Assembly (NCBI GenBank): GCA_034659275.1
Contig: JAYEGY010000029.1
Location: forward strand, 1,018-65,017
DNA length: 64,000 bases
From: Bacteroidota bacterium
Lineage (GTDB): Bacteria; Bacteroidota; Bacteroidia; Bacteroidales; VadinHA17
Direction of reading: 5' to 3'
Shown here: in pieces, positions 1 to 64,000 of the stretch
How positions within the stretch are numbered: position 1 is the stretch's first letter
How the letters are laid out: each line of letters opens with the position of its first letter
Program-made: the position numbers and the translations under genes
The notes under the pieces: generated by a model
Database searches by the model: none
What the model saw: the letters and a program-made list of their open reading frames with translations, nothing else
Told to the model about the DNA's origin: nothing

Positions 1-378
1 AGGGCAGACGAAGGAATAGAGATGGCAGAGAAATCAATTATCTCATATGGTGGCGTTCAGATGGGCCTCCTTGAAAAAAACCTCTCATGGATATCTCTTT
101 TCATTGCCATTGCTCCTATGCTTGGTTTCATGGGTACGGTGATTGGCATGATTGCAGCTTTCGATAATATTGAACAGGCTGGTAACGTGTCTGCAGGTCT
201 TGTTGCAGGTGGTATTAAAATTGCTCTTATTACTACCGTATCAGGTCTGATCGTTGCAGTTATTCTGCAGATTTTCTATAACACAATACTTTCAAAAATC
301 GACAGCCTGACAAACCAGATGGAAGATGCTTCAATCTCACTCATTGACATACTTGTTAAGCACAACCTTAAAAAGTAA
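1..378 (+). CDS. exbB: MotA/TolQ/ExbB proton channel protein (5'-truncated by window edge)
   Basis: APMLGFMGTVIGMI...GGIKIALITTVSGL ExbB/TolQ signature; the frame is open back to base 1. Confidence 0.9.
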   Translation, partial: RADEGIEMAEKSIISYGGVQMGLLEKNLSWISLFIAIAPMLGFMGTVIGMIAAFDNIEQAGNVSAGLVAGGIKIALITTVSGLIVAVILQIFYNTILSKIDSLTNQMEDASISLIDILVKHNLKK

Positions 379-383
379 ATATT

Positions 384-836
384 ATGTCAAATATAACTAG
401 TAGAATCACACAGATAATCCTCTGGGTGCTGATGGCTGTTACCATAGTACTTGCCGTTATGTTCTATTTCGGCAATGTAGAGAATGAGGGCACAAGAATG
501 GAGGAACCAGTTGTCACACAAACATTCCTGTCGTGGGCATATATACTCTTTTTTGTTGCTGCCGGGATCACAATTATATTTTCAATAGTTAGTATGATTA
601 TCAATCCCCAGGGCATCAAGAAAGGAATTTTTTCCCTGCTTGTAGGAGTGGCGGTTATTATTCTCGCCTACCTATTAGCTGATGATACTGTGTTAAACAT
701 GCCTTATTTTACAGGTAAGGGCAATGAACCTACCACACTTAAGTATGTTGGCACAGGATTATATGCTGCTTACCTTCTCGTCGCGCTCGCTTTTCTGGCC
801 ATCCTATGGTCATCGGTTTCGAGAATTTTTAAGTAG
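384..836 (+). CDS. 4-TM hypothetical membrane protein of the Bacteroidota exbB-exbD operon
   Basis: Four hydrophobic helices; lies between exbB and exbD. Confidence 0.8.
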   Translation: MSNITSRITQIILWVLMAVTIVLAVMFYFGNVENEGTRMEEPVVTQTFLSWAYILFFVAAGITIIFSIVSMIINPQGIKKGIFSLLVGVAVIILAYLLADDTVLNMPYFTGKGNEPTTLKYVGTGLYAAYLLVALAFLAILWSSVSRIFK

Positions 837-881
837 TAGTTAATAAACTCCCCTGGCGGGGAAATTAAAAATTATAAAATT

Positions 882-1466
882 ATGGCAAGAAGGGAAGTAC
901 ACGAGATAAATGCTGCTCCAATGGCGGACATAGCATTTCTCCTGCTTATCTTTTTCCTGGTAACCACAACCATGGCTACCGATACAGGTTTGATGCGAAA
1001 ACTTCCGCCAATGCAGGATCCGGACATGGAACAGCCCGAGGATCAGCAGATCCACGAGAGAAATATTCTCGTAGTAAAAGTAAATAAGGATAATATGCTG
1101 CTTGTTGAAGGTGAAATAATCGAGATCGATGAACTCAAGGATATTACAAAGGAATTCATTCTTAATCCTAATGATGATCCGGATTTGCCGGAAAAAATAG
1201 AAAAGAACATTCCTTATTTTGGTACAGTCCGAGTGGCTAAACAGGCCGTTATATCTCTTCAAAACGACTACGGTACAACTTATGGTGTATACATAGCAGT
1301 ACAGAATGAACTGCTTGCTGCCAGGGACGAAGTAAGAAATGATCTGGCAATGCAAACATGGGGAATACCCTATGAGGATCTGAATGAAGATCAGATGGCC
1401 GCAGTCAATGAGTATTACAATGCACCTATCTCAGAAGCAGAACCAAAAAAGATTGGAGGAGAGTAA
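882..1466 (+). CDS. exbD: ExbD/TolR family biopolymer transport protein
   Basis: EINAAPMADIAFLLLIFFLVTT motif. Confidence 0.9.
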   Translation: MARREVHEINAAPMADIAFLLLIFFLVTTTMATDTGLMRKLPPMQDPDMEQPEDQQIHERNILVVKVNKDNMLLVEGEIIEIDELKDITKEFILNPNDDPDLPEKIEKNIPYFGTVRVAKQAVISLQNDYGTTYGVYIAVQNELLAARDEVRNDLAMQTWGIPYEDLNEDQMAAVNEYYNAPISEAEPKKIGGE

Positions 1467-1467
1467 T

Positions 1468-1953
1468 ATGAGTAAATTCAAAAGACATACAGGGAAAGCC
1501 GGTGCAGGTAAAATAAATACGGCATCACTTCCTGATATTGTGTTTATGCTTTTGTTCTTCTTCATGACAGTAACGGTTATGAGGGAGGTGGAACTGAAAA
1601 TACAGGTAAGATTACCTGATGCAACCGAAGGTAAAAAACTGGAGAAAAAGTCATTGGCAAGCTTTATTTATATAGGTAAGCCTTTACCTCAGCTCCAGGC
1701 TACATTTGGCCCAGAACCAAAAATTCAGCTAAACGATGCGTTTAAAGAAGTAGATGACATTCAGGACTTCATAGTCCAGGAAAGAGAAACACTGGATGAA
1801 TCCGACCAGGCTAAAATGCTTGTATCCCTGAAAATTGACAGGGAGACAAGAATGCAGATTGTAACAGAAGTCAAGCAGGCCTTGCGTCGAGCTAATGCCC
1901 TGAAGATCATGTACGCAAATATGCCAGTTGAAGATATCACAAATTTGGAGTGA
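1468..1953 (+). CDS. exbD: ExbD/TolR family protein (second copy)
   Basis: INTASLPDIVFMLLFFFM motif; start moved to ATG 1468, just after the upstream stop. Confidence 0.9.
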   Translation: MSKFKRHTGKAGAGKINTASLPDIVFMLLFFFMTVTVMREVELKIQVRLPDATEGKKLEKKSLASFIYIGKPLPQLQATFGPEPKIQLNDAFKEVDDIQDFIVQERETLDESDQAKMLVSLKIDRETRMQIVTEVKQALRRANALKIMYANMPVEDITNLE

Positions 1954-1972
1954 TCTTCCAACATTATATTGT

Positions 1973-2004
1973 AGCCCTGACTCTTAAAAAGTCAGGGCTT
2001 TTTT
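1973..2004 (+). terminator. Intrinsic terminator of the exb operon
   Basis: AGCCCTGACT-loop-AGTCAGGGCT followed by a T run. Confidence 0.8.
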
Positions 2005-2015
2005 ATCTCTACCTG

Positions 2016-2594
2016 ATGAATGAATGGAAAAACATACCTGAACCCATAAATTTTAATCCCCTTAAACACCATAGGCCTTATATAAGGTCTTTTACCAATA
2101 AATGCTCCGTGATGAGCGAAGAAAAGATCGTAAGGGATATAATTCCTTTGCTCAAGCATATAGGTACATCCGTGGCAGATATTTATACCGGACAATTAGG
2201 CCTGCGTGATATTGTCAGAGAAATAAACCTGCTCCGGGAAAAAGAAAATATTATGACCGAAGGGTCTTTTCACACATGGATAGAGAAGTCCAAAAAAGCT
2301 TACAGGAAATACCATCTGTCCGACTCATCACAGTGGGTAATCAAACACCTTCATGACAACCGCAGGTATTTCCATATTTTCCCCGGAAGAAATGTTGAAT
2401 ATACTGCACGCAGCAGGGGTAATTCACTTAAAACCGCAATACTTTTTGACATACTATTCGATAAAGGAGATATAATAATATCCGATCTTAATGCTGTTCG
2501 GAAAATGCTTGGCCTCTCACCCGTAAGAAGCATCGAATCAGCTTGCAGTATTATTGCAGATATACGAATGTTGCAGAATGAATCTACTGATTAG
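2016..2594 (+). CDS. Hypothetical protein
   Basis: Long ORF; probable ATG at 2016 after the terminator; no motif recognised. Confidence 0.65.
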   Translation: MNEWKNIPEPINFNPLKHHRPYIRSFTNKCSVMSEEKIVRDIIPLLKHIGTSVADIYTGQLGLRDIVREINLLREKENIMTEGSFHTWIEKSKKAYRKYHLSDSSQWVIKHLHDNRRYFHIFPGRNVEYTARSRGNSLKTAILFDILFDKGDIIISDLNAVRKMLGLSPVRSIESACSIIADIRMLQNESTD

Positions 2595-2679
2595 TGACTT
2601 TCTTATAATAAATATTTACCAAACCTCGAGACAGTTATCAAACGGCCTGACCGGATAATACTAAACCTTTACACCCCAA

Positions 2680-3621
2680 TCATAATGTAGAAACAGGTTT
2701 ATAAAAAATGCCCCGCTCCTGGTGAACGCTTTCAATTTTATTTTCCTTTTCCAATACATCAAGATACTTGTTGATCTCACTTATATGCATGCCGAGGGTT
2801 TCACTGAGATCATCAATTGTACAGGGTCTTCTGAATATCATTTCCATAATGGCATCCTCGGCGTCTTTCCGGTATGAAAGCACCTGCTTACGTTTTGTTG
2901 CGGCAGCAATTATTTCGACATTGGGTAAACCCCAGTATTGTATTACTTTTCCCAATTCCTCCCTGCTTGCAGGCTTCAGGTCAGGTACGATGCCGGGCCG
3001 GTCAAGGGTATTAAGCTGAACTGAATCGGGTTTAATTCTCTGGATCGCCTTCTTCAGCTCATCCAATTCATCATAAGCCATGTTGTAGTCAGGTAAAAGA
3101 AAAATTTCCAGGTGTATTTTTCCCTTATATTCCTTCCTGAAATCAACGAGCCCCTGTATGTAATCTTCAATATTAAGCCCGGGAGCCGGTCGGTTTAACT
3201 TTTTAAACATATCCTGGGTGGCAACATCCAGAGAGGGCAGTACGACATCAGCATCTTTAATTTCATTACGAACATTTTTGTCTGATAATAATGTCCCATT
3301 GGTGAGCACCGCTACAGGAATACCCGGTTTGAGCTGCTTAACGAGGTCCAGAACATCCCCGATACGTGTATTAAGGGTTGGTTCACCGGATCCGGAAAAA
3401 GTGATATAATCAGGATCCGGATTATTTTCAAAAAAATGCCTGAGTTCATCACTCGTTTTGTCGAAACGGATATATTCCCGTCTTTCCGTGGTAAGCTTGG
3501 TTGTTTTGCCAACCTCACAGTATACACAGTCTAAGGTGCATACTTTACGCGGTACTAAATCAACGCCCAGCGACATTCCCAGACGCCTGGATGGTACAGG
3601 CCCAAATAAATATTTATACAT
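2680..3621 (-). CDS. Radical SAM protein (COG0731-like) with C-terminal HTH-like tail
   Basis: FGPVPSRRLGMSLG start, CTLDCVYC (CxxxCxxC), ITFSGSGEPT. Confidence 0.88.
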   Translation of the reverse strand: MYKYLFGPVPSRRLGMSLGVDLVPRKVCTLDCVYCEVGKTTKLTTERREYIRFDKTSDELRHFFENNPDPDYITFSGSGEPTLNTRIGDVLDLVKQLKPGIPVAVLTNGTLLSDKNVRNEIKDADVVLPSLDVATQDMFKKLNRPAPGLNIEDYIQGLVDFRKEYKGKIHLEIFLLPDYNMAYDELDELKKAIQRIKPDSVQLNTLDRPGIVPDLKPASREELGKVIQYWGLPNVEIIAAATKRKQVLSYRKDAEDAIMEMIFRRPCTIDDLSETLGMHISEINKYLDVLEKENKIESVHQERGIFYKPVSTL

Positions 3622-3664
3622 TAGCCCTCCTTTCGCATTTCATCTTTCGCATATAGCATTTCCG

Positions 3665-3738
3665 TGATTCCGGGGGGACTCGAACCCCCAACCAACAGAA
3701 CCGGAATCTGTCATTCTATCCAATTGAACTACGGAACC
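3665..3738 (-). tRNA. tRNA-Arg(CCG)
   Basis: Minus strand GGTTCCGTAGTTCAATTGGATAGAA...ACAGA-TTCCGGT-TCTGT...GGTTCGAGTCC...GGAATCA; anticodon CCG; CCA not encoded. Confidence 0.95.
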
Positions 3739-3857
3739 ATTTTAAACCTACTAAATTAACTCCTGCGACTGATATTTCAAAGAGAGTGCCAAATAATGAT
3801 AATTGATAAGTTTTTCATAATTTCGCAGACCATATTACTAATTGTAATTTAATTGCC

Positions 3858-6518
3858 GTGGCAGAATACAGATTCAGGGAAATAGAAAAGAAATGGCAGC
3901 AATACTGGGAAGAAAATAAAACCTTTAAGGTTTCTGATGATTTCAAGAACACGAAAAAATATTATATTCTTGACATGTTTCCCTATCCATCCGGTTCCGG
4001 CCTGCACGTAGGGCACCCTGAAGGTTACACTGCCACCGATATCGTGGCAAGATATAAAAGAATGAAAGGTTATAATGTCCTCCACCCAATGGGGTGGGAT
4101 GCCTTTGGTTTGCCCGCTGAACAATATGCCATGGAAACCGGCACTCATCCCGCAATTATCACAAACAAGAATTGTGACACTTTCAGGCGCCAGATAAAAG
4201 AAATAGGGCTCAGTTATGATTGGGACAGGGAAATAAATACCACTGATCCGGATTACTTTAAATGGACGCAGTGGATTTTCATACAATTATACAAGACCTG
4301 GTATGACGAAAACCTCCAAAAGGGAAGGCATATTGACGAATTTGAGATACCGGAGGATATTAGAAGTAAAGGAAACGATGCTGTACGCCGTTATATTGAC
4401 AGTAAGCGACTGGCATATTATGATAATGCACAGGTATGGTGGTGTTTGAATTGCAAAATTGTTTGTGCAAATGAAGAAGTACTGACCGATGGCACCCATG
4501 AGAAATGTGGCCACCAGGTTGAAAAAATGAACCTGAAGCAGTGGATGCTCCGCATACCATTTTATGCTGAACGCCTGCTGAGAGGTCTTGATGAGCTTGA
4601 CTGGCCTGAGGGTATTAAAGACCAGCAGCGTAACTGGATAGGTAAGTCTACCGGTGCTGAGGTAAAATTCCATATTGAGAATAGTGATGATATTATCACT
4701 GTATTTACCACAAGGCCTGACACCCTCTTCGGTGCCACTTATATGGTACTGGCCCCCGAGCACGAACTGACTAAAAAACTCACTGCCAGGGAAAAAGAAA
4801 AAGAGGTAAAGAGATATATCAAAGAAGCAGCCCTTAAATCTGACCTTGACCGAACTGATCTCGCAAAAGATAAAACAGGTGTATTTACCGGTTCATATGC
4901 TATAAACCCTGTTAATAACAAGAAAATACCCATATGGATTGCTGATTATGTGCTTACAGCTTACGGAACAGGCGCAATAATGGCTGTTCCTGCACATGAT
5001 GAGAGAGATTTTGAATTCGCCGGCAAATTTGGCCTTCCCATTGAATGTATCATGAACCCTGATACAAATGACCGGGAATTGAAGCAGAAAGTACTGGAAG
5101 GACGGGCGTGCTGGACCGAAGACGGCATCTATATTAATTCATCCGATGAGAATACCGGCCTTGATATAAATGGTTTGAAAAAGGATGAAGGGATAAAGAA
5201 GACCATCGGCTGGCTGGCAGCCAACAATATGGGTGAATTCAGGGTAAATTATAAATTGCGTGACTGGCTCTTCAGCAGGCAGAGATACTGGGGCGAACCT
5301 TTCCCGGTCATACACTGGGAAGACGGGACCATATCGGTGCTTGATGAATCTGAATTACCACTTGAATTGCCCGTACTGGAAAAATATCAACCCGTTGAAA
5401 ACGGAGAATCACCTCTTGCAAATGCTACAGAATGGCTAAGCGTTGAAGGCAAAAACGGAATGAAAGGCAGGAGAGAAACAAATACGATGCCCCAATGGGC
5501 AGGATCATGCTGGTATTACCTGCGTTTCATCGACCCTCATAATGACAGGGCTATTCTCAGCAAGGAAAAAGAAAAATATTGGATGCCCGTCGATCTTTAT
5601 ATAGGAGGTGCTGAACATGCTGTGCTGCATTTGCTATATAGCCGGTTCTGGCATAAAGTACTCTATGACCTTGGCTATGTCTCACATGACGAACCGTATC
5701 TTAAACTCTTTAACCAGGGCATGATACTGGCTTTTGCCTATGAAACAAAAACCGGTGCTAAAGTGCCGGCCGACCTGGTCGAAGAAAAGGATGGCAGATA
5801 TTTCCACAGAATCACAGGGGAAGAATTAAACCAGATAGTGGCTAAAATGTCCAAATCATTGAAGAATGTGGTGAACCCTGACGATATTATTCATAGATAC
5901 GGGGCCGACTCATTTAGATTATATGAAATGTTCATGGGCCCCCTTGATGCCTCCAAGCCATGGGATGAAAAAGGGGTAAAAGGTGTATTCGGATTCCTGA
6001 CAAGAGTGTCAAGATTGTTTGGGGATATGTCAAATATCACTGATGAAACTGAAAGTGATGAATTATTGCAGGCCCTGCACAAGACAATAAGGAAAGTAGA
6101 AAATGATATTGAGAACCTGAGGTTCAATACGGCCATTTCTCAGTTGATGATATTTACCAATCTTGCTGTTAAACAGGGTAAAGTGAACAAGGAAACAGCA
6201 GCTACTTTCGCAAAAATACTCCACCCCTTTGCTCCTCACCTGGCCGAGGAACTATGGCAATTGTACGGTAATAAAGAAAGCCTTGCATATAAGGAATGGC
6301 CGGAGGTAAATGAAAATTACCTGAAACAAGATACATTTGAATATCCTGTATCATTTAACGGTAAACTGAGGTTCAAGCTCGAATTGCCCCTGGATATGGA
6401 AAACGATGAAATAGAAAATGCAGTAATAAGCGATGAAAGGGCAGCAAAATGGCTGGCCGGTAAAAAACCCAAAAAAATAATTATTGTCAAAGGAAGAATA
6501 ATAAACGTTGTGGTATGA
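3858..6518 (+). CDS. leuS: Leucine--tRNA ligase
   Basis: MFPYPSG..LHVGH (HIGH) and KMSKS motifs; CP1 editing TTRPDTLFG. Confidence 0.97.
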
Positions 6519-7756
6519 ACAAGTGGCATTTTATCATAATCATTGTATTATTTACCGTCATATATGACAGTTGCAGCGAGACATCCGGTAACATAAGAAG
6601 TACTGATGAAACGGAAAAAACCTACGAAGAACCGGAAGAGCTCCCCAAACCAAAAATTGACATGTATGGGATAGATACAGTAGCCTATGAACTAATAAGG
6701 GGCAAGGTAAAGCGTAACCAGTTTCTTTCAGAAATACTCGACGATTATAATATTTACTATAATGATATTGAGACATTAATCCGTAATTCCGGTGATGTAT
6801 TTGACGTGAGGAAAATCAAAGCCGGTAATAATTACTGCCTTTATATCAAGCCCGATACCATCGACAGGCTCGAATATATGGTATATGAGCATGACTTAAG
6901 AAATCATTATATACTTGACTTCATTGGTGAACCTGTTGTCAGGAAGATAGAAAGACCCGCAAGCCTGGAGATGAAATATGCTTCGGGTACAATCAAAACA
7001 TCATTATGGAATGCAATGTCTGAAAATAATCTCCCTCCCATCCTGGCAGTGGAACTCTCAGAAATATATGCCTGGTCAATAGATTTTTTTGGACTCCAGG
7101 AAGGTGACAGATTCAAGCTTATTTACGAAGAAGAATATGTAGATACAATCTCTAATGGCATCCACCGTATACTGACTGCCTACTTAGAACATGCCGGTTC
7201 AGCTTTTTATGCAATCCCTCTTATTCAGGACGAAAAGGAAAGCTTTTATGACCTGGAAGGTAACAGCCTGCGTAAAGCCTTTCTTAAAGCCCCACTAAGG
7301 TATTCACGTATAAGCAGCCGGTATTCACATAGCAGGCTACATCCGATATTGAGAATAAGACGTCCCCACCATGGAGTTGATTATGCAGCACCCATTGGTA
7401 CTCCTGTCCATGCCATAGGCGATGGAAGAATTATTATGAGGGAATACCAGAGCGGAGCAGGACGGATAGTAAAAATCAGGCATAACAGTGTTTATACAAC
7501 TGCCTACATGCACCTTAGCAGGTATGGCGAAGGTATTAGTGTTGGTAAATACGTAAAACAGGGAGACATAATAGGCTATGTTGGAAATACAGGCCTGTCA
7601 ACAGGGCCACACCTCGATTTCAGGTTTTATAAAAACGGATATGCCGTTGATCCGCTCAAGGTAGAAGCACCACCCGTAGAACCTGTTTCCGAAGAAAACA
7701 GGGAAAAATTTGAGAAAATAAGCAAGGTGATGGTTCAGCTCATAGATTCATTCTGA
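6515..7756 (+). CDS. M23 family peptidoglycan DD-metalloendopeptidase
   Basis: [13 protein letters not shown] and TGPHLDF M23 motifs. Confidence 0.9.
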
Positions 7757-8322
7757 TCTTTCTTTATCAGTTTCTCAACTACCCTTGGATAATATTTGTG
7801 CTCCAGAACGTGTATCCTCTCAGCAAGTGATTCCGGAGTATCCTCAGGTTTAACCTCACACTTTGCCTGGAAAATAATACCCCCCTCATCATAACGTGGA
7901 TTAACATAATGTATGCTTATCCCCGACTCCTTCTCATTATTGTCTATGACTGCCCTGTGAACCCTGCTGCCATACATTCCCTTACCACCATAAGCAGGAA
8001 GTAATGCAGGATGTATATTTACTACCCGCCCGGTGTAATGTTTAAGTATGTCCTCGGGTATCAACCATAAAAACCCGGCCAGTACAATAAAATGTATATT
8101 TTTCTCAAGCAGTATTTTCAATACTTTACCATTCCTGTATAAATCATCACGGTCGAAAACAACTGTCGGAACTGAAAATTTCCTAGCTCTTTCTAATACA
8201 AATGCATCCGCCTTATTGGATAGAACAAGTTTGACTTTTGCGGTTTTTCTGTTCGAAAAATAATCCATTAACTTTTCAGCATTCGTACCGGAACCTGATG
8301 CAAAAATAGCTATATTCTTCAT
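7735..8322 (-). CDS. purN: Phosphoribosylglycinamide formyltransferase
   Basis: IAIFASGSGTN and NIHPALLP motifs. Confidence 0.95.
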   Translation of the reverse strand: MKNIAIFASGSGTNAEKLMDYFSNRKTAKVKLVLSNKADAFVLERARKFSVPTVVFDRDDLYRNGKVLKILLEKNIHFIVLAGFLWLIPEDILKHYTGRVVNIHPALLPAYGGKGMYGSRVHRAVIDNNEKESGISIHYVNPRYDEGGIIFQAKCEVKPEDTPESLAERIHVLEHKYYPRVVEKLIKKDQNESMS

Positions 8323-8509
8323 TATTAATCCTTTATAAAAACATGCCGGTTTTTATCTTCACCCCGGAAAAGCATGCTTATTTATTTGAATATCAGAAAT
8401 ATGTATTTTATATTTAATAAATATTTTTAAATTTGTTTGAATAATATGGTACAAATATATTTCTTTGCAAGGTTTTAAATGTAATTATTATTAACCAAAA
8501 ATTGAGATT

Positions 8510-8746
8510 ATGTCTGACATTGCAGCAAAAGTAAAAGAGATCATCGTTGACAAACTGGGCGTTGACGAATCAGAAGTTACCCCAGAAGCTAGTTTTACTA
8601 ATGATCTGGGTGCTGATTCTCTTGACACTGTGGAGCTTATCATGGAATTTGAAAAGGAATTCAATATGGGGATTCCTGATGATCAGGCAGAAAACATCAG
8701 CACTGTTGGTGAAGCCATCAAGTACATCGAGGAAAATGCAAAATAA
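8510..8746 (+). CDS. acpP: Acyl carrier protein
   Basis: [14 protein letters not shown] phosphopantetheine site. Confidence 0.97.
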
Positions 8747-8775
8747 AATTGCATAACCATAGAAATCAAAAAAAC

Positions 8776-10017
8776 ATGAGAAGGGTTGTAGTTACTGGTA
8801 TTGGAACCATAACTCCGATTGGCAAAAATATTGAGCAATACTGGGAAGGATTAAAATCCGGTGCCAGCGGATCGGATTGGATTACCCGTTTTGATGCTGA
8901 AAAGTTCAAAACGCGCTTTGCCTGTGAGATCAAAGATTACGATCCCAAGGATTATTTTGATCGAAAAGAAATCCGTAAGCTGGATGTTTACGCCCAGTAT
9001 GCGATGATTGCCGTTGATGAAGCTATCAAAGATTCAGGGCTTGATCATGAAAAAATAGATAAAGATCAGGCTGGAGTTATATGGGCTTCAGGTATTGGGG
9101 GGATAGAAACATTTCTTAATGAAATTACAGGGTTTGTTACGGGGGGCAGCGTTCCCCGTTTCAGCCCTTTCTTTATTCCCAACATGATCTCCGACATTGC
9201 TGCCGGCCATATTTCCATAAAATATGGCTTTGAGGGCCCTAACTATGGTACGGTATCTGCTTGTGCATCATCAAGCCATGCTATCATTGATGCATTCAAC
9301 CTGATCAAGCTGGGCAAAGCAAATATCTTCATTGCAGGCGGATCAGAGGCTGCCATAAACCAGGCCGGCATTGGAGGTTTTAATTCAATGCAGGCAATGT
9401 CAACAAACAACGAAGAGTATAAAACTGCATCCAGACCAATGGATTATAAGCGTGATGGTTTCGTGATGGGGGAAGGCAGTGGATCTCTCATAATAGAAGA
9501 TTACGAGCATGCCAAAGCCCGGGGAGCAAAGATATACGGTGAAATATGTGGTACAGGAATGACTGCAGATGCATACCATATTACAGCACCCCATCCTGAA
9601 GGCATAGGGGCCTATAAAGTAATGAAAATTGCACTTGAAGAATCAGGACTGGCAAAAGAAGATATTGACTATATAAACGTCCATGGTACTGCAACACCCC
9701 TTGGTGATATCTCCGAGACCAAAGCCATAGTCAACCTGTTCGGAGAACATGCATATAAGATGAATATAAGTGCCACCAAATCAATGACAGGTCACCTGCT
9801 CGGCGCTGCGGGTGCCATAGAAGCAATTGCTTCTATTCTTGCAATAAAGCACGATATGGTACCTCCTACCATCAATCAATCAACTCCTGATCCTAATATT
9901 GACCCGAATTTGAACCTTACCGTTAATAAGGTCCAGGAAAGGAAAGTTAACAGCGCTATAAGTAATACATTCGGATTCGGTGGACATAATGCTTCAATAA
10001 TAATCAGGAAAATCTGA
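8776..10017 (+). CDS. fabF: Beta-ketoacyl-ACP synthase II
   Basis: RRVVVTG, SACASS, NVHGT, GHLLGAAG, NTFGFGG; ATG at 8776. Confidence 0.96.
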   Translation: MRRVVVTGIGTITPIGKNIEQYWEGLKSGASGSDWITRFDAEKFKTRFACEIKDYDPKDYFDRKEIRKLDVYAQYAMIAVDEAIKDSGLDHEKIDKDQAGVIWASGIGGIETFLNEITGFVTGGSVPRFSPFFIPNMISDIAAGHISIKYGFEGPNYGTVSACASSSHAIIDAFNLIKLGKANIFIAGGSEAAINQAGIGGFNSMQAMSTNNEEYKTASRPMDYKRDGFVMGEGSGSLIIEDYEHAKARGAKIYGEICGTGMTADAYHITAPHPEGIGAYKVMKIALEESGLAKEDIDYINVHGTATPLGDISETKAIVNLFGEHAYKMNISATKSMTGHLLGAAGAIEAIASILAIKHDMVPPTINQSTPDPNIDPNLNLTVNKVQERKVNSAISNTFGFGGHNASIIIRKI

Positions 10018-10027
10018 AAAACCAGTT

Positions 10028-10771
10028 GTGTTTCCCAATCACAACATTAATAAAAACACAAGAATCCTTAATAAAAAGGCATTCAGGTCTGCTTTAAAAA
10101 GAATACTGGGATTCACCCCTGCAAGGCTCGGAATTTACGAGCTCGCTTTTATCCATCGTTCCGCAACTTATGAACTATCTGATGGAAGCATTTTAAATAA
10201 TGAACGATTGGAATACCTTGGCGATGCCATTCTCGATGCAGTCCTCTCAGAATACCTCTACAGTAATTATCCGGAAGCTTCCGAAGGTGAATTAACCAAA
10301 CTAAGATCCAGGATTGCAAACAGGCTTACACTTAACAAACTGGCTTGTTCAATGGATATTAATAATATTGTAATAAGCCACCTGAGTAATAATTCATCCT
10401 CAGGAAACATATATGGCGATGCACTGGAAGCGCTTATCGGAGCCCTTTTTATTGATAAAGGATACTCCAGGACAAGAAAATTCATTATCAAAAATATATT
10501 AAAACATCATCTTGACTTGAAAAGGGTAATAAACACTGAAACCGATTATAAAAGCCAGATATTCCAGTGGGCGCAAAAACTGCAAAGACAAATAAGTTTT
10601 AATTATACCGAAGACTATAATTTCAATGAGAAAAAATATGTCTTTACCACGGTGCTCCTGATCAATCATGAAATTTTTGGAAAGGGTAGCGGATCTTCAA
10701 AAAAGGAAGCAGAACAAAAAGCTTCACTTCAGGCAATAAAGAAAATCAATAAGATGGGATTCCCTGTTTAA
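10028..10771 (+). CDS. rnc: Ribonuclease III
   Basis: NERLEYLGDA signature; C-terminal dsRBD (GSSKKEAEQ). Confidence 0.95.
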   Translation: MFPNHNINKNTRILNKKAFRSALKRILGFTPARLGIYELAFIHRSATYELSDGSILNNERLEYLGDAILDAVLSEYLYSNYPEASEGELTKLRSRIANRLTLNKLACSMDINNIVISHLSNNSSSGNIYGDALEALIGALFIDKGYSRTRKFIIKNILKHHLDLKRVINTETDYKSQIFQWAQKLQRQISFNYTEDYNFNEKKYVFTTVLLINHEIFGKGSGSSKKEAEQKASLQAIKKINKMGFPV

Positions 10772-10812
10772 AGGCAATTTTTACTAACTTTATCAGTAAT
10801 TTAAAACAGAAA

Positions 10813-11250
10813 ATGAAATCTCCGTCAAAAAAGACCAGGCATAAGCTGAGTGTCGATGACAATAATTCAGATCAGTATATAGGCCTTGTATCACCAGAAG
10901 CTGATTACAAGGTATCATTACTGATAAACCAGCAGCTCGGCATCAATCTTAGGAGTACCAGGCCGGTAATTAAAACTGCAAATAAGAAAGAGATCAGTTT
11001 TTCTAAATTTTCATGTGACTCAGAATACACTGAGACATCATACGAACTTATAAGCAACCGTTCTGGAAAGGAAACACTTCTCACCAAAATTCCTTCTTTG
11101 GACTATATCTTAAGGATTAAAGGTATACCGGCTTCAGTTACTATTGACGGTATAATTAATAAAATAAGAAACATCAGGGAGATAACGGGGGTTTTTGTAC
11201 TAGATAGAAAAAAGCAAATAGAAAATTCTGTCCTCAAAATATTAACCTGA
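10813..11250 (+). CDS. Probable IPExxxVDY-family protein
   Basis: Size, DYKVSLLINQQLG and 'IPSLDY' segments, position after rnc as in other Bacteroidota. Confidence 0.55.
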   Translation: MKSPSKKTRHKLSVDDNNSDQYIGLVSPEADYKVSLLINQQLGINLRSTRPVIKTANKKEISFSKFSCDSEYTETSYELISNRSGKETLLTKIPSLDYILRIKGIPASVTIDGIINKIRNIREITGVFVLDRKKQIENSVLKILT

Positions 11251-11346
11251 GATGGAAAAATTAAGGCTTAAGCTCTTAAGAAACGAATTCTCTACAGGAA
11301 GGAAAGTATTTTAAAAAATCTAAGGGGCTTCCAATAGAAAAGAATT

Positions 11347-11381
11347 AAAAAAAAATGAGCGAATAAAAATATCCGCTCATT
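11347..11381 (-). terminator. Intrinsic terminator on the minus strand with no upstream minus-strand CDS nearby
   Basis: Minus strand AATGAGCG-loop-CGCTCATT followed by a T run (A9 on plus, 11347-11355). Confidence 0.75.
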
Positions 11382-11510
11382 CTTAACTAACCCTAAAACC
11401 TAAGTTATGAAAAGTGTACCTCTGGTTTTTAGAAAGGAGGTGATAGCTCACCTCCCTGTTCTTGTTAAACCAAAAACTAACTAATCTAACCTATGAAAAA
11501 AACCTCATAA
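11347..11510 (-). ncRNA. Candidate sigma54-dependent two-module small RNA
   Basis: Bounded by TGGCACGGTGTTTGA and a terminator; two UUUUCAUA...GUUAGUU modules, each followed by a hairpin; no long ORF. Confidence 0.6.
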
Positions 11511-11518
11511 TAATAACC

Positions 11519-11533
11519 TCAAACACCGTGCCA
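11519..11533 (-). promoter_or_regulatory. sigma54 (-24/-12)-type promoter
   Basis: Minus strand TGGCAC-GGTGT-TTGA versus consensus TGGCAC-N5-TTGC. Confidence 0.6.
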
Positions 11534-11665
11534 GTATTTAATTATCAAAGAGCATTTCTAATGGTATGGAACAAAAGTTGTACCACTATCAGATATAATA
11601 TCAATCTATAATCTTAAAATGACGTTAAATTACGTTAAAAAGCTCTTAATGTTAATTTTAAGAAA

Positions 11666-11673
11666 TACTTTTG
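11666..11673 (+). promoter_or_regulatory. Bacteroidota primary-sigma -7 box for the histidine kinase
   Basis: TACTTTTG matches TAnnTTTG, about 55 bp upstream of the ATG. Confidence 0.5.
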
Positions 11674-11727
11674 TAAAATAGAAGAAGGATATTTACACTG
11701 GGAAACCAGAGGGTAGCAGGTTAATAG

Positions 11728-13272
11728 ATGAAGAAAAAAATAATAATAATACTTGCTGTAGTAATCTCAATTGCATTATCAGGGCTGATGATGATCCAGA
11801 TATATTGGATTAACAATGCAATTGAGGCTAAAAACCAGCAGTTCAGGGTATATGTCAATAATGCTCTCACTGCTGTTGTTCTTGATATGGAACAACAAGA
11901 AATAATAGAAAGGATAGTTGAAGAGATTGATATGCCCATGACTGATTCTGTTGTTGCTATCGTTCCTTCCCAATCGGCTCTTGCCCGGCAGCTACGCGGT
12001 TACCGGTCTGAATCAAACATTCCCCTGCTTGAAGGGCAGGATGATATTATTGCTTCCCTCACAATAAGCAGGGAGGGGCAGAAAATACTCTTTTATTCTG
12101 ATGACGAGTTCTTCTATCCTGAAGAAGAACTACCCGAGTTATCATCACAGAGCCTCAGAGCGGGCATTAATGACAGGATAACAAATAAAACAGTTATGCT
12201 AGAAAGTATTATGGGTAAGATTATGGCCGAAACACCGGGTTTGTCAGAAAGAGTAGACCCGGAAAGGATAAACGATCAAATATATCAAACCCTTGAAAGG
12301 CTGGGAATATCCCTTGATTATGAATTTGCCATTACAGAATCAGGAAATCAGGTTTACAGCAGTGATGGTTTTGATATGGGATCCGATGCCAATAAATATA
12401 TAAGGCAATTATTCCCAAATGACCCTGTTCCCGGGCAGAATATGATCTATCTTTATTTCCCCAGGGAGAAGAACTATTTATTCAGGCAGGTCGGATTCAT
12501 GGGCGTTTCTTCCATTATCGTAACACTTTTCCTGATTGTCTTTTCCGTTAGTAATATTCTGATAATACTCAGGCAGAAAAGAGTATCGGAAATACGGAAC
12601 GATTTCATAAACAATATGACCCATGAGTTAAAAACCCCTATTTCTACAATCTCCCTTGCATCACAGATGATTGGTGACAGCAGTATTTCACGAAACAAAA
12701 AAAATCTTAATAAAATATCCAAAATATTAAGCGATGAATCTATAAGGCTGAAATACCAGGTCGAAAAAGTACTCCAGGCTTCTGCCTTTGATAGAGGCAA
12801 AATGAAATTGAACAAAGTTAACACTGACATTCACGGAATTATAAATAGCGCTATTGACAACTTCAGGCTGCAGATATCCGACACCGATGGCAAACTGGAA
12901 AAAGAACTCAACGCCAAAGATCCCGTCCTCAAAATTGATGAAGCACATATTTTTAACATGATATCCAACCTCCTGGATAACGCAATTAAATATTCAAATG
13001 GTAATCCTGAAATAAAAATTAAAACAAGCGATGACGACAGGCAGCTCAGGGTTTTAATATCAGATAATGGCATTGGCATACGAAAAGATGACATAAGGAA
13101 AATTTTCGAGAAGTTTTACAGGGTGCCAACAGGGAATATCCACAATGTTAAGGGCTTTGGACTGGGTCTGAGTTACGTGAAAAAAATAGTAGACGAACAT
13201 AATGGCAGTATCACTGTCCACAGTCAAATAAATAAAGGTGCTTGCTTTGACATTAGTCTTCCAAAAAATTAA
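11728..13272 (+). CDS. Sensor histidine kinase (RprX-like)
   Basis: Two TMs; H-box NNMTHELKTP; N-box NLLDNAIKY; G boxes DNGIG and GFGLGL. Confidence 0.92.
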   Translation: MKKKIIIILAVVISIALSGLMMIQIYWINNAIEAKNQQFRVYVNNALTAVVLDMEQQEIIERIVEEIDMPMTDSVVAIVPSQSALARQLRGYRSESNIPLLEGQDDIIASLTISREGQKILFYSDDEFFYPEEELPELSSQSLRAGINDRITNKTVMLESIMGKIMAETPGLSERVDPERINDQIYQTLERLGISLDYEFAITESGNQVYSSDGFDMGSDANKYIRQLFPNDPVPGQNMIYLYFPREKNYLFRQVGFMGVSSIIVTLFLIVFSVSNILIILRQKRVSEIRNDFINNMTHELKTPISTISLASQMIGDSSISRNKKNLNKISKILSDESIRLKYQVEKVLQASAFDRGKMKLNKVNTDIHGIINSAIDNFRLQISDTDGKLEKELNAKDPVLKIDEAHIFNMISNLLDNAIKYSNGNPEIKIKTSDDDRQLRVLISDNGIGIRKDDIRKIFEKFYRVPTGNIHNVKGFGLGLSYVKKIVDEHNGSITVHSQINKGACFDISLPKN

Positions 13273-13278
13273 TTGAAT

Positions 13279-13959
13279 ATGCCAAAAATATTATTAGCCG
13301 AAGATGACAGTAACCTTGGAACACTGCTAACTGATTATCTTGAAGCAAAAAAATACAAGGTTATACATATTACGGATGGACGGAAAGCACTGGAGACCTT
13401 CAGGTCAGAAACTTTTGACCTTTGTTTGCTAGATATTATGCTCCCTGCAATTGACGGTATAAGCCTGGCAAAAAAGATCAGGAAGATTGAAAGAGATATA
13501 CCTGTTATTTTTCTTACGGCCAAATCACTTGAGAAAGACAAGATCGAAGGATTTTCTGCAGGCGCTGATGACTATATAACCAAGCCCTTCTCAATGGAAG
13601 AGTTATTATACAGGATCGAAGCCATACTAAGGAGAACAAAATCATATAAAGAGGATGAGGCTGACGAATATAAGTTCGGGAAATTCACTTTTCACCTCCT
13701 GACACAGGTACTTGAATCTGACAAAGATGCACATAAACTTACAACCAAGGAATCAGAATTACTTAAGCTCCTGTGCAAAAATAAAAACGAGGTACTGGAA
13801 AGAAATTATGCCTTACGCACTATATGGGTCGATGACAATTATTTCAATGCACGCAGCATGGATGTCTATATTACCAAACTGAGGAAATACCTGAAAGCTG
13901 ATCCTTCAGTCACCATACTTAATGTACACGGTAAAGGGTACAAACTTCTATGTAAATAA
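13279..13959 (+). CDS. OmpR-family response regulator (RprY-like)
   Basis: REC (LLAEDD, LLDIMLP, KPF) plus winged helix with WVDDNYFNARSMDVYITKLRK. Confidence 0.92.
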   Translation: MPKILLAEDDSNLGTLLTDYLEAKKYKVIHITDGRKALETFRSETFDLCLLDIMLPAIDGISLAKKIRKIERDIPVIFLTAKSLEKDKIEGFSAGADDYITKPFSMEELLYRIEAILRRTKSYKEDEADEYKFGKFTFHLLTQVLESDKDAHKLTTKESELLKLLCKNKNEVLERNYALRTIWVDDNYFNARSMDVYITKLRKYLKADPSVTILNVHGKGYKLLCK

Positions 13960-13988
13960 AAACCCCTTTTGAACGGAGCAAAAGGGGT
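13957..13988. terminator. Terminator between the convergent response regulator and lepA
   Basis: ACCCCTTTTG-loop-CAAAAGGGGT hairpin; the T tail is on the minus strand. Confidence 0.75.
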
Positions 13989-14091
13989 AACTATAGGTTA
14001 GATTTGAGGGTTAAGGTATATCTCTGGTTATCTTAACACATTTTTAACATTTCGAAAATAGTACTTTTTTAAACAAAACAAAAATTATCTT

Positions 14092-15879
14092 TTAATCCAT
14101 TTTTAAAACAGCCAGGAAGGCCTGTTGAGGCACTTCAACGTTACCTACCTGCCTCATTCGTTTCTTGCCCTTTTTCTGTTTTTCAAGCAGCTTTCTTTTT
14201 CTTGTTATATCGCCCCCGTAACATTTTGCAGTAACATCTTTTCTGACTGCCTTAACAGTTTCACGGGCAATAATTTTTGCGCCGATGGCTGCCTGTATTG
14301 CAATGTCATATTGTTGTCTGGGTATCAGTTCCTTTAGTTTGACACACATTCTGCGTCCAAAATCATATGCATGCCCCCTGAAAATCAAGGTTGACAGGGC
14401 ATCTACCATCTCTCCGTTAAGAAGGATATCAAGCCTTACCAGATCAGCTTTTTTATAGGATGAATAATGGTAATCAAATGAAGCATAACCTCTTGACAGG
14501 CTTTTCAGTTTATCATAAAAATCAAATACTATTTCAGCAAGGGGCAGTTCAAAAGTGATCTCTACCCTGTCGCTTGTAAGATATACCTGGTTTTTAAAGG
14601 TGCCCCTTTTATCTATACACAATGTCATGATATTCCCAAGGTACTCTGACTTTGTGATAATTTGGGCAATGATATATGGTTCTTCTATTCCATCAATAAT
14701 TGTTACTGCAGGCAATCCTGACGGATTATGCACTTCTATCATTTCCCCGGTGGTGGTATACACCCTATAAGATACATTTGGGACTGTGGTTATCACATCC
14801 ATATCAAATTCCCTGTCGAGTCTCTCCTGGATTATTTCCATGTGCAGGAGGCCCAGGAAGCCACACCTGAAACCAAAACCCAGGGCTGCAGATGACTCAG
14901 GGATGAAAGAAAGGGAAGCATCGTTCAACTGGAGTTTCTCTATTGATGTACGCAGATCTTCGTAATCATCGGGATCAACCGGGTATATTCCTGCAAATAC
15001 CATAGGCTTTACATTCTCGAAGCCTGCTATACCCTTCTCACATGGTCTGTCAAGATGGGTGATGGTATCACCCACCTTTACTTCCCTGGATTCCTTGATC
15101 CCGGAAATAATATATCCTACATTACCTGCAGTCAAGTACTCACGCGGTTCCTGCCTGATTTTAAGCACGCCTATTTCTTCAGCATTATATTTTTTCCCTG
15201 TATTATAAAATTTCACTGTGTCACCCTTTTTCAGGGTACCATTTGCAATTTTGAAGTAAGCTATTATTCCCCGGTAGGAATTAAATATAGAATCAAAGAT
15301 AAGTGCCTGCAATGGTGCCTCCGGCTCACCTTCAGGCGGAGGGATCATATCCACTATCTTTTCAAGTATCAAATCCACGCCCATTCCCGTTTTTCCGCTT
15401 GCTTCAATAATATCATTTCTTTCACAACCTATGAGATCCACTATCTGGTCTTTCACTTCCTCCGGCATTGCACTTGCCATATCCATCTTATTCAGAACAG
15501 GTATAACCTCCAGGTTATGGTCAATAGCCATATACAGATTTGATATAGTCTGTGCCTGTATGCCCTGTGTAGCATCAACCACAAGGAGGGCTCCTTCGCA
15601 TGCCGCTATCGATCTCGATACCTCATACGAAAAATCAACATGACCGGGTGTATCTATCAGGTTAAGTATATATTCTGAATCCCTGTACAGGTACCTCATT
15701 TGTATGGCATGACTTTTAATTGTTATGCCTCTTTCCCTTTCCAAGTCCATACTATCCAAGACCTGGTCTTTCCTCTCCCTCTCACTAAGCGTATCAGTCA
15801 TTTCAAGCATCCTGTCGGCCAGGGTACTTTTACCATGATCAATATGAGCTATAATGCAAAAATTCCGTATGTAGTTCAT
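14092..15879 (-). CDS. lepA: Translation elongation factor 4
   Basis: [19 protein letters not shown]; C-terminal [18 protein letters not shown]; TATATTTG -7 box at 15907-15914. Confidence 0.97.
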
Positions 15880-15964
15880 TGCTGTTCCCATATCTCAGAT
15901 CAAGCGCAAATATATAATTATAAGTTGAATAAGTTGAATAAGTTTAGAGTGAGCTGAAATAAAA

Positions 15965-15990
15965 TAGGGACGTTGCATGCAACGTCCCTA
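15965..15990. repeat. Perfect 26-bp REP-like palindrome
   Basis: TAGGGACGTTGCATGCAACGTCCCTA. Confidence 0.75.
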
Positions 15991-16020
15991 CAGAATATCA
16001 GATTCGCGTTAATTGACTCA

Positions 16021-16057
16021 CCCCGCTGGCGCGGTTCTCCAGAACCGTGCCGCGGGG
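16021..16057. repeat. GC-rich REP-like hairpin
   Basis: CCCCGC-T-GGCGCGGTTCT-CC-AGAACCGTGCC-GCGGGG. Confidence 0.6.
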
Positions 16058-16139
16058 ATTCGTCGAGCTCGCAGCCCTCATATACCTCTGGCATATTCGG
16101 ACTGCTCGGTTCGTCAAAATTCGTGTTAATCCGTGATTA

Positions 16140-17795
<1,656 letters not shown>

Positions 17796-17803
17796 TTATT
17801 AGG

Positions 17804-18082
17804 TTATGCTATGTATAATATATCACTTTGTGACATTAAAAGGTAATCTTCGCCGTCAATGTTGAGTTCCTGACCGGCGTATTTACCATAGAGTACGACA
17901 TCCCCGATTTTTACTTCCATTTCTTCGTCTTTTTTTGCCGCACCAACCAGTACTATTGTACCCTGTTGTGGTTTTTCCTTTGCACTGTCAGGGATGATGA
18001 TGCCGCTTGCGGTTTTTTCCTCTGCTTCATGAGGCTTAACAAGTACTTTACCTGCTAGTATTTTACCTTTTAATTTTGCCAT
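17804..18082 (-). CDS. groES: Co-chaperonin GroES
   Basis: [17 protein letters not shown] motif; directly upstream of groL. Confidence 0.97.
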
Positions 18083-18131
18083 TTTATTTATTTGATTTGT
18101 TAAACATTAAATTTACTGACAATCTCATTTA

Positions 18132-18146
18132 ACAGAATTTGTGCCA
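18132..18146 (-). promoter_or_regulatory. Possible sigma54 promoter of groESL
   Basis: Minus strand TGGCAC-AAATT-CTGT, about 50 bp upstream of groES; the -12 box is imperfect. Confidence 0.45.
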
Positions 18147-18191
18147 AATGATTATTCTGTCAGTTTATAGTATTATGCCCGTCATAATTGC

Positions 18192-18227
18192 AAAAAAAAT
18201 GTCAGTCTGATGACAAACTGACATTTT
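18192..18227 (-). terminator. Terminator after secG
   Basis: AAAATGTCAGT/ACTGACATTTT stem followed by a T run on the minus strand. Confidence 0.7.
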
Positions 18228-18249
18228 ATTATATCAGGTTATTATTTCC

Positions 18250-18591
18250 TCACTGGTTATCACTTTCCCCTTCAGGTACAGCTGTTGGAAGATTTGGTAT
18301 CGACGTAGGATCAACTGCATTATCTATCTGGTCCTGTATCCTCGATGATTCTTCCTCTACACCATGAGGTATTGCTGCAGTAGCCGCTATACTGAGTACC
18401 AGTATTACCACTGCCAGGGTCCATGTCGCCTTTTCAAGAAAATCTGCTGTTTTTCTAACACCCATAGACTGGCCTGTAGAAGTGAAATTAGCGGCCAGGC
18501 CACCTCCCTTTGAATTCTGCACAAGCACTACCAAAACCTGTAAAATACAAGCTATGATAACTATTATCCCTATAAAAACATATATTCCCAT
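18250..18591 (-). CDS. secG: Preprotein translocase subunit SecG
   Basis: VLVQNSKGGGL...LEKATW pattern; two TMs. Confidence 0.92.
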   Translation of the reverse strand: MGIYVFIGIIVIIACILQVLVVLVQNSKGGGLAANFTSTGQSMGVRKTADFLEKATWTLAVVILVLSIAATAAIPHGVEEESSRIQDQIDNAVDPTSIPNLPTAVPEGESDNQ

Positions 18592-18596
18592 CAGAT

Positions 18597-19505
18597 TCAG
18601 TTTTTAAGAAGTATCTCTTTTATTTTCTCAATTTGCGACGCAAAGTAACTACTTTTTTCCGGATATTTCAAACTTAATCTTTCGTAAATACTGATTGCTT
18701 TTGAATAATATCCCTGTGAAAGGTAGATATTTGCGAGGGTCTCCGATACAAGATGAGGTGATTCCCTGGTGCTGCCAGCAGAGATATCTTCCTGCTCCGA
18801 GTCATCCTCTTTGTTCCCGGGTTCAATTTTTGGATTTGCCTCGATGAACCTGTCAACTAATTCATTATCATCAATAGAACCGGATTTTTTTTCATCCTTT
18901 ATATTTTCTTTCCCCGGGGAATCATTGTCTTCCAGGTCGAGGTCGAGCAAATCATTATCCCCGGACAGCTTATAATCAGTTCCCTCAAGCTGCTCATCTT
19001 CCGGTACCTTCTTGTATTGCTCATCGGCCGATTCGTCAAGCTGCAGTATCCCTTCGCCGCTTATTTCATTCAACCGGGCATGTATTTCTCTTATCAATTC
19101 TTCGCGTGAGCGTCCTGATACCGATTCATACTTGCCAGCCGGTTTATCTGCCTTTATCTTCTCACCCTTGCTTGTTTCTGCCTCCTGTTTTTCTTGCTCC
19201 TTAAGCTCTTTTTCCTCAGTTGATTCATATTTTATAACAGTCTCTTTTCCCTTTTCGGTGTCTGAGGTCCACTCCCCGGAATTCAATAAGTTAAACAGTG
19301 CTTCCCGGTCGGCAATATAAATGGCCGTTTCCTTTAGCTTATCCGTAAATTCAATATCATCCTGCCGGTATAATGAATTCAACATTAATACATAGGCAGA
19401 CTGAAAATAAGGATAATTCATACTGATCCTGGAAATGTCATTAAACTCAGTATCAGATAAAATTTTATGTTCTTTGATAATATCTATAAATTCAGCCTTA
19501 TTCAT
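18597..19505 (-). CDS. Conserved hypothetical protein with C-terminal TPR-like helix
   Basis: YPYFQ N-terminus; SETLANIYLSQG...KYPEKSSYFA C-terminus; acidic linker. Confidence 0.8.
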   Translation of the reverse strand: MNKAEFIDIIKEHKILSDTEFNDISRISMNYPYFQSAYVLMLNSLYRQDDIEFTDKLKETAIYIADREALFNLLNSGEWTSDTEKGKETVIKYESTEEKELKEQEKQEAETSKGEKIKADKPAGKYESVSGRSREELIREIHARLNEISGEGILQLDESADEQYKKVPEDEQLEGTDYKLSGDNDLLDLDLEDNDSPGKENIKDEKKSGSIDDNELVDRFIEANPKIEPGNKEDDSEQEDISAGSTRESPHLVSETLANIYLSQGYYSKAISIYERLSLKYPEKSSYFASQIEKIKEILLKN

Positions 19506-19506
19506 A

Positions 19507-20052
19507 CTACCAGTTTACAAATGCCCTGTTAAAGACATCTTCAATTATTTGCTCGACTATTTTCTCCGTTAATTCCTGTTCCACCTGGCTCAGCTCCTTT
19601 GAACTGTCATAATTTTCGTACCTGGTAAATGTTTGTTCAAAACTGTATTCCGGTTCAACCACATTGGTGAACTTAACGTTAACTGCAATAGTAAACCTGT
19701 TCATAGCAGCTCTTGCATCACCTGATACGGTAAGTGGCTCAGTCCGGTAATTCCTTATCTCTCCTTCAAAACTTACATCCCCGGCTTCATTGACAAAATT
19801 CAGGTTCGTCTGGGCCCTGCATTTGTCCATCAGTTCATCAGTAATATACTGGCTCAGTCCTGGTTGAACCAGGTTAGCCCTGTTTTCAAAATATTCCACG
19901 CTAATGGTCTTGACATCTGGTGAAATACTTGCTCCACTCATTGAATAACTAATGGTGCATCCCGAATCGGTGAGTGACAGGAAAACAAAGACCGGGATAA
20001 TCACCGGTCCTAATATAAATTTTGAATATATATATTTAAAGATCGATGCCAT
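19507..20052 (-). CDS. lptE: LptE-family lipoprotein
   Basis: SGC lipobox, YSMSGASI, C-terminal FNRAFVNW typical of Bacteroidota LptE; start uncertain. Confidence 0.75.
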   Translation of the reverse strand: MASIFKYIYSKFILGPVIIPVFVFLSLTDSGCTISYSMSGASISPDVKTISVEYFENRANLVQPGLSQYITDELMDKCRAQTNLNFVNEAGDVSFEGEIRNYRTEPLTVSGDARAAMNRFTIAVNVKFTNVVEPEYSFEQTFTRYENYDSSKELSQVEQELTEKIVEQIIEDVFNRAFVNW

Positions 20053-21289
20053 ACTCCTTAATTTTTCTGTACAGTGTCCTTTCTGATATACCCAATTCTT
20101 CGGCCGCGAGCTTTCTTTTTCCGTTATGTTTCTCAAGTGCCTTGGTAATCAACTCAATCTCTTTATCCACCAGTGAAAGTGACTCTTCCACTATTTCTTC
20201 GGTATCCTGTATATTATCAGGCTGCTTGCCGGGTGAAAAATTATGACTGGCTTCATCCCGTGGCATATCATTTTTTTCGGAAATATTTCTCAATTCTTTT
20301 TCGTCATACAATCGTTGAATTACGCCTGAACTATGATCATCGAGCTGCACTGAAGAACTGCCTTCCTGGATCATATTGAGCACAAGTCTTTTCAGGTCAT
20401 TCACGTCATTCTTCATATCGAAGAGTATTTTATACAATATCTCTCTTTCAGATGAGAATGAGCCTTCCCCTTCCCTGCTTATTATTGCGGGCAGTTTAAT
20501 ACTGCTGTAATCGGGCAGGTAAGCTTTTAACATCTCAGCGTCAATCTCCCTTGCGCCCTCAATAATTGATATTTGTTCGGTAATATTTTTTAATTGTCTC
20601 ACATTACCGGGCCATGAATAAGATGTCAGCATTTGACGTGCATCTTCCGTGAGCTTCACAGCAGGCATGCGGTATTTTTCCGCAAAATCAAGCGCGAATT
20701 TCCTGAATAATAATAATATATCATCTCCCCTGTCTTTAAGGGGAGGTATTTTTATAGGTACAGTATTAAGCCGGTAAAACAGATCTTCCCTGAATTTACC
20801 AGCCCTGATGGCCTGCAATATATCAATGTTTGTTGCAGCTATAACCCTAACATTTGTCTTCTGCACTTTTGATGAACCTACCCTGATGAACTCACCCGAT
20901 TCAAGCACCCGAAGCAGCCTTACCTGTGTTGCTGAGGGTAACTCGGAAACTTCATCAAGAAAAATTGTTCCTCCGTCGGCCACTTCAAAATAACCCTTAC
21001 GGCTATCCGTTGCTCCCGTAAATGAACCTTTTTCATGGCCAAATAATTCCGAATCTATGGTACCTTCAGGTATGGCCCCACAATTCACTGCTATATATTG
21101 CCCGTGTTTCCGCTTGCTATGGTGATGGATTATCTGGGGAAATATCTCCTTCCCTGTTCCGCTTTCCCCTGAAATAAGTACAGAGAGATCTGTAGGTGCA
21201 ACCTGTACAGCAATATCGATTGCCCTGTTAAGCCCCACGTAATTGCCTATAATACCGAATCTCTGCTTTATGCTTTGTAAATCTTTCAT
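20036..21289 (-). CDS. sigma54-dependent Fis-family transcriptional activator (no receiver domain)
   Basis: GESGTGKE Walker A, GSFTGA loop, FLDEV, WPGNVRQL, C-terminal HTH. Confidence 0.93.
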   Translation of the reverse strand: MKDLQSIKQRFGIIGNYVGLNRAIDIAVQVAPTDLSVLISGESGTGKEIFPQIIHHHSKRKHGQYIAVNCGAIPEGTIDSELFGHEKGSFTGATDSRKGYFEVADGGTIFLDEVSELPSATQVRLLRVLESGEFIRVGSSKVQKTNVRVIAATNIDILQAIRAGKFREDLFYRLNTVPIKIPPLKDRGDDILLLFRKFALDFAEKYRMPAVKLTEDARQMLTSYSWPGNVRQLKNITEQISIIEGAREIDAEMLKAYLPDYSSIKLPAIISREGEGSFSSEREILYKILFDMKNDVNDLKRLVLNMIQEGSSSVQLDDHSSGVIQRLYDEKELRNISEKNDMPRDEASHNFSPGKQPDNIQDTEEIVEESLSLVDKEIELITKALEKHNGKRKLAAEELGISERTLYRKIKEYGIDL

Positions 21290-21380
21290 AAATTAATCCT
21301 CATACATGCGAAATTAATCTTTTTTTAAAACTTTGAAAAATCCATTTTTTGTAAATTAGCTGGAAATTAAATTGTTTGGC

Positions 21381-22139
21381 ATGATTCAAATTGGAATAAT
21401 ACCGGCCCGGTATGCATCAACCAGGTTCCCTGGTAAACCACTGGCAAAAATAGAACAAGCAACCATGATAGAGCATGTATACAGACGTGCTTCCACGGCG
21501 CTTGAAAAAGTATTTGTTGCAACCGATGACAAAAGAATATATAATACTGTCATGGAATTTAAAGGCGAAGCCATCATGACTTCGCCCCTTCACAGGAGTG
21601 GAACTGACAGATGCGCAGAGGCACTTAAAATAATAAAGGAAAAGTATAATATAAACCCCGATATTATAATAAATATCCAGGGGGATGAACCGTTTATAAA
21701 ACCCGAGCAGATAAAACAGGTAGGGGGATGTTTTGAAGATCATTCCGTTGAAATATCAAGCCTGATAATGAAAATACAGGACTGGAAATCCCTGACTGAT
21801 CCCAACCATGTAAAAGTTATAGTAAACAAAAATATGTATGCCTTATATTTCAGCAGGGCAGCAATACCATATGTGCGCAGTGCAGAGAAAGAAAAATGGC
21901 TGAGCTATCACACATTTTACAAACACCTGGGAATTTATGGCTACAGGGCTGACATACTCGAAAGCATAAGCAGGCTTAATCTTTCGAGCCTGGAAAAAGC
22001 TGAAGCACTTGAACAAAACAGGTGGCTGGAAAATGGCTTTACCATTAAATGCTCGCTGACTGACTGGGAAAGCATTGGCGTGGATACACCTGAAGACCTG
22101 GAACGGGCAATTAAACTGATGCAGACTCAAAAACAATAA
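21381..22139 (+). CDS. kdsB: 3-deoxy-manno-octulosonate cytidylyltransferase
   Basis: IIPARYASTRFPGKPL, NIQGDEP, LEQNRWLENG. Confidence 0.95.
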   Translation: MIQIGIIPARYASTRFPGKPLAKIEQATMIEHVYRRASTALEKVFVATDDKRIYNTVMEFKGEAIMTSPLHRSGTDRCAEALKIIKEKYNINPDIIINIQGDEPFIKPEQIKQVGGCFEDHSVEISSLIMKIQDWKSLTDPNHVKVIVNKNMYALYFSRAAIPYVRSAEKEKWLSYHTFYKHLGIYGYRADILESISRLNLSSLEKAEALEQNRWLENGFTIKCSLTDWESIGVDTPEDLERAIKLMQTQKQ

Positions 22140-22193
22140 ATATTTGTATCTTTAGCACGTAATTTGCGTATAAATCTAAAAATCAGGACCGGA

Positions 22194-22562
22194 ATGCGGG
22201 TATTCGCGCTTTGCATATTATTAATATTCACGGGCTTGCAACTGACCAATGGCCAGGCAGTGGAGAAAAATGCTGCCGGTGAAAACAAATCATTGATTGA
22301 AAACTCTTTTGAGGAGGATACAAATACAAAAATCTTTCCCGTACCCGTAACAAACAACCATTTCACTATAACCAGTGATAAGGCTTTCATTTTCATAAGG
22401 CTCACAAATATTATAGGCCAGGAAACTAAAAGGGAAAAGTTTAATTATCCGCGCAACAGGGCTGAAATAAACTTCCCGGATGTTCAGAAAGGCATATACC
22501 TTGTCACCATTCAGTTTGAAGACAAAACACGTACGGTTAAGAAGATACTTATTGATTCATAA
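22194..22562 (+). CDS. Small T9SS type A C-terminal sorting domain protein
   Basis: Signal peptide, KIFPVPV, KGIYLV...KKILI CTD pattern; start uncertain. Confidence 0.75.
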   Translation: MRVFALCILLIFTGLQLTNGQAVEKNAAGENKSLIENSFEEDTNTKIFPVPVTNNHFTITSDKAFIFIRLTNIIGQETKREKFNYPRNRAEINFPDVQKGIYLVTIQFEDKTRTVKKILIDS

Positions 22563-22669
22563 TAGTATCATTTCACCTTCCCCATGTATACAACTATTGA
22601 ATCAGCAATATTCAGTGCTGTTGTCAGTGTACTCAAATCATTAGAATATTTAGACAAAAAGTTTATCTT

Positions 22670-23650
22670 TTAAATGAGATTATTGAAATAGTCTTCCTCC
22701 TCATCGAGGTTAACGAAGGGATATTTGTTCTTTAGCTTTTCTATTTGCGCCAGCATTGAGTCTCTGAATCTCATTATGTCATCTTTTTCATCACTGCTTA
22801 TTATGTGCCTTGTAGCTTCTGTAATTTTAGACACACTGTCGTAAACGAAAGATGTCTCGTTGTTAAAATAAGCGTCGGTGAATCGTTCCCATATATATTC
22901 AATTGCAGTATCAGAAGGGTGAACCATGTCTTTATTATAAAAACGGTAATCTCTCAGTTCATCAAGCACGATCTCGTAAGAGGGAAAATATGAAAGATGT
23001 TCACCCCCGGAAATTAACTCTTCAATTGCAACAAGCAGTGTGGACTTGCTTACCTGGTTTCCATGAGCGCCATCTTTCAGGTGACGTACCGGACTTGTCG
23101 TAAATACGATATTCAGATTACTGTTAAATTCATTGAGACCCGAAATCAACTGTGTCCAACGGTTGACAATATCTTCTGATTTAAGCAAATGACGGCTGAA
23201 TCTTTTTGCGGGTATTTTATGGCAGTTAGCCACCACTTCATTATTCTCTTTCCACCTGTAAACCCATGCTGTTCCGAAGGTGATAAAAAGATAGGCGGCA
23301 GATTTTAAGAACGTACGGGCCTCGGAAAGAGAATTGTTGATTTTTTCAAGGCTTTTTTCATAGTTACGTGAAGAGAAGCCGGTGTCATGGTAAAAACTGA
23401 GATACTTATGGTCATAATAGAAAAGATCCTCCTTACAAAATGATTTACCTTCCATAACAAGTTGCAGTGCCCTGCCCGCTGAGAGCGGATTATACAATAC
23501 GCCAAAGGGATTTATTAGAACTTCCAGTTTGCCTTTTTGAAATTGCCTGCCAATATCATCTGCAAAACATGAACCTATGAATAAAACCGGCGAAGAATAA
23601 GCTATCTTCTTCTTGGCCGGTGATATTTTAACTTTTGTCCTTAATTCCAT
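22670..23650 (-). CDS. GSCFA domain protein (SGNH-like)
   Basis: IGSCFA, NPFGVLYNP, SPVRH, DMVHP motifs. Confidence 0.9.
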   Translation of the reverse strand: MELRTKVKISPAKKKIAYSSPVLFIGSCFADDIGRQFQKGKLEVLINPFGVLYNPLSAGRALQLVMEGKSFCKEDLFYYDHKYLSFYHDTGFSSRNYEKSLEKINNSLSEARTFLKSAAYLFITFGTAWVYRWKENNEVVANCHKIPAKRFSRHLLKSEDIVNRWTQLISGLNEFNSNLNIVFTTSPVRHLKDGAHGNQVSKSTLLVAIEELISGGEHLSYFPSYEIVLDELRDYRFYNKDMVHPSDTAIEYIWERFTDAYFNNETSFVYDSVSKITEATRHIISSDEKDDIMRFRDSMLAQIEKLKNKYPFVNLDEEEDYFNNLI

Positions 23651-24458
23651 TCTCCTTATTTAACCAATTAACAATATATTTAAGAACCTCATCCTTAAAA
23701 ACTTCGTTATGCAACTCGTGGTATCCATTTTTCCATATTTTCATTTCTGCCATCCTGTTATTTTCAGCAAGAATAACAGATCCGTCCGGTGAGGATATCC
23801 TGTCTTCACCGCTATGCATTATCAGAACGGGGATTTTCAGTTCATCCCGGCAATTCAGTAATCGCCTTGCGTTAGCATTTGCAGCAACAAAAAGGTTTAC
23901 CGAGATCATGGAATGAATAAGCGGATCTGACCTGTATTCATCAACAATGCTTTTATCAGAAGAGATATCTTCCGGAACCAGTCCTGTTGGCTGCAACAAT
24001 GAGGGTAATATATGACGCACCACATATGCCAGGATTAGTTTCATCTTCGGCGGTTCAAAGCCTAATTTTATCCATGGGGAGGTAATAATTCCCCTATCCA
24101 TGTTATTCTTTTCAAGGAGGTATTTAAGGGCAATGCCACCCCCAAGGCTATGACCATATAATATTAAGGGCATGTCGCCTTCCCTTTCACGGCAAAATTT
24201 AGCCATTGCCGATACTATTTCATTATATTGATCGAAATTCGCTATATGCCCTCTCTTTCCAGGGGATTTACCGTGTCCCGGCAGATCAAGCCCTATAAAA
24301 GAATAATTATAATCATTGAAAAATGCTGCCACTCCCCTGTACCTGGCAATATGCTCTCCGAGTCCGTGAACCATTAGAATGCATCCGCGAGCATTTGCCA
24401 CCGGCATATGCAGGCCGTGTAATTCATCTGTATTTTCCCCTTTGATTTTTATATCCAT
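23628..24458 (-). CDS. Alpha/beta hydrolase (lysophospholipase-like)
   Basis: VHGLGEH, GHSLGG nucleophile, GYHELH. Confidence 0.9.
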   Translation of the reverse strand: MDIKIKGENTDELHGLHMPVANARGCILMVHGLGEHIARYRGVAAFFNDYNYSFIGLDLPGHGKSPGKRGHIANFDQYNEIVSAMAKFCREREGDMPLILYGHSLGGGIALKYLLEKNNMDRGIITSPWIKLGFEPPKMKLILAYVVRHILPSLLQPTGLVPEDISSDKSIVDEYRSDPLIHSMISVNLFVAANANARRLLNCRDELKIPVLIMHSGEDRISSPDGSVILAENNRMAEMKIWKNGYHELHNEVFKDEVLKYIVNWLNKENGIKDKS

Positions 24459-24828
24459 CGAAAGTTGATATTAAATTATTTAAATATAATGAAAAGATAA
24501 TTATTAAAAAGCGCATGCCAGGTCCCATCTGGCTCCCTTGTACATCCGGCTAATTCCAATGAAGAAACCATGTTCTACTATGCTGTATTTTTCATAGTGA
24601 GTATAACAAAAAAATCAATAAAATAATTTTTTAAAATATCACTATTTAGAAATAATTTCTAATTATTATATAATTAGCTATTTATAACATTGTTTTTCAG
24701 TGTGTTAATTATTAAGCCTTATTTAGACAATATGCCATAAAGGCCAATATTTAAGATATTAGGATTTGTATATCCGAATATATTATTTTATTTTTGCTGT
24801 TGAATGTAAACCCGAAATGATAAAAACA

Positions 24829-25332
24829 ATGACAACAGTTGAATTCAATAAAAACCTGGTAGGCCTTGAAGACAACATGATGAAGTTTGCCCTCAGTCTT
24901 ACAACTGATCGGGCAAGGGCAGAAGACCTTGTGCAGGACACTTACATGAAGGCTATTACCTATAAGGATAAGTTTGTCGATTATACAAACCTGAAGGCCT
25001 GGGTATTCACCATAATGAAGAATACCTTTATAAATAACTACAGGCGTTCAGTAAAGGAGAACACAATTATTGACAGTACACAGGATCTGTATTTTTTAAA
25101 TCTTCCACAGGATTCAGGCTTTATATCTCCTGAATCAAATTATTCACTTGAAGAACTGGAGAAAGTGATTGACACCCTGGAAGACGATTTTAAGATCCCT
25201 TTCAGGATGCATGTTGAGGGTTTCAAATACAAAGAAATAGCAGAAAAATTAAATCTTAAAATAGGAACGGTAAAGAGTCGTATTTTCTTTACACGAAAGA
25301 AACTAATGGAACTACTGGATGATTACCGGTAG
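24829..25332 (+). CDS. ECF RNA polymerase sigma factor
   Basis: AEDLVQDT, NLKAWVFTI, YKEIAEKL..GTVKSRI. Confidence 0.9.
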   Translation: MTTVEFNKNLVGLEDNMMKFALSLTTDRARAEDLVQDTYMKAITYKDKFVDYTNLKAWVFTIMKNTFINNYRRSVKENTIIDSTQDLYFLNLPQDSGFISPESNYSLEELEKVIDTLEDDFKIPFRMHVEGFKYKEIAEKLNLKIGTVKSRIFFTRKKLMELLDDYR

Positions 25333-25360
25333 CTAAACAGTTAATCTCCAATTAATGTCG

Positions 25361-25392
25361 GCGGCAGGCTACCCGAGGAGCCTGTCGCTTTT
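25361..25392 (+). terminator. Terminator after the ECF sigma gene
   Basis: GCGGCAGGCT/AGCCTGTCGC followed by TTTT. Confidence 0.7.
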
Positions 25393-25398
25393 CTATAT

Positions 25399-25575
25399 TG
25401 TCACTCTGAGCGCAGCGAAGATGACGAACTTCTTTGTCGTGGCAGGAACTCCAGAGGTGATTTGTTCCGTGTTTCCCGTACCTACATCTCTTCGTCACTT
25501 AGTCACTTCCCCTTCCCCTTAACCTTGGCCTTAGCCTCAGCCTATTTTAGATCCTTCTCGATGCTCAGGATGACA
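25399..25575. repeat. REP/MITE-like element with imperfect terminal inverted repeats
   Basis: TGTCACTCTGAGC...(about 150 bp)...GCTCAGGATGACA. Confidence 0.6.
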
Positions 25576-25611
25576 AAAAACCGACTTTTAAGACAGTCCC
25601 TTTTCATTAAT

Positions 25612-26215
25612 TCATCTCCTGAATCTTCTTATTAAAAACCCGCTAATCACAAATGCAAGAAACACTCCCGTCACGATCCATGCCCAGGTGTTTTTTTTTG
25701 ATTCTGACCACATATTATAATCTGTGGTCAGTATAACATCCCCCTTCACTTCCCAGATCACATTCCCGTCTTCATCTATGTAACCGTTGGTAGCTATCAG
25801 TTCACCAGGCATAACATTCTGTATAAGATAATCATCTGCTGTCAATGCAACGTCAAACTCTTCTTCCACCTCTGACATGGCGGTATCCAGCAGGGCTTTA
25901 TTTGATTGATAGTAACCTTCACCCATCAGGCTGTCAAGTACCTGTTCTTCATCCATACCTGAACTCAGCAATGACTTTGCAATTTCTTCTTCTTTTTGCC
26001 GCAATACATTCACATTTATATCAATTTCAGGATTAACATTTAGCGTATCAGCTATTTTCTCAATCATTGCCTTAACAAGGCTTCTTCCGAGCCATTCATC
26101 CTTTTTATCCTCCATGGGTTCTATAATGGTCTTCTTGATTGTGCTGCTATCAGGTTCTTCAAGACGTGCATCAACAAGCTTCTCGGGCATGTAGAAGAAA
26201 TGCAGTTCATCACTT
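25612..26215 (-). pseudogene. C-terminal remnant of a membrane-anchored hypothetical protein
   Basis: The frame extends upstream of the called Met to a junction near 26215; no signal peptide although a C-terminal TM + RRFRR anchor is present. Confidence 0.6.
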
Positions 26216-26326
26216 CCTGTTCCTTGAACTTATCTTTTGCATTATACTCTCTTTCAGGGATTCCCTATCCTCAATTTGGGGTTTATGTAAGCGTAAATGT
26301 TTTATTATTTTGTTAAGATCCCTCAT
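26210..26326 (-). pseudogene. Truncated anti-sigma-like ORF (38 aa, MRDLNKIIKHLR...)
   Basis: ATGA overlap with the sigma-factor stop; ends at the junction with the downstream fragment before any TM. Confidence 0.5.
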
Positions 26327-26883
26327 AGTTTTTTCATTTTAAAATATTCCTTCACCTTTCTCTCCATCTCTTTTCTGGCATGACTGAGATTACTTTTTAT
26401 GGACGACTTGTTCATTCCAATAATCTCAGCAACTTCATCATGGCTCAGCTCCTCTAATTCAATCATGGTAAACACAATTCTCTGCCTGGGGCTTAAGCCT
26501 GACGCCAGGGACCTCAGTATTGAGGCAGCTTCTTCATTATTCAGCTCATCATCTGCCCTGTCATCTGCATTGATTTCATTAATTAAGAATCCATCATCAA
26601 TCCTGGTGTCTGCGAACCTGAATTTCCTCCTTCGCAGCAGGTCATAACATTTATTCACAGCTATTTTTCTAATATATGAAATTACTGAGCTACCCTTTTT
26701 TAATATGCCCCTCTTCTCCCAGACTTTCAGGAATGTTTCCTGCACAATATCCCTTGCATCATCTTCATCCGCCGTTATTCTGAAAGCAGTCACATAAATA
26801 AAATCCATATTTCCCTCTAATAGCTTTCGGAATTCGCTTTCATTCCCGTTTCGTATTTTTACTATATCATAATTATCAGTCAA
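26323..26883 (-). CDS. ECF RNA polymerase sigma factor
   Basis: ARDIVQETFLKVW, LSPRQRIVF, SIKSNLSHAR. Confidence 0.88.
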   Translation of the reverse strand: MTDNYDIVKIRNGNESEFRKLLEGNMDFIYVTAFRITADEDDARDIVQETFLKVWEKRGILKKGSSVISYIRKIAVNKCYDLLRRRKFRFADTRIDDGFLINEINADDRADDELNNEEAASILRSLASGLSPRQRIVFTMIELEELSHDEVAEIIGMNKSSIKSNLSHARKEMERKVKEYFKMKKL

Positions 26884-26970
26884 ATTCAGCTGTTTATATA
26901 TTATACGTTTGGTCTCATGAAAGGTAAAAATTTACTTTTTTTTCTTACATTTATTTACAAATATTATAAG

Positions 26971-27375
26971 ATGACTGAAATTATAACCATAAGCACACAC
27001 CAGAGAAATTGTCTTTATGACATTGGCCCCGAGGTAGCTAATATTGTAAATAAGTCAGGGATAAAAGAGGGCCTTGTTAATGTTTTTGCCCGTGGGGCAA
27101 CTGCAGCCATAATGATACAGGAGAACTGGGATGATTCTGTACAGGCTGATGTTGTATCACTCCTGGCTAAACTCATTCCCCCGGGTGTATGGGAACACGA
27201 CAGGCAGGACAATAACGGCGACAGTCATCTGAAATCAGGGCTGGTAAGCCCCTCAGAGACCATACCCCTTATCAACGGGAAAATGGCTCTGAGCACCTGG
27301 CAGAATATTTTCTTCTGTGAATTTGACGGGCCGAGGAAGAAAAGGGAAATTGCTGTTACTGTCATAAAGGGTTAA
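26971..27375 (+). CDS. yjbQ: YjbQ family (secondary thiamine-phosphate synthase) protein
   Basis: NGDSHLKS and STWQNIFFCEFDGPR motifs. Confidence 0.88.
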   Translation: MTEIITISTHQRNCLYDIGPEVANIVNKSGIKEGLVNVFARGATAAIMIQENWDDSVQADVVSLLAKLIPPGVWEHDRQDNNGDSHLKSGLVSPSETIPLINGKMALSTWQNIFFCEFDGPRKKREIAVTVIKG

Positions 27376-27530
27376 AAGGCACCTGATAAATTTTTTTTAA
27401 ACATCTTTTGTCGTACATATTCTTTAACTTAATATTTTTTAATCTCATAATTTTTTAACCCTATTAACTAAAACCTGTCATTGAAAATTCGAATATTGAC
27501 ATCGATTCTATATTCAGCAAAATTGCCGAA

Positions 27531-28319
27531 ATGGCATCAACTTACGGGATAAAACTCGTCCTTACAATTATTGTGCTTATTGTTGGCTTTATAATTATTA
27601 AGGCCATATCAAAAGGCGCAGTGAAAATGATGAAAAGAAGAAACATTGATGATTCCCTTATCCCCTTCCTGAGAAGCCTGATTTCCATTACCCTCAAGGT
27701 GCTGCTTTTAATAAGCGTCCTGGGAATGGTTGGCATTCAAATGACATCTTTTATTGCTGTTCTCGGTGCAGTAGGGCTGGCTGTTGGACTGGCCTTGCAG
27801 GGCACATTGCAAAATTTCGCAGGTGGTGTTATCATCCTCCTGTTCAAACCTTATAAGGTTGGTGATTATATAACAACACAGGGATATAGCGGCACTGTAA
27901 AAGAAATACAGATTTTCACCACAGTGCTAACCACTCCTGACAATCAAACCATTATTATACCTAATTCCCCTATTGCCGTAAACGCACTGACCAATTACTC
28001 AACCCAGGATACCCGTAGGGTATACTTCACTTTTGGTATAGGGTGTGGCGATAACATAGATAAGGCCAGGGAAGTGATCATGAAAATAATAGATGCGGAT
28101 GACAGGGTGCTAAGGACTCCTGAACCAATGATCAAAGTTGCAAATCTCGGTGACAGCTCAGTGGATTTTGCAACAAGGATGTGGGCAAAATCAAGTGATT
28201 ACTGGAGTGTCTTTTTTGATATGAACGAAAAAGTCAAAAAAGCATTCGACAGTGAAGGAATCAGTATTCCCTTCCCCCAGCAGGATGTTCATTTATATAA
28301 ACATGAATCAAATAGTTGA
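27531..28319 (+). CDS. mscS: Small-conductance mechanosensitive channel
   Basis: GLALQGTLQNFAGG, KPYKVGD, IPFPQQDV; the frame is open upstream to an ATT at 27480. Confidence 0.9.
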   Translation: MASTYGIKLVLTIIVLIVGFIIIKAISKGAVKMMKRRNIDDSLIPFLRSLISITLKVLLLISVLGMVGIQMTSFIAVLGAVGLAVGLALQGTLQNFAGGVIILLFKPYKVGDYITTQGYSGTVKEIQIFTTVLTTPDNQTIIIPNSPIAVNALTNYSTQDTRRVYFTFGIGCGDNIDKAREVIMKIIDADDRVLRTPEPMIKVANLGDSSVDFATRMWAKSSDYWSVFFDMNEKVKKAFDSEGISIPFPQQDVHLYKHESNS

Positions 28320-28423
28320 AAAAGTTGAATAAAGTTGAGAGTGAGTTTAAAATAGTGTTAATAAACTCATTCTCAACGCATTCTCAACAGAAACTGCTTC
28401 GCAGTTTCGTTCAACTTTTTCAA
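28316..28423. repeat. 108-bp nested palindromic element (MITE-like)
   Basis: Perfect 14-bp terminal IR TTGAAAAAGTTGAA/TTCAACTTTTTCAA enclosing two inner stems. Confidence 0.65.
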
Positions 28424-28443
28424 TCTTTTTTATACTTAATACG

Positions 28444-28895
28444 ATGATAATGAAAAATTTAATTGCGCTGACCATTGGATTATTAATTACAGTTACAGCA
28501 ATAGCGCAGGATACAGCAAGCGTTGAAGGCCCATGGAAATATGATGGAATGACAGCCTTTCAAATGCAGGTAGCTTTGGGCTTGAACCCGGGGAAAAAAC
28601 AAGATCTGAATTTGGTGGCCTTGTAAGGGTTGGAATAAATAAGGACCTCATGGAAAATGTGAACCTTACCTCTACGATCGATTTGTTTTCAAATTATTTT
28701 GACAGTCCACAAAATATTGACATCAGCTGGAAAGCATTGCTAAACATGAAGATTAATGAATATCTTTCTGCCAACATAAGTACACATCTAATATATGATG
28801 ATGATATCGATTGGGTCGACTCCGAAGGTATTAAACATGGCCCGAAAGTTCAGTTCAAGGAGATGCTGGGAATAGGGTTCTCCTATAAATTTTAG
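28444..28895 (+). pseudogene. DUF3078-like outer-membrane protein with internal deletion and frameshift
   Basis: Signal peptide and ...GPWK N-terminus joined out of frame at about 28560 to NAGSFGLEPGEKTRSEFGG...QFKEMLGIGFSYKF. Confidence 0.75.
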
Positions 28896-28900
28896 ATTCC

Positions 28901-28921
28901 AGATTTAAGATTTAAGATTTA
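28901..28921 (+). repeat. Heptamer tandem repeat (AGATTTA)x3
   Basis: Read directly from the sequence. Confidence 0.85.
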
Positions 28922-28977
28922 AGAATTGCTTGACCCGAATACATTCTTGAATGAATAGCTTGTTAAATGTAATCACG

Positions 28978-29844
28978 TTAATGATCCTCCGGCTCTATAT
29001 GTACATGTACATGGCAGCGGGGGATTTCTGATTTAATCATGTTCTCGATCCTGGTGGATATATCATGTGACTCATGTATGTCCATTTCCTTTTTCACATG
29101 GATATTAAGTTCTGTAAATATTTCCGCTCCTGCTGCCCTTACTTTTAAATCATGATAATATTCTATGTCCAGATAATTATCCAGGATTGATTTTATTTTT
29201 TCATATGTCTTTTCCGGGACACGGTCCAGAAGCACGCTTATCGCTCTTTTACCCAGCCTGTAGGATATATAAATTACTATCAGGGCAACGCCCAGTGCTG
29301 CAATGCTGTCAGCCACGTATATACCAAAATTTGCACATATCAGGCCCACCAGGACGACTGATGAACTCAATACATCGGTTGAAAAATGAAGCGCATCTGC
29401 TTCCAATGCCTGGCTGTTATATTTCTTAGCGACACGTTTCAGAGCCCTGGATCTTGAAATATCTATCACGATAGAAGTAATAACAACTATATAACTCCAC
29501 ACTGTCACCTCTATATGGGTTTCACCTGTGACCAGTCTGTTTATTGCCTCATAAATAATCCAGGCGCAGGTAATTAACAGCAGGAAAGTTTCTATCAGGG
29601 CTGACAGGTTCTCGATTTTACCATGTCCGTAATGATGATCCTGATCAGCCGGTTTGTCTGATATTCTTACGGCAAACCACGTTATGCCGGCAGCAACAAG
29701 GTCGAGGGCCGAATGCAGGGCTTCTGAAATAATACCAAGGCTGCCTGTGACTATGCCAACGACCAGTTTAAAGCCGGTAAGAAAAATTGCAGCTATTACC
29801 GAGGTAGTTGCAACAGTCTTTTTTTCCCTGCTTGCCTGTGTCAT
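28978..29844 (-). CDS. Cation diffusion facilitator (FieF-like)
   Basis: SEALHSALD, HHYGHGKIE, ADALHFSTD, VHIEP. Confidence 0.92.
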   Translation of the reverse strand: MTQASREKKTVATTSVIAAIFLTGFKLVVGIVTGSLGIISEALHSALDLVAAGITWFAVRISDKPADQDHHYGHGKIENLSALIETFLLLITCAWIIYEAINRLVTGETHIEVTVWSYIVVITSIVIDISRSRALKRVAKKYNSQALEADALHFSTDVLSSSVVLVGLICANFGIYVADSIAALGVALIVIYISYRLGKRAISVLLDRVPEKTYEKIKSILDNYLDIEYYHDLKVRAAGAEIFTELNIHVKKEMDIHESHDISTRIENMIKSEIPRCHVHVHIEPEDH

Positions 29845-30010
29845 TGCCAGATTATTTTTTCCAGATGCAAATCTATATCTCTCCACGGGTTACAAGTTCT
29901 TTCCCCGGGAAATAAGTATTCCACTGATATAAGAGGGTAAAGATACAAAATACAATTTTTTTGCTGCTGTTTTGAGCTTATAAGTCAGCTAATATCCATG
30001 CCGGAAGGAG

Positions 30011-31308
30011 CTATTGCGGTTCAATGGTAATATAGATAATCGGGTCATCGGTAGTAGGTATTTCAAGATACATAATACCGTCATCTGTTACCCTAAAATT
30101 ATCTATTCCTGATTGTTCTCCATGGATATAGTGAGTAGTGTATACATTGTAATCTCGTTCCTCCATTCCTATTAAGGTCGCTTGTATACTCTTTCCGAAA
30201 GCTTTTTTCCCCGGCAGGTTTGCCCATACTGCCACAACTATATTATCATCCAGGGTAAAAGCATAATTTCTGAATTCATAAGGCGCAAAATAATTAATTG
30301 CAGATGTATCATTTGAAAAAATCCCAAATCCCGTCTTTACCTCTTTTCTGCATGCTTCCGTGGTCGTTTTTTTGCCGGCCATGAATCAAGAGGCCATTCC
30401 GTGGTAAAGGATGGACCAACCACCTTCCGTCCATACTTATGTATTATTTCAGCCGCAGGTATAAGGATTTTGTCAACATAAACCTTATAATTCTCATCCG
30501 CTCTTAAAAACCAGTCTATATTCGGTTCGTTCCATACTTCAAAATATTTAATATCAGGATAACGCTTCACCACCTCTTCAATGTATTCCTGCCATTCTTC
30601 CATCATGTTTTCAGCAGGTGGATACCGGTGACTGGCTTCATTGTCTGCCGGCACCTTATCTTCTCTTTTCGCATCAGCAAACAGTATATCAAGCCACTCT
30701 ACTTCCCTGAGACCAGGTTTTAAAAGCTTTACGGGTGCCTCAATGTGTTCTGTCCACGACTTTCCCGTTTCAATTATTAAGGGGTGCGGCCTCACATGGC
30801 TGGCCAGGCTGTGCTTTTTAATCTCATGAGGACGCTCTTCAATTGCCTCTGACAGGGCTGAAAGGATGTTTGCTCCATTATAATCTGAAGAAGGTAAAGC
30901 ATAAACAGCAGATACCATTATTTGCCGTTCGCCTGTATTCATTAGCCTGGCTGATATATAGTTTTCCCTTATATCCTGCCCCAGGTAACGGCTTTTGATA
31001 AGTTCTTTCAATATCAGCAGCTTACTATCATGGTATATTTTCTCAATTCCCTCACCTGCCACTTCCCATCTATCTCCAAATACAGGATTGCTTTTCAGGC
31101 TGACCCGTATATCTCCTGGCTGTAAACCTTTTCCGTAAACCACAAGGTCAAAGCTGATGGTATCCGGTGATTGGGTTTCAGTGTATGCCAGGTTGTAATG
31201 AATGTCATCCTGATCCTTTGATTCGGTAAAAGAGCATAAAAACGTACAAACAAAAGCTATTATAATATTTAAAACAATTTTCATTATTCGTGTTTTAATT
31301 AATCGCAT
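30011..31308 (-). pseudogene. Broken secreted glycoside hydrolase (GH39/GH5-like, clan A)
   Basis: FEVWNEPN acid/base motif; split into 30337-31308 and 30011-30382 in different frames; the second half of the barrel appears missing. Confidence 0.6.
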
Positions 31309-32295
31309 TTATTTATTCTCAATAAGCACTTCTATTTTCATGTCACCTGACCCGGGTAGATTGATGAAGTTTTCGCGCTGGTCATAATCACTCCATATTT
31401 CCCCATTGATCTTCACCCTTTCTATTATTGTATTCCGGCTTTCCACAGGCAGGGGTTATAATTTTTCTCCCCGGAGCGGGTCATTCACATTAAAATAAAG
31501 TGTTAAAGGTTTATTCATAACCCACAGGTTTGTGTATATATAATTCAGCATGGCATGTTCCAGGCTATGGTAAGACGTTTTGCTGCGCACCGCTTTTGAT
31601 CCGTTGTTTACACTGCCATCAATATTTACGGTGAGAAAAGCTCCACCATATTCCTCATCGATAAAATACCTGTTTCATGACTCAGCTCCTTTTTGATAGA
31701 TCTTAAGATACACGTCTTCTTCTGTCTCATGATAGAGGTATAATGATAACATATTCCCGTATGCCTGGATCCACCACGGGGATGAATCATTATGATGGGC
31801 AGGGTTGGCTCTTCCGATACGCTGATACCATGTCCTGTCAAAACGTTCCAGTATCCATGGCTCACCGGGCATTGACATACTGTCAGTTACCGTGTTAATG
31901 ATTTTCTCCATCTGTTCAAGATAAATGGTATTTCCTGTTGCAAGATAGAGGTATATCAGGTATCCTGATACCGGTGCCAGTTGTGGTGAAAAATCCTTAT
32001 CCGTATACTGCACACTCAAATCCCTGTTCAGACTCCTGTAATATCCCCCATATAGCGAATCCCATGCATATTTTTCCATTATCCCCGTCGTAAGGCTTCC
32101 ATTCACGGTCGGGGAAAGTGTAAGACGTACCCGAAACGTATCTATACTATTCCGCATCCAGTAATCGAGTACCTCTTTGGTTCCTTGTTCTATCCAGTAT
32201 TCCCCCAATGGAATACTGGATGTTCCTTTCCTGTCATAACATGAATACTGTGACAGGAACAGTATAATAACCGATAAAACAATAAAATATCTCAT
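31309..32295 (-). pseudogene. AGE/N-acylglucosamine 2-epimerase-family lipoprotein pseudogene
   Basis: WDSLYGGYY, WWIQA, FIDEEYGG, KTSYHSLEH motifs; in-frame stops at 31675 (TGA) and 31456 (TAA); apparent internal deletions. Confidence 0.72.
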
Positions 32296-32300
32296 AGTTA

Positions 32301-33899
32301 TTATTCCAGATCCAGTATTAAGGATTCCTGTTGACTTATTATCCTGGCAGCAGGCCACGCATATTGCACCAGGCAGTTGATTGCCACCCAGCGCGGATGC
32401 TTTTCAATGTATTTTGTAACTTCTGCTTCAGTAACATAATTCCTTGTCATTCGGTATGGCATAAAATATATAGCCCCCAGTCGGGAATTATCACTGCCGC
32501 CGGAAGTTACAATTTTCACGGACGTTTTTTTACTGTTACCATCATCGATAAGATATCTATCACGTGATAAGCCATGGAACACCACGGCATGCCATTTATT
32601 ATTATAGGAATAAATATATTCTTCCCTTGCACCCTCCTCATATGCATCCTTATCATGCTGGGGATTAAAATGCCCGATCATCTCCCACTTATTACCATGG
32701 TCGCCGTTTGTTTTCAGGTAAATACTATGTTCGGCATGATCAAAATCGAAGCCATAGATCCAAATGTCGAAATGTGTTTCCTCCTCAATGCTGCCAATCT
32801 CCTCGATCATTCGGAGATATGAATAAACAAAGCGGTCTCGTGAAGTAGCATAAACTGATCCTGCAGGTCCGGTTCTCCCCCATGCATTTGGCACAAAAGG
32901 ATCAAAAGAAATATCATAATCCAGGGGTGTGCCGATGCCATCTCCTGAATTTCTTGTATAGTTGGTAGATGCATAGTTGGGCCAGTACCATCCCATACCA
33001 TCAACACTCCCGTGTATCATAGCTTCAACATTCTGGTCTATCTCCATCCTGGAAGGAGTATATCCAAATTTTATTGTATGCATCTGGCCCAGCTGGTAAG
33101 CTTTTATGTTATATTTAGAGGCCACTTCCCCTGTATGGCGGGCCACATCTTCTATATAAGCATTTGTTTCCTCCATGCCATAGCCCCTGCCAAAGTAACC
33201 ACGATATACATCGGAAAAGATAAAATCAGGAAGGGCATCATACTGTTGACATTTATCAATGAAACGATCAATGGACGAATATCCACCGGCCATTGATTCT
33301 GAAGCATTATGAGGATGGTGCATAAAAATACCTACTTCAGCATCCGGCATTACTTGTTTGATTGCTTTAAGCAAATAAGAAAAAGCCCTTGGTCCGTATT
33401 CCATGAATTGTTCAAACATATAAGTATAATTCCCCTGTCCTTGCCCTTCAGGTCTTTTAAAAGCTCCCAGTGGAGCTTCATCAAAAAGTGTAATACGGGC
33501 GAAATCCGGGTAATACTCTTTATATATTGCCGCAAGCTTCCTAAAATGGTCAAGAACCGGTTCACGCGCTGAGGCATCCTCCACAAAATCCCGGATGGTA
33601 AGCTCCTTTCCAGGCCCCACCTCGATCCATGTTCTGGATATACCAAGTTTGTTGCAGGCCGATAAAAAATCACACAGTTTATGCTCATCATTCATCCCTG
33701 ATGAATAGGGAATAATATCAAAGCGCCTGGCAAACAGAAGCATATTCTCCAGGGTGGCAGGCTGCTCCTGCTGAAGGGTCTGTGCCCCGACCCACATAAA
33801 AAGCTCTTTTTCGTCTTCTATTTCCTGTGCATAAATGGTGGAGGGACCAGTCACCAATAAAAGTAACTGCAGAAATGAGAGTATTGATAGATATTTCAA
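32301..33899 (-). CDS. Secreted hypothetical protein, possibly a TIM-barrel carbohydrate-active enzyme
   Basis: 532-aa intact ORF with signal peptide and TTG start; aromatic-rich; first gene of the sugar-enzyme remnant cluster. Confidence 0.7.
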   Translation of the reverse strand: MKYLSILSFLQLLLLVTGPSTIYAQEIEDEKELFMWVGAQTLQQEQPATLENMLLFARRFDIIPYSSGMNDEHKLCDFLSACNKLGISRTWIEVGPGKELTIRDFVEDASAREPVLDHFRKLAAIYKEYYPDFARITLFDEAPLGAFKRPEGQGQGNYTYMFEQFMEYGPRAFSYLLKAIKQVMPDAEVGIFMHHPHNASESMAGGYSSIDRFIDKCQQYDALPDFIFSDVYRGYFGRGYGMEETNAYIEDVARHTGEVASKYNIKAYQLGQMHTIKFGYTPSRMEIDQNVEAMIHGSVDGMGWYWPNYASTNYTRNSGDGIGTPLDYDISFDPFVPNAWGRTGPAGSVYATSRDRFVYSYLRMIEEIGSIEEETHFDIWIYGFDFDHAEHSIYLKTNGDHGNKWEMIGHFNPQHDKDAYEEGAREEYIYSYNNKWHAVVFHGLSRDRYLIDDGNSKKTSVKIVTSGGSDNSRLGAIYFMPYRMTRNYVTEAEVTKYIEKHPRWVAINCLVQYAWPAARIISQQESLILDLE

Positions 33900-33918
33900 A
33901 ATATTAATGTTAATGTTA

Positions 33919-34770
33919 TTATAGATTAATAAACAAGTATTCTATATTTCCATATGCTATATTTATTTTCATGTAGCCCGCATCACTGTAACCATCTTTC
34001 AGGGCATCAAGTATTATATGAGTTGTATTACCAAAAATCTCTGAATCTTTTTTGTGGTCATGCCCTGTTATAACCATATCTACATTATGCTTAATAAATA
34101 ATTCCATCAGAACATACAATTCTTCCACAAGGGGATTGGTGGATGCTGTTCGCCTGAACCGGAATAAATTGTTATGGGTAAATATAATACAATTACGGTA
34201 TGAAGGACGTTCGTTCTTCAGCATACTTTTTAACCAGTCCAACTGCCTTGTCCCCAGGGTGCCGCTGCCCGAATCAAGACAAATAAACAAATCTTTGGCG
34301 CCCGGTGTCCTTACGGTAAATTTATAAGTTGATGAACCAAACCTGGAATAAAACTGCTCCCACCCGTTAAAATACAAATCGTGATTTCCTACAAGCGGGA
34401 AGAGGGCAATTGTTCCCGGATCCGGCAGTTGTTGCTCAAATACCTCGTAATCATCAGCCTTCCCCGTTGTTATATCACCGGTCATTACCGCTGCAATAGC
34501 ACTCGCAGATATAGCACTTTCGAAGAATGTCTCCAGGTTCTGTGTGCCGCCTACATGACTGTCGCTCATAGTAAAGATGGTATATTCATCCGAGGGAACA
34601 ACAAGCTCCTTATAGGGGTGTGTGCTGTTCCATTCCATTGATTGCTCAAAACGGCTGTTAACCGATTCATAGGATAAAAACATTCCTCTGAAATCGACTT
34701 TCTCGCATGCAGAGAGGAAGGCGGAGACCAGAATTATGGCCAGGATACTTTTCACAAATTTATGTCCCAT
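33919..34770 (-). CDS. Calcineurin-like metallophosphoesterase lipoprotein
   Basis: LSAC lipobox; DSH, GD, GNHD and GHDH metal motifs. Confidence 0.88.
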   Translation of the reverse strand: MGHKFVKSILAIILVSAFLSACEKVDFRGMFLSYESVNSRFEQSMEWNSTHPYKELVVPSDEYTIFTMSDSHVGGTQNLETFFESAISASAIAAVMTGDITTGKADDYEVFEQQLPDPGTIALFPLVGNHDLYFNGWEQFYSRFGSSTYKFTVRTPGAKDLFICLDSGSGTLGTRQLDWLKSMLKNERPSYRNCIIFTHNNLFRFRRTASTNPLVEELYVLMELFIKHNVDMVITGHDHKKDSEIFGNTTHIILDALKDGYSDAGYMKINIAYGNIEYLFINL

Positions 34771-35486
34771 ATAAGACCCATTCTAAAGAAAAATCCGAAG
34801 TAATTAACACTTAAATTAAATGAACCGGCAGTTTTATACCACGATTCGGCAAACAGTTTTACCGGTGCACTTACTTTATATTCCCCGCGTAAGTAAATCA
34901 CCGGGTTTGTTTCCTGTTCAATAATAAAAAAGTCTATATTAGTGATTGATAGAGATATATCCCATTGATTATCATCTGGTTTCAGGTGATAAGCCACAAG
35001 GTACATCAGGTTCCAGTTTTCATGGATCTTTTTATTAGAATCAATATTATATTCATCTGCAGCAGTCCTTGTAACACCATATGTTCTGAAATGTGTGCCA
35101 AGCTTTAAGTCAAAGTGATGAAGATTCACATTGCATAATACTCCAAGATTATATTCATATAATAATTCGGAAAACCTGTTATGGCTATATAATGCCTGTA
35201 TCTCAAACGGGAATTCCCTTATTGAGAATTCCCTGGCCAGGTTTATGGAAGCACCTGTCAGGAAGTTTGTCCCGGCTCCTTCCAGGTCAAGCTGTACTCC
35301 ACCCCTTAACCGGTTTTTCCCAAAGCTGTATTCCCCCAACGCTGCTGTTCTTATAAACAAGCCCTCCGACACATTGTTTTTACCTGCATCAAGGTGCATT
35401 GAAAGGGAAAGCTGAGCCTGGGCAAAAGGAACAGCTATAAGCCAGACATATGAAAGCAGAAAATATTTAAGCAATCTTAATTTCAT
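34752..35486 (-). CDS. Probable outer-membrane beta-barrel protein
   Basis: Signal peptide, alternating amphipathic strands, aromatic C-terminal strand. Confidence 0.6.
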   Translation of the reverse strand: MKLRLLKYFLLSYVWLIAVPFAQAQLSLSMHLDAGKNNVSEGLFIRTAALGEYSFGKNRLRGGVQLDLEGAGTNFLTGASINLAREFSIREFPFEIQALYSHNRFSELLYEYNLGVLCNVNLHHFDLKLGTHFRTYGVTRTAADEYNIDSNKKIHENWNLMYLVAYHLKPDDNQWDISLSITNIDFFIIEQETNPVIYLRGEYKVSAPVKLFAESWYKTAGSFNLSVNYFGFFFRMGLIWDINL

Positions 35487-35520
35487 TCAAACCGAATACC
35501 AAAATTACTTAAATATCCGG

Positions 35521-36393
35521 TTATTTCAGTTTCAGATTTAATGAAGCTTTAATATTTTTTTCACTTTTTTTGTCCCAGATCTCAATTTCGCATGAAACAG
35601 GTGTATTTATGCTAGTATCCCTGATTATGAAATTGGGTGCCAGCTGCTCTTTTATTTGAGACGCTTGCAGTCCGGAATCACCAATTAAATCTTCCTCATC
35701 AATAAGAATTTCTCCTTCAGAATCCATGACTTTTAAACTCAGTCCAATAAAAATCTCACCGTCTTCCTCCTGGAATCCCTCCAGGCCCTCAAATATCAAA
35801 TATATATTCTCATTGAAATGGGCCTCATTTCCTATAACCACATTGTTTTCTTCCTCGGTGAACAGGTATACCTCATCATAAGACAGGTTATTGTTTTCAA
35901 TTTTTATCTGTTCATCAGGTATTACATCAAAATCCAGTTTTGCCTTAAAAGTACCCTCCCCTTTTTTATCCCAGATATCAACATTTAGAGTGTATTCTTT
36001 ACCCGTGTGCATAGGATCAGCAACAGTCAGGTTAGCCTGTAGCAGCAGGGGTGAAATGTCGATACCGTCCTGATAATCGGTATATAAATCAGGGTAGATC
36101 ACTACTGTATCACCGGCCTGGTTAAGCACTGATAATTGCATACCGGGGAAAGCATAGCCATCTTCTTTCTTAAAGCCTTCAATGTTTTCGAAATTTACAT
36201 AAACCTTTTCACCATAGGTGAATGTATTCCTGTTAATTTTCTCTTCGCCATCCGATAAATAAACATCCTCACAGGACAGGCCATCGCCCCAGGTAGTCAA
36301 TCCTGTTACCAGGTCTTTTGACACAGATTTGCCGGAGTCACATGAAATTAATGCGACCAGAAATAATACAATTACAATAGTTTGGTTTTTCAT
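35521..36393 (-). CDS. Lipoprotein with two tandem homologous beta-rich domains
   Basis: LISC lipobox; duplicated VYL...F.(N/G).EGF.E.DG...IWDKK motifs. Confidence 0.78.
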   Translation of the reverse strand: MKNQTIVIVLFLVALISCDSGKSVSKDLVTGLTTWGDGLSCEDVYLSDGEEKINRNTFTYGEKVYVNFENIEGFKKEDGYAFPGMQLSVLNQAGDTVVIYPDLYTDYQDGIDISPLLLQANLTVADPMHTGKEYTLNVDIWDKKGEGTFKAKLDFDVIPDEQIKIENNNLSYDEVYLFTEEENNVVIGNEAHFNENIYLIFEGLEGFQEEDGEIFIGLSLKVMDSEGEILIDEEDLIGDSGLQASQIKEQLAPNFIIRDTSINTPVSCEIEIWDKKSEKNIKASLNLKLK

Positions 36394-36614
36394 AATAAAA
36401 TATTTAGAGGTTTATTTCGAATGCTTAATTATTTATCTCTCAAGTTACAAGGTGTTCAGGAAAAAGTCAAGTTTATTTAATAATATCAATGATTCAGGCT
36501 GAATTATTGATATTAATCACCCGCCTCGAATTGTTGCGGATGTATTCCCTGGCAACGCTTTTAATTTTTTTTCATGGGTCAGCATTTTCCTTTATTTCTA
36601 TACCCCTGACCTCT

Positions 36615-36642
36615 AAAATCTTAAATCTTAAATCTTAAATCT
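36615..36642 (-). repeat. Heptamer tandem repeat (AGATTTA)x3 plus a partial copy, overlapping the queG stop
   Basis: TAAATCT x3 on the plus strand. Confidence 0.85.
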
Positions 36643-37535
36643 TCGAGATTTCTCATAAACCCTTCATAACCTGTTCTCAGGACCGCACTATCTTTAAATA
36701 CTGTATTAAATTCTTCTTCAGTAATATTCTTCCAGTCATCCACAGTGTATTTCAGTATTTCCGGCAACGGCTCAAATTCCTTAATCGCCGTTTCTTTAAC
36801 CCTGCTATTCCATGGACATACTGTTTGGCAAATATCACAACCAAAGATTTTCTTACCAATCTTTTCAGTATATTTCTCCGCTATGCTGCCTTTATTCTCT
36901 ATAGTAAGGTAGGAGATGCATTTATTTGAATCAATGGTCCTGTTTTCCAATATTGCACCGGTAGGGCATGCATCAATACATCTTGTGCATTTACCACATA
37001 AGTCTTTTGAAATAGTATTATTATACTCCAGCTCTCTGTTTATTATCAATACACCAAGAAATAAGAAGGAACCGAGATCTTTATTTATCAGCATGCTGTT
37101 TTTGCCTATCCATCCCAGGCCTGCTTCAACCGCCCATGCCCTTTCGAGCACCGGCGCTGTATCCACAAATGGCCTTCCACGGGTTTCGGGATCCTTGCTT
37201 TTAATAAAATCCAATAAGAGGTAGAGTCGGTCTTTGAGTACCCTATGATAATCTTTACCCAGCGCATATATGGCAAATTCCGGCTGATCGTCCCGGGGTT
37301 CATACTTATTAAAGTAATTCACACCTGTGACTATTACCGTACGGGCATCAGGAACGAGAAGAGAGGGATTGATACGTTTTTCATAATGCCGGGTCATATA
37401 GGTCATCTCGGCATGATATGTTTTCGCAAGCCAGTTCCTGAGCTTTTGTCTGTGTTCATCCAGGGGTCTCACACGTGCTATTCCACAAAGATCAAAGCCA
37501 AGTGCAAGAGCTTTATTCTTTATTTCATCAACCAT
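36621..37535 (-). CDS. queG: tRNA epoxyqueuosine reductase
   Basis: YALGKDYH, VDTAPVLER, CGKCTRCIDACPT, GCDICQTVCPWN. Confidence 0.94.
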   Translation of the reverse strand: MVDEIKNKALALGFDLCGIARVRPLDEHRQKLRNWLAKTYHAEMTYMTRHYEKRINPSLLVPDARTVIVTGVNYFNKYEPRDDQPEFAIYALGKDYHRVLKDRLYLLLDFIKSKDPETRGRPFVDTAPVLERAWAVEAGLGWIGKNSMLINKDLGSFLFLGVLIINRELEYNNTISKDLCGKCTRCIDACPTGAILENRTIDSNKCISYLTIENKGSIAEKYTEKIGKKIFGCDICQTVCPWNSRVKETAIKEFEPLPEILKYTVDDWKNITEEEFNTVFKDSAVLRTGYEGFMRNLEDLRFKI

Positions 37536-37539
37536 TTTT

Positions 37540-37860
37540 TTATAGAAGCCCCAGTTCGAGCTTTGCCTCATCTGTCATCATGCCCCTGTCCCATGGAGGA
37601 TCAAAGGTGAGCGTTATATTACAGTCTTTTATCCCTTTAGTGCCCGCCACCTTGTATTTCACTTCCTCGACTATCATGTCTGCCATGGGACAGTTAGGAG
37701 CTGTAAGTGTCATGGTAATATTAGCGATATTGTCCTCATTAATTTTTATATCGTATATCAGGCCAAGGTCATATATATTAACAGGTATTTCAGGGTCAAA
37801 AACGGTTTTGAAAACCGATATGATCCTTGATTCTTTTTCCATATATTTATTGCGTTCCAT
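37540..37860 (-). CDS. DUF59/SufT Fe-S assembly protein
   Basis: DPEIPVNIYDLGLIY, MTLTAPNCP, FDPPW. Confidence 0.92.
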   Translation of the reverse strand: MERNKYMEKESRIISVFKTVFDPEIPVNIYDLGLIYDIKINEDNIANITMTLTAPNCPMADMIVEEVKYKVAGTKGIKDCNITLTFDPPWDRGMMTDEAKLELGLL

Positions 37861-37867
37861 AATAATC

Positions 37868-38308
37868 TCAGTTTTTCTGTTTTGCCTTATATGCTATTGC
37901 ATACATTTTCATCTGTTTTAGCATTGCCAGCAGGCCGTTTGACCTGGTAGGAGACAGGTTCTGGCGCAAGCCTACCCTGTCAATAAAATACAGATCGGTG
38001 TCAATTATCTCATCCGGTGTTCTGCCAGATAGAACTTTGATCAAGAGCGCTATTATACCACGGGTTATTATTGCATCACTATCGGCTTTAAAATAAATCC
38101 TGCCATCATCGAATTCAGGATAGAGCCACACCCTCGACTGGCAACCCTCGATGAGGTAATCATTCTTCTTATATTTCTCTTCTATTGCAGGAAGATCTTT
38201 ACCCTCTTCAATCAGGAGATCATACCTTTCCATCCAGTCATCAAACATGGAAAATTCTTCAATAATCTCATTTTGTACCTCGTCAATAGACTTATCAGGT
38301 TTATTCAT
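37868..38308 (-). CDS. sufE: Sulfur acceptor SufE
   Basis: GCQSRVWL, DSDAII, LSPTRSNGL. Confidence 0.94.
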   Translation of the reverse strand: MNKPDKSIDEVQNEIIEEFSMFDDWMERYDLLIEEGKDLPAIEEKYKKNDYLIEGCQSRVWLYPEFDDGRIYFKADSDAIITRGIIALLIKVLSGRTPDEIIDTDLYFIDRVGLRQNLSPTRSNGLLAMLKQMKMYAIAYKAKQKN

Positions 38309-39522
38309 AACATCATCCTCTTTACTTTATTTATTCCTTCAATCAGCATATCTATCTCTTCTGTGGTATTATAGAAACACATTGATGCACGTATCGTCCC
38401 GTCAATGTCAAACCTGGTCATTACAGGCTGGGCACAATGCGATCCCGTCCTGACAGCTATACCCATTTTGTCCAGTATCATGCCAGCGTCATACTGGTGA
38501 ACCTTATCAATCAGAAAAGACATTATGGATATCTTGTCCTCTATATTACCATATATTTTAAGGCCGTCTATCTCTTTCATTCTCTCCCGTACATACTCTG
38601 TCAGCTTTTTTTCCTGTCTTATTATTTCTTCCATACCCACCGATTCAAGATAATCCAGGGCTTTTGCGAGGCCCATGGCTCCAACAAAATTTGTAGTCCC
38701 AGCTTCAAACTTAAAGGGTAATTTGTTATATGTAGTACTTTCAAATGTAACACGGTCGACCATGTCCCCTCCCCCCTGGTAAGGTGGTAAGTCCTCTAGC
38801 CATTCCCTTTTACCGTACAATACGCCTATTCCGGTAGGGCCGTACACTTTATGTCCCGAAAAAGCGTAGAACTCACAATTGAGTTGCTTCATATCAACAT
38901 GCCCGTGCTGTATACCCTGTGCCCCATCAACCAGCACGGGGATATCACGCTCATGCGCTTTTTTTATTATCTCTTTCACAGGAACGATAACGCCCAGTGT
39001 GTTTGACACCTGGCTTACAGCCACTATCTTTGTTTTTTCGCTTATCAGACTGTCAAGGTCTTCAATATGTAATGATCCGTCATCATTTAAGGGAATCACC
39101 CTGAGCCTGGCATTTTTTCGTTCACACATCATTTGCCACGGGACTATATTGGCATGATGTTCCAGTTCCGTTACCAGCACTTCGTCCCCACTGTTTATAT
39201 ATCTTTCACCGAATGAAAATGCAACAAGGTTTATTGAAGCTGTTGTACCTGCAGTAAATACAATCTCTTCCACCGATCCTGCATTTATAAAAGATCTTAC
39301 TTTTTCACGTGCCTCTTCATATTTCTCAGATGATAAATCGCTCAGTGCATGTACCCCCCTGTGTATATTACTATAAAATGTACTGTAAGCTTCATTTAAG
39401 GCATCAATTACAGACTCAGGCTTTTGTGTTGTGGCAGCATTGTCAAGGTACACCAGTGGCTTACCGTAAACTGTACTGGCCAGTATCGGAAAATCAGATC
39501 TTATTTTTTTTATATCAAGCAC
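38305..39522 (-). CDS. sufS: Cysteine desulfurase SufS
   Basis: YLDNAATTQKP, FSGHK, RTGSHCAQP. Confidence 0.95.
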   Translation of the reverse strand: MLDIKKIRSDFPILASTVYGKPLVYLDNAATTQKPESVIDALNEAYSTFYSNIHRGVHALSDLSSEKYEEAREKVRSFINAGSVEEIVFTAGTTASINLVAFSFGERYINSGDEVLVTELEHHANIVPWQMMCERKNARLRVIPLNDDGSLHIEDLDSLISEKTKIVAVSQVSNTLGVIVPVKEIIKKAHERDIPVLVDGAQGIQHGHVDMKQLNCEFYAFSGHKVYGPTGIGVLYGKREWLEDLPPYQGGGDMVDRVTFESTTYNKLPFKFEAGTTNFVGAMGLAKALDYLESVGMEEIIRQEKKLTEYVRERMKEIDGLKIYGNIEDKISIMSFLIDKVHQYDAGMILDKMGIAVRTGSHCAQPVMTRFDIDGTIRASMCFYNTTEEIDMLIEGINKVKRMML

Positions 39523-39530
39523 AGCTTTTA

Positions 39531-40892
39531 TTATTTATCACACTCAATTGTACATGTCGCGCACCTGCTCAGCTCACCCCTCAGCCTTTGCATCACCAGG
39601 GTGTCAATTCGTTCACGCAGGGCTTTTGTGCGTACTTTTTCTATTACTTCGTGGGTGAAGGCGAACATAAGCATCAGTCTAGCCTCATCCTGACTTATCC
39701 CTCTTGAGCGAAGATAGAACATTGCATCCTGGTCAAGCTGGCCAACTGTGGCACCATGGCTACATTTAACATCATCGGCATATATTTCAAGCTGAGGTTT
39801 GGTATCCATCTTAGCATCATCGGTCAGCAGGATACTATTGTTTTTCTGGTAGGCGACAGTTTTTTGTGCTCCCTTATTAACGAATATGCGCCCGTTAAAT
39901 GCGCCGGTGGCATAATCATCAAGCACTCCCTTGAATAATTGGTTGCTGGCACATCCCGGGCAGGCATGATCAATGCTCACAAAATTATCAATATGCTGCC
40001 ACCTGTCGGTAAGGTAAAGTCCGAAAGCATTGCATTCAGCCCCTTCCCCATTAAGATGGTGGTAAGTACTGTTACGGACCATTCCACCATGAAGGGTTAT
40101 ATTGTTTGATAATGCGTGGCTGTTCTTTTCCTGATGGATGAATGTATGTGTTAGCTTGGCTGCATTATTATGCTCATTCTGAATCCTGAGAATATCAAAA
40201 TCTGCATTTTCGCCAACATAGACTTCTGTAACGGCATTGGTAAGGAATTTCTGGGGTGTAAGGGCATGGTCGCATACTATCATGGGCATCCGGGCATTAT
40301 CTTCCACTATAATAAGGTTCCGGTGCTGCACAAACATATCATTATCAGAATGTACCAGGTTAATGACCTGTATTGGTTTTTCCAGTGTCACACCTTTTTC
40401 AACATATACGAATATACCATCGGATGCAAGAGCAGTATTGAGAGGGATGAGCCCGTCGCTGCCATTTCGAGCATATTTAGCGTAATGTTTATTAAGGATC
40501 TCCGGATATTTCTCTGCTGCTTCAGCCAGGCTGCTAACCATTATCCCATCCGGCAAATCCGCAATTGTACCATTATATTTTGGATAGAAGCCATTCAGCA
40601 AAACCAGGTCATAGCTGTCGAGATCCGCAACGTCGCATTTGAAGTTTTCAGCAGCCTTGAAATCGGCCTCAACCGGGACAAAATAAGATCCATAGTCGGC
40701 CTTGAACCACGGTTCAAGGTTTGTATACTTATAAGCCTCATTTTTACGGTCAGGGATACCCAGTGCAATGAACTGGTTCATGGCATCCCTGCGGAACCTG
40801 TTTAACAGGGCAGCTGAATTCTTTTCTATCCTGCTGCTATTATTCCTGAACAAATCCGAGAATCTCTGTATTGCCTCCGTTTTCTTATTCAT
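39531..40892 (-). CDS. sufD: Fe-S cluster assembly protein SufD
   Basis: KPQLEIYADDVKCSHGATVG, FYLRSRGI. Confidence 0.94.
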   Translation of the reverse strand: MNKKTEAIQRFSDLFRNNSSRIEKNSAALLNRFRRDAMNQFIALGIPDRKNEAYKYTNLEPWFKADYGSYFVPVEADFKAAENFKCDVADLDSYDLVLLNGFYPKYNGTIADLPDGIMVSSLAEAAEKYPEILNKHYAKYARNGSDGLIPLNTALASDGIFVYVEKGVTLEKPIQVINLVHSDNDMFVQHRNLIIVEDNARMPMIVCDHALTPQKFLTNAVTEVYVGENADFDILRIQNEHNNAAKLTHTFIHQEKNSHALSNNITLHGGMVRNSTYHHLNGEGAECNAFGLYLTDRWQHIDNFVSIDHACPGCASNQLFKGVLDDYATGAFNGRIFVNKGAQKTVAYQKNNSILLTDDAKMDTKPQLEIYADDVKCSHGATVGQLDQDAMFYLRSRGISQDEARLMLMFAFTHEVIEKVRTKALRERIDTLVMQRLRGELSRCATCTIECDK

Positions 40893-41649
40893 AATTTACG
40901 ATATCAACCTCCTTCTTAATCCACTCGTATCCCTGTTTTTCTAATTCAAGGGCAAGTTCCTTGCCTCCTGTTTTAACCAGCTCACCATCATAGAGGACAT
41001 GTACCACGTCCGGGATTACGTAATCAAGTAATCTCTGGTAATGAGTAATTAATATAGTCGCATTATTTGGCGTTTTCAAATGATTTACCCCGTTTGCCAC
41101 TATCTTCAGAGCATCAATATCAAGACCTGAATCTGTTTCATCAAGTATTGAAAGTTTTGGCTCAAGCAAGGCCATCTGGAATATTTCGTTTCTTTTCTTT
41201 TCTCCACCTGAAAATCCTTCATTGACCGACCTGTTTGTAAGGCCTGATTCAATCTTAACCAATTCTTTCTTTTCGCGCATCAGTTTAAGAAAATCTGATG
41301 AAGATAAAGGTTCCTGTCCCCTGTATTTCCTGTGCTCATTCACGGCGGTCTTCATAAAATTAACCATGCTCACACCGGGTATTTCTATGGGGTACTGGAA
41401 GCCCAGAAATAAACCTTCTTTTGCCCTGTCTTCAGCTTCCATTTCCAGGAGGTTCTTACCCATATAAGTTATCTTACCCTTGGTAATATTTCCAAAATCC
41501 TTACCTGCCAGCACCGAGGCAAGAGTGCTCTTTCCCGACCCGTTGGGCCCCATAATGGCATGTATCTCCCCTTTTTTTACATTTAATGAAATACCTTTTA
41601 GTATCTCTTTGCCTTCTATTTCAACCTTCAGATTATCTATTTGTAACAT
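40885..41649 (-). CDS. sufC: Fe-S cluster assembly ATPase SufC
   Basis: GPNGSGKS, FSGGEKKRNE, DETDSGLD. Confidence 0.96.
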   Translation of the reverse strand: MLQIDNLKVEIEGKEILKGISLNVKKGEIHAIMGPNGSGKSTLASVLAGKDFGNITKGKITYMGKNLLEMEAEDRAKEGLFLGFQYPIEIPGVSMVNFMKTAVNEHRKYRGQEPLSSSDFLKLMREKKELVKIESGLTNRSVNEGFSGGEKKRNEIFQMALLEPKLSILDETDSGLDIDALKIVANGVNHLKTPNNATILITHYQRLLDYVIPDVVHVLYDGELVKTGGKELALELEKQGYEWIKKEVDIVNYE

Positions 41650-41762
41650 CTTTTATATTTTAGAATCGTTTTATTGCCTGCCTGTCAGCAGACAGATTTA
41701 ATTGTTGAATCGCACCTCTTCTTTCGCATCTAATCATTCATAAATAATAATTAATACTTTAT

Positions 41763-43217
41763 TTATCCCACTGATCCTTCCAGGCTTATCTGCAGTAGTT
41801 TCTGTGCCTCTACTGCAAATTCCATAGGTAACTTATTAAATACTTCTTTTGCATAGCCATTCACTATCAATCCTATAGCATCCTCCGTGCTTATCCCTCG
41901 CTGGTTACAATAAAATATCTGGTCCTCACCTATTTTTGAAGTGGTGGCCTCATGTTCCACTATGCCTGACCGGTTATCCACTTCAATATAAGGGAAGGTA
42001 TGAGCCCCGCATTTATCTCCCAGTAGCAGGGAGTCGCATTGTGAAAAGTTACGTGCATTTGAAGCATTCTTAAGCACCTTTACCAGTCCCCTGTAACTAT
42101 TCTGACTTTTGCCTGCCGATATGCCTTTTGATACGATGATGCTTTTAGTGTTTTTTCCCAAATGTATCATTTTCGTTCCCGTATCAGCCTGCTGGTAATT
42201 ATTTGTTACAGCCACCGAATAAAACTCAGCGCTTGAATTATCGCCTTTCAGAATGCTTGAGGGGTATTTCCATGTTATGGCTGATCCCGTTTCCACCTGA
42301 GCCCATGATAATTTCGAATTCTCCCCCCTGCAAATTCCACGCTTGGTAACAAAATTATACACTCCTCCTTTCCCGTTTTTATCGCCCGGGTACCAGTTTT
42401 GCACGGTTGAATATTTCACTTCGGCATTTTTCTCCACAATAATCTCAACAATAGCCGCATGTAACTGGTTTTCATCTCTCATAGGAGCCGTACATCCTTC
42501 CAGGTAACTTACATAACTGTCATCTTCAGCCACAATAAGGGTACGCTCAAACTGACCGGTATTAGCGGCATTGATTCTGAAATATGTCGATAGTTCCATC
42601 GGGCACCTCACTCCTTTCGGGATATAGCAGAATGACCCATCACTGAACACCGCACTGTTAAGGGCAGCAAAATAATTATCAGTATAGGGTACCACAGTGC
42701 CCATGTATTTTTTCACCAGGTCGGGATGTTCTCTTACCGCTTCACTGAATGAGCAAAAGATAATGCCCAGTTCGGCCAGTGTTTCCCTGAAGGTAGTTTT
42801 CACGGATATACTGTCCATCACAGCATCAACTGCCACTCCCGTCAGCTTTTTCTGTTCCTCAAGAGGTATTCCAAGCTTGTCAAAGGTTTCGAGTAACTCC
42901 GGGTCAACCTCATCGAGGCTCTTGAGGCTGGCTTTCTGCTTTGGTGCAGCGTAATATATTATATCCTGGTAATTTATCTCCGGTATCTTCAGGTGAGCCC
43001 ACCGGGGCATTTTTTTATCCTGCCACGTCTTATAGGCTTTAAGCCTGAATTCAAGCAACCATTCCGGTTCCTTCTTCTTTGACGATATCAGTTTGATAAC
43101 ATCTTCATTAAGACCTTTTTGTATGATTTCGGTATCAATATCGGTATAAAAACCATACTTATAATCTCCTGATGTTACATCGTTTAATATCTTATCCTTA
43201 TCCTTCTCTTTTTTCAT
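41763..43217 (-). CDS. sufB: Fe-S cluster assembly protein SufB
   Basis: [30 protein letters not shown]. Confidence 0.96.
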
Positions 43218-43357
43218 CTCCGCAGATCAAATTTAAACATAAATCCTTACAAGCTTAACAGTTATAATTTACTTATTGTTTCGTCAATCATAAGTAATCC
43301 AAATAAAACAAGGATAAAAATACTAATTTTTAACGGATTAAATCAGGCAGAGGCAAG

Positions 43358-43385
43358 TATGAGTTATGAGTTATGAGTTATGAGT
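43358..43385 (+). repeat. Heptamer tandem repeat (TATGAGT)x4
   Basis: Read directly in the sufB/yccF divergent intergenic region. Confidence 0.85.
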
Positions 43386-43435
43386 TAAGCAACCCATTCC
43401 AAAAATTATTATTTTAGTTGATTATTTGTAAAAAA

Positions 43436-43810
43436 ATGAAAATTCTTGGAAACATCGTCTGGCTATTGTTTGGAGGTATAATTATAGCTATTGAATACTT
43501 TATTGCCAGCGTAGCTCTTATGATTACTATTATAGGCATACCCTTTGCTATACAGACACTTAAGCTTGGGATCTTTGCCCTGTGGCCTTTCGGCTCTGAA
43601 GTCCGGACTGATATAAGAGCTTCCGGTTGCCTTTATATAATCATGAATATCCTCTGGCTATTATTGGGCGGACTTGCAATTGCAATTTCACATGCTTTTT
43701 TTGGACTCTTATTATGTATTACCATTATAGGCATTCCTTTTGGTATGCAACATTTCAAGCTTGCTGCCATAGCCCTTTCACCATTTGGGAGGGACATAAT
43801 AAGAAGCTGA
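43436..43810 (+). CDS. yccF: YccF domain inner membrane protein
   Basis: Duplicated N..W...GG / ITIIGIPF / ALWPFG halves. Confidence 0.9.
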   Translation: MKILGNIVWLLFGGIIIAIEYFIASVALMITIIGIPFAIQTLKLGIFALWPFGSEVRTDIRASGCLYIIMNILWLLLGGLAIAISHAFFGLLLCITIIGIPFGMQHFKLAAIALSPFGRDIIRS

Positions 43811-43985
43811 CGGTCCTGAACCATCAGGCAACAAAAAAGCCCGGGTCGATATAATTTTTCCAACATATTGTAAGTCATTCGTCAATAGAAGAGTCTATTT
43901 AATCAAAACAAAACCCGGTTGAACACTCTAATATATTGATCTATATTAATATAATTTGTATATTGCTTTATGTATTTATTGACAG

Positions 43986-44850
43986 GTGAAGACTTTAAAG
44001 CTTATATTGCCATTTTTGACTGTGCTGAGCCTTCAGTTATTTCCACAAAAAGAGGTTACAATCAGTGAGCCCGAACTATCATTTTATAACGATACCCTCG
44101 CAATAAGATTTGATATATTAAATTGCAGTGATGATGCCTTATTTACTGTAAACCCGCGTATTTTTACATCTGATGGCAGAATTATTCCCACTTCAAATAT
44201 AAGTGGTGATTTGGGAAAAAATATTAAGTGCGGAAGAAATAAGGAAATAATATGGAGCCTGGCTGAAGATGAGTTCCGCTTGAATGATGATATCCAGGTG
44301 CAGATAATTGCCGAGCGGATAAATGTGAATGTACAGGAACCTGAACAGAAGGATACTGCAAATATCCAGCCTCAAGCTTCTAAACTCCTCGAAGAAGTGA
44401 TCACTGACAAAGAGGAAAACATAAAAGAAAGAAATGACCGGCCGGTAAGCCCCCCATTAAGAACATACTCACGTGGCAATATAATAGCCTCTTCACTTTT
44501 TGCCCCGGGTCTGGGCCAGAGCAAAGTCAATAGTAAAAAAACCCTTTGATACTCAGTGTTCTTGGTTACGGCTGCCTGGCTGCTTCAGGTTATTTTATTC
44601 TAGATTCCAACAAAAAGTATGATCAATATCTTGAAGCTGACATAAAAGAAGAACGTGACAGGTTGTTCATTGATTCTGAGAAATCCTATATGCGGGCCCG
44701 ATATTTTGTATACGGAGCAGCAGGGGTGTGGGCCATAAACCTTATATGGTCTGCAGTTATACCTTATTCACGGCCCGATAATTTTACAGCCGGTGTGTCA
44801 GCAAATGACATTCACGGGATACAGCTATATGCAAAATGGACATTTAAAAG
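43986..44850 (+). pseudogene. Secreted hypothetical protein split by a frameshift in an A7 run
   Basis: ORFs 43986-44549 and 44546-44941; one extra A at about 44535-44541 joins ...PGLGQSKVNSKK to NPLILSVLGYG; natural end probably near ...LYAKWTF. Confidence 0.6.
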
Positions 44851-44858
44851 TATGGATC

Positions 44859-45989
44859 ATGAAAATATTTGCTGTGCGACTCACTTTAACACTGCTTATG
44901 ATTCTTTACTTCTCAGGAGCTTCCGGGCAAATTATAAGTAAGAAATCCTCCATACATATAAACAATATCCCGGAAAAGAAGAAGCCTCTTATAGAAATGC
45001 TTCTTCATCAGCCCGAAATGGAAGAGTCAAGCGTTTTTGTAACACCTGAATCATCCTTTGATCTTGCAGGAGAGGTACGCCCTTTTGACAGCTCTATGAT
45101 TGTTCACATCAATGACAGGCCTGAGCAAAACATGGACGGTAATTTTTTCTGGCATAAGATTGAACTTGAACCGGGTCGGAACAGCCTGATTATCGATATT
45201 TTAAGAGACGCTCAGATTGAAAAGAGGTATGATTATAACATTTATTATACTGCCCCCGTAACAAACCTTGCACAAGGAACACTCAATCCCGGCACTTACT
45301 ATGCACTTATTATTGGCATAAACGATTACCCTGCAATGGGTGAAGATCTTGAAAATGCCATCAGGGACGCAAGGGCAGTATATGATGTAGTTGCAGAAAG
45401 ATACACCTTTGAGAAAGAGAATATAAATCTCCTCTTGAATCCAGAAAGGGAAGATCTCTACATAGCTTTCGACAAACTATCCTCAGAAGTAACTGAGGAA
45501 GATAACCTGCTTATATTTTATGCAGGGCATGGCCTGTGGGAAGAAGACACGGGACTGGGTTACTGGCTGCCATCCGATGCCAGGAGGGAAAACAGGGCAG
45601 CATGGTTCCCAAACAGCTCCCTGGTTGATTACCTCAAAGCAATTAAATCAAAACATACCCTCCTGATTTCAGATGCTTGCTTTGCAGGTTCCATTTTTAA
45701 AGTACACCGTAGTATTAACGATGCCCCGGCGGGTATAGAAGAACTTTATAATCTTCCCAGCAGAAAAGCTATTACCAGCGGTACACTGAAAGAGGTGCCT
45801 GATCATAGTGTATTTATAGAGTACCTGCTCGACAGGCTCAGGGGTAATCAAGATAAATACCTGCCCTCGGAAAGCCTCTATAGCAGGATTCGTGTAGCCG
45901 TCGAGAATAACAGCCCCACGGTGCCGCGCACAGGGGTTATACAGGGTGTAGGGGATGAAGGGGGTGATTTTATTTTTATTCTGAAATAA
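44859..45989 (+). CDS. Secreted caspase-family (peptidase C14) protein with N-terminal Ig-like region
   Basis: YALIIGINDY, FYAGHG (His), SDACFAG (Cys), GGDFIF; signal peptide. Confidence 0.85.
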   Translation: MKIFAVRLTLTLLMILYFSGASGQIISKKSSIHINNIPEKKKPLIEMLLHQPEMEESSVFVTPESSFDLAGEVRPFDSSMIVHINDRPEQNMDGNFFWHKIELEPGRNSLIIDILRDAQIEKRYDYNIYYTAPVTNLAQGTLNPGTYYALIIGINDYPAMGEDLENAIRDARAVYDVVAERYTFEKENINLLLNPEREDLYIAFDKLSSEVTEEDNLLIFYAGHGLWEEDTGLGYWLPSDARRENRAAWFPNSSLVDYLKAIKSKHTLLISDACFAGSIFKVHRSINDAPAGIEELYNLPSRKAITSGTLKEVPDHSVFIEYLLDRLRGNQDKYLPSESLYSRIRVAVENNSPTVPRTGVIQGVGDEGGDFIFILK

Positions 45990-45999
45990 ATCTCGGAAG

Positions 46000-47901
46000 A
46001 TGAAGAAAGCATTTTCTCCATATTTAATTGGCCTCGTAGCAATAGCGATTGCCTTATCCCTGGGCGAGTGTAAGAAGCCTGTGAGGGTGGTTAAATTAAC
46101 AACCCTGGATGTCGATCCCCAGGAGATAAATCATGATGGCGTAATTATCAAAGGGGAGATCATTGATCACGGAGAGACTCCAATACAGAACCATGGTATT
46201 GCTATCAGTAATACCGTTCAGTCATCAGGCAATTTCACAGAACTTTCACTTGGGAAAACCAGCAGTGAGGGTGTATTCCAGGTTGTTTATGAAAATCCTG
46301 CACCAGACATACAATATCAATACAAGGCTTTTGCAACTGATGGTTCGGTAATAGTGTACGGTAATACCAAAACATTTAGGTCCCTCCCCCTTACAGTGCC
46401 CGAAGTAATACTCTATCCGGCTGAAAATATTACTTCAAAAACAGCCACTTTAACGGCCAACGTTGCAAGTGACGGGGGCGCAGAGGTTGTTGAAAGAGGT
46501 TTTTGCTACAGCACATTGGTTAACCCTGACCTGAATGATAAGGTTGTTATTAACGATCAGGGTGGTACCGGTGAATTCACTGAAGAAATAATAGACCTTG
46601 AACCGGGCAGTACTTATTATGTCAGGGCCTTTGCTAATAACTCTCAAGGAACATCTTACAGTAATGAAATAGAATTCATTGCTGCTGAAATCCCAACAAT
46701 AGAAACCTATGCACCTGAAAACATTACATCTACCACTGCAATTTTAATTGGCAATGTAATAAATGAAGGAGGCGTCGAGGTGGTTGAACGGGGCTTTTGC
46801 TATAGCACTTCACCAGATGTGGACATGAGTGATAATGTTGTTCTGAATGAGGAGGGTGGACCGGGTGAATTCATGAACGAGGTAAGCGATTTAAATTCGG
46901 CCACTGAATATTATGTAAAGGCGTATGCCATCAATAGTGTGGGGATAGCCTATGGAATTGAAAAATCATTTATCACCGGAGATCCTGCTGCAGTAGAAAC
47001 ACATCCACCGAAAAGTTTAACGGTATACAGCGTTATAATAAATGGAGAAATTATCAGTGATGGTGGCAGTCCTATTACCAATAAAGGTATTTGCTGGTCA
47101 ACAGGCACTACTCCAACTATAGATGGAGACCATAGCGACGAAGGATCCGGAACAGAACCATTCTCGACCCGGATCACAGCTCTCTCACCATCAACAACAT
47201 ACTATGTCAGGGCATATGTAACAAATGCTTTCGACACTTATTACGGAAACCAAATCAGTTTCACCGTTCCTGATCCTTCAACCTTCGTTTACAGCATTGT
47301 CGGTGCGGCATATCCCGGTGGCAACTGGGAAACTGATTATGACTTCACATACCTGGCTAACAGTAATTATGTGTATAGTTATGAAATACCCTCGCTGGAG
47401 CTTCTGCAAGGTGGTCATTTTAAGATCAGGAAAGATCATGACTGGGAAATTCAATACGGGGCTAATAATCTTACTATACCATGTAATTCTTTTACCACCA
47501 GGATATACGATTTTGAAGCTGAAATCTCAGTAGAAAAAGGCACTACTTTCAGGATACAGCTCGACATTGACTGGGTAAGTGATATCAAGACCCTCCACTT
47601 TGAACGCCTGTCACCTGAAGTTTATACAGGGATTGCATATTCCATAACCAATGAATCAGCGAAATGTGAAGGTGAAGTGTCTGACCATGGTGCCTCACCT
47701 GTAATCGAGAGGGGAATCTGTTACAGCACCGATGAGTTACCTACAGTCGATGATAATAAGGTAACTGAAGGATCCGGATTGGGTCTCTTCATAGTTGTCC
47801 TTGACAATTTAGTACCTAATACGACCTATTATTACAGGGCTTTTGCCATCAATGACGAGGGTATATCATATGGGGAAGAATTAAGTTTCACCACTCAGTA
47901 A
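46000..47901 (+). CDS. Surface lipoprotein with about five fibronectin-III-like repeats and a SusE/F-like module
   Basis: Repeats of GG..V.ERG.CYST...L.P.T.YYVRA.A.N..G..YG; IVGAAYPGGNW...FKIR...W segment. Confidence 0.8.
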   Translation: MKKAFSPYLIGLVAIAIALSLGECKKPVRVVKLTTLDVDPQEINHDGVIIKGEIIDHGETPIQNHGIAISNTVQSSGNFTELSLGKTSSEGVFQVVYENPAPDIQYQYKAFATDGSVIVYGNTKTFRSLPLTVPEVILYPAENITSKTATLTANVASDGGAEVVERGFCYSTLVNPDLNDKVVINDQGGTGEFTEEIIDLEPGSTYYVRAFANNSQGTSYSNEIEFIAAEIPTIETYAPENITSTTAILIGNVINEGGVEVVERGFCYSTSPDVDMSDNVVLNEEGGPGEFMNEVSDLNSATEYYVKAYAINSVGIAYGIEKSFITGDPAAVETHPPKSLTVYSVIINGEIISDGGSPITNKGICWSTGTTPTIDGDHSDEGSGTEPFSTRITALSPSTTYYVRAYVTNAFDTYYGNQISFTVPDPSTFVYSIVGAAYPGGNWETDYDFTYLANSNYVYSYEIPSLELLQGGHFKIRKDHDWEIQYGANNLTIPCNSFTTRIYDFEAEISVEKGTTFRIQLDIDWVSDIKTLHFERLSPEVYTGIAYSITNESAKCEGEVSDHGASPVIERGICYSTDELPTVDDNKVTEGSGLGLFIVVLDNLVPNTTYYYRAFAINDEGISYGEELSFTTQ

Positions 47902-47922
47902 TAGTTAATAGCTTCGCAGCAT

Positions 47923-48918
47923 TCACTCTTCAAAAGGGGGTCTTTCCCAGCCCTGGGCTTTCATCTCGGCCAGGCTGCCGTCCTGGAGGACAAGGCTGTT
48001 GCCTTCTTCCCGGGGAACCAGATGACCTATTATACTTATTCCTTCTATCTTTTCCAGTTTTTCATGCTCCTTTACAGGGCATGTAAACACAAACTCAAAA
48101 TCATCACCCCCGTTAAGTGCGGCAATCAGCGGTTCAAAGCCCAGCTCTTTACCTGCCGATGCTGAATCCTTGTCTATGGGTATTTTATCATGGTAAATCC
48201 TGCAACCCAGGCCAACGGTCTTTGAAATATGAAGCAGTTCAGAGGCCAGCCCGTCCCTCACCGTCCTGATAATCCCCGGTTTAATATCATTTTTGGCAAG
48301 CTCATCAAGCTGTACCGTTTTCAATTCAGGCTTAAGCTGTCTTCCGATAACATATTCAAAGCCTTCCAGTTTGGGTTGGGCACCCCCTGTTTCCTCGAAC
48401 ACCTTTCGCTCACGCTCAAGCAATTGCAAGCCCAGGTAAGCAGCACCCAGGTCACCTGTAACACATATAAGATCTGTTGCCTCAGGCACCTTCCTTTCAA
48501 AAGCTTCAGCCTCTTTGCCCCATGAGGCTATACTTATTGACAGTCCTGTCAGCGAGCTGCTTACGTCAAGCGATGATATTTTTAAAGAATGGCGGTCGCA
48601 TGCCAGGCATACACCCTCTATTATTTCCTCAATATCTTCCTTCTTAAAACGCACACTCACCCCCATATTTACAGAAACAGCCTGAGGTTTTTTACCCCTG
48701 CAATAAAGATCGGAAATAGAATTAATAACCGACTTATAGCCAAGATGCTTAAGCGGGAAATACATAAGGTTGAAATGAATACCCTCGAGGTAAAGAGTGT
48801 TTGTTATATTATTCGATGAAAGGCTGTCATCAAAAAAGGCTTTGAATTTTTTTCGCAAGCTGTCAATCAGCGCAAATTTTCCAAAACCCTGTTCACCGGA
48901 TTGTTCCTTCTCTGACAT
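47923..48918 (-). CDS. thiL: ThiL (thiamine-phosphate kinase)-like protein, apparently catalytically degenerate
   Basis: EGIHF..PLKHLGYK, DLICVTGDLGAAYLGLQLLERE, KAQGW; several Mg-binding Asp motifs absent. Confidence 0.8.
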   Translation of the reverse strand: MSEKEQSGEQGFGKFALIDSLRKKFKAFFDDSLSSNNITNTLYLEGIHFNLMYFPLKHLGYKSVINSISDLYCRGKKPQAVSVNMGVSVRFKKEDIEEIIEGVCLACDRHSLKISSLDVSSSLTGLSISIASWGKEAEAFERKVPEATDLICVTGDLGAAYLGLQLLERERKVFEETGGAQPKLEGFEYVIGRQLKPELKTVQLDELAKNDIKPGIIRTVRDGLASELLHISKTVGLGCRIYHDKIPIDKDSASAGKELGFEPLIAALNGGDDFEFVFTCPVKEHEKLEKIEGISIIGHLVPREEGNSLVLQDGSLAEMKAQGWERPPFEE

Positions 48919-48979
48919 AATTATTTGATTTGATATAAAGGTACGATAATAATAGGTTTGAAAGGTTTGAAAACAATAA

Positions 48980-49759
48980 CTACTTTATTGCCCTTTTCAG
49001 GATACCCCTTTGTGATTTAGAGATAAAGTCAATAATATACTTTAATTCGTCAGTAGGCTCAAAATTATCCTTCAGGTATTGCAGAGCCTGGCTTATATTC
49101 CTGCCGCTGAAATACATAACCTTATATATCTCTTCCAGTTCATCAATTTTTTCCTGGGAAAAACCCCTTCTTTTCAGGCCTATTTTATTAACGCCCACAA
49201 AACCAACCGGATCATTATTTATTATGGCATAAGGTGGTATATCTTTCCTGAACATTGCACCGCCACTTATCATGGCATGTGCTCCCACCCTGCAGAACTG
49301 GTGGGCTGCCGATCCGCCTCCCATAATGGCATAATCATCAATATGCACCTCACCGCCAAGAAGTACATTATTTACAAGGATACAATTATCACCTATTATA
49401 CAATCATGTGCCACATGCGAATTTGCCATCATCAGACAGTTATTTCCCATTATTGTCTTGCCAAGGGCCACCGTGCCACGGTTAATGGTAGCGCCCTCTC
49501 TGAAGGTGCAGTTATCACCAATTTCCGTAGTTGTTATCTCGCCGGCAAATTTCATGTCCTGGGGTATGGCTGAAATTACTGCCCCCGGGAAAATTTTGCA
49601 GTTTTTACCGATACGGGCACCATTGAGAACAGTGGCATTGGGCCCTACCCAGCTACCATCTTCTATAATAACATCACCTGCTATATAGGAAAAGGGCTCA
49701 ACAGCAACATTTGCCCCGAGTGTGGCATCCGGATGTATAAAAGCCTGATCTGAAATCAT
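48980..49759 (-). CDS. lpxA: UDP-N-acetylglucosamine acyltransferase
   Basis: Hexapeptide repeats, PQDMKF, HVAHDC, HQF, GLKRRGF. Confidence 0.94.
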   Translation of the reverse strand: MISDQAFIHPDATLGANVAVEPFSYIAGDVIIEDGSWVGPNATVLNGARIGKNCKIFPGAVISAIPQDMKFAGEITTTEIGDNCTFREGATINRGTVALGKTIMGNNCLMMANSHVAHDCIIGDNCILVNNVLLGGEVHIDDYAIMGGGSAAHQFCRVGAHAMISGGAMFRKDIPPYAIINNDPVGFVGVNKIGLKRRGFSQEKIDELEEIYKVMYFSGRNISQALQYLKDNFEPTDELKYIIDFISKSQRGILKRAIK

Positions 49760-51159
49760 TATTTATTATTTTTTACAACCTGGGCAACCATTTCTCCTTC
49801 AACAACCAGTTTATTGCCAACATAAATATGGCCGTACATAGATACAATCCCCCGTCGTGGAGGTTCTGACATATTCAGTTTAATAATAAGTGTATCCCCC
49901 GGTACAACTTTCTGCTTAAATTTAACTTTGTCAATCTTGAGGAAATACGTTGACCAATTTTCCGGGTCCTCAACATCCCCAAGGACGAGCATCCCTCCTA
50001 CCTGTGCCATTGATTCAACAAGTAATACTCCGGGCATAACAGGTTCTTCGGGGAAATGACCCTGGAAGAAAAACTCATTAAATGTAACATTCTTTATTCC
50101 CACGACCGAACTCTCGTCCTTATGTATAACCTTATCCACCATAAGAAAAGGGTATCGGTGAGGCAGCCTTCTCTTAACTTCCTCGATATCATATATAGGC
50201 TCTGCAGTTGGATCATACACAGGAATATCTTTTTTGATAGCTGCTTTTTTTATTTCCTGCCTTACCAGCCTGGCCAGGTTGGTATTTGCCAGGTGGCCCG
50301 GCCTGGTAGCAACAATCTTACCCTTTATATGCTGGCCTGCAAGGGCCATATCACCGAGCAGATCAAGTAGTTTATGACGCGCGGGTTCATTGGGGTAACG
50401 AAGAGCCGTATTATTTAATATACCTTCTTTGTGAGCAGTAATGTTTGGTTTATTAAACAATCTGGCAATGCGGTCAATTTCAGACTGGGGTACTTCTTTC
50501 TCCAATATGACTATGGCATTATCAAGATCCCCTCCTTTTATCCTTCCTGCCTTGAAAAGAGGTTCAAGCTCATGGAAGAAAACAAATGTCCTGCTTTTTG
50601 ATATCTCTTCCGCAAAATCATCCTTGTTATTAAGTACCGCATACTGGTTACCCAGTATTTTTGAATTGTAGTCAATAAGCACATTTATACTGAGGTGATC
50701 ATCCGGATATATTATAAGATCAACTCCGTGTTCTTCATCCGAGTAGACTATTTTTTCCTTTACTTCGAAATACTTCCTGAGCGATTTCTGCTCAACTATC
50801 CCCGCTTCTATTATCGCTTCTGTAAACTTCATGGCACTGCCACCCATTATAGGTGCCTCCGGTCCATCAATCTCAACAAGTACATTATCGAGGTTCATAC
50901 CATAAAAAGATGCAAGCACATGTTCAATAGTGGCAACTGATGCACCATTTTCAGATAGGGTTGTCCCCCTGCTGGTATCCGTTACATTTTCAGCCAGGGC
51001 ACGAATAAGAGGTTTATCTGGCAGATCAACCCTGCAAAATTTGTAACCATGGTCTACAGGAGCAGGTTTAAAGGTAATCGTCACATCAATACCTGAATGC
51101 AATCCTTTGCCTTTCATGCTTATTTCCCTGGCAAGAGTTCTCTGGTTCTTTATACTCAT
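49759..51159 (-). CDS. lpxC: Bifunctional LpxC deacetylase / FabZ dehydratase
   Basis: GKGLHSG, TIEH, RHKLLD (LpxC); LPHRYPFL, GHFP..PVMPGVL (FabZ). Confidence 0.95.
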   Translation of the reverse strand: MSIKNQRTLAREISMKGKGLHSGIDVTITFKPAPVDHGYKFCRVDLPDKPLIRALAENVTDTSRGTTLSENGASVATIEHVLASFYGMNLDNVLVEIDGPEAPIMGGSAMKFTEAIIEAGIVEQKSLRKYFEVKEKIVYSDEEHGVDLIIYPDDHLSINVLIDYNSKILGNQYAVLNNKDDFAEEISKSRTFVFFHELEPLFKAGRIKGGDLDNAIVILEKEVPQSEIDRIARLFNKPNITAHKEGILNNTALRYPNEPARHKLLDLLGDMALAGQHIKGKIVATRPGHLANTNLARLVRQEIKKAAIKKDIPVYDPTAEPIYDIEEVKRRLPHRYPFLMVDKVIHKDESSVVGIKNVTFNEFFFQGHFPEEPVMPGVLLVESMAQVGGMLVLGDVEDPENWSTYFLKIDKVKFKQKVVPGDTLIIKLNMSEPPRRGIVSMYGHIYVGNKLVVEGEMVAQVVKNNK

Positions 51160-51279
51160 CAAATTATGGCTTTAATAGAATTAATATGGCTGCAAAGAAA
51201 TAAAAAATATTTCGAACGTACTATAAAAACCCATGCTAACATGGTTGCTATCAAACATATTCGTTTGGAACGTATCTGA

Positions 51280-52317
51280 TTATCTGTTTTTTATCTCTCT
51301 GATATCCTCCTCCATTTTTTCAACTTTCTGTTTTAGTTCAGGGAGTCTTCTGAATATTATATGTGAGAGCTGGGCTTTCCTGTATTCAAAAGCCGGAGAG
51401 CCGTAAACAGTAGTGTTTTCCTTTAAAATATGGGAATTGATACCTGCCTGGGCAGCAGCCTTTGTTCCCCGGGCAATATTAACATGGCCGGTTATACCTA
51501 CCTGGCCTCCAAACATGCAGTTTTTGCCTATCTTAGTCGATCCCGCTATGCCTGTTTGCCCGGCCATTACCGTATTTTCACCCACCTCCACATTATGCCC
51601 TATCTGTATGAGATTATCCAGCTTAACGCCCTTTCTTATTATTGTGGATCCCATAGTCGCACGATCAATCACCACATTGGCTCCTATCTCCACATTGTCT
51701 TCAAGAACGACATTACCTAGCTGTGGTATTTTCTTATAGTTCTGATCAGATTGAGGGGCAAAACCAAATCCGTCACTGCCGATTACCGAACCTGCATGTA
51801 TATTGCAATTTTTCCCTATAATACACTCATGGTAAACCGTAACGCCGGGATAAATTACCGTACCTTCCCCTATCTTGCAATGATCCCCGATACTGACATT
51901 CTGATAAACGGAACAACGGTCACCCACTACCACATTTTCACCTATATAAGCCATGGGGCCAATATAAGCATCAGCACCTATTATGGCTGAATCTTCAATC
52001 ACAGCCCTGGGATGGACACCCTTTTTCTTTGGCTTTGATTGTTCATATAAAGTCAACAAGCTTGCGAAAGCCTCATATGCATTATCAACCCTTATCATTG
52101 TTGCATTAACCGGGGCAGATGGTTTAAAATCCCTGTTGACTATTACAATTGAAGAACCGGTGGTGTAGATGTATTTCTCATAGTTCATATTGGAAAGAAA
52201 AGAAAGGGTGCCCTCGTGACCTTCTTCAATTTTAGCCACCGAGTCCACAATCACTCCCGGGTCTCCCTCAACATCTCCGTTCAGGTATCTGGCAATCTTT
52301 TGTGCTGTAAATTTCAT
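51280..52317 (-). CDS. lpxD: UDP-3-O-acylglucosamine N-acyltransferase
   Basis: [29 protein letters not shown]. Confidence 0.95.
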
Positions 52318-52350
52318 TTTATATAAATTTTTTCAACGTGGTAATTCCGT

Positions 52351-53610
52351 TTATTTGTTAACGATGCTTCTGATATCTTTAGGGTAACAAAGATAGTACC
52401 TGACTGCACTTTTTGATAATGTCTCATGGCGAAGAATGTTCGAAACCTCTGTAACTTCCTTCAGGGACCCATCCTTCATAATTATCTTAACACTCGGAGC
52501 AGAAGGAGCATAGGTAATATTAGATATACATCCTTTATATACATAACTCGTAATATCCATTGACCTGAAATCATTTTTACCCTTCAACAGATCAATAACA
52601 GTATTCATAGCTGATTCCGGAAAGGGATTATCCGAAAGTTCAATGGCAGGCAGGCGTCGACGTAAAAATGCCCGTGACATGTCTGCCAGTATTTTATCCG
52701 GGTTATTTGTCCACTGCCTCACCGAAGCAATAAGCTCGCAGTCATCCAGCTTGAAGAACATCCCCGCAAACTCTTTATTCTTTCCTTCCAGTAAGTCAAG
52801 CCTGTCGATTTTTGTCCTGAGAAAATAGTCAACGGAGGAGGATGATTTTACCTGTTCATTATTGAAAATCAAATATCTTGCCCTCCGGATTAGTCTTTTC
52901 AACATCTGATCAGCAGCCAGAACCGTTTTATGCATATATACCTGCCAGTACATAAAGCGCCGGGCTATCAGAAACTTTTCTATTGAATAAATGCCCTTTT
53001 CCTCTACTACCAACCTGTTATCAACGGTGTTCAACATACTTATTATCCTGTCAGAGCCAACTGAACCTTCAATAACGCCGGTATAAAAGCTGTCCCTCAA
53101 TAGGTAATCCAGCCTATCCATGTCTATCTGGCTGGATATAAGATCATTAAAGAATTTTCTTTGATATTTGCCACTATACATTTCAATGGCTGTATCCATC
53201 CTGCCATCATATTTTTTATTAAGAATGTTCATTATTATCAATGATACATCCTCATGGCTTATTTTCCCCGATATATTAAATTCAAGTGAATGCGAGAAGG
53301 GGCCATGCCCGAGATCGTGACACAAAATTGCCACAAGGGCGGCCTCGAATTCCTCATCATTAATCTCTATTCCTTTTTTACGAAGTGTTATGAGAGCCTG
53401 GCTCATGAGGTGCAGGGCACCAAGGCTATGAAGGAACCTGCTATGCGTTGCTCCCGGGTAAACCATATCGGTAAGGCCGAGTTGTTTAATAAATCTCAGT
53501 CTCTGGAACCAGGGATCTTCTAAAAGATCAAATATGAATTCGGAAGGAATTTTAATAAACCCGTGTACAGGATCGTTTAATATCTTAAGTTTATTTATTT
53601 CTGGATCCAA
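52351..53610 (-). CDS. HD-domain phosphohydrolase (dNTPase-like)
   Basis: NDPVHG, FQRLR.IKQLG, HSRFLH, HDLGHGPFSH, DMDRLDYL. Confidence 0.92.
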   Translation of the reverse strand: MDPEINKLKILNDPVHGFIKIPSEFIFDLLEDPWFQRLRFIKQLGLTDMVYPGATHSRFLHSLGALHLMSQALITLRKKGIEINDEEFEAALVAILCHDLGHGPFSHSLEFNISGKISHEDVSLIIMNILNKKYDGRMDTAIEMYSGKYQRKFFNDLISSQIDMDRLDYLLRDSFYTGVIEGSVGSDRIISMLNTVDNRLVVEEKGIYSIEKFLIARRFMYWQVYMHKTVLAADQMLKRLIRRARYLIFNNEQVKSSSSVDYFLRTKIDRLDLLEGKNKEFAGMFFKLDDCELIASVRQWTNNPDKILADMSRAFLRRRLPAIELSDNPFPESAMNTVIDLLKGKNDFRSMDITSYVYKGCISNITYAPSAPSVKIIMKDGSLKEVTEVSNILRHETLSKSAVRYYLCYPKDIRSIVNK

Positions 53611-53808
53611 TGTTAATTTTTTTTGTTCTACAAAATTAGAAATTACTTTTACACGGCTGCAGGATATTTAAAATCATTACGGTAATGTTAAACATTATTA
53701 AAAACATAAAATTTAAAAAAATATTACCAGCTATTTGAAATATTTATTGTCTTTAAAGAGTCCAATAGATTATATATAAAACTTTCATATCAATAAAAAT
53801 ACCAGTAG

Positions 53809-54705
53809 ATGAAGATCGAGATAAAGGGCCTCAATGTAATATATCAAAATGGTAATCATGCCGTTAAGAATATTACACTTGGCATTGAAGAGGGGATGTT
53901 CGGCCTCTTGGGTCCGAACGGAGCCGGTAAATCAAGTCTGATGAAGGTGCTCGCTGCCCTTATGAAACCCAGTTCGGGTGAGGTGTTGGTCAATGGTGAA
54001 AGCATACAAAAACAAAGGAAGAAGCTCCGCTCCTACCTTGGCTATCTGCCCCAGGATTTTCGCTTCTTCACACGCTTAAAGACATGGGAGTTCCTGGATT
54101 ATGCAGGATCACTGGCAGGTATTAAAAACAGGAAGGAAAGGTTGCTTATTGTGGATGAACTGCTCGACAGGGTTGGTTTGCTGGAGGCCAGGGACAGGAA
54201 GGCAAATAAATTATCAGGTGGTATGAAAAGGCGCCTTGGAATAGCACAGGCACTTATTGGTGATCCCAGGATCATTGTAGTTGATGAGCCAACAACAGGT
54301 CTTGATCCTGATGAAAGAATACGTTTCAGGAATATATTGTCAGACCTCAGCCAGCATGATGTGACAATTATTCTGTCAACTCATATAGTAGGCGATATTT
54401 CATCCACATGCCAGAGCATGGCCTTGCTAAACGAGGGGCAGATGGTTTATTCTGGTTCTCCTGATGATCTCATAAAAGAGGCCCAGGGTCATGTTTTCAA
54501 CCTTAAGCTAACACAGGAAGAATATGACCGTGTGAAAGATGAATTCCATGTGATATCATCACTACCCAGCGAGATTGGCTGGGATGCACAGGTGGTGGCT
54601 GAAGATGTTCCTGCTTTCGACAACCAGCCCATTGAACCAAACCTTGAACATGCATATGTGTATTATATGGAACATAAAATTAATGGGGCATTCGTAAATA
54701 TTTAA
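53809..54705 (+). CDS. ABC transporter ATP-binding protein
   Basis: GPNGAGKS, LSGGMKRR, VDEPT. Confidence 0.94.
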   Translation: MKIEIKGLNVIYQNGNHAVKNITLGIEEGMFGLLGPNGAGKSSLMKVLAALMKPSSGEVLVNGESIQKQRKKLRSYLGYLPQDFRFFTRLKTWEFLDYAGSLAGIKNRKERLLIVDELLDRVGLLEARDRKANKLSGGMKRRLGIAQALIGDPRIIVVDEPTTGLDPDERIRFRNILSDLSQHDVTIILSTHIVGDISSTCQSMALLNEGQMVYSGSPDDLIKEAQGHVFNLKLTQEEYDRVKDEFHVISSLPSEIGWDAQVVAEDVPAFDNQPIEPNLEHAYVYYMEHKINGAFVNI

Positions 54706-54715
54706 GCTGAATAAA

Positions 54716-57700
54716 ATGATCTCATTACATAATATCAGGACCGTTGCCCATTATGAAGCAAAAACACTACGTCGCAGCTGGCTGTTCAGGCTATTCTCAA
54801 TAGGAGCACTATTCATTCTTACAATAATGAATATCGCGCTTTTCAGTCCCGTGGGAGACGAAGAATGGGAATTTTTGGCCATACCCTCATCGATGCCTCT
54901 TTTAAACCTGTACATCCTGAATATTGCACAGTCATTAATAGTCATCTTTCTTGCTTCCGATTTTCTTAAAAGGGATAAAAAACTGGATACCAACGAGGTG
55001 CTTTACACAAGACCTATGTCAAACCTGGAATATATCTTCGGCAAATCACTGGGCATAATGAGGCTTTTCCTGGGTGTAAACATTCTTATCCTGGCTATAT
55101 GCCTTATTATTAATATAATAACACAACAGGCAAGCATTAACGCAGCTGCATATTTTGAATACCTTCTGATTATCAGCATATCCACACTTATTTTCAGCCT
55201 GGGATTTGCTTATATACTTATGTCAATTATCAGGAACCAGGCAATTACTTTTCTTCTATTACTGGGATTTGCAGCACTGAACATGTTTTATCTCTTTAAC
55301 AGGATGAACTCATTTTTTGATTATATGCTCTTTGGATTTCCTGTTTTCAAGAGTGGCATGACCGGCTTCAGCAATATTGATATCATATTATCCCAGAGAA
55401 TTATGTATACATCCCTGGGTTTGGTTTTTATCTTTGTTACTATATTGATTTTTAAACGACTGCCTCAATCAAAAATACACAGATCAATCAGCGTCATTTC
55501 TCTTATAGGTTTTTTTGCCCTTGCGTCCTATTCAGCCTATTATTTCCTGGATAATTATTACAACACCCGAAAGCTGAAGAATACCGTTCTTGAAACCAAC
55601 AGGAAATATGAGGATTCTAATTTCTTAAAGGTCACCGATGCGGATATTGAAATTGAGTATACCGGCGGCAATATTATTGCCAGTGCAGAATTGAATTGCC
55701 TTAACAGTCATGATAATAATGTCAGTGAAGTGCCTTTTTCACTAAATCCCGGCTTATCAGTAAAAGAGATACTTGTAAACGATTCGTTAACTCCTTTCAG
55801 ATCTGATGGCCATATTATACTGGTTGATCTTGATAAGGGCCTTCTTCCTGATTCTACCGTAAGCATAAGTATCAGTTATGAAGGTATAATTAAAGAAGCC
55901 TTTTGTTATCCCTGGCATAAGGAAGATATAAAAGAAAATCCTTTCCTTATAGGTCCGCTCAGGCTTGATAAAAAGCAGGTCATACAAAAAGATGATTTCC
56001 TCTTACTCACTCCTGAAACCCACTGGTACCCGGTTGCAGGCCTTAATTTCTACCCGGACAGCCCGGCTAAGATATTGATTGATTTCACAAACTATAAACT
56101 CAAGGTTAAACGCAATAATGGACTTGTGGCCATTTCGCAGGGCAAGAGGACATCTGATGACAGATACTGGTATTTTGAAAATGAGAATCCCTTAACCGGG
56201 ATCAGTCTTGTTGAAGGCTATTACACAAGTGATACCATCAGTGTTGATTCAACTGATTTTATTGCTCATTATTACAGTGGCCACGATTATTTCAGAAATG
56301 ATCTCAATGAACTGGGCGATACACTGGGAAACTTAATCTCGGGTGTGATGACTGAACTTGAAACCACTTTCAGCACTGAATACCCCTTTGAAAGATTAAA
56401 CCTTGTTGAAGTTCCTGTGTATTTCTACTCAATTGAGAAGAAGAATACCCAGACAAGAGCTGAAGTACAGCCTTCAATGATCCTTCTACCCGAAAAATTG
56501 GCATCAATAAATGAAGCCGGGTTTTACCGGACCATTAAACGACAAAAAAGAAGAATGGAAAGGAGCAACGAGGTAATAACTGATAAAGAACTTCAGGTCA
56601 GGGCATTTAACAATTTTATCAGAACTACCTTCATTACCAGCTCTGATTTTCGCTTTAACAGTGGAAATACTACTATGGTACCCGGAAGATATTTAATGGG
56701 ACCCAGTTTCTATTTCTATAAGAATAATTTCTTTTCCGACAGGTATCCTGTAATGAATGCTGTGTTTGAAACCCACCTACAGAAAATTGAAACTCCCCAG
56801 GGAGGATTCCAGAGGAGGTTCCTTGGAGGGATGAGCGAAAATGACAGGGCAAACACCATCCTCAGGGATAAAAGTATGGCTGAAATACTGGCCTTAAATC
56901 CCTCTAACGATACCACCCGTGCAATACTTACCCTGAAGGGTGATTACCTTTTTAATCTAATGCGTGCCGAAGCGGGTATTGAAGAATTTAATACCTGGTT
57001 TTCTGATTACCTGGAAGAAAACAAATTCAGGAATATCAGCATAAATAAGTTCAACAATAACCTTTATGAAAGATTCGAGTTTAATCTTAAGCCCTATCTT
57101 GACCAGTGGTATAATGGCAAAGAGCAGCCGGGTTTTCTTTTCTCTGATATAGAGGTTTACGAGGTGGTTGTCGGTACCCGTACAAGATACAAGGTAAGCT
57201 TTACCGCATCCAATCCGGAAGAAACAGCAGGTATATTTAATGTAGGCTTTCGTACGGGCGGACGCGGCCCCGGTGGAGGACGTGGTATGCAAGGTAATGT
57301 CTCCATATCCATAAGCCCGGGAGGGAGGGGCAATATTTCCATAGGCATGGCCGGAAGGGGTTTGCAAACCAATGATGTTGAAAAAATCGTGAAGCTGGAA
57401 GCAGGGCAGGCGAAAAGGGTAAGTGTCATTCTTGATGCAGAGCCAAGAGGGATGTTTGTAAACACACTCTTTTCAATCAATAACCCGGGTGAACTACAAT
57501 TCCCCCTGATAGACCTTATGAAAGGTAAAACTAACGACAATACTGAAGGAGAAGAAGTGCTTGACAGGATACCCCTTTTACATGAGGAAAATGAAATAAT
57601 TGTTGATAATGAAGACCCGGGATTCAGGATCTACCAGGAAACATCAACGGGAAGGTTGAAGAAATGGCTGAATATAAGAGGGGATGATGGTAATAACTAC

Positions 57701-58141
57701 AGGGAAATGTTTATATGGTGGGCCCCAGAATACTGGCAGAAGACGGTACAGAGCAACTACTACGGGAAATATGTGAAATCAGCTGTATACACCCGTGCCG
57801 GGAGCGGCGAAAGGCATATTAGCTGGACAGCTGAAATAGATGAACCGGGATATTATGATATATATACTTATATCGGTAAACGGGGAGGCCAGAGAATGAT
57901 GATCGGTCGTGGTGGAAGCAGGAATGCGATGCAGGACCTGCATTTCAGCGTTGAGCATGATGATGGCAGCGAGGAAATGATTGTAGATTGGGAAAATGCA
58001 GAAAACGGGTGGAACTACCTCGGATCCTATTACCTTTCTCCCGATACCGCAAGGGTGATAATGACAAACCAGTCAGAGGGAAGAACGGTGACCGGTGATG
58101 CAATAAAATGGGTAAAACAAAATATCTATAATAACAGATGA
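54716..58141 (+). CDS. Large ABC-2-type permease fused to an M1-aminopeptidase-like ectodomain and a golvesin/xanthan-lyase-like C-terminal domain
   Basis: About 7 N-terminal TMs; beta-rich ectodomain; IIVDNED..GF, GWNYLGSY, GDAIKW C-terminal motifs; no HExxH found. Confidence 0.75.
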   Translation: MISLHNIRTVAHYEAKTLRRSWLFRLFSIGALFILTIMNIALFSPVGDEEWEFLAIPSSMPLLNLYILNIAQSLIVIFLASDFLKRDKKLDTNEVLYTRPMSNLEYIFGKSLGIMRLFLGVNILILAICLIINIITQQASINAAAYFEYLLIISISTLIFSLGFAYILMSIIRNQAITFLLLLGFAALNMFYLFNRMNSFFDYMLFGFPVFKSGMTGFSNIDIILSQRIMYTSLGLVFIFVTILIFKRLPQSKIHRSISVISLIGFFALASYSAYYFLDNYYNTRKLKNTVLETNRKYEDSNFLKVTDADIEIEYTGGNIIASAELNCLNSHDNNVSEVPFSLNPGLSVKEILVNDSLTPFRSDGHIILVDLDKGLLPDSTVSISISYEGIIKEAFCYPWHKEDIKENPFLIGPLRLDKKQVIQKDDFLLLTPETHWYPVAGLNFYPDSPAKILIDFTNYKLKVKRNNGLVAISQGKRTSDDRYWYFENENPLTGISLVEGYYTSDTISVDSTDFIAHYYSGHDYFRNDLNELGDTLGNLISGVMTELETTFSTEYPFERLNLVEVPVYFYSIEKKNTQTRAEVQPSMILLPEKLASINEAGFYRTIKRQKRRMERSNEVITDKELQVRAFNNFIRTTFITSSDFRFNSGNTTMVPGRYLMGPSFYFYKNNFFSDRYPVMNAVFETHLQKIETPQGGFQRRFLGGMSENDRANTILRDKSMAEILALNPSNDTTRAILTLKGDYLFNLMRAEAGIEEFNTWFSDYLEENKFRNISINKFNNNLYERFEFNLKPYLDQWYNGKEQPGFLFSDIEVYEVVVGTRTRYKVSFTASNPEETAGIFNVGFRTGGRGPGGGRGMQGNVSISISPGGRGNISIGMAGRGLQTNDVEKIVKLEAGQAKRVSVILDAEPRGMFVNTLFSINNPGELQFPLIDLMKGKTNDNTEGEEVLDRIPLLHEENEIIVDNEDPGFRIYQETSTGRLKKWLNIRGDDGNNYREMFIWWAPEYWQKTVQSNYYGKYVKSAVYTRAGSGERHISWTAEIDEPGYYDIYTYIGKRGGQRMMIGRGGSRNAMQDLHFSVEHDDGSEEMIVDWENAENGWNYLGSYYLSPDTARVIMTNQSEGRTVTGDAIKWVKQNIYNNR

Positions 58142-59604
58142 AGAAGTTAATATTATTATTATCAGTAGTTCTTAATATTGGTTTTAATGCAACAGGGCAG
58201 CAGGGACTGACCCTTGAAAGGGCAATGGATATTGCTGAAGAAAACAGCCCGTCCATAAAGAGAACCAGGCTGAACCTGGTGAGAAACAGGGAAAACCTGA
58301 ACGCCCAGAGAGCAGCTCTTAAGTCTAAGTTCTCTCTCTCAATCAACCCGTTCGAATATAGCCATAACAGGGAATTCAACGATCTTGTCTCACAATGGAA
58401 TACCCGTAAAACGACCGCCACCTTCGGTACTTTCAGAATATCGCAGCCTATTGTGGCCACTGATGCTACAATATCATTAACTAACAGATTCTCGTGGCAA
58501 GATTCCTACAGCGAATATAATGATACACGTACCACAGGATTCAGTAACAACCTGTCCCTTAATATTAACCAGCCTTTATTCACATATAACAGGACAAAAA
58601 TACAAATAAGGGAACTGGAACTGGCCCTCGAAAATTCACAGCTTAATTATGCTATACAGAGGCTGTCACTAGAGAGACAGGTGGCACAGTATTTTTACCT
58701 GGTATACCAGCAGCAACAAAGTCTTGTAATAGCTGAAGAAGCCTATGAGAATATGAAGAAAAGCTATGATATAATAAGAAATAAGGTAGATGCAGGCTTA
58801 TCAGCCCGCGAGGAATTATTCCAGGCTGAGCTTAACCTGGCTACATCAAGTTCAGACGTCGATAACCAGAAGGTCAGCCTTGCAGATGCCAAGGATGATT
58901 TCAAACTCCTCATCGGTATGAGCCTCTATGACGATATCGTTGTAATACCTGATATTTCTGTTGATACAGTTGACGTTGATGTTGCATTTGCCATTGACCA
59001 TGGTCTGGCAAACAGGATGGAACTCAGGCAAAGGGAAATCGATATTGAAAACTCTGAATTCTCACTTATTCAAACTAAAGCCCTCAATGAGTTTTATGGT
59101 GCCCTCAACCTCTCCGTAGGGCTGTTTGGTGATAATGAAAAACTGGGCAATATATATGAAACCCCAACCGATAACCAGCAGATCTCATTATCTTTTTCAA
59201 TACCCCTCTGGGACTGGGGCGAGCGTCAATCCCGGATCAAGGCATCCGAGGCATCCATCGAATCACAGATGATAAGTTACGAACAGGAAGAAAATGATAT
59301 CATAATAAATATAAGAAAGGTATACAGGAATCTGACCAACCTGAAAAACCAGATTGAAATAGCAAGACAGAATGTTAAGAATGCACAGCTTACATATGAG
59401 CTAAACCTGGAAAAATATGAAAATGGTGATCTTACAGGCATGGACCTCAACATCTACCAGAACCAGTTATCAGAAAAACAACTGTCACTAACCAACGCAA
59501 TCATATCATATAAACTGGAATTACTGAACCTCAAGATACAAACATTGTATGATTTTGAGAATCAGGAAGCTGTAACCCCAATAAAGACACTTGATCAGGA
59601 ATAA
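58138..59604 (+). CDS. TolC family outer membrane protein
   Basis: Signal peptide, LTLERAMDIAEENS, INQPLF and IPLWDWG strands, coiled coils. Confidence 0.88.
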   Translation: MKKLILLLSVVLNIGFNATGQQGLTLERAMDIAEENSPSIKRTRLNLVRNRENLNAQRAALKSKFSLSINPFEYSHNREFNDLVSQWNTRKTTATFGTFRISQPIVATDATISLTNRFSWQDSYSEYNDTRTTGFSNNLSLNINQPLFTYNRTKIQIRELELALENSQLNYAIQRLSLERQVAQYFYLVYQQQQSLVIAEEAYENMKKSYDIIRNKVDAGLSAREELFQAELNLATSSSDVDNQKVSLADAKDDFKLLIGMSLYDDIVVIPDISVDTVDVDVAFAIDHGLANRMELRQREIDIENSEFSLIQTKALNEFYGALNLSVGLFGDNEKLGNIYETPTDNQQISLSFSIPLWDWGERQSRIKASEASIESQMISYEQEENDIIINIRKVYRNLTNLKNQIEIARQNVKNAQLTYELNLEKYENGDLTGMDLNIYQNQLSEKQLSLTNAIISYKLELLNLKIQTLYDFENQEAVTPIKTLDQE

Positions 59605-59625
59605 ATAACATAATAATATCTTGTC

Positions 59626-60678
59626 ATGAAAAGCAAATTAATTTATCTGGCATCATTGCTACTGTTTCTAGCAGGATGTGGAAACCGGGATACCGGTCTT
59701 GAAGCTGATGTCGAAATACCCGTTTCAGTAGAAGATATAAAACTTCAATCTATTGAGGAATTCGTGAGCACAACGGGGACTGTTTACCCCGTGGTTGATA
59801 TTGAACTGGAGTCAGAGATAGCCGCCAGGTACTACCTTGAAAAGAATCCTTCAACAGGCAGGCAGTGGCAACTTGGTGACAGGGTCAGAAAAGGATCACT
59901 GATTGCCAGGCTTGAAGATGAGGAATACAAAAACAACGTAAAACTTGAATTATACGAACTCAACCTGGAGCTGGCCAAAAGCAACCTGGAAAAGCAGGAG
60001 TCACTGTACGAGAAAGGTGGCGTAACACTTAATGAGCTCAAACAGGCCGGCTATGATTATACTAATGCCCAGATAAACTTAGAAAATGCCCGCATACAGA
60101 TGGAAAAAATGAAAATAACGTCACTTTTCGATGGCGTAATTACTAAGTTGCCCCATTATACACAGGGCTCCGAAATAAAATCCGGAACATTGATTGCAGG
60201 CATAATGAACTACAGATCCATGATACTGAAAGTTAATCTCCCCGAGAAATATATTAACACCATCAGTACCGGTAAAGATGTCAGAATCACAAACTATGCA
60301 CTGCCGGAAGATACTCTAAATGGTAAGATCACACAGCTCTCACCTGCAATAAATCCGGATACAAGGACTTTCCAGGGTACCATTGAAATAAACAATCCTG
60401 AACTGAAATTGCGACCTGGAATGTTCGTAAAAGCAAATATAATAACAGCCAGGGCTGACTCGGTCATCGTGATACCAAAAGACATTATACTGTCGAGGCA
60501 GAGGGGATTGACAGTGTTCGTAGTAAACAGGGGTGTGGCAAATGAAAGACTGATCGCTACAGGTTTGGAGAATAATGAAGAGGCTCAAGTAGTAAGAGGT
60601 CTGAGTACAAATGAAAGAATTGTTACCGATGGCTTTGAAACCCTCAGCCATAATGCAAAGGTCAAAATACTGAAATAA
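59626..60678 (+). CDS. RND periplasmic adaptor (MFP) lipoprotein
   Basis: LAGC lipobox, PAINPDTRTF, LRPGMF. Confidence 0.9.
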   Translation: MKSKLIYLASLLLFLAGCGNRDTGLEADVEIPVSVEDIKLQSIEEFVSTTGTVYPVVDIELESEIAARYYLEKNPSTGRQWQLGDRVRKGSLIARLEDEEYKNNVKLELYELNLELAKSNLEKQESLYEKGGVTLNELKQAGYDYTNAQINLENARIQMEKMKITSLFDGVITKLPHYTQGSEIKSGTLIAGIMNYRSMILKVNLPEKYINTISTGKDVRITNYALPEDTLNGKITQLSPAINPDTRTFQGTIEINNPELKLRPGMFVKANIITARADSVIVIPKDIILSRQRGLTVFVVNRGVANERLIATGLENNEEAQVVRGLSTNERIVTDGFETLSHNAKVKILK

Positions 60679-60689
60679 GCATTTCCAAA

Positions 60690-63600
60690 ATGAAAAAAAT
60701 AGCCCGATTTGCAGTTGAAAATCCGGTAACAGTGCTTATGCTGGTGCTCGGTATCATACTGCTTGGAATAATCTCATTTGGTAAACTCGGGACAGATCTT
60801 TTCCCTGATCTGAATAACCCCAAAATATATATTGAACTGCAGGCCGGTGAACGTCCGCCTGAAGAAATGGAGCAACAGTACGTTGATCAGGTTGAATCAA
60901 TAGCAATGAGACAGAAGGATGCAATTAATGTGTCGTCTGTTTCAATGGTTGGTACCGCCCAGGTAGTAGTAGTATATGCATGGAATAAAGATATGGATGA
61001 AGCCTTTCTTGATCTTCAGAAAGATATCAGTTCATTCAGCCAGAACGCCGACCTTGATGAATTCAATATAACTCAATATAATCCAAATGCCACCCCCGTA
61101 ATGATACTTGCCCTGAAGCATGACAGGATAAGTGACATGGACGAGCTGAGGCAGACAGCAGAAAATTATATCCGCAATGAGCTGATAAGGCTTGAGGGTA
61201 TTGCAGACATTCAACTATCAGGACATGAAGAAAGTGAAGTGGTAATTGAAACAAATAAATATTTGCTTGAGGCTTATGATGTCTCCACCGGCGACATTGC
61301 CCAGCAGATAAACAGTTATAACCGTAATGTTTCGGGAGGCTCAATAACCGATCTGGGTATAAGGTATGTAGTAAAAGGAGTAAGTGTAATAGAGGAAGTT
61401 GACGACCTGAAACATATAATTCTTGGCTTCAAGGAGATAGCTCAAGGCTCCCAGGCAGGGAGTTCGGTAGAAACCCTTGATGCTGCAGAAAGAGTGCCCG
61501 TTTATCTTAGCGATGTTGCAGATGTTTATGTCGCAAATAAAGATCCTGAAAACATTGTGACTGTAAACGGTGAAAGATGTGTAGGCATATCTGTTTATAA
61601 AGAACCACGGTATAATACCGTAACTGCAGTGGAAGAACTTACAGAAGCAATTGAAGAAATTAAAAAAGCCCTTCCCGGCTACGAGTTCATAAAAGTACAG
61701 GACCAGGGACAGTTTATTGATAAGGCCATTAATGAAGTTGAGGAAACAGCTCTTTTTGGTATAATACTGGCTGTTTTCGTCCTCTTCATATTCCTGCGGC
61801 GCATAGGCACTACACTGGTTATTAGCATTGCGATACCCATATCGATAATAGCGACATTCAACCTAATGTATTTTAATCACCTCACAATCAACATAATGAC
61901 GCTTGGAGGTCTTGCACTCGGAGCCGGTATGCTGGTTGATAATGCTATAGTAGTGCTGGAAAATATTTTCCGTAATTATGAAACGGGTATGTCGCTTAAA
62001 GAAGCAGCCATAAAGGGTACAGCACAGGTGGGAGGTGCAATAACAGCTTCAACCATAACAACAATAATAGTCTTTCTGCCTATAGTATACCTCCAGGGAG
62101 CTTCGGGGGAACTCTTTAAAGACCAGGCATGGACGGTGGCTTTTTCTTTATTATCTTCCCTCTTTGTGGCTATACTTGTTATACCCCTTTTGGTGACAAG
62201 CTTTTTTAAGGATAAAAGATCCAAAAAGAAGGAAAAATCGGTCAGCTTCAGGTGGTACTCTGGATGGCTCGAAAAAATAACTGCAAGAAGAGGACTGGTA
62301 ATCGTTCTTTCTGTAACCATGCTGGCAGCTACAGCATACATCCTTCCAAAAGTGGGTAGCGAGTTCATGCCGGGAGCCGAATCATCAGAATTTACCCTTG
62401 AGCTGAAATTACAGGAGGGAACAAGCCTGGAAAGAACAGCCGAAACAAGCCGTAAAATTGAAAACATGATAAAAACACTCCTGGGTGACAAGGTGAAAAT
62501 GCTGTACAGCCATTCGGGGATGACAACAACAACAGGTACGGGAAAATCAGATCTTTTCAGGGATGAGAATACTTCCTCGATACGAGTATTCCTTACTGAT
62601 GAATATGCAATGTACTCTGATAATGCAATTACACTGATTCAAAAAGAACTTAATTCATTGAAAGATATTGAGTTTAGTTTCAAAAGAGAAGAGACAGCCC
62701 TTCAAACAATACTGGGCACGGATGAAGCCCCACTTGTAGTTGAAGTCAGAGGTGAAGACCTTGATGTGATTGAGAAATTGACAAACGAAGTGAAGATCAG
62801 GCTTGGTGATTCGGATAATATTTACAATATCACCAGCTCACTTGACGAAGGCACACCGGAGGTTGATATTGTGATCGACAGGTATAAAGCCAGTTATTAC
62901 AGTGTCAGTGTTGAAAGTATAATTTCACAGGTACAGTCTTACCTCACAGGTTCCCGGGCAGGTGATTTTGAACAGGAGGGTGAGCTGAAGGATATTACTG
63001 TTAAACTGGAAGAATTACCACTGAACAGCCTGCAAAACCTGCTGATAAACGCGGGTTCGGTCTCTGTTCCCCTCAGTGAACTGGCTGAAATAAAAAAGGT
63101 GAGGGCACCCAGTGAGATAAACAGGAATAACCAGGTAAGAACGAGTTATGTATATGCCATGGTAGACGAAAATATTGCCTTTGATCAGATAGTTAAACAG
63201 GCAGAAAAAAACCTGGCCGGGATGAGCCTGCCAGTTGACTACCGTACCGTTATAACTGGAGTGGAACTGAAACGCAAAGAGTCAATGGAAAACCTGACCT
63301 TTGCACTGATACTGTCAATTATTCTTGTGTATATGGTTCTTGCCTCACAATTTGAGTCACTGGTCCATCCTTTTGTTATTTTACTAACCATCCCTCTGGC
63401 AGCTGTGGGATCAGTGTGGATATTCTTCCTGCTCGGCAAAACACTTAATATAATGGCCTACATAGGTATAATAATGCTGGCAGGCATTGCCGTGAATGAT
63501 TCGATCATACTCATCGACAGGATCAATCAACTCAGATCGGATGGATTGAACAGGCGCCAGGCAATAATTGAAGCAGGAGCACAGAGGATAAGACCCATCA

Positions 63601-63821
63601 TAATGACCAGCCTCACAACAATACTGGCATTGTTGCCACTGACATTCGGCTTTGGAGAAAGTGCCTCCCTGAGGTCGCCAATGGCCCTGGCAGTGATCGG
63701 GGGCCTGGTAACATCAACAATACTGACATTGGTTGTTATACCATGTGTATACTGGGTACTTGATGCGCTGAAAGAACGGATAACAATCAGGAAGAATACC
63801 GTAATTCCTCAAGTTGAGTAA
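60690..63821 (+). CDS. RND permease (AcrB/CzcA family)
   Basis: GMLVDNAIVVLENI, RIRPIIMT; two TM bundles. Confidence 0.93.
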   Translation: MKKIARFAVENPVTVLMLVLGIILLGIISFGKLGTDLFPDLNNPKIYIELQAGERPPEEMEQQYVDQVESIAMRQKDAINVSSVSMVGTAQVVVVYAWNKDMDEAFLDLQKDISSFSQNADLDEFNITQYNPNATPVMILALKHDRISDMDELRQTAENYIRNELIRLEGIADIQLSGHEESEVVIETNKYLLEAYDVSTGDIAQQINSYNRNVSGGSITDLGIRYVVKGVSVIEEVDDLKHIILGFKEIAQGSQAGSSVETLDAAERVPVYLSDVADVYVANKDPENIVTVNGERCVGISVYKEPRYNTVTAVEELTEAIEEIKKALPGYEFIKVQDQGQFIDKAINEVEETALFGIILAVFVLFIFLRRIGTTLVISIAIPISIIATFNLMYFNHLTINIMTLGGLALGAGMLVDNAIVVLENIFRNYETGMSLKEAAIKGTAQVGGAITASTITTIIVFLPIVYLQGASGELFKDQAWTVAFSLLSSLFVAILVIPLLVTSFFKDKRSKKKEKSVSFRWYSGWLEKITARRGLVIVLSVTMLAATAYILPKVGSEFMPGAESSEFTLELKLQEGTSLERTAETSRKIENMIKTLLGDKVKMLYSHSGMTTTTGTGKSDLFRDENTSSIRVFLTDEYAMYSDNAITLIQKELNSLKDIEFSFKREETALQTILGTDEAPLVVEVRGEDLDVIEKLTNEVKIRLGDSDNIYNITSSLDEGTPEVDIVIDRYKASYYSVSVESIISQVQSYLTGSRAGDFEQEGELKDITVKLEELPLNSLQNLLINAGSVSVPLSELAEIKKVRAPSEINRNNQVRTSYVYAMVDENIAFDQIVKQAEKNLAGMSLPVDYRTVITGVELKRKESMENLTFALILSIILVYMVLASQFESLVHPFVILLTIPLAAVGSVWIFFLLGKTLNIMAYIGIIMLAGIAVNDSIILIDRINQLRSDGLNRRQAIIEAGAQRIRPIIMTSLTTILALLPLTFGFGESASLRSPMALAVIGGLVTSTILTLVVIPCVYWVLDALKERITIRKNTVIPQVE

Positions 63822-63827
63822 ACTGTT

Positions 63828-64000
63828 ATGGAATTTATAATTAAAAGAAAGACCCTTATCAGTATGCTCTTTATAGGGCTGTCATTACTTGGCTATGTAT
63901 CCTATCAGCAACTGCAGGTTGAGCTTTATCCCAATGCCCAACTGCCAACATTAATAGTCCAGGTAAGCTCTATGCTTGAGGTCGATCCTTCATATATCGA
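63828..64000 (+). CDS. Second RND permease (3'-truncated by window edge)
   Basis: MEFIIKRKTLISMLFIGLSLLGYVSYQQLQVELYPNAQLP, an RND-type N-terminus. Confidence 0.8.
   Translation, partial: MEFIIKRKTLISMLFIGLSLLGYVSYQQLQVELYPNAQLPTLIVQVSSMLEVDPSYI

Follow-up and report, generated by a model that had tools for sequence, protein, structure and literature searches.

The minus strand of the window (the whole stretch of 64,000 nt analysed here) carries a genuine gene for a small regulatory RNA, strongly conserved and belonging to environmental Bacteroidales. Its anatomy is well defined, its sequence and its place between neighbours are conserved, its promoter belongs to the class found at heat-shock genes, it is related to the FopS small RNAs (sRNAs) of Bacteroides, and abundant short RNA contigs from relatives match it. 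Taken together, the locus is probably best explained as a diverged two-seed tandem belonging to a single-copy family of sRNAs that occurs in a single family of environmental Bacteroidales; these sRNAs are themselves part of the superfamily of the Bacteroides FopS, GibS and BTnc231 sRNAs. The product would be a trans-acting RNA of ~160 nt, driven from a -24/-12 promoter and occluding the start regions of mRNAs.

Anatomy, conservation and expression of the RNA gene

The initial annotation had read a promoter-like motif, two modules separated by a hairpin, and a terminator from the minus strand between 11533 and 11347, and a sequence check confirmed each of these elements at its coordinates. Of the interpretations given there, most gained support and none that could be checked met with contradiction. 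Together with the neighbourhood, the elements are as follows.

10028-10771, plus strand: rnc (RNase III; Pfam), convergent, downstream of the RNA gene
10813-11250, plus strand: IPExxxVDY-family gene (NCBIfam NF033205, 67.8 bits against a cut-off of 40), convergent, downstream
11347-11384, minus strand: Rho-independent terminator, with a 15-pair stem (11384-11351), a 4-nt loop and U9 (11355-11347)
11382-11418, minus strand: module 2, the second seed, CUUUUCAU-AACUUAGGUUUUAGGGUUAGUUAAG, with UUUUCAU at 11413-11407
11436-11455, minus strand: internal hairpin GGAGGUGA-GCUA-UCACCUCC, an 8-pair stem, then UUUCU
11462-11507, minus strand: module 1, the 5' single-stranded seed, with GAGG (11506-11503), U7 (11502-11496) and CAU (11495-11493)
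11533-11519, minus strand: P1, a -24/-12 (sigma-54-type) motif by sequence, TGGCAC-N5-TTGA, reading TGGCACGGTGTTTGA
11571-11585, minus strand: second -24/-12-like motif, TGGTAC-N5-TTGT, upstream of P1 and oriented as P1
11610-11675, no strand assigned: intergenic block conserved in the genus alignment
11728-13272, plus strand: histidine kinase (Pfam HisKA and HATPase_c), divergent from the RNA
13273-13959, plus strand: RprY-like OmpR-family response regulator (Pfam Response_reg and Trans_reg_C)

Module 1 (GAGG-U7-CAU-AGGUUAGAUUAGUUAG...) is the reverse complement of ...CUAACCUAUGAAAAAAACC, and module 2 that of ...AAGUUAUGAAAAG. The two are related and stand in tandem, as the initial annotation had supposed, since R1, a model of single-module relatives, matches both: module 1 with 37.8 bits (E 1.8e-10, 11448-11506) and module 2 plus terminator with 22.4 bits (E 1.1e-5, 11349-11413). 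The hairpin between them looks like a decayed module 1 terminator, and the single-module RNA of another genus (L025/L045) ends with the same hairpin and a long U/C-rich tail. The 161-nt RNA (11507-11347) folds at -53.5 kcal/mol, against -28.6 ± 3.3 kcal/mol for 200 shuffles (z = -7.49), none of which (0/200) matched its energy. A terminator scan of a 1.3-kb region returned two sites against 0.8 expected. The terminator hairpin has its U-run on the minus strand only, a T-run being absent on the plus-strand side. Portions of seed 1 and of module 2 are paired with each other in the predicted fold; as none of these pairs varies, covariation speaks neither for nor against them.

The most decisive sign that the arrangement exceeds chance is its recurrence as one block in relatives: the whole promoter-module-terminator layout is kept at 80-95% identity in 14 of the 15 other genomes of the genus; G010 (same genus, 94% complete) gave no copy with the queries used. 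Many of the genus matches start at the T of TGGCAC (query position 28) and end at the U-run (211-215), and TGGCA[CT]-N5-TTG is found in 15/15 genus sequences, counting one TGGTAC. Module 1 is invariant across the genus alignment and module 2 is kept, with an extra TTAGGTT unit in 11/15 sequences. The internal hairpin shows one compensatory pair change, G-C to A-U (L024). The terminator stem is kept in all 15 genus sequences, with single-side changes (G-U/A-U and G-U/G-C). The second upstream motif is also conserved in the genus alignment, as TGG[CT]AC-N5-TTTGT, and lies at about -110 in 10/10 public two-module loci with enough upstream sequence.

These conservation edges, the strand-specific terminator and the deep contigs of relatives described below fit the claim of a minus-strand non-coding RNA, as does the fate of the plus-strand reading. 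Two ATG-AAA starts do open plus-strand ORFs, 5 and 25 codons long in the window, and mini-ORFs at these two ATGAAAA sites could be taken as the functional products. This is scarcely credible given their lack of conservation: among the 15 genus sequences the length of the longer ORF ranges between 4 and over 34 codons, with unrelated sequences after MKSV, the shorter leaves the conserved block after five codons, and the linker has indels whose lengths are not divisible by three.

Beyond the genus, the 19-nt seed is present in at least 119 public contigs, whose hosts are, by record title and among the matches listed, environmental and not gut organisms. With up to two mismatches in 24 nt, the seed was found in 169/201 genomes of the same family, spread over six of its 15 genera; the other nine genera gave no copy with these seed queries. 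In an order-wide sample it was found in 2/151 genomes, both from the same family. Copy number is low, with one match in 161 of the 169 positive genomes and two in the remaining 8. Nor did the genome-wide search for paralogues suggested in the initial annotation reveal any in the gene's own genome: the 3.11-Mb assembly (95% complete) holds no second copy, and blastn-short returned elsewhere only matches of 13-20 nt.

The single-module relatives measure ~75-83 nt, and the first 43-44 nt are identical in 64 distinct copies. Their terminators have 23 distinct 5' arms, yet 6.43 of the outer seven positions are paired, against 3.69 (maximum 4.30) in an arm-shuffle control of 500 shuffles, a test aligned by structure and thus biased towards pairing. 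This per-sequence fold took the place of RNAalifold on a MAFFT alignment of the 64 copies, in which stems of unequal length were misaligned and the terminator was therefore missed.

Contigs of 35-111 nt fall on 11387-11505 in three metatranscriptome runs from two studies, with summed word depths per bin of up to 5.7e4, 1.7e5 and 2.8e4. In runs X1 and X2 the short contigs do not continue into unlike sequence. Contigs bridge the internal hairpin (records 4, 5, 9 and 22), and Illumina adapter letters abut them on the high side at 11496, 11502 (+3 nt) and 11503 (+6 nt). A single contig of low depth has its end 12 nt further upstream and bears the adapter in the opposite orientation. Over the four runs used, eleven others with small shares (0.07-0.14) being set aside, the bin 11506-11522 has depths of 265, 21, 0 and 0.5, the terminator (bins 11336-11386) is covered at a low 3.9-315, and the bins 11523-11700 and those below 11319 have depth 0. 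Low or zero depth is not evidence of absence, since relatives have unlike flanks and libraries made by random priming cover structured 3' ends poorly. Being assembled contigs of relatives, these data cannot establish ends, strand or level, and they give a weak to moderate hint that the RNA is expressed in relatives. The very high depth suggests that it is among the most abundant in-situ transcripts of these organisms.

Promoter class and genomic setting

The sigma-54 reading of P1 offered by the initial annotation draws comparative support from the conserved motif, from its occurrence at heat-shock genes and from the presence of rpoN, but the canonical C at -12 is missing. P1 has TGGCAC, with GG at 11532/11531 and the GG-N10-G spacing, and predicts a +1 at ~11507-11505; the -12 C is A here (TTGA). 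TGGCA[CT]-N5-TTG stands at a fixed distance in 109 of the 123 family matches listed. Within the family TGGCA and TTTG are kept at 97-98%, while the base after TTG is A in 55%, T in 25%, G in 14% and C, the rarest, in 6%. In the same genome the exact motif occurs in intergenic DNA upstream of the genes for Hsp70 (dnaK), Hsp90 (htpG), Hsp20, Lon and RsfS, and the dnaK, htpG and hsp20 promoters also read TTGA. The dnaK motif lies at ~-60 in 12/12 same-genus dnaK loci with upstream sequence (own genome included) and at -61 to -137 in 6/7 loci of other families. The genome encodes one rpoN (a Sigma54_DBD gene, 178 bits) and three full enhancer-binding genes (Sigma54_activat, 226-246 bits), of which the window contains one (20036-21289). 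No enhancer or RprY site common to the RNA gene and dnaK was found: TGTCA-N-TGACA occurs in 1/106 loci, and no 7-mer is present in both upstream sets. In Flavobacterium psychrophilum, the available text of PMC9723704 places groESL, lon, dnaK, grpE-dnaJ, htpG, skp and clpB under sigma-54 control, and the predicted sigma-54 regulon of Bacteroidota is enriched in such protein-quality gene groups (PMC12316311, accessible part). The searched literature, mostly without subscription journals and supplements, held no description of a sigma-54-dependent sRNA in Bacteroidota.

The main competitor accepts the RNA as real but has it transcribed by the housekeeping Bacteroidota sigma factor. A GAnnTTTG stretch inside P1 resembles the sigma-A box and could act as a weak -7 box, or else an upstream TAnnTTTG could fire in the single-module forms, TGGCAY then being a regulator site or a portion of the 5' leader. 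Several observations fit such a promoter. A canonical TAnnTTTG box lies ~47 nt upstream of the seed in 89/106 family loci (exactly at -47 in 62), conservation does not extend to the C of the sigma-54 -12 GC, and the low-depth metatranscriptome contig mentioned above ends 12 nt upstream of GAGG. A TAnnTTTG box also stands 4-5 nt before +1 in 12/12 true FopS loci inspected, in agreement with the available text of PMC11697453. Against these, the window's genus is without the upstream TAnnTTTG, yet keeps TGGCAC-N5-TTG; the 15 nt that precede the conserved 5' end of the RNA contain no TAnnTTTG, TGGCAC-N5-TTGA standing there instead. The near-invariant TGGCA is not needed by a sigma-A promoter, and the dnaK motif has ATTG and not TTTG, which makes the -7 box reading impossible there. 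Sequence conservation has an edge at the predicted +1, and the adapter-abutted ends of the deep contigs of relatives lie at positions equivalent to 11496-11509, near the +1 at 11507 predicted from the -24 GG, although contig ends are no proof of a start. We regard housekeeping transcription as unlikely, and putative dependence of the gene on sigma-54, as read from the promoter sequence, is the preferred assignment.

The divergent neighbour is RprX-like, as initially annotated: its partner regulator scores 339.1 bits on the NCBIfam RprY model, which is below the cut-off of 370. In 100/109 family loci a homologue of the kinase stands upstream of the RNA in divergent orientation, followed by the regulator in 86, and this synteny holds down to 38% kinase identity. 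Downstream, homologues occupy the same places for rnc in 88/109 and for the IPExxxVDY gene in 90/109 family loci. Within the conserved intergenic block, the TAnnTTTG box TACTTTTG (11666-11673, plus strand) serves the RprXY-like operon, and TTAAC-type repeats 10 nt apart are candidate regulator sites. The related blocks of single-module loci have CTTTAAC-N3-CTTTAAC and the inverted repeat TTAACA-N14-TGTTAA. Relative to the RNA gene, the conserved repeats lie ~75 to 170 nt upstream (-75 to -170). According to the accessible text of PMC3646045, RprY of P. gingivalis binds the groES, dnaK, clpB and rprY promoters and behaves like a repressor. RprY may thus be linked to the RNA. In five FopS-bearing genomes no FopS-like RNA was found within ~2.5 kb upstream of rprX at E up to 0.1. 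The IPExxxVDY protein had no match in these five genomes, an observation that carries no weight either way.

So fixed a position (~90-100 of 109 loci), together with a regulatory block common to the gene and the rprXY promoter, is also what a cis-acting element would show, be it a leader, a source of transcriptional interference on the divergent rprXY, or a terminator for the IPExxxVDY gene. The geometry makes such a role very improbable: the RNA is directed away from rprXY, it ends 97 nt short of the stop of the convergent gene and so overlaps neither neighbour, and its terminator has a U-run on the minus strand only. Conservation is moreover strongest in the unstructured 5' part, as is typical of trans-acting seeds.

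Candidate targets and proposed function

The initial annotation proposed that the RNA blocks start codons of exported-protein mRNAs, an action that remains plausible by analogy with FopS. In-register pairing runs of at least 12 occur at 144/2436 predicted starts (5.9%), compared with 603/60123 internal ATGs (1.0%), and 95 of the 144 run-bearing starts have signal-peptide-like N-termini, against 31.5% of the rest. Both excesses are explained by Met-Lys-Lys (MK[KR]) starts, and among MK[KR] starters the signal-peptide excess is gone (68/86 versus 134/180, p = 0.45). Duplex energies were no better at start regions than internally (for seed 1 at or below -18 kcal/mol, 488 versus 468). An annotation-free genome search for long in-register complementarity returned nothing beyond the gene itself and singled out no specific target. 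Signal-peptide proteins of at least 900 aa have in-register runs of at least 12 in 11/58 cases, compared with 5.9% of all genes, which is suggestive only. On the whole, the evidence for targets is weak.

On the preferred reading, transcription would run on the minus strand from ~11507 to 11347, from a promoter of the -24/-12 class of dnaK, htpG, hsp20 and lon. That class corresponds to the published sigma-54 protein-quality and envelope-stress regulon, so proteotoxic or envelope stress would switch the RNA on, and the RprXY system next to it may contribute extra control. Each module would present a single-stranded U-run, CAU and a UUAGG-rich stretch, able to pair with the A/C-rich leader of an mRNA, its AUG and the A-rich (Met-Lys-Lys) codons that follow. 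If FopS-10 and susC are taken as the model, this would mask the region where translation is initiated. Because Met-Lys-Lys starts mostly belong to signal peptides in this genome, exported and outer-membrane proteins would make up most of the affected class. Having two unlike seeds (CCUAUGAAAAAAA-type and GUUAUGAAAAG-type) would either broaden the range of targets or divide it. To our knowledge, Bacteroidota are without Hfq and without Shine-Dalgarno-led initiation.

The same seeds would look alike if the RNA were mainly a ligand or sponge for a protein, such as an RbpB-like RRM protein, or a decoy of start regions, with no specific mRNA pairing; the likeness to FopS would then stem partly from common constraints of protein binding or mimicry. 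The 44-nt single-stranded part is invariant across genera, beyond what a short seed usually needs, the genome encodes two RRM_1 proteins, and no specific target was singled out. RbpB, moreover, binds the 5' part of FopS RNAs (PMC11697453, available text). The same source describes direct pairing of FopS-10 with susC, which blocks translation, with compensatory mutations, and each module here is an exact antisense of AUG plus A-rich codons that is enriched in register at real starts. A sponge or decoy is for these reasons a distinctly improbable alternative to pairing.

A broader synthesis, which we advance tentatively and which may well prove wrong, joins function and evolution: the RNA would be the non-coding arm of a Bacteroidota sigma-54/RprXY response to proteostasis and envelope stress that throttles Met-Lys-Lys mRNAs, with a seed re-wired between regulons. 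Misfolding would fire the RNA through the promoter class that also induces DnaK, HtpG, Hsp20 and Lon, and initiation on mRNAs with Met-Lys-Lys starts (signal-peptide mRNAs) would be throttled as a class, a counterpart of the sigmaE-dependent MicA, RybB and MicL. An ancestral seed would have come under a sigma-A box and a palindromic operator, in multiple copies, in the gut FopS RNAs, and under sigma-54, as a single copy beside rprXY, here; tandem duplication, more than once, would have diversified the seeds.

FopS-type RNAs were hitherto described in gut Bacteroides, where they occur in many copies, are driven by sigma-A and repress glycan transporters. The present locus extends this kind of anti-start-codon RNA to a large environmental clade of Bacteroidales and to a new regulatory setting, with one copy per genome, beside RprXY down to 38% kinase identity, and with the promoter class of heat-shock genes. 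If the proposed wiring is true, it would offer a model for the coupling of folding and envelope stress to a general brake on exported-protein synthesis. The locus also illustrates cleanly how sRNAs evolve by exchanging promoters and duplicating seeds in tandem.

Comparison with known small RNAs

The initial annotation likened the design to the FopS RNAs of B. thetaiotaomicron (RF04319), and the relationship stands, in the form of reciprocal sub-threshold matches; membership of the Rfam family does not, the scores being 26.4, 20.8 and 40.8 bits against a gathering threshold of 56. The first belongs to module 2 plus terminator (11346-11419), the second to module 1 (11426-11503) and the third to the single-module copy of G024 (E 2.7e-4 per genome), while true FopS copies in the same order reach 56-87 bits (22/151 genomes). 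Conversely, model R1 matches 9/12 true FopS loci (E 0.0009-0.098) and a true BTnc231 (E 7e-5), in each case at the position of the sRNA. No Rfam family reaches its gathering score at the element. Elsewhere in the genome the FopS model gives 16-24 bits, which is noise level, as the controls E. coli and B. subtilis also match.

FopS RNAs consist of a 5' single-stranded seed and a terminator, and pairing at the susC start blocks translation in vitro, an effect that RbpB counteracts (PMC11697453, available text). The same layout is present in module 2 plus terminator (~73 nt, 11419-11347) and in the single-module relatives: a U-run with CAU and a UUAG or UUA(A/G)GGUUA seed, antisense to start-codon regions, is directly followed by the terminator. 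The host is likewise a member of the Bacteroidales that encodes RRM proteins, two of the RRM_1 type in the present genome. FopS differs in having 14 paralogues in gut hosts, preceded by a TAnnTTTG box and an upstream ATGTTnTAnAACAT palindrome, whereas the RNA described here is a single copy in environmental hosts, fixed in place beside rprXY, with a -24/-12 motif and two diverged modules in one transcript of ~160 nt.

The BTnc231 model (RF04180) spans the whole element with 26.1 bits (E 0.004 per genome), its best match in the genome. BTnc231 and GibS resemble the element in length (~145-154 nt) and in order, with a U-run and CAU seed, a hairpin, another region and a terminator in succession (PMC7366714). 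A true BTnc231 copy (132 bits), however, carries a TATCTTTG box and lacks rprXY and rnc within 5 kb, and orthology is ruled out by context and promoter, the score here lying far below the threshold of 80.4 bits. GibS, with no Rfam match here at E up to 10, likewise works with two seeds, R1 and R2, and its promoter is non-canonical, but this PM2 promoter is described as near-palindromic with -10 and -30 elements, not -24/-12 (PMC7366714). The top Rfam match, the L20 leader (RF00558), scores 36.2 bits against a threshold of 58.7, a score resting on the U-rich linker and the terminator, and its context is wrong, the neighbours being the IPExxxVDY gene and the histidine kinase instead of infC-rpmI-rplT.

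Among Proteobacteria, GlmY of E. coli is a sigma-54-dependent sRNA, and the Qrr sRNAs of Vibrio, in the available description, depend on sigma-54 via LuxO. What the present RNA would share with them is a -24/-12 promoter that needs an enhancer-binding protein, and seed pairing at mRNA 5' regions. They differ in being unrelated in sequence, Hfq-dependent and from another phylum, and in serving quorum sensing or amino-sugar control, not proteostasis. In E. coli, the sigmaE-dependent MicA, RybB and MicL and the EnvZ/OmpR-dependent OmrA/B lower the synthesis of outer-membrane and exported proteins. With these the RNA has no sequence relation, and it would use another sigma factor; the likeness is one of proposed logic alone, a stress-induced sRNA that would lower outer-membrane and exported proteins, both induction and targets being proposals in the present case.

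Anatomy and conservation of the sRNA locus

A gene for a small RNA (sRNA) of about 161 nt with two U-rich modules, or seeds, very probably lies on the minus strand at 11507-11347; its source assembly (contig C29) comprises 3.11 Mb at 41% G+C and is 95% complete. Every part of the element described in the initial annotation was located on this strand at the position assigned to it:

11533-11519, minus: promoter motif TGGCACGGTGTTTGA (P1)
11506-11493, minus: module 1, U-rich, starting GAGG-U7-CAU
11455-11436, minus: internal GC-rich hairpin
11413-11407, minus: module 2, with UUUUCAU
11384-11351, minus: terminator stem of 15 pairs
11355-11347, minus: U9 run after the terminator stem

The terminator U-run is present on the minus strand only, and the 161-nt RNA folds much more strongly than shuffled sequences (z = -7.49). 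Within the genus, a 261-nt query matches 14 of 15 other genomes at 80-95% identity, the sole genome without a match being G010 (94% complete). In the genus alignment, DNA 5' of TGGCAC is unalignable, a variable A/T-rich spacer of 13-14 nt follows TTTG, the sequence is near-invariant from TGAGG across both modules and both hairpins, and similarity ends past the U-run. Module 2 carries an extra TTAGGTT unit in 11 of the 15 genus sequences. The plus-strand mini-ORFs lack conservation: the longer one varies across the genus from 4 to >34 codons and is unrelated past four residues. Taken together, the bounds of conservation, the non-conserved plus-strand ORFs and the minus-only U-run form the pattern of a minus-strand promoter with a gene for a non-coding RNA.

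Four metatranscriptome runs from three studies were compared as assembled contigs. Only small shares of the stretch are found in these salt-lake and sediment data, and their source is relatives other than this strain. Three runs (two studies) contain contigs of 35-111 nt on 11387-11505 at very high word depth; several contigs span the internal hairpin, and in runs X1 and X2 the deep sRNA contigs do not continue into unlike sequence. The read-1 Illumina adapter directly adjoins contigs on the low side (11370, 11387-11394) and the read-through adapter on the high side (11496; 11502 plus 3 nt; 11503 plus 6 nt), a uniform orientation that fits minus-strand RNA in a dUTP-type library. The pattern is also consistent with RNA 5' ends a few bases from the +1 predicted by the -24 GG (11507); one low-depth contig reaches 12 nt further upstream. 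Since neither ends, strand nor level can be established from contigs, these data are taken as a hint that the sRNA is expressed in relatives as a short minus-strand RNA.

The wider sRNA family

At least 119 contigs from species-representative genomes contain the first 19 nt of module 1. Among the matches listed, the hosts are, by record title, nearly all environmental Bacteroidales MAGs, and TGGCA[CT]-N5-TTG lies at a fixed 29-30 nt upstream of the seed in 109 of 123 (TGGTAC in 1); the 13 listed matches without the motif include 3 second copies of exact tandem duplications, ~6 chance matches and 3-4 degenerate ones. The commonest form has a single module, in which AGAGG-U7-CAUAGGUUAGGUUAGUUUUAGGGUUAUCAAAA does not vary over 43-44 nt among 64 distinct copies. 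Its seed is followed by a GC-rich terminator of variable sequence (23 different 5' arms), in which 6.43 of the outer 7 positions are paired, versus 3.69 for shuffled arms (maximum 4.30 in 500 shuffles). In a sample of 151 genomes spanning the order, a 24-nt seed, counted with up to 2 mismatches, was found in 2, each a member of the window's own family; within that family it was found in 169 of 201 genomes (≥90% complete). By genus, the counts are 6/7 (g1), 3/3 (g2), 1/1 (g8), 112/118 (g10), 4/4 (g158) and 42/42 (g160), and the same query matched none of 25 genomes in nine other genera of the family.

Eight genomes have two seed matches, and two such pairs are visibly tandem, with separations of 76 and 126 nt. 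The two-module form in the window thus looks like an older tandem duplication with diverged halves; its first hairpin has the same sequence as the single-module terminator in another genus, here followed only by UUUCU. Tandem duplications of the single-module sRNA, exact or nearly so and independent of one another, are seen at loci L064, L065 and L071, where the U-tail is lost from the first copy's hairpin, and at G353:C19:39698-39797 and G337:C1:1872421-1872570.

Genomic setting and promoter

The genes flanking the sRNA are all on the plus strand, and are listed here with that of an enhancer-binding protein:

plus: fabF, flanking gene
10028-10771, plus: rnc
10813-11250, plus: IPExxxVDY-family gene
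11728-13272, plus: histidine kinase
13273-13959, plus: RprY-like response regulator (NCBIfam RprY model 339 bits, cut-off 370)
20036-21289, minus: enhancer-binding protein, 417 aa, AAA+ domain from residue 11

Among 109 oriented loci of the sRNA family, a kinase homologue (38-91% identity to that of the window) lies divergently upstream of the sRNA in 100, with a response regulator behind it in 86, and the IPExxxVDY gene and rnc lie convergently downstream in 90 and 88, respectively; loci lacking a neighbour are cut by locus ends. The intergenic region shared with the kinase operon contains a conserved TAnnTTTG box for that operon on the other strand and conserved TTAAC-type direct repeats 10 nt apart. 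Single-module loci have an inverted repeat TTAACA-N14-TGTTAA, a T-tract and an additional TAnnTTTG box at about -47. In the window's genus this box is replaced by a second, genus-conserved TGG[CT]AC-N5-TTTGT motif (11585-11571, minus) in the same orientation as P1 and followed by a conserved AAATGCTCTTTGAAAAT. It lies 52 nt upstream of P1 in the window and ~80 nt in relatives, the window genome having a deletion of ~29 nt between the two.

The sRNA family keeps TTTGGCA[CT]GATATTTG, with TGGCA and TTTG at 97-98% and GG-N10-G spacing. The genome encodes rpoN and three enhancer-binding proteins; the protein at 20036-21289 has no N-terminal receiver or sensor domain, a PspF-like layout. Exact TGGCA[CT]-N5-TTGN occurs 61 times in the genome, versus 39 for the reversed control, and intergenic copies lie upstream of Hsp70, Hsp90, Hsp20, Lon, RsfS and this sRNA, as well as of a serpin, an M23 peptidase, a PKD lipoprotein, a DUF3078 protein and a tRNA-Arg. 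The dnaK copy is kept at about -60 at 12/12 same-genus loci with upstream sequence, and is present at 6/7 loci in other families. Sigma-54 promoters are described before groESL, lon, dnaK, grpE-dnaJ, htpG, skp and clpB in Flavobacterium psychrophilum (PMC9723704), and the predicted Bacteroidota sigma-54 regulon is reported as enriched in those protein-quality gene groups (PMC12316311). Two features speak against a plain sigma-54 reading: the canonical base is missing, A following TTG in the window and C being the least frequent base at that place across the family, and the GAnnTTTG stretch in the motif, with the extra TAnnTTTG box of most single-module loci, would allow transcription of the sRNA by sigma-A. 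Sigma-54 dependence, as first proposed, is judged probable.

Two further observations concern other promoters. Upstream of dnaK in several families (L187-L205), conserved TGTCA-N3-TGACA-type palindromes lie ~90-140 nt upstream, above the -24/-12 motif, and are candidate enhancer sites of a heat-shock regulon. The tRNA-Arg(CCG) at 3664-3738 (minus) has TGGCACTCTCTTTGAA ~45-60 nt upstream, a -24/-12-type motif that it shares with the heat-shock genes and the sRNA and that would be an unusual promoter for a tRNA gene.

Relation to FopS and proposed action

In an Rfam scan of the window only a tRNA reaches its family threshold. Below threshold, the FopS model (RF04319) scores 26.4 bits on module 2 plus terminator and 20.8 bits on module 1, and the BTnc231 model (RF04180) scores 26.1 bits over the whole element, its best match in the genome; alone, these scores are near noise level. 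In an order-wide sample of 151 genomes, 22 have true FopS copies (56-87 bits), and the FopS model yields a graded weaker series, including 40.8 bits (E 2.7e-4) on a single-module copy in genome G024. Reciprocally, a sequence-only model of the single-module sRNAs matches module 1 (E 1.8e-10), module 2 (E 1.1e-5), 9 of 12 true FopS loci and one true BTnc231, the last two at the sRNA position (E 7e-5 to 0.1). The graded series and these matches link the two families, and the window's sRNA is most probably a distant FopS relative. The FopS likeness suggested in the initial annotation is thus borne out as distant relatedness, but not as FopS membership, from which the Rfam threshold, copy number and promoter set it apart.

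Orthology with BTnc231 was rejected, as a true BTnc231 is preceded by a sigma-A box and lies among other genes. The 5' half of one true copy (L206, G155:C1:260591-260737) reaches 52.8 bits with the FopS model, slightly below threshold, so that BTnc231 is itself a FopS-like module extended at its 3' side.

FopS RNAs are described as ~65-70 nt long, with a 5' single-stranded seed and a terminator, transcribed from canonical sigma-ABfr promoters and opposed by RbpB; they pair beside the start codon of susC-type mRNAs, with in vitro translation block and compensatory mutations reported (PMC11697453). By analogy, the window's sRNA may work in a FopS-like mode and would occlude the translation start sites of mRNAs for exported and outer-membrane proteins, which is its likeliest action, held at slightly better than even confidence. 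The reverse complements of both seeds read as leader, AUG and Lys codons. In-register pairing (CAU on AUG) in runs of ≥12 is found at 5.9% of 2436 starts, predicted by a crude longest-ORF heuristic, versus 1.0% of 60123 internal ATGs. Signal-peptide-like N-termini make up 66% of in-register matches versus 31.5% of the remainder. This excess vanishes among MK[KR] starters; the seed therefore picks a class, Met-Lys-Lys starts (76% exported-looking), rather than identifiable genes. Start regions cannot be told from the interiors of genes by duplex energy alone, and no long complementary target site was found for the seeds. A link to stress is suggested by the promoter class, the fixed place beside rprXY and the binding of Porphyromonas gingivalis RprY, described as repressor-like, to the groES, dnaK, clpB and rprY promoters (PMC3646045); no site common to the upstream regions of the sRNA and dnaK was found.

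At true FopS loci (L165-L176, from 12 other genera), a near-palindrome ATGTTnTAnAACAT lies 20-35 nt upstream of the start, just above the TAnnTTTG box, and is a candidate operator for a regulator of FopS induction. All 12 loci have a TA(ta/tc)TTTG box 4-5 nt ahead of the first base and none has TGGCA. In five genomes with FopS, no FopS-like RNA was found within ~2.5 kb upstream of rprX (E up to 0.1). Whereas FopS is multicopy and has a sigma-A promoter, the sRNA described here is new in being single-copy and syntenic with rprXY, in carrying a -24/-12 promoter of the class found before heat-shock genes, and in its tandem duplication within the genus.
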